Shown here: positions 1 to 64,000 of the stretch, piece after piece
Layout of the letters: every line of letters begins with the position of its first letter
How positions within the stretch are numbered: position 1 is the stretch's first letter
Assembly (NCBI GenBank): GCA_964016885.1
Contig: OZ024751.1
Coordinates: 11,966,001 to 12,030,000, forward strand
Direction: 5' to 3'
Source of the DNA: Eledone cirrhosa
Taxonomy: Eukaryota
DNA length: 64,000 nucleotides
The notes under the pieces: generated by a model
Database searches by the model: none
What the model was told of the DNA's origin: nothing
What the model saw: only the letters and a program-made list of their open reading frames with translations
Program-made: the position numbers and the translations under genes

Positions 1-17774: not shown

Positions 17775-18082
17775 TATCAATCTATTTGCTTGGCTGTATA
17801 TTTATATATTTAAATAATAATCCATCTCACTCTCTCTTTCTCACTCCCCCTCTCTCTCTATTTCCCTCTTTCTCTCTATTTCCCTCTTTCTCTCTCTCTC
17901 TCTCTTTTATTCTTTCTCTTCCTTTCTCTTTCTATCATTCTGAAAAATCGACAAAAAAAAGCAACATTTCACATTTCAAGAGAAGACATTTTTTTCTCCT
18001 CTTCTTTAATATGCAGATTTGATTGAGTGATGGCATATTGTAATGTCTTCTATCATTTTTTTTTTGTTTCTTCTTTGCAATG

Positions 18083-18795
<713 letters not shown>

Positions 18796-18820
18796 GTGTA
18801 TGTATGTATGTATGTATGTA

Positions 18821-19270
18821 TATTCTTCTGGTTTTATAATTCATAAATATTTCCCAATAAAAAGAGCGCCGGTTTCTAACATAGACACAAGACTCTCTCA
18901 ATGGAATTTAAACATCACCTAGGTAGATGTGTATGAATATCTGCATGCATACATGCATGTGTGTGCAGGTATGGATGTTAATGTAAGTGTGCATGTGCTT
19001 ATGCTTTGTATCTGTACATGTATAAATGAAGTTATTCGATGCAGCATTTTTGGAATGCTTTACATATTTTTACTGTTCCGTTAATGGATTGTACTTGTAA
19101 TTTCCTAACTAGTTGTATTCTTTCTGTTCCTGTGAAGCCCAGCTTCTCTAGATTTGTACTGAGGCAGTTACTAACATATTCTAGTGCCCCAATAATCACA
19201 GGTATAAATCTAAATGTATAGTAATAGTGGAGTATCTGTAGATTTCTCATTAGTTCTGCATATATATTGT
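18821..19270 (-). mobile_element. R4/Dong-like RLE C-terminal remnant with 3' UTR
   Basis: IYAELMRNLQILHYYYTFRFIPVIIGAL..GTVKICKAF is homologous to the C-terminus of the 14509-15255 ORF; 3' end abuts (TACA)n. Confidence 0.8.
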
Positions 19271-19324
19271 ATTGGCATCTGCTGGGCAGATAACTTCCAC
19301 TACTTTGCATGCCTACTTTTCCCT

Positions 19325-19500
19325 TGGCAGTATCGGTAGAGAGTCGGACATACTTTCCAGCATAGTTACTTCCATTTACGATCTAAGTTCAAATTCCGCC
19401 GAGATTAACTTTGCCTTTCATCCTTACGGGGTCGATAAAATAAAGTACCAGTAATGCACTGGTAAATTGCTAGTCTTGTGCCAATAGTAGAAACAATTAT
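19325..19500 (+). mobile_element. tRNA-derived SINE
   Basis: A box, B box, body and tail present. Confidence 0.85.
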
Positions 19501-19701
19501 ATATGGTCTGTTATGTTTGCATTTTATTGTTTCATGAAGGAACATTCCACTAGTACTCTTTCATATTATATATGTATATGTCTTCCACATTGCTGTAATT
19601 ATTAATGTGTTTATTGTTGGGAATATCTTTTCTACGGATTGCATATATATGTATGTGTGTATATATGTATGTGTTTGTGTGTATGTATATATGTATGTGT
19701 G

Positions 19702-19772
<71 letters not shown>

Positions 19773-21024
19773 ACACTCACATACATACACACACACACTC
19801 ACATATATATGTGAGTGTATGTATATATGTAAGTGTGTATATATATATATACATATACGCCTATAGACACACACATATACACATATATTTGTTTCATTTC
19901 TCATAATTACAGTAGTAGTAGTAGTAGTAGTAATAATAGTTTTGTATGTAGCCTGAAATCAATTCAACATTAAGGTGAGATACTTTATATCTGTAGAGAG
20001 GAACTGTCGTAACATATCTGCCCAAAGCCACTCGTCCATTAATGAACGGGTTGAAAGGTTTTTCTTCTCTGAAGAACTCACTCCGAATCATTAGATATTT
20101 CATTTCTTTATGACACATTAACATTAAATGTTAATTCATTTTTTTCTGTTTTGTATTAACGTCTTTACTTAATTCATATAATTTATAGAAAATATACTTT
20201 CGTCGCGTCTCTTTCTAAGCTAGAACCCTATTTATCCAGAGTTCGAGACCTATGTGTTGCTCTTAAACGTTAAATTGCTTACCTCCGGGTCAAAGGGTTA
20301 GTTCGAGTTGAGCAAAGCAGGGCAGCTAAAACAAAAAAAAAATGAAATAAATAATAATAGTAATAATAATAACATAAATAATAACATAAATAACTATCAA
20401 AATCAAGATCAGCAACAAGAATAAGAACAATAAAAACAATAACAACAATGAACACAACTGTGACGAGAAAGATGGAAAATACCGACGAAGAAGGCGAGAA
20501 AAATAAAACAGGAACAAAAAAATCAATGAAAAACAATGAAGTAATTTTGTTGCTAAATTATTGGTCCATAGCTAGAGTTCTTGAACGAAGAATCAAATAC
20601 CAGCCCAGCGGTGATATAATAATGACATTTACAAGTCACATATCATGTCAAAGAGCAAACTTGAAAGGACCTAATTTAATCAAGGAATTTCGGAAATCGA
20701 TGACTACTGCTAGAGATCAAAAGAACTGCAGAATTCGATAATGATAATCGTTGTTCGGAATTGATTGGAATGAAGACGAAATGAACGCAACGGTGTTATT
20801 GTTCGCATCAATACTTTTGTTAAATATACTGCGAATGAGTGTATAAATTTATTGGCTGCAAGATACTCAGTGACAAGATCGAATCCTGTCTCTCACATTG
20901 GCACCCTGGCGTGTCATATTTTTATTTTATTATATCCGTTGTTGTTTATTTCTTTTATTTATTTTTCGATGTAAATATCATGACTGAAACTCTGTTATTC
21001 CAAACAAATAGACATATCGGATAT

Positions 21025-21312
21025 TCTTAGTTCTTAGGTTCTTCCACGCCTTTCGGCACATCGAGCAGTAAGTAGTCGCCAATGATCACGATCAGCGGCG
21101 GCGTTTTCACGTCATCAAGTGGAGTCAGTTCATCGCTGTTTTCAAGTGTCGTTCGTTGGGCAGGCACAGAATATGCGTTGAGCTCCAGCCACCGTTGGCG
21201 ATCAACTTCATTGATTTCCAGAAGTCATTCTACAGTGTGCATCGGGAATCGATGTGTAATATCGTGCACTTGTACGGCATTCCTGCAAGATTCATTGCCA
21301 TCTTTATATCGG
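21025..21312. mobile_element. RTE-group LINE remnant: RT fragment (+) joined to a 3' end (-)
   Basis: LAINFIDFQKSFYSVHRES..YGIP (FxDFxKAFDSV-like RT motif); minus-strand end tgtgccgaaaggcgtggaagaacctaagaactaag. Confidence 0.6.
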
Positions 21313-21734
21313 ACATAAGAAACAACATTTTCATTAATCATTCAATTTATGACACTATTTTCTGTCCGTAATTCCTGGCAGACGTAAGTGGGATTTGAAC
21401 TCAGAATGTAAAATGCAAAAACAGTTACTGCAAAGAATACGGCCCGACTTTTAAACAATTCTACCAAGAAAATGCACCTAGGACTTCCATTTATTGACAG
21501 ACGGAGAGTTGTGATCTAAAGGAGTTGCGATCCGGAACATAAACCGACGCATTTAATCCGGCTTTGTCACATGTAAAACGGAAAATATTCATAATCATTT
21601 TCAATATCTACATATAATATATAGTTACAAGTTAATGACATTGAGATTTTTATCGTTTGGTATGCTATGGTATGGTCCCATAAACCCTGGGAGAGTCGGG
21701 GAGGCACCGTACTAAAGTACGGTGTTTCTTGGGT

Positions 21735-21784
<50 letters not shown>

Positions 21785-21807
21785 ATATATTTACAGTGGT
21801 GGCTTTG

Positions 21808-21911
21808 TTCGGATCTAGCTGTCGAAACGACCGTATCTCAGCCGTCGGGGTCCTGAATCTTTCCATATTACCCACTCTACTACCCCAAGTATCGAGTACA
21901 CCATATTTGTT
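21808..21911 (+). mobile_element. Family A PLE end fragment (second subfamily)
   Basis: cggatctagctgtcgaaacg..ctcagccgtcggggtcctg..attacccactctactacccc. Confidence 0.7.
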
Positions 21912-22239
21912 ATATATAGATATATATATATATTTATATATATATGTTAAATATTTGTATAGAAGGTATGGCCTTGCATGTACATATACATACGTACAAA
22001 CATATGAGATGATAACCTTCAGCACACTGGCATGGAGGAAAAAAACTAACACACAGACTCAGAGATAGAATACGTTACTCCATTGTCTAACAGTAATGGC
22101 GTCTAATTACATGCATCACATAGAAACAAATTAAGCTGGCATCTGAACACAGCTGAACAGAGATGTGAGGACACAAGGTTGACTTGACTAAATCTCATTC
22201 TCTACTATCATGGCAATAACTATCGAAACACGAGTTTAT

Positions 22240-22892
22240 ACACATGCACATACGCACACATGCACATCCGCACTCACGCACATACGCGTTCACACGCATA
22301 CATGTGCACATACATAGACTTACACACACCTACGTGCACATACGCACTCACACACATGCATTTTCACCTATATGCACTTACACATATATACATGTAATTG
22401 CACACACTCACACATATACATGCACATACATACACATACACACATGCAGCAACACACAAACCCATGCACATACATTTACACACATGCACATGCACACGCA
22501 CACATAAACACATGCACATACACACAAATACGTACACACATGCACATGCATAAAACCACATACATGCACACTTGCACATGCATACATCGTGTCTCTATAA
22601 AACTAAATGCTGTTTAAATGGTGAAGCGAATCTGACAACATTTAACATGTCACAGAAATGTCACACGCACATACACACACGCATACGCGAACACATACAC
22701 ACGTAAATACAGTCACACATATACACACAAGCGTACACACCGATATACATGCATGCACACAGATACACTCACACACATGCACATGCATACCGTATCACAA
22801 GCGTTATCACACATACACACACATAAACACACGGACACATACCATCACAAGCGTTATATCACACACACACATGCACACACACGCATGCACAC

Positions 22893-22931
<39 letters not shown>

Positions 22932-22950
22932 CACACATGCACACACTCCA
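22240..22950. repeat. Degenerate (CA)n/(CATA)n tract
   Basis: Direct reading. Confidence 0.85.
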
Positions 22951-23015
22951 TCACTAGTGTTATATCATACACACATAGACGCCATAATATAGTTTCATAT
23001 CACGCATTCACTAAA

Positions 23016-23296
23016 TAATTGTTGGCACAAGGCCAGCAATTTACCAGTACATTACTGGTACTTTATTTTATCGACCCCGTAAGGATGAAAGGCAAAGTTA
23101 ACCTCGACGGGATTTGAACTTCACTAAATAATTGTTTCTACCTTTGGCACAAGGCCAGCAATTTCCTAGTACATTACTGGTACTTTATTTTATCGGCCCC
23201 GTAAGGATGAAAGGCAAAGTTAACCTCGGCGGGATTTGAACTCAGATCGTAAAGGGACGTAACTACACTGGAAAGCATGTCTGACCATCTGCCAAT
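23016..23296 (-). mobile_element. SINE with tandemly duplicated 3' half
   Basis: Two consecutive reverse-complement SINE bodies, each preceded by tcactaaataattgtt. Confidence 0.8.
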
Positions 23297-23634
23297 AATG
23301 AAGATATCTTTTTTTATTTTTCGTTTTTTTATTTTGTACATAATATTTATTTTAATATTGAAGAACCAAAACAAAAAAACAATATTATTTCAAGATTGTG
23401 TAAAGATGTCAGTTGTAACATGTCTCAAAGTAAAAATTAAACCAACAACAGTGAGACTCAGAGATATGCTATCAATGTATTTGTTATGATATGACGTGCC
23501 AATTGTACTGGAGTAAATTTCTTGTTGGGACATTTGAACTGATATGTTTGGACGGGCAGGATTTAGAACATGGCTTACTCTAATAGCTCTAGTTCCCGGC
23601 ATTCTCATTTTCTGTCACTTTCTGTCTATCTTGT

Positions 23635-23692
<58 letters not shown>

Positions 23693-23783
23693 CGAAGGAA
23701 ATGTGGTAAGGAACCAGGTGGACCATAACGCACCAAAGTACTCAATACTTAGGGTAGTAGAGTGGGTAATAGGAACGAGTAGG

Positions 23784-23879
23784 ACTCCGACGTCTGAGCT
23801 CAAGCCGTTTCGACGGCTAATTCTGGACTAAATGAAAATGTTTATCCTGGTATATGAATAGCCGAGCTTCTCAGGGGTA
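23784..23879 (-). ncRNA. Atypical hammerhead ribozyme candidate in the PLE pseudo-LTR
   Basis: accc-CUGAGA-ag..cggcuauuc..gaauuagccg-uc-GAAA-cggc-uugagcuca-g(a/c)cgUC-gg(a/g)gu. Confidence 0.55.
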
Positions 23880-24982
23880 ATTCCATATATGGCAAAAGTT
23901 ATTGTCACAAGGATTGTTCAAAAGTTTGTTGTTGAAACCCATAATTCTATCAAGGCAATTTATGGAAGGAAGGGGTAGCTGAACCTGCCAGTAGAAGAAA
24001 GAGGGAGAGGGAGTGGAGGAAACCCAGTCGTGCGTTGATAGTGCCAACTACAGCAGGGCAGGAGGTCAAGCCAGTATAGTAGGGAGGGGGAGGAAGTCGA
24101 AACAATAAGTAAAACAATATAGAGTAAATATATAGAAGAATACCACAAATGTTAGAAATATATAAAAACAATTTTTTAGTTACTATTCCCTAACGACAGT
24201 CATCAAGTCTCTCACTTGTACTGCTAAACTATAGAAAAGTTTACTAGGTGGGACGGAATTGTAATGAGACCATTTTAAGAGTTAGTAGTAATCAACCGAG
24301 TATATCTTACGGTGACGGGTCAACAAGTGGGGGCCAAAATACTAAAGAAACTACCACGAAATAATAATTGAGAGTCCCGAAACCAATACGAAATAATTGT
24401 TTCCACCCTAGGCACAAGGCCAGCAACCACCCAGCACAAAAAATAAACTAATACGAAATAATAATTCAGAATCCCGAAAATGAATACTATCTCTAAGGCT
24501 GCCGCTACGATACAAAAATTCTAGCGCAAACTACATAAATACTCGTACGAAGTATATGAAAGATTTGATACGGAAAATTAATTCAGAATCCCCCCGCCAA
24601 AAAAAAAAAATACTGATATTCGAGAAATTAAAGCAGAGATACCACTAAAAAATGTAAAAAGCACGGAAATGGGGCAGCCATCGGATAAGAAAGCAAGTAT
24701 CTGGGGTCAATCACATCTGCTATAAAAAGCGGAGTCGGCCAATTCTATCATAGAATAGGGGATGGGGGTGGGGGTACTGAGGCTACAAAGGACCGAGGGG
24801 CTGCCTCGGGTGGGCGAGAAAGTGAAAAGGACGACGACAAAGAAGGAGGACTGGGGTGGAAGGACTAGGAAGGGATGGGGGAAGAAGGAAATATAGAGGA
24901 AACGATAAAAAGATATAAAAGAAGATCTTACGTCTACCTCTGCAAGTAGGGGTTACCCATTACAAAGTCGGCAAGTGGAGTG

Positions 24983-25220
24983 TTACAGCCCTTGTTTACC
25001 CCCCCCCCCTTCCGGGTCATTGTGGGGTTTGAGGGCGAGGTAAGTCCTACGCAATCTGTGTTTGCATGCAGTTACCAGTTCGTCTTTCTTGTTTAGGAGT
25101 TGGTCCGTCGAAAACAGCATTTGTAAAGTTTCCTCTGAGCATAAATTGCACGGGCGGCGTCCTCCCGTGTAAGAGTTGGCTCTGGACAGTAAGCTCCAAG
25201 TGAGATCATAGGTAATATGA
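24983..25220 (-). pseudogene. C-terminal remnant of PLE GIY-YIG endonuclease
   Basis: Hand translation TYDLTWSLLSRANSYTGGRRPCNLCSEETLQMLFSTDQLLNKKDELVTACKHRL aligns with the end of the 58152-59870 element. Confidence 0.8.
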
Positions 25221-25929
25221 ATTAATTTTCCGTATCAGATTTTTCATATACTTCGTACGAGTATTTATGTAGTTTGCACTAGAATTTTTGTTTCGTAGCG
25301 GCAGCCTTAGAGATAGTATTCATTTTCGGGATTCTGGATTATTATTTCGTATTAGTTTATTTTTTGTACTGGGTGGTTGCTGGCCTTGTGCCTGATGTGG
25401 AAACATTTATTTCGTATTAGTTTCGGGACTCTGAATTATTATTTCGTGGTAGTTTCTTTAGTATTTTGGCCCCCCACTTGTTGACCTGTCACCGTAAGAT
25501 ATACTCGGTTGATTACTACTAACTCTTAAAATGGTCTCATTACAATTCCGTCCCACTTAGTAAACTATTCTATAGTTTAGCAGTACCAGTGAGAGACTTG
25601 ATGACTGTCGTTAGGGAATAGTAACCAGAAATTGCTTTTTTATATTTTTAATATTCTTGGTATTCTTCTATATATTTACTCTACATTGATTTACTTATTG
25701 TTTCGACTTCCTCCCCCTCCCCTCCCTAATATACTGGCTTGACCTCCTGCCCTGCTGTAGTTGGCACTATCAACGCACGACTGGGTTTCCTCCACTCCCT
25801 CTCCCTCTTTCTTCTACTGGCAGGTTCAGCTACCCCTTCCTTCCACAAATTGCCTTGATAGAATTATGTGTCTCAACCACAAACTTTTGAACAATCCTTG
25901 TGACAATCACTTTTACCAGATATGGAATT

Positions 25930-26024
25930 ACCCCCTGAGAAGCTCGGCTATTCATATACCAGGATAAAAATTTCATTTAGTCCAGAATTAGCCGTCGAGA
26001 CGGCTTGAACTCAGCCGTCTAGGT
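25930..26024 (+). ncRNA. Second, mutated copy of the atypical hammerhead
   Basis: Same layout as 23784-23879 but GAAA changed to GAGA. Confidence 0.4.
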
Positions 26025-26034
26025 CCTACTCGTT

Positions 26035-26080
<46 letters not shown>

Positions 26081-26083
<3 letters not shown>

Positions 26084-26235
26084 AAGAAATTAAAAGATGG
26101 TTAAAAAAGTTCCATATATTGTATTATGCGCATTTCGAAAACAACATCATCCTGGGAAAAAAATTCTGTGCTCATCAGATAAAATAAGTTAACATGATAT
26201 GAAGCCTAAAAACACTTGTGAACAAGAAAGTGTCT
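26081..26235 (-). mobile_element. Family C ~155-bp HHR-bearing element (probable PLE end)
   Basis: Homologous to 30527-30682 and 34513-34672; minus-strand CUGAUGA..GAAA-UGCGCA-UA at 26117-26186. Confidence 0.7.
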
Positions 26236-26385
26236 ACTTTTTTAACGATCTTTTAATTTCTTTATATATACTCCAGTTCTACCAACTGTTGAGAGATACT
26301 TATCTGATATATGCGTGGTTTTATTGTTCAACAATATTACTCACCTCCTACATATATATATGTATGTATATATATATATATATAT

Positions 26386-26427
26386 AAGAAGCAGGACCCC
26401 GGCTGAGCTCTTGCCGTTTCGACGATT
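26386..26427 (-). mobile_element. Very short family A fragment
   Basis: caggaccccggctgagctcttgccgtttcgacg between TA runs. Confidence 0.55.
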
Positions 26428-26436
26428 GTATATATA

Positions 26437-27481
26437 TTGTCAAAGTTCTTTCGTCTCACATTCTGTGACCTCTTCAGTCACTGGGGATTCTTTTCTTTGT
26501 TTTTGTGCCTCTCCTTTGTTCTGTCCTACGCCATCTCGTTTTTTTTTGTGTGTTGTGTGCTTAGTTTGCGCATGTGTTACATCCGGGTGTCTGTGTGTGT
26601 TTATATTTGTTTATTTACATGTTACTGGTTGGTTGTTTGTTCTATGTGTGTGTGTGTGTTTTCATTCTGTCCTTAATTGTAAGTTGTGATGTTGCTATTC
26701 CATTCATGTTTTTCTATTTAATTTTGGTTGGAGGTCATTTATATTTATTGCCTCTGTGACTTGTCTAAACATTGCGTCTTTTCTGTGTGTAGATTCTATT
26801 TTTATTTCTATGTTCTCTAATTTACCCTTATGTTCTATTGTAACATGTTGGTGGAGTACAAATGATTCTTTTCTATCTTGAAGCTCTCGCCAGTGTTCAT
26901 TTATCCGTTCTCCTATACTACGAACTGTCTCACCTATGTACACTATATTCTTATCTCTACATTGTCCTTCAGTACATCTTATGCTATATACTTCATTTCT
27001 AGTTTTACAGTTAATATGGGGGCTTAGTTTACAGATTATACATTTCTCATCTATACAGGGAGGTCTTTGAAAAGGGTATTATTGCTAATAAGTGTTTTTA
27101 TGGAGGTACCTGGTCTTTCTACTATCTTAATATTGAGTTTATGTTTATCTAGGGCCCTTCTAAATTTGTAAGCTAATTCACCTCTAGGGGTTGTATTGAT
27201 GAACATTACACTCTGGTATTTATTGCTATCATACCATGAGTTTATTCAATTAACCTTATTCATAGTTCTTTCTATTCTATTCCAAAATTTGCTCCTGTAC
27301 AAGGGGCAGGTCCCATTTGTATCATTATTTACCATGTTTTCCCATTTGCTTCTGGTTCCGCTATATACTCTGATTTTATATCTCTGATTGTAACCAGAGA
27401 ACTGCATACGGTGGATGAAGTGTTGTATGTGTCTCTCTAGTACTTTGGGGTTGCACATGCGGCACACGTTTCTCATCACCG
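26437..27481 (-). mobile_element. Penelope-like element 3' part (RT thumb, Cys-rich linker, GIY-YIG; Neptune-like), pseudogenised
   Basis: VY..C..YIGETVRSIGERINEH..H..H..RQVTEA..I..P.LN; CxxxxCxxC linker; in-frame stop and frameshift. Confidence 0.8.
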
Positions 27482-28206
27482 GTGATGTCATGTGGTACTC
27501 GTTAATCTATTGTACTTAATTCGAAACTTACGGTGCCCTACATATGTAGTGTTTTACCTGAATGTTGGCCTGCATAATCACTGTCTTGCACATGTATTAC
27601 CTTGCACTTGTAGTAGCTTGCACATGTAATAGCCTGCATGTCTGTTAATAATGTGTGTTAATCCGTCACACGCTTTATCACCATCACGTGATCCATGCTT
27701 GTTTGCAGAAGAGTTCATTCTGTTGCAATATTTCGCACTAAAACCCAATTTAAATCTAACTTCGCCATCATTATAAACATTCCTGGAATCTCCTATGAAT
27801 ACAATGAGACGGGAGTATTCACCAACCTCTAGAACAAGCGATATATATCTGAAAGACACAGAAGTCTACACACAAAATCTCCAACTAATAAGCGTTGCCT
27901 TCATTTTTGCTAATGCTTTTCATCTTTTTCTTGAGATGAAAATATTATATTACATAATATGCTGACGGAACTATACCGAAAAAATGCCTAAAACGTTACT
28001 TCAGGGTATCGAAGATTTAAAACCAGTTTACAAGGAGATTAAAATGTAAACAAATAAAAATTAAAATAAAATAAAATGTAAACAGGGAAACTAAATTCTG
28101 GGAATCCTTGCAAATACATAATATTCCTCATATTTCTACGAATCCAGTTAAAATATATTACAGTTTAGTAAATCTGAAATCTGATTCTTTAAATTCAAAA
28201 TCATTA

Positions 28207-28328
<122 letters not shown>

Positions 28329-29156
28329 TCGTATACAAATGTTTATATATATATATATATATACACACAGACACGTATATATGCGTGTGTGTGTATTCGA
28401 GTATGTGTTTGTGATTTTTATATTTTTTTTATATTACATAGCAAATGATAAATAGATAAGAATGCTTGTAAACATGTACATAGGTGTGTAATACTTGTGT
28501 GTCTATATGCATTTATAAAGCCGAGTGCGTGCATTTGTATCTAAACACCAAAGATTCATACACACAGTCTTTCCTGTTTTACATCAAGAAAAAATATTAT
28601 TCAATATTCTTTTATACTAATTGTATAATATGAAACGTTGCCGCTAGGATAACTACCATTAACACAGCCATCATCCTCCTCATCAACATCATCATAAATA
28701 TCATCACCAGCATCATCATCAATATCATCATCGTCATAAATATCATCTTTCCGTGTTGGACGGGTTCTCACTACCCGAGAGTATTTTGTTCGGATAACTC
28801 TGTTATCCTCAAATGTTCCATATCATGACGGAGTTTCTGTAGTTGGAAATCTTTCTTTAACTCCAACCACTTTACATAATCTATTGGCTACTTTTAACGT
28901 GACTCCAACAATACGACTTAACAGAGTGTTATGGGTAAATTTGCGTGGTAGCATCACAACCACATTAGTCAGTGTACTAGGGTCGTTTTATAATGGCACC
29001 ATTACTAAGGAAAACGTCATATTTTTGTCAAAATCAACAGACCAGTTTATCCTATATTGTTTTCGTTTCAGTAATTTCTAATCAATAACCGGAGGAAAAG
29101 TGTATCAACATCCATGTTAGAGATCTATATGAAGGCATATATGTTTATTTATGATA

Positions 29157-29202
<46 letters not shown>

Positions 29203-29458
29203 GGATCCTCTACTGGTTAGGAGTCATCAAAACCACGTTTTATTGAACCTGATTTTATATATATATATATATATATATATTATGTGTATATATATATGTA
29301 TATATTTTATGTATATATATATATATATATGTATTTTATATATATGTGTGTATGTATATTTTATATGTGTATGTATTTTATGTGTGTATGTATTTTGTGT
29401 GTATGTATATATTTTATGTATATATATATTTTATATATATGTATATTTTATGTATATA

Positions 29459-29491
<33 letters not shown>

Positions 29492-30101
29492 CTTGTGCGT
29501 ACATATGTGCGTACACACCTGTATGGATTTGTGTGTGTAGATGTGTCTGTCTCTGAGGGGGTAGGTGTGAGTGTATGTACAAGTCAACCAACAAGCCTTT
29601 TATTTCTAAATTTTCTAAACTATCTAAGTATTGGACTCTAACCATTATTTTAAGTATTACCACCCCACATTAATTCCTCAATTTGTATGTGTGGATGTGT
29701 GTGTGTGTCTCTAGAGGTGGGTGTGAGTGTACGTGCAAGCCAACCTACATAAGTCTTTTTATTTGTAAATTTTCTACTCTAACCATAATTTTCAGTAGCC
29801 CATAAATTGCTCAATTTAAGAATCACCTGTAGTATCTATTTCATACTATTAACCTTAATATATATCTGACCAGGAATGCTTTTTGTGAAAATCAGTCATA
29901 TGGAACTATTGTCATCTTGCCTGATGGTTTGAACTTTACAACACCACCTGCCTCTTTGAGGTCAAATACCAATCCTACTAGCATCTACAAACTGACCAAT
30001 GAGAATTAAGACTATTCCTGCTGACAACATTAAATTATTCCTAACAAGCACATATGTCCCAAGGTTGGGACATATGAGCTGGCATATCTAAGAACTGACT
30101 A

Positions 30102-30157
30102 ACTGCCTGATGAGGTCATAGCCATTCAATGGCTATCATCGAAATATATATAGCAGT
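30102..30157 (+). ncRNA. Type I hammerhead ribozyme (same family as 13189-13243)
   Basis: acugc-CUGAUGA-ggucauagcca-uucaa-uggcuaucauc-GAAA-uauauaua-gcagu. Confidence 0.8.
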
Positions 30158-30489
30158 AAATAAAGGATTATGAGTTCATGCAATTGACTTATGTTTCGTC
30201 AATATATATATCTATAAGTAGAAGGGGTATTTGATTTGTTGGAAGTCCGAAAATATAAATGTTTATAACTGATTTAGAGCACTCAACAGCTTACTGGAGT
30301 AAATATTCAATGATATTAAATAAATGGAAACTATATTTATAAAACCATATTTATTTTATTATATATATTTCAAGGGTACCAAGACAACATTTGTACGCTT
30401 TCATCAGATAAAAAACAAAGTTTGTTTTATAAATAGAGACATACCCATGAAAATCATACCTTATCGGTTGGAAATTTACTGGATATCCA

Positions 30490-30526
<37 letters not shown>

Positions 30527-30530
<4 letters not shown>

Positions 30531-30682
30531 ATCAAAAGATGGTTAAAAGAGTTCTATGTATTTTATTATGCGCATTTCAAAAACAAATATCATCATGGGA
30601 TGATATTTGCGTTCTCATCAGATAAAATAGGGAGACATGATATGAAGCTTAAAAAAAACTTGCGAGCAGTGAAGTGTTAAAT
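30527..30682 (-). mobile_element. Family C HHR-bearing element
   Basis: Near-identical to 34513-34672; TA-flanked. Confidence 0.75.
30559..30629 (-). ncRNA. Type I hammerhead ribozyme (family C)
   Basis: uauuuuau-CUGAUGA-gaacgcaaauaucauc..gaugauauuuguuuuu-GAAA-UGCGCA-UA-auaaaaua; 8-bp stem I, palindromic stem III. Confidence 0.8.
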
Positions 30683-30684
30683 TT

Positions 30685-30723
<39 letters not shown>

Positions 30724-30841
30724 TCACTACGATTTTAGCTGTGATCATGACATAGCTACTGTTAGAGTATCATGTTTGTAATCCATCACCTGTGATGTTT
30801 ACTTACTCAGAGCTGAGACAAATTCAGGTTTTGACATAAGT

Positions 30842-30910
<69 letters not shown>

Positions 30911-30932
30911 GAGGAGGTTTGAGACCATTACT

Positions 30933-30970
30933 TCCCTCCGAAGAAGAGATATTATCTCGAAAATTAAGGA
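30933..30970 (+). ncRNA. Minimal hammerhead variant (CCGAAGA core)
   Basis: ccu-CCGAAGA-agagau-auu-aucuc-GAAA-aUUA-agg; related degenerate copy near 35755-35790. Confidence 0.5.
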
Positions 30971-31083
30971 CATCTAAATAAATTCAAGGTGAAAGACGAT
31001 TTCACATCAATATCTTTCACTATTGCATTATTTTTTCTATGTCCATACCTGCATTGTCTTGGCCTTATTACACATATTCTAAC

Positions 31084-31155
<72 letters not shown>

Positions 31156-31739
31156 TAGCGAGAATCGTATTTTAGCACAGGAATTAACGAAAATCAACAT
31201 CCGATATGTGTGGCAAGCGCTCGATGATTCATGTGAATCAGAGCTACAACATACGTTAAGGGCCAAACACACTGAGATGATGGTTAAACATATCATCCGC
31301 ACAGCCAAAACAAACGACCAAGTAATTCGGGTCAAACAATAAAAATATATGTGTTGATACTTTCCCGGACCCTGGACTGATGGTAAAATCCAGTATTGGT
31401 TTCTGCGACTCCAAAATCAGGTACTGTCCGCCTACATAAAGAATGTCTGACTTCAGGTAAGATGATGAACAATGAAGTCGTGTTATCAACGGGTTTTGTT
31501 ATAGGATGCTATAGATAAGTGTGTCTATTACTGACCCCACGTGGAGTTCAGCAAGGGAGGCAACAGCTCTATTTTGCGAATGATTCAGTTGTGTATAATA
31601 TTGCGAGAATGCAAAATATGACAAATCGAATAAAGCTCTCGACATATATATATATATAGACACACACGCACACGCACACGCACACGCACACACACGGTAC
31701 TTCGTGAATTCACATAAATAAATGACATAAGTGACATTA

Positions 31740-31927
31740 TGTTAATGAGAACGTCAGATACCATGCTTCGCGGTATAGATTTACGGCCCTTTACATTCTG
31801 AGTTTAAATCACGCTGAGGTTAGCTTTGCCTTTCATCCTTACGGGATCGGTTAAACAAGGTACCAGTAAGTCACTGAGTTCGATTTCCTCTAAAACTACT
31901 GGCCTTGTGCCTAAACAATCAGAAACT
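31740..31927 (+). mobile_element. Diverged SINE
   Basis: gctttgcctttcatccttacggg..gtaccagt..ggccttgtgcc. Confidence 0.75.
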
Positions 31928-32176
31928 AATGTATTATGTTAAAAACATAATAATATTAAACAGATAATTTGTTACAAAAAATAATTATGTGACCAAAATC
32001 GAGGAAAGCACTAATGATTTTAGAGATATGATAATATTTTAACAACTGATGAAACGTTCTTATCAAATATAATATACACCAGACGTACACATGTAATAAT
32101 TATAAGCATGTGTGGTTACATATGTATACATACAAGTATATATGTAAGTATTTGCGCATGCACATACATACATACA

Positions 32177-32207
<31 letters not shown>

Positions 32208-32601
32208 CAATAATGAGAAAAAAATGATGAAGTTTCGTTTACATGATTATATGAATATACAGTATATGTGTGTGTATATACGTCAGAGACGGGTATAGAT
32301 GAATATTTGTATTTTTTCACGTGTCTCTATCAGATTTTAACATAACATCCACCTGCTAGAAAACAAAGAACAGTATATATTAAAAAAAAAAGCATAATGA
32401 AATCGCGAGAAATTTCCAAAGATTGTATAAATACAACGAGAGTAAAAAGAGACATTCATATCTTTTTATGTGTCAAACCTCGTCAAATGACAGTGATATT
32501 TAGAAGAAGAATATAACAGTTACGAGAGGAGAGAAAATTAATGCAAAAGAAATATTCAACGCCTTCTGCAAGTCACCATTGCGTTTTATTATTTTTTATA
32601 T

Positions 32602-32797
32602 AAGGCGGTGGATTGGCAGTATTGGTAGAGGGGCGGACGCCATGCTTTGACGTGTAGAGTTGCGGCCCTTGCTATTCTGAGTTCAAATCCCGCCGAGGTT
32701 GACTTTGCCTTTCATCCTTCCGGGGTCGATAAAATAAAGTACCAGTAATGCACTGGGTATTTTCTGGCCTTGTGCCTAAAGTAGAAACAATTATTAT
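32602..32797 (+). mobile_element. Full-length tRNA-derived SINE
   Basis: A box, B box gagttcaaatccc, body and tail. Confidence 0.9.
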
Positions 32798-32979
32798 TGT
32801 GGTTGTTGTTGTTGTTCTGTCTATCGTTAGTATTATTACCAATATTACTATTTCTCACTCTCCTGCTATTGTTATGACTATTACTATTATAGCTGTTATT
32901 TCTATACTCAGAGTTATTGTTTATATTACTACTACCGTTATTATTGTTGTTGTCGTCCGTATAGTTGTTGCTGTTGTTT

Positions 32980-33718
32980 ACTTTTGCATTCCAACGTATT
33001 TTTGTGAAACACTTTTCCAGCCCTGTTTTGCACTCAATAAGGTTAATCTTTTTGTAGATGGCAAATTTTGGTGGTAGCTGCAGGATTTGTTGTTCTTGTT
33101 CACTGATTAAAGTGTTCCCATAAATATTTACTGTGTGGTCATTGGTAAATTCTTCCGGTAGTTTTACATCAGTCATACGTATATTGTTGATGTTATCTGG
33201 GTATTTTTGAGAATATACTATTTTCCTTTCTTGTAGTTTTTTCTTATTCATCCATTCTAATTTCTTATTGAAATGCCTATTGCATTCGTTTCGGGCGTAT
33301 TTCGATTCACGTCGGATGACGCTCATGAAGTCATCCTTTCGTTTGGTGTGGTGAGATTTTGGACTTCCTTACCCTTAATGCGTTTCTGTCTGTAAAGTTC
33401 GTTGACTTTTGTGTATGTTGTTCTTTTCATATTAACTGTTATTGTGTGTTTTAGTCGTTCAGCTTGTGTTTTGTTCAATAATAAATTATTTACTTGTTTT
33501 GATATGTTTGTTGTGTATATTTTGGAGGAAACACAGTGTTTTAAGAAGCGGATTTGTTCTGTTGTTATTGTACTTTTCATATAACAGAAAACATTGTCTT
33601 TCAATAACCTTTCAGCTTGGCACAAGCTAATGCCATGGCGGCGATGAATTAGTTTTGCGAGGTTTTTGATATGAAATCGTGTGTCGAAACAAATATTGTT
33701 ATACTTGGGGAGAGTCAT
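32980..33718 (-). pseudogene. N-terminal pre-RT region of a Penelope-like ORF (frameshifted)
   Basis: Overlapping basic ORFs 33323-33718 and 32712-33326; EQQILQLPPKFAI..EK...KIRW resembles the pre-RT motif of PLEs; degenerates into Asn repeats. Confidence 0.6.
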
Positions 33719-34039
33719 ATTTGTGTAATATTGACAGAATTAATAACAGAACACACTCACTGTTTGGTTGGTTTTCGCTTTTCGCTTCTGTGTCTTTTAT
33801 ATCGGTAATCTAATTTAATTTATTCGGTCCTCAATGTTGCCATTTACTGACCAACGGTCAGATTAAATAAAGATGGCGTAGAAAATACAATGCAACGGGA
33901 GGAAACAATAGCACCACTGACGATGTTGCAGATGTGCAACGAAAGAACTTTGATAAACTATATATATGTGTTTGTGTCTATATTGTATCTGTATTATTTT
34001 TGACCGTTGGTCAGTCAAACATTCGGGGTCAAACATTCT

Positions 34040-34095
<56 letters not shown>

Positions 34096-34114
34096 GTGTG
34101 TGTGTGTATTTTCG

Positions 34115-34235
34115 GGAGGGTCATGCTGCCAATAAAAACTCACGCACCGGTTTTCATTTCAATTCATCACAAATTTCCGGATGGTTGTTTATTTATTGTC
34201 AAAGATGTTTGGTCACACATTCTGTAACATCCTTA
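34115..34235. mobile_element. Dispersed repeat related to the 3' end of the 26.4-27.5 kb PLE
   Basis: gggtcatgctgccaataaaaac shared with ~44091; tgtcaaag..cacattctg shared with ~26438 and inverted at ~44240. Confidence 0.6.
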
Positions 34236-34447
34236 GTGACTATTTTTTTTTTTCGTGTCTCTTCTTTGTTCTTGCAAACCATTGTATTCCAATCCTTTAT
34301 ATATCTGACTCTCGGGGTTTTGAATACTCAATGACATCAAAATAAGCGTTTCTCATAAAAATACATTTCGCTTTGCTTCGATGGGATATTCACATGACCA
34401 TTACATCAAATTCTACCATAAATTGGATAGAACATTAAATAATAAAC

Positions 34448-34512
<65 letters not shown>

Positions 34513-34513
<1 letters not shown>

Positions 34514-34668
34514 AGATCAAAAGATGGTTAAAAGAGTACCAAGTATTTTATTATGCGCATTTCAAAAACAAATATCATTATGAGATGATATCTGCGTTTT
34601 CATCAGATAAAATAGGGATACATGATACGAAGCTTATAAAAACACTTGTGAATAGTGAAGTTTTAAAT

Positions 34669-34672
<4 letters not shown>
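34513..34672 (-). mobile_element. Family C HHR-bearing element (HHR at 34544-34614)
   Basis: CUGAUGA..GAAA-UGCGCA-UA with tattttat/ataaaata stem I. Confidence 0.75.
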
Positions 34673-34703
<31 letters not shown>

Positions 34704-34835
34704 GTATGTATGTATCAATTTATGCACTTATGTATGTATATGTTTATGCACGTATGTATGTATATATCCATGCACGTATGTATGTATATATCCATACATG
34801 TATGTATGTATATATTTATACATGTATGTATATCT

Positions 34836-35926
34836 GCCAAGTACGGATACATAAAGAACGAACTGACACGTATCCACAACAAATGCACCGACGCAAGAGA
34901 CCGAGGCACACACACTTTCTGGAAGTACTTAAACTAAACGGATACCCGACGTCCACCACGAACCGTACCAGAAACAAAAGAAGACACCACACCCAAAGCA
35001 CTAGCACCTGCTTCCTGAAGCTCCCACACTTCAGTGATGAAAACTACAACGGCCATCCGCAGGGCCATCAGACGAGAGGGACTAGTTATCCAGCTAGCCC
35101 ACTCATGACCCTAGCTACGCAGACAGCTAGCCAAGAGACACTCCACCAGACAAGACAACCGCTGCACGCTGGCCAACTGCCCCATCGACGACAGAGACCT
35201 ATGCCACCATGCATACGTCATCTACAGATTAGAATGCGACAAATGTAGCAACTTCTACATAGGTAGCACTACCAGACCACTTCACATTAGAATAAAAGAA
35301 CACCTCAGCACTAATGCTTCCTCATTTAAGAAACACCTAGTGAAATGTAAAAACACCTACAAAAACATAATGGTTAGGATAGAAGCTAAGGAAAGAAACC
35401 TCGGCAATCTTAGAATTAAAGAAGCACTAATTATAGACAAATCGCAACCACCAATCAATAATAGATTAGAACTCAACACCCAATTTATAAAATGATAGAG
35501 CATTTTACATCTCCACGCATCCTCTCTCTCTATCTATCTCTCTCACACACATGCTTACACCTTCATGTATTCTCTTACACACACACACACACACACACTT
35601 AGACATACATGTCCAAACCCTTTAAAAGGAGACAACTCTTTATTCACTTGACCAGCCCAAACCGTCACTCTTTGACATTAGAAATAGAATATAACTTTAT
35701 ACTACTTCCAGTCAGCATGACTTAGCAACCCACTTCGAACACTGGATTGACCCCTTTACAAAGAGATATTATTTCGAAATATCAGGATATATGAATAAAT
35801 TAAGATAAAAGACTAATTGTCAGCGTTAATTCTTAAATTTATATTCTATCTCCAAACCTACCTGGTTCTGGCCTTCTAGCTTCAAACTCATTATACAATT
35901 CTTCAAGTAAACTACAAATTCCTTCT
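34836..35926 (+). mobile_element. 5'-truncated Penelope-like element (RT thumb + GIY-YIG, frameshifted) with 3' UTR
   Basis: L..NGYP; VIYRLECDKCSNFYIGSTTRPLHIRIKEH..LRIKEALII..PPIN; stop 35493-35495. Confidence 0.85.
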
Positions 35927-37356
35927 ATGTATGTATATATTTATACATGTATGTATATATTTATACACGTATGTATGTATATATGTATACACGTATGTAT
36001 GTATATATATATACACGTATGTATCTATATATTTATACATGTATGTATATATTTATACACGTATGTATGTATATATTTATACACGTATGTATATATTTAT
36101 ACACGTATGTATCTATATATTTATACACGTATGTATCTATATATTTATACACGTATGTATGTATATATTTATACACGTATGTATGTATATATTTATACAC
36201 GTTATGTATGTATATATTTATACACGTATGTATGTATACACGTATGTATGTATATATTTATACACGTATGTATCTATATATATATATACACGTATGTATG
36301 TATATATTTATACACGTATGTATCTATATATATATATACACGTATGTATGTATATATTTATACACGTATGTATCTATATATATATACACGTATGTATGTA
36401 TATATATATACACGTATGTATGTATATATTTATACACGTATGTATGTATATATTTATACACGTATGTATCTATATATTTATACACGTTATGTATCTATAT
36501 ATTTATACACGTATGTATCTATATATATATACACGTATGTATGTATATATTTATACACATATGTATGTATATATTTATACACATATGTATGTATATATTT
36601 ATACACGTATGTATCTATATATTTATACACGTATGTATGTATATATTTATACACATATGTATGTATATATTTATACACGTATGTATCTATATATTTATAC
36701 ACGTATGTATGTATATATATTTATACACGTTATGTATATATATATTTATACACGTATGTATCTATATATATATACACGTATGTATCTATATATTTATACA
36801 CGTATGTATCTATATATTTATACACGTATGTATGTATATATTTATACACATATGTATGTATATATTTATACACGTATGTATCTATATATTTATACACGTA
36901 TGTATGTATATATATTTATACACGTTATGTATATATATATTTATACACGTATGTATCTATATATATATACACGTATGTATCTATATATTTATACACGTAT
37001 GTATGTATATATTTATACACGTTATGTATGTATATATTTATACACGTATGTATCTATATATATATACACGTATGTTTGTATATATATATACACGTATGTT
37101 TGTATATATTTATACACGTATGTATCTATATATATATACACGTATGTATGTATATATTTATACACGTATGTATGTATATATTTATACAGGTATGTCTCTA
37201 TATATTTATACACGTATGTATGTATATATTTATACAGGTATTTATGTATATATTTATACACGTATGTTTGTATATATTTATACACGTATGTATCTATATA
37301 TTTATACACGTATGTATGTATATATTTATACACGTATGTATGTATATATTTATACA

Positions 37357-37403
<47 letters not shown>

Positions 37404-37525
37404 TTACATGTGTATGCATATATTTTTATATATATACGTATATATTTATACATGTGTATGTATATATATATATTTATACATGTGTGTATGTATATATTTA
37501 TATATATATATGTATATATTTATAC

Positions 37526-37568
<43 letters not shown>

Positions 37569-37570
37569 AT
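35927..37570. repeat. ~22-24-bp minisatellite (gtatgtatgtatatatttatacac)
   Basis: Tandem units derived from TA microsatellite. Confidence 0.95.
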
Positions 37571-38285
37571 GCTATTACTGGCCTTCCTCTTTGTTATCAT
37601 ATTATTTATTTTCTATTTCCCTTGAACTCTAGTAACACTTTGATTTCAATTTACCTTAATATTTTATTGATGTAGTTGTTGTGCTTGTTGTTTGTTCTAT
37701 TGTATTTTCAAGACTCTGTCTGGTTCTTATTACTTTAGTTACCTGTTACCAAACCAAAACAAGAACACTATCAACTTACCTGTATGTTTGATGGGGCAAG
37801 TGATTAGTGAAATATAACCAGCCATTTCAGTGCAGCTGAAAATTAAGGTTTCATCTCCCTCTGCACCATCACCACCACCATCGCTTCCAGCAACAACACC
37901 ACCAGTAATAATAATAATGATAAGGTGGTGTGTTGAGTGTCTGAGTACATAACCTGTTTGCAGCGCCACCACCGCCGCTGCCATTGCCGATACCGAGGCC
38001 GCTGCCACAACCCGACACAATGAAAGGCTATACTGATTGCTTTTTATACATACGTACATATATACACAAATATAAACAGTAATACACGCACATTCACACA
38101 CACACACACAGACACAGACACAGTCACACGCACACGCACACGCACACACACACACACACACACAAATATGCATTCAGACATAAACATACATACATACATA
38201 GATAAAAAACACCGCGCACGTATCTATATATGTGTGTTTGTGTGAGTATATAATATATATATATATATACGCACACATATATATA

Positions 38286-38334
<49 letters not shown>

Positions 38335-38545
38335 GTGTGTGTATATATATGTGTATATATATATGTGTATGTGTATATATATGTGTATATATATATATAT
38401 ATATGTGTATGTGTATATATGTATGTGTATATATATGTGTATGTGTATATATATATGTGTATGTGTATATATATATATATATATATGTATGTGTATATAT
38501 ATATATATGTGTGTGTGTATATATATATATGTGTGTATATATATA

Positions 38546-38578
<33 letters not shown>

Positions 38579-38597
38579 GTGTGTATATATATATATA

Positions 38598-38630
<33 letters not shown>

Positions 38631-38754
38631 GTGTATATATATATATGTGTGTTTATATATGTATATATGTACTCTATATACGTATATGGTTGTGTATATA
38701 TATATATATATACTTGTGTCGGTGTGCATGTATGTATGTGCGCATGTGTGTATA

Positions 38755-38817
<63 letters not shown>

Positions 38818-38855
38818 GCGTATCTATGCGTATGAGTGTATGGATGTATCCGTGC

Positions 38856-38892
<37 letters not shown>

Positions 38893-39161
38893 CATGTAAG
38901 TAAACAATTAACTAACAAGGTAAAGGCTGTGTGTATAATAGCAAGCAATTGTGCCAATGTTTGCTGTAGCGCATGTTAACTGAGTTTGGCGGAAGTAATT
39001 AATATTATATATTATCATTTCATGATTAGTTTAGATAAAGAAAGAGTGGCAGACGTGGTGAAACATAACGAGAGTTGAATCACACTGATCGTTGCTTTCT
39101 TTCTCTCTGTCTCTTTCTCTCTTTTTTAAATAAACACACACATACGTGCATATATAAATAT

Positions 39162-39201
<40 letters not shown>

Positions 39202-39378
39202 CGTGTGTGCATACACACACGTATATATGTATATATAACACTTATTTATATATGAGTGTATATACACTCATACACACACACATATATATATTATACACTT
39301 ATATATATGAGTGTATATATATATATATATACATATTGCACTTATATATATATGAGTTTATATACATACAATTATATA

Positions 39379-39577
39379 TAACGAAGGAATTGTGGTAAGG
39401 AACCAGATGGACCATAACGCACCACAGTACTCTATACTTAGGGTAGTAGAGTGGGTAATAGGAAAAAGAATGACCCCGACGGCAGAGCTCAAGCCGTTTC
39501 GACGGCTATTTCTGGACGTCCAGAAATAGCCGTCGAAACGGCTTGAGCTCTGCCGTCGGGGTCATTCTTTTTCCTAT

Positions 39578-39580
<3 letters not shown>
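39379..39580 (-). mobile_element. Family A PLE end fragment with perfect 126-bp palindrome
   Basis: Tail 39379-39454, then perfect inverted arms 39455-39517/39518-39580. Confidence 0.85.
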
Positions 39581-39668
<88 letters not shown>

Positions 39669-40330
39669 CTACATATATATAACACTTATGTATATATGAG
39701 TGTAAATACATATACATACACACACACTCACACTGAGAGAGAGAAAGAGAGCGAGAAGGAAAGGGGGGCGGTCGAGGGAGAAAAATAACGGGATTTATAG
39801 AAGCATAAGTATGTTACATGTAGGGTCACTGATATTGATACTAGGAAGGCAGGACATTGTCCTACAATGAGAGAACCAATTCAGATACCGACATGTCACA
39901 TATGGAAGTTAACTAAAGGTCACTAGCTTCCACTGGACCAACCATATATATAAGTTTATATTCAAAATACTTTCAATGCCTAACTTAGGTGATATTTGTT
40001 AATTCTTACTTAGTATATTTTTTTCGTTTACATTCTTCATGCTAAATGAGAACAATTATTGGGATAAAATATTCTGATGTAAGATAATTTATTAAATTGA
40101 TATTAGTTGTGGTGTTAAACAATATCGCTAACATTTGTGATAGAGAAACAGATTGTGTAGAATTGTAAGACAGATATATAATATTAACTTCATTTAAATA
40201 TATATACTTATAAAGTTAATATGAGAAAAAATAGCGAATAAATAAATTTTAAAGCAATTCCCCACTTGTACGAACAGTATATGAACCCGTAATTAAACTC
40301 ATTTCATGCACATATATATATATATATATA

Positions 40331-40373
<43 letters not shown>

Positions 40374-40425
40374 GGATATACATAGATGAATACATATATA
40401 AATATATATATATACATATGTTTGC

Positions 40426-40456
<31 letters not shown>

Positions 40457-40890
40457 CATATCGATCTATATATATGTATATACATATCGATCTATACATA
40501 TATATATATATATATATACAAACCTATATATATATATATGTGTGTATATTTGTGTTTAAATAGTAAGTCATGCACTTTACGCTCATAAATAATAATATAT
40601 ATTCATTGCTGTGCGTAACCTAAAGGTCCCAGTATTTCAGTCAGTTTTAATAGGGAAGAGAAAGATAGAAAAATATTTGGAAAAATTTCCCGATTCAATA
40701 AAACATTTTAAATCATCGTATGATTATTATTCAGCTATCTCTTTCATATCTACTCTCTAACTCTCTATCTCTCTATTTATCTATAACCGTCTCTTTTACT
40801 CGCCCATCTATCTCTCTCTGGATATATATATATATGTGTGTGTGTGTTTTTTTGTATACATGTATGTATATATATATAACTATAAAAGTA

Positions 40891-40939
<49 letters not shown>

Positions 40940-41065
40940 GTATGTGTATGTATGTATATACCTATAAATATGTGTGTGTATAAATGTATCTCTATGTATG
41001 TATATATCCATATATATATATAAATGTTTATGTACACACACACACACATATATACACACACACAG

Positions 41066-41108
<43 letters not shown>

Positions 41109-41137
41109 TATGTGTGTGTCTGTGTGGTTGTGTTATG

Positions 41138-41173
<36 letters not shown>

Positions 41174-41688
41174 GAACCATGTATGTATTTAAGTATCTAT
41201 ATATGTAATAACGTGCTTACATAAGTATGTCTGTTTGCAATCTTAACATCAATATTTCTGAATGATATATAACATTGAATTATATAGTAGAGCCTAATGT
41301 AAGCATAAATATGAACTTTGGATTAAAAAATTGTTAGATATAATTACAATCACAACATATCAATGAGATATATATGTCTCATTATATTCCGAATGAAAAT
41401 ATATTGTAATGTAATTCATATATCTATGCCTCTATATGTTTGTATACGCCCATGTATATATATATATATTATATATATATATAATGTGTGTCTGGGTGTT
41501 GATATTTGCATCTATGTATACGTATATAGTCATATGCGTATATTTAACTACATAAATATAAGGATATAATAAATATATATAGAGAGACACATAGATAGAT
41601 AGAAAAATACATATATATATAGAGAGAAAGAGATACACACACATACACACACACACATATCTATCTATCTATCTATCTATTTACATAA

Positions 41689-41719
<31 letters not shown>

Positions 41720-43072
41720 ATATATATAGATATATATATATAGGTTTGTGTGTACGTGTGAGTGTCAGAATGTCCGAGCGTGTATAGACTCGTACAAAAT
41801 GAATCGCAGTGTGCGAGTCAGTATTTTGTATAAGATCTTACAAGCTTAAGATATATAGCGTGAAATATATTCAGATAACGATGTGAATCTACATATTTCT
41901 GTGTGTCTATGAATATGGTCCTTCTATTTGTTTGTATTAACCAACTTTGCTATGCAAAGCTAATAATGAATTTTAGCTGACAGTTATTCGCTCCGTGTAT
42001 TTACATAAGTATATCTAATGGTACATGCACAAACACGGCCAAAGAAATACTCAAAGACAGAAGTGGGGAATATATTACTTTACTGGTGAAGGATTTATAT
42101 ATATATATGTTTCAAAACATACTTACTTATATATATATATATATATATACATATATGGGCCGCGGGCACACATGCGCATACACACAAGTATACGCACACA
42201 CACACACACATATATATATATGTGTGTATGCGTTAGTTTAACGCTTGAAATAAGATAGATAGATAGATATATTATATATATATGTAGGAAGCTCAGTCGA
42301 CAAAGATAACTGCAATTACAGTCAGTTTATCTAAGATACCTTCTAGAAATCGTGTAAAGACCCCTACTGACGGGAAAAATGTTGTCAGCGGTACCTCCGG
42401 ACAATGGAACTCCGTATTTCCCAAAGACCGTCTAGCTAACCGAGTCTTGACAACAACTTACTCTCTAGATAAGGAGTTAACTATAACTGCATTTGGAAAT
42501 ATAAACAAACGTGCGTGTTGCTCGAGATTATGAACTTGCTAATCGCTGAGGAAATAAATTTATAAGTAGATTTTATGTAGTTCAGATGCAGCAAATACCT
42601 ACAATTACAGTTAGTTGCTATGAAATAACAACGTATACGTGTGTTTGACACAGCCAACATCTTTTGTGGTTCTTGGCGTGCTGTCAGCTTCTCTATGATC
42701 TTAGACAGAATAATTCATTTTCTGGTAACATGTATATACAAACAAATGAACACAGCGTCAGTTTGTATCCATCTTCTCATTGAAAGCCATTCTATGTACT
42801 GAATACGAGGTCATATGTTGGTTAAAACAGGTATAAAGAAATAGATGATAACATTTTCCACAGAACATAACTAGAATTTTAGTTACGTACATTGGAAGGG
42901 ATGCCTGACAAAGTTAAACTTCGCGATGTTTTGCTCTCTGAGCTAAAAGTTCTATAACAATTACAAGAGATTCTGCTTGAGGCTCTAATGATTCTACCAT
43001 TTTATATAAAGTATACGCATAAAAACACCACCCCACACACATATATGCCTATATATATAATATATATATATA

Positions 43073-43171
43073 CAGGGTTTCCCGAAAAAATGTATACAGA
43101 GTTCGATTACCTGTACATTCAATACTTATTAGAATGCTGTTCATACGGGTATACATTTTTGGGACACCCTG
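43073..43171. mobile_element. Tc1/mariner-type MITE
   Basis: TIRs cagggtttcccgaaaaaatgtatac / gtatacatttttgggacaccctg; TA on both sides. Confidence 0.85.
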
Positions 43172-44086
43172 TATATACATGTATACATACTTACTTATAT
43201 ACATACATATTTACATACGTACATACCTACAAATGTTCATACATACATACATAAATACATATATACACACATACTTACATATGAACATATATATACATAC
43301 AAATATAAAAATATACGCAAATAAGTATGTTGATACAATTAGTCATTTGTATACATACGTGTTTTTTTATATCAAATATCAAACATTCAACAGACATGTA
43401 TAAGCATAATTGTTTTATCTCCTCTAATAATTTTAATAATATATACGAAAGCTTATTAACAATTTACGTTAATAGGAAAAACGGTTCATGCATTTCAGAA
43501 AATATATTTTTATACAAATATAATTATATTAAACTGTATATTGACAGTTTAATTTCCTTTCATACAAACTTTATAATGAATTTCATTTTACTTTTATCAA
43601 ACAGCTGTGCATATTTCGTAGATTTAATTAATTAAATAATATTGCTTGCTTCTTAAAAAAATTCTTTTTCTTTAAATCTATTCTCAAAAGACGTTTTGCC
43701 CTGTTTGAACTATATTTCAGCAAGACTTGGTGTATATTAAATTTCTTTTTCCTTGTGATGTGAACATTTATTGAAATATGTAATATGCTGTATATATATG
43801 TATATTTATAATGTATCTATGTGTGTATGTATATATATATATATATAGTATTTGAATGCATATTTATATTTGTGTGTGTGCGTGTTTCTAATTATGTTTA
43901 TATGTATGTACGTATATATACTAAAACGCCTTTAATATATTAAATAAATATCCGAACAACTTTGAATTTTTACAGCCATGTATATATACGCGTCAATATA
44001 TATATATATATATCGTTTTTGCATTTCTTTTGCAAGATTTCTTATCTGAAATCGTGTGTTGGAACATATATTGTTATAATTTAGTA

Positions 44087-44290
44087 GGGTGGGTCATGCT
44101 GCCAATAAAAACACACGCACCTGTTAGATTTCACTTCAATTTATTACAAAATTCCAGTGGCTGAGTTAATAACACAGAAAATCAAGGTGGTTTACGACAG
44201 AACAAATGAGACAGACAAAATATTAACCATTGATGGGATCACAATATGTGTGACGAAAGAGCTTTAACAATAAATAAACAACCATCCGGT
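44087..44290. mobile_element. Rearranged (inverted) copy of the 34115-34235 repeat
   Basis: First part direct, second part (ctttaacaataaataaacaaccatccgg) inverted. Confidence 0.6.
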
Positions 44291-45286
44291 TATTAAAACA
44301 GTCAACTACACTGTACTTAGAGCCTACAAAGGTGATAAATCAGTCCTGTATCTGGACAAAATATCAAATAGATATAGAACTCGGAGCTATATGACTGCAA
44401 AGTGAAACATTTAAACCGTTAGTCATACCACATATCGTATGTAGCAGCTGCGGTATTCAAACAAAAAATTTATCATTGAAATATGATTCTACAATTATTA
44501 AAACGGATTTAATTTAGTAGCTTATGTTTGTAGTAGAATCTACGTAGATTATATGTAATTATATAGCTCATATATACACCTATATAAAGTATTTAACCAT
44601 ATGTACAATGTATGTTTGTTCTTTGTCCCCAGGTCACGCTGTCTCTACTTTTTTTAAATCTCTTTCCCCGCTCTTCTATTCTCTCTTGGAATGCGATACG
44701 TTGCGGTATTACAAGTGTCGTGTGAGATGAAATAAAGCACTGCCTGCTTCAGATATGGAGAAGGATTCTGAGTGGGCTGGCAACCTTACTTATAGAAACA
44801 TAAATCTCCTATTCAATTGAAACAATCAATGGATGTAGCTGTAGGCAAGTAACCACCATACGTTTGAACACTTATATATATATATCATTTTCAGATACAT
44901 TGCTATAAATTTGGTCTTTAAACCTGTTCGTCCCTTGGTGCGATTCCATCATTCGGACTGGTAATAAACTCAACTGTATTAGCAGCCTGAGTCTATACTA
45001 CCGTTTCCTCTGTTTCTTAATCAATGACAGAGTGAAAAGGACCAAGTCCCCCACTTAAACATTGAACGAATATTTAATCTCTACTTTGGTATTAAGTAGG
45101 TTTTCTCACATCTATCAATAATATATATATATTTATATAATTTTAATTCGTGTATCTGTTAGTTAATTAGCGACATTACAGTATGCAAGGTAGAGCACAC
45201 GACGAATTATCAAATATATATAACAGCTACTGTGAATACACGATGTAAATTTTACACTGTTGACTTTTATTTCATGTAAATACCAT

Positions 45287-46715
<1,429 letters not shown>

Positions 46716-47958
46716 GATATAAGATTTTCCAGAAATTACAGAATATACAACTATATATTAAGAATTACACCCAGAGGCTTTGCTTTAGTGTGGGTGATAG
46801 GAAAATAATCAAGACGATCGTCATATCAGATGAAGGGAACTATATATGTAGAGGTCTTTCCATGTTTTCGATTAGTTGCCTGTGACAATTTCTGGTAGAA
46901 AAAGGTGTGATTTGATATATGAAAGCACACCGTCGAATCAGATACAGCACAGCCTCCATTCCGATGTTTCAATAATTTCACCATCTATGGCTTTCGATTT
47001 GTACTTTATTTATCGACCCCGAAATAAGAAAAATGTATTTCTTCCTGAATTGGATATGGAAAAAAAGGAAATACAACCTCCATTTAGTGAGAGATTTTCT
47101 GTAGATTTTCTGTAGGTATTTAGTAAATCATTTTAAAAGACATCTTATATTGAGGAACCTTAGGGATTGTCGGTATCCATTTCGGAAAGCACTGTTTAGG
47201 CCAAGCCACTTCGTATAGACTCCTCTTCCTCCAGACACACACATGCTCAGAACTGGTTAGTATTAAATGAATGTAGCCACTAAACTTTGGTTGACAGTTA
47301 AGTCTACATTGCGGTTTTCCCTGTTTCTTAATCAATGACAATATCACAAACATATACCTCCATATATATTACATACGAATAAAACACTGGCTCACATACT
47401 TACACACAATATAACCAGGCCTATACACGCATACATCATCAAGTTAGGAAATTTATATAAACATATAGACACACACACGAACACATAAATATACACACTC
47501 AAACGTAAACACAGACACACTTATTTTCAATACGCACTAAATAAACGTCCATCATTTTGTGAAAACACTTGATTGTTGCTTTTATTAAGAAATAAAACAC
47601 TTATCTGTCATCCTGGCTTATTTTATAGGTTTGGACACAGAGCAGAGACGGCTGGACAGAGGTGAGGGCAGGGCTCAGAGGGTTACATTAGATACTGTGG
47701 CTATGGGGCTGCAAAGAGGGAGGGAGGCAGGCGACACTTTAATGTATGATGGAGAGTTGTTTCAAAATGACGGTCTTTAATCATAATTGCACATGTAAAT
47801 ATATGCATAGCGTCAAATACTATACAAACACAGCAATACACATTTAAACTGAAAAACAAAGGCATATACCACAACCTACCCTCATGTTATACACATCATA
47901 AATTTTCACCTACACACAGCAAACAACCATATAGAAATTATACAACCTATGAGAGAAA

Positions 47959-48004
<46 letters not shown>

Positions 48005-48051
48005 GTGTGTGTATGTATGTGTATATATATATATATATATGTGTGTGTATG

Positions 48052-48162
<111 letters not shown>

Positions 48163-48594
48163 GTATATGTGCGTGTATCATATATATATGTATATATATA
48201 TGTATATAAGTGTGTGTATGTATATACATTCACACACACACACACACGGCGCAAGATATATACATACACAGGCACACACACACATATACATGCACACACA
48301 TACATATATACAGGCACACCCATACACAGACACATTTATATATAAAAAGACGGGGGGTGGGGGGGGGGTGAAAGAAAACTAAAAGATGGAGAGAGACAGG
48401 TTGAAACTTAATTTGTGTGGGTGTCCGTTTGCTTGTTGGTGTGTGTCTATGTATGGTTCTATATGTATGTGATTATGAGCATATAAAAGTGTACGAGAGT
48501 AAAATGTTACTAGATATGTGTGAGTGTATGTATGAGTGCATGGCTGTATATATGGATGTGTGTATATATGGATGTGTGTATGGGTGCATGTCTC

Positions 48595-62344: not shown

Positions 62345-63050
62345 TGTTGCTCTAATCTTTGTTATTGTTGTTGTGGGTTCAGTTGTTGTCGTTGTTTTTG
62401 CTGCTATATCGTTGTTATTGTTGTCGTGGGGTCAGTTGTTGTCGTTGTTTTTGCTGCTATATCGTTGCTATTGTTGTTGTGGGGTCAGTTGTTGTCGTTG
62501 TTGTTGCTGCTATATCGTCATTATTGTTGTTGTAGTTGTTGTTGCTCTAATCTTTGTTATTGTTGTTGTGGGGTCAGTTGTTGTCGTTGTTTTTGCTGCT
62601 ATGTCGTCATTATTGTTGTTGTAGTTGTTGTTGCTCTAATCTTTGTTATTGTTATTGTGGGGTCAGTTGTTGTCGTTGTTTTTGCTGCTATGTCGTCATT
62701 ATTGTTGTTGTAGTTGTTGTTGCTCTAATCTTTGTTATTGTTGTTGTGGGGTCAGTTGTTGTCGTTGTTTTTGCTGCTATATCGTCATTATTGTTGTTGT
62801 AGTTGTTGTTGCTCTAATCTTTGTTATTGTTGTTGTGGGGTCAGTTGTTGTCGTTGTTTTTGCTGCTATGTCGTCATTATTGTTGTTGTAGTTGTTGTTG
62901 CTCTAATCTTTGTTATTGTTGTTGTGGAATCAGTTGTCGTAGTTTTTGCTGCCATATCGTTGTTATTGTTGTTGCTCTTATCTTTGTTATTGTTGTTGTG
63001 GGGTCAGTTGTCGTTGTTTTTGTTGCTATGTCGTCATTATTGTTGTAGAT
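62345..63050. repeat. 89-bp (GTT)-derived minisatellite
   Basis: Identical ORF starts at 62554, 62643, 62732 and 62821 give an 89-bp period. Confidence 0.95.
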
Positions 63051-63177
63051 GTTTTTGCCCTCATCTCTGACGATGTTTTTGCTGCTCTGTCGTTGTTATT
63101 GTTGTTATGGTGGTTATTGTTGTTTATGTCACACCATTAATAGTAGCGACATTCATAACAGAAAACAACAATAAGAA

Positions 63178-63360
63178 TAATTGTTTCTACTTATGGCACA
63201 AGGCCAGAAATTATCCCAGTGTATTACTGGTACGTTATTTTATCGACCCCGGTAAGGATGAAAGGCAAAGCTAACCTCGGCGGGATTTGAACTCAGAACG
63301 TAAATGGCCATAACTGTATGCTGCAAAGCAGGGTGTCTGACGCTCTACCGATACTGCCAA
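63178..63360 (-). mobile_element. tRNA-derived SINE
   Basis: Reverse complement of full SINE. Confidence 0.85.
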
Positions 63361-64000
63361 ATAATGGTTTCTGATTTAGGCACGTGACCAACAATTGTGT
63401 GTGGGGGGGGGGGGGGGGATTACCATCAGGATCTGATTGTTGCAGAAAACAGCCTTGCTATGAACATCAAGGATTCTAAGGAATGTGTTAGAAAGTTGAA
63501 GGAGAAGGGAATAATCCAAAGAACGTTCGGCCATTGGCTATGACTCACTCTTTTGGTATAGTGTCGATAGAACATCTACCAGAGCAATAGCATGATGATG
63601 AAGATAGCAACAAAAATAAAGATGATTACCCTCATGATTATGATGATGTTGGGGATGCTGATGGTGTTGTTAAAATGACAATAACAGTAATATAAATGGC
63701 AAAAATACTGAATTGTTTATTGGAAATTGTGGGATAGATTCTCATTTTTGTGTGTGTGTGTGGTAGGGGGGGGTTATATATACCACCACCATTAACAACA
63801 GCAACAGCACTAGCAGCAATATCAACAGCAGCAACAACAAAAACGTCAACATCAACAAACATATCATAAACAATAGCAGCAACATCAACATCATCAACAG
63901 CAATAATAGCACCATCGAAAGCAACCACAACAACAACTGCAACTACATCACATCAGCAACAACAATAACACCAGCAGTATGATCATCAACATCAACAACA

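Follow-up and report, generated by a model that had tools for sequence, protein, structure and literature searches.

A type I hammerhead with an unusual core and a long stem II in a Hydra-clade PLE of Eledone cirrhosa, and genomic junctions likely to record its cleavage

A family of Hydra-clade PLEs in Eledone cirrhosa carries, in its 3' pseudo-LTR, a type I hammerhead with a 7-nt YUGANAA box and a 56-nt stem II, which probably cleaved the element RNA in vivo at GUC/GGGG (the slash marks the cut). The family is of value chiefly because its junctions likely register cleavage in vivo and because, on a single backbone, it displays a natural range of 3:8 core states, one of them a mismatch generally regarded as inactivating. 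The motif was found in a stretch of 64,000 nucleotides (contig OZ024751.1, positions 11,966,001 to 12,030,000), referred to below as the window.

The window contains two inverted copies of the hammerhead (Table 1), and the letters quoted for them in an initial annotation were found in both places. That annotation had also described both copies as mutated, which proved correct: copy 1 lacks one stem I C, and its stems I and III each contain a disrupted pair; in copy 2 GAGA replaces GAAA, with loss of A14, and TAGGT replaces GGGGT. The predicted hammerhead-fold probability of copy 1 was near zero, single-strand folding of the window copy was not above that of shuffled sequences (z 0.25), and both copies are predicted to be inactive. 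Nearly all of 29 close relatives collected from the genome read ACCCC-CUGAGAAG ... GUC-GGGGU. The comparison with Rfam hammerhead models that the annotation had proposed gave no match at E up to 10 in window 15000-35000 or in two intact copies (L137, L022).

Table 1. Hammerhead and PLE features in the window (window positions; the slash marks the predicted cut)
Feature	Position	Strand	Remarks
Hammerhead copy 1	23784-23879	minus	letters quoted in the initial annotation present
Hammerhead copy 2, decayed	25930-26024	plus	inverted; box 1 at 25935-25941, GAGA at 25997-26000, stem I 3' strand TAGGT
PLE copy 1, 5'-truncated	23691..25218	minus	endonuclease C-terminus remnant, 3' UTR, hammerhead, tail; (TA)n on flanks
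PLE copy 2, 5'-truncated, inverted	25218..26039	plus	short 3' end, then (TA)n; 94% identity to 23769-24585
Stem I 5' strand	23875..23878	minus	ACCC in window; ACCCC in most family copies
Core box 1 CUGAGAA	23868..23874	minus	C3 U4 G5 A6 G7 A8 A9; C3·A8 mismatch, most subfamilies U3-A8
Stem II	23812..23867	minus	G10.1 at 23867, C11.1 at 23812; small internal loop, CGGCUA/UAGCCG helix, ~39-nt variable insert
Core box 2 GAAA	23808..23811	minus	G12 A13 A14 A15.1
Stem III	23790..23808	minus	family ACGGCU/AGCCGU; one pair broken in window copy; loop UGAGCUC
GUC triplet	23789-23791	minus	read in window letters
Predicted cleavage site GUC/GG	23788..23789	minus	end point of family mini-insertions
Stem I 3' strand	23784..23788	minus	GGAGU in window; family GGGGU
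Optional ~80-nt tail	23691..23771	minus	between two insertion 3' ends, ~+17-20 and +98 from cut site

Seven short head-to-head fragments of the same family are also present in the window (1514-1676, 2517-2690, 39379-39580, 51285-51427, 56472-56581, 57926-58101 and 26390-26430), and none of the seven has an end exactly at the cut site. Within window ~23815-23845 the summed contig depth drops roughly tenfold or more upstream of ~23830, and the upper end of the 3' strand of stem II is the site of many inverted joins; truncation within the stem II insert appears to affect most copies.

The ORF of longer copies (L162-L168), examined by eye, contains RLRWRTFF, HSDKTGN, LYRDDGL, a CxCX5C linker (CNCPDGSIF/LC), AYIG, CNLC and ACKH, and is without a CCHH motif. 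This architecture, with RWK-like and DKT motifs and an RT followed by a C-terminal GIY-YIG-type nuclease, CxxC and CxH, fits the Hydra clade, for which the definition and published proteins are given in PMC8557442; the family ORF resembles those proteins in a by-eye comparison. Pfam gave no match to the family's Hydra-type ORFs. In one copy (L164) two hammerheads lie 3.6 kb apart with the ORF between them, which identifies the flanking regions as pseudo-LTRs. The annotation was right to assign the motif to the type I hammerheads and to place it in the pseudo-LTR of a PLE of Hydra type. Family insertions sit in (TA)n, partial tandem and inverted copies occur, and the 3' end of an insertion falls at one of two places, ~17-20 or 98 nt downstream of the predicted cut. 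By analogy with the anole PLE, which has two RT start sites downstream of its hammerhead (PMC11167929), the two ends likely represent two RT start sites.

Several other repeats occur in the window. The RT and nuclease of a second Hydra-like PLE family, the RT of which is 53% identical to that of the family studied and which has many long open genome copies, are encoded at 58146-59788 (plus). The element's 3' UTR, at 24344-24487 and 25324-25459, contains short internal repeats, and a 40-nt piece of it is common to a frequent SINE-like repeat (GGCACAAGGCCAGC) that is also found at 9587, 16730, 17123, 23024 and 23146. Other retroelement ORF fragments, recognised by eye at 14476-15255 (plus), 19032-19382 (minus), 32712-33739 (minus) and 35115-35495 (plus), include restriction-like nuclease types, an N-terminal PLE-like region and a GIY-YIG-like frame. 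Another repeat, with copies at 30107-30144 (plus) and 13202-13238 (minus), has a canonical CUGANGA ... GAAA core, with actgc/gcagt as stem I and, in the region of stem III, an AT-rich palindrome. Further hammerhead-like motifs with canonical cores were seen at 33917-33944 (plus), 14417-14440 (plus), 26133-26178 (minus) and 26449-26477 (minus), the last of which lies downstream of a GIY-YIG ORF (26704-27078, PF01541) and is without a clear stem I. Elsewhere in the genome, four near-identical U3·G8 hammerheads of a distant family lie ~26.5 kb apart at one locus (L154), which looks like a large tandem repeat.

Genome-wide, the pattern CCC-YUGANAAG ... GUCGAAAC had 6793 matches, and the reversed pattern used as a control had 0; with G at position 8 the pattern had 80 matches and the control 1. 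With 6793 A8 matches against 80 with G8, a CUGANGA search misses the family, as the annotation had anticipated, and ~6,800 copies escape both CUGANGA descriptors and Rfam, the latter as tried on the three sequences given above. Position 7 was A, C, G or U, differing between subfamilies, while A8 and A9-G10.1 were fixed. This indicates that the first box is YUGANAA, of 7 nt, and family B likewise has UUGAUAAG. The annotation had read the box as one base short (CUGA-GA). For the family as a whole this reading fails, since a four-base position 7 together with fixed A8 and A9-G10.1 rules out an N7-deleted core; it survives only as an option in the C3 subfamilies, in which C3 might pair with G7.

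The pair at positions 3 and 8 takes several states. Most copies are U3-A8, 1405 of the 6793 matches are C3·A8, the state of the window's lineage, approximately 20 of the 80 matches with G8 belong together as a single U3·G8 subfamily, and the canonical CUGANGA (C3-G8) was seen in three distant copies (L151-L153). In other words, the 3:8 pair is Watson-Crick in most copies and in the three distant ones, and mismatched in the window's lineage. The rest of the core is nearly uniform: among 24 aligned copies U4 G5 A6, A9, G10.1 and C11.1 were invariant (24/24) and G12-A14 were conserved in at least 90%, and the hammerhead core as a whole (U4 G5 A6, A9, G12 A13 A14, A15.1-U16.1 and H17) was invariant or at least 90% conserved. 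Judged by its sequence, this is a real type I hammerhead motif, far above chance.

The three helices, in the order I-II-III-I', had 83% of cells paired in the 24 aligned copies, compared to 19-50% in slid controls. Two-sided changes were found in stem I (CG/GC) and in stem II (GC/AU). The very long stem II described in the annotation measures 56 nt from G10.1 to C11.1, and the self-complementary loop III is the palindromic UGAGCUC. Stem III is of 5-6 bp with 81% of cells paired, which excludes a minimal dimer-only PLE hammerhead, with stem III absent or of 1-2 bp; with stems II and III of these sizes the motif could fold as a monomer. Covariation was modest, with 17 of 500 shuffles reaching the observed score and 331 of 500 the observed pair count, and the RNAalifold consensus did not recover the hammerhead fold. 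In most subfamilies a competing fold was 0.8-3.6 kcal/mol more stable. The predicted probability of the hammerhead fold was 0.47 for Y1a, only 0.018 for one Y1b copy, 0.05-0.07 for Y2, 0.004-0.02 for C3 copies and 0.007-0.05 for older U3 copies. Between extant subfamilies, 43 positions of the core and stems had a net divergence of 0-0.027, against 0.06-0.17 for the stem II insert and 0.15-0.29 for the 3' UTR.

A tree of 60 copies was built from the 3' UTR and hammerhead with positions 3, 7 and 8 masked and a midpoint root; it excludes, out of 146 distinct copies, 77 in which the homologous upstream sequence fell short of 350 nt and 9 near-identical rows of family A, and the G8 rows were chosen by the G8 pattern, several of them being single decayed copies. 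The tree is a ladder, with older U3·G8 and U3-A8 copies basal, then serial C3·A8 subfamilies, then U3-A8 again. The C3·A8 stretch spans ~0.38 changes per column of backbone, and the copies that returned to U3-A8, one group of which has U7, have the shortest end branches; because the root is a midpoint, the direction of the tree rests on the lengths of these end branches. The C3·A8 label changed 3 times on the tree (at least 2 changes are forced), compared to 20.2 times with shuffled labels. As placed on this tree, the window's lineage kept C3·A8 through several subfamilies and then reverted to U3-A8; retention across successive subfamilies indicates a lasting state of an active lineage rather than decay. 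The deeper order, C3-G8, U3·G8 and then U3-A8, can only be suggested, since the distant C3-G8 copies lie outside the 60-row tree.

How a C3·A8 core would stay active, as distinct from whether cleavage occurs at all, might be explained by a shift of register, in which C3 pairs with G7 to give CUGA-GA plus an extra A before G10.1. G7 is present in 93 of 100 C3 copies among the matches listed, so such a pair could form in place of C3·A8, and every C3 row of the tree has G7, whereas any of the four bases occurs there in U3 rows. Metazoan PLE hammerheads typically have one extra base between positions 9 and 10.1 (PMC4209133). However, C3·A8 accounts for only 2-3 label changes on the tree, so the link between C3 and G7 may be a single historical event. 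Sister subfamilies hold the 7-nt register, the lineage itself went back to U3-A8, and removal of N7 would be expected to strain the core, in which A6 and the N7 phosphate are in contact (PMC3088659). A shifted register is rather unlikely, and the 7-nt box is the preferred reading for the C3 subfamilies as well.

The evidence for cleavage itself comes from very short insertions. Many insertions of the family consist of two cDNAs in a head-to-head join, and a search for very short joins of this kind found 812. In 20 of the 50 loci listed, both arms end at the cut site, giving GACCCC-(insert)-GGGGTC; untemplated bases, mostly A/T, lie between the arms in 17 of these loci, and the other 3 joins are blunt. 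Blunt GACCCCGGGGTC joins such as these 3 can also arise from CG microhomology. The remaining joins among the 50 are mostly at the palindromic GAGCTC loop. These tallies were counted by eye from the listings, and a uniform null, which ignores palindromic hot spots, predicts that ~2% of joins would have both arms at the cut site. A search with the downstream signature of the window copy found 73 short joins, and in the first 30 of them (L201-L230) the arm end coincides exactly with G1.1 in 35 of 60 arms, 9 arms are shorter by 1-2 nt, 10 reach +1 and 6 extend further, the +1 arms being mostly explained by overlap of the two arms. Short and tailed arms share the stop, which indicates that it is set by position rather than by cDNA length, and the position is the one at which the hammerhead is predicted to cut. 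RT run-off at an RNA 5' end would leave untemplated additions at a fixed position. The junctions likely record run-off of reverse transcriptase on RNA that had cleaved itself in vivo.

Both-arm cut-site joins were seen in every lineage tested. Subfamilies of mini-insertions were assigned by 1-2 diagnostic bases in small samples, and on this basis the 50 loci listed of the 812 gave 12/19 in Y1, 5/11 in Y2, 2/17 in the CCTACTCG class, 1/1 in class I and 0/2 among mixed loci. In 100 of 183 rows listed, the counts were 3/9 in class I, 1/16 in A2 and ~15/68 in the older U3 class (O), and in B/D they were ~10/51. The ranking of the subfamilies tracks predicted folding better than core state, the share being highest where the predicted fold is the hammerhead.

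It could be argued that C3·A8 killed the ribozyme, that its lineage spread without cleavage and that its cut-site insertions came from co-existing U3-A8 templates with the same tail. The anole PLE hammerhead loses its activity through a single C3G or G8C change (PMC11167929). The CCTACTCG class combines family A, which is C3, with a U3 subfamily that has reverted, and its cut-site joins (2/17) are rarer than those of the young U3-A8 families (17/30, p 0.005). Against this, the C3 classes did not differ from older U3 copies (4/25 and 15/68, p 0.77), so a large loss of activity is not supported, nor is a step in which a weakened core was favoured. Class I, in which 5 of 5 full copies are C3, has cut-site joins at the rate given above. 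Three both-arm junctions, plus one degenerate match, have CCATCTGG tails, a tail that all 3 full CCTACTCG copies combine with C3. Among 30 short-join loci of the CCTACTCG class listed, 23 carry the family-A tail, 2 the reverted U3 tail and 5 were assigned to neither, although the assignment to C3·A8 is not watertight because only 3 copies define the tail of the reverted subfamily. Finally, core and stems are conserved between the C3 subfamilies A and A2, with a net divergence of 0.025 compared to 0.129 in the stem II insert and 0.15 in the UTR. Loss of the ribozyme in the C3·A8 lineage thus appears improbable, and it is likely that C3·A8 RNAs, with joins at the cut site in their subfamilies, were also cut.

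The stop at G1.1 might have another cause altogether, such as a transcription start site, a cut made by a protein or an RT roadblock at the three-way junction, with the motif kept as a structure recognised by RT rather than as a catalyst. The hammerhead of the anole PLE is dispensable for insertion in vitro (PMC11167929), and PLE promoters have been located in the pLTR (PMC6765202). The 10 arms of 60 that reach +1 would fit a stall at stem III, but most of these are accounted for by the overlap of arms, and 35 of the 60 stop at the exact hammerhead position. A cap is expected to give an extra G, and the added bases are mostly A/T, which argues against a capped start. The invariance of U4 G5 A6, A9, G10.1 and C11.1, with G12-A14 almost as constant, argues against a role other than catalysis. 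Causes of this kind are quite unlikely, and self-cleavage by the hammerhead remains the preferred explanation of the junctions.

If RNA of the family was self-cleaved, then RT that starts downstream of the cut site, at a distance of ~17-20 or 98 nt, would reach the new 5' end, run off there and append untemplated bases, and two such run-off cDNAs, dead ends of 17-98 nt, would be joined to give a mini-insertion. On uncut or re-ligated circular RNA, RT would read through to give longer copies. Since cut RNA would yield dead ends and uncut or circular RNA long copies, cleavage was likely partial, and the C3·A8 lineage likely kept some activity. Weak cleavage may have been tolerated or even favoured, since a cut would part the RT start site from the body of the element; were weak cleavage harmless or useful, this would explain the tolerance of U3·G8 and C3·A8. 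A more far-reaching reading, possible though on balance doubtful, is that the junctions are a datable fossil record of cleavage in vivo, in which the ribozyme passed through C3-G8, U3·G8, U3-A8, C3·A8 and again U3-A8 while cutting, possibly by way of the C3-G7 register, and in which its activity was tuned down because each cut dead-ends an RT start unless the RNA is circularised. Cut-site mini-insertions would provide a readout of cleavage from DNA only, usable on any PLE-rich genome and datable by subfamily.

Ribozymes are placed differently in other retroelements. R2 elements with HDV-like ribozymes have their RNA cut at the 5' end, which gives a full-length template, whereas here the RT start sites follow closely downstream of the cut, which would give dead-end cDNAs of 17-98 nt. 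Hydra PLE hammerheads and the U3-A8 core are already known. U3-A8 covariation is found in natural hammerhead variants reported to be active in vitro (Perreault et al. 2011, PMC3088659), but neither a C3·A8 mismatch nor an N7 deletion was found in the excerpts of that report. The in vivo role of hammerheads is called unknown in reviews (PMC7761336, PMC6765202). A lineage with C3·A8, a Hydra element with a stem II this large and junctions in a genome at the cut site of a PLE hammerhead were all absent from the excerpts of hammerhead and PLE papers that were searched.

The family resembles Hydra-clade PLEs, including Hydra-1_Obim (Craig et al. 2021, PMC8557442), in its ORF motifs, (TA)n targeting, inverted 5'-truncated partner, optional tail and hammerhead near the 3' end. 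Its tail is longer, ~80 nt compared to 30-40, and the family is absent from the Hydra hammerheads in the excerpt of File S2 of that study, which are all CUGANGA with stem II loops of at most 10 nt; Hydra-1_Obim itself has a canonical core and is not the same family. In Schistosoma, the Cercyon PLEs have minimal hammerheads with U3-A8 (Cervera and De la Peña 2014, PMC4209133), which share with the present family the type I topology in the pLTR, U3-A8, G10.1-C11.1, a stem I of 4-5 bp and a palindromic loop III, while the family here differs in its 56-nt stem II and 5-6 bp stem III, in having U3·G8 and C3·A8 as whole subfamilies, and in the genomic junctions that mark its cut site. Poseidon PAc, a green anole element (Frangieh et al. 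2024, PMC11167929), likewise has a tail set by two downstream RT starts and AT-rich targets; its hammerhead is C3-G8 and, in the excerpts of that study, no RNA reads start at its cut site, whereas in the family described here cDNA ends in the genome concentrate at its own cut site.
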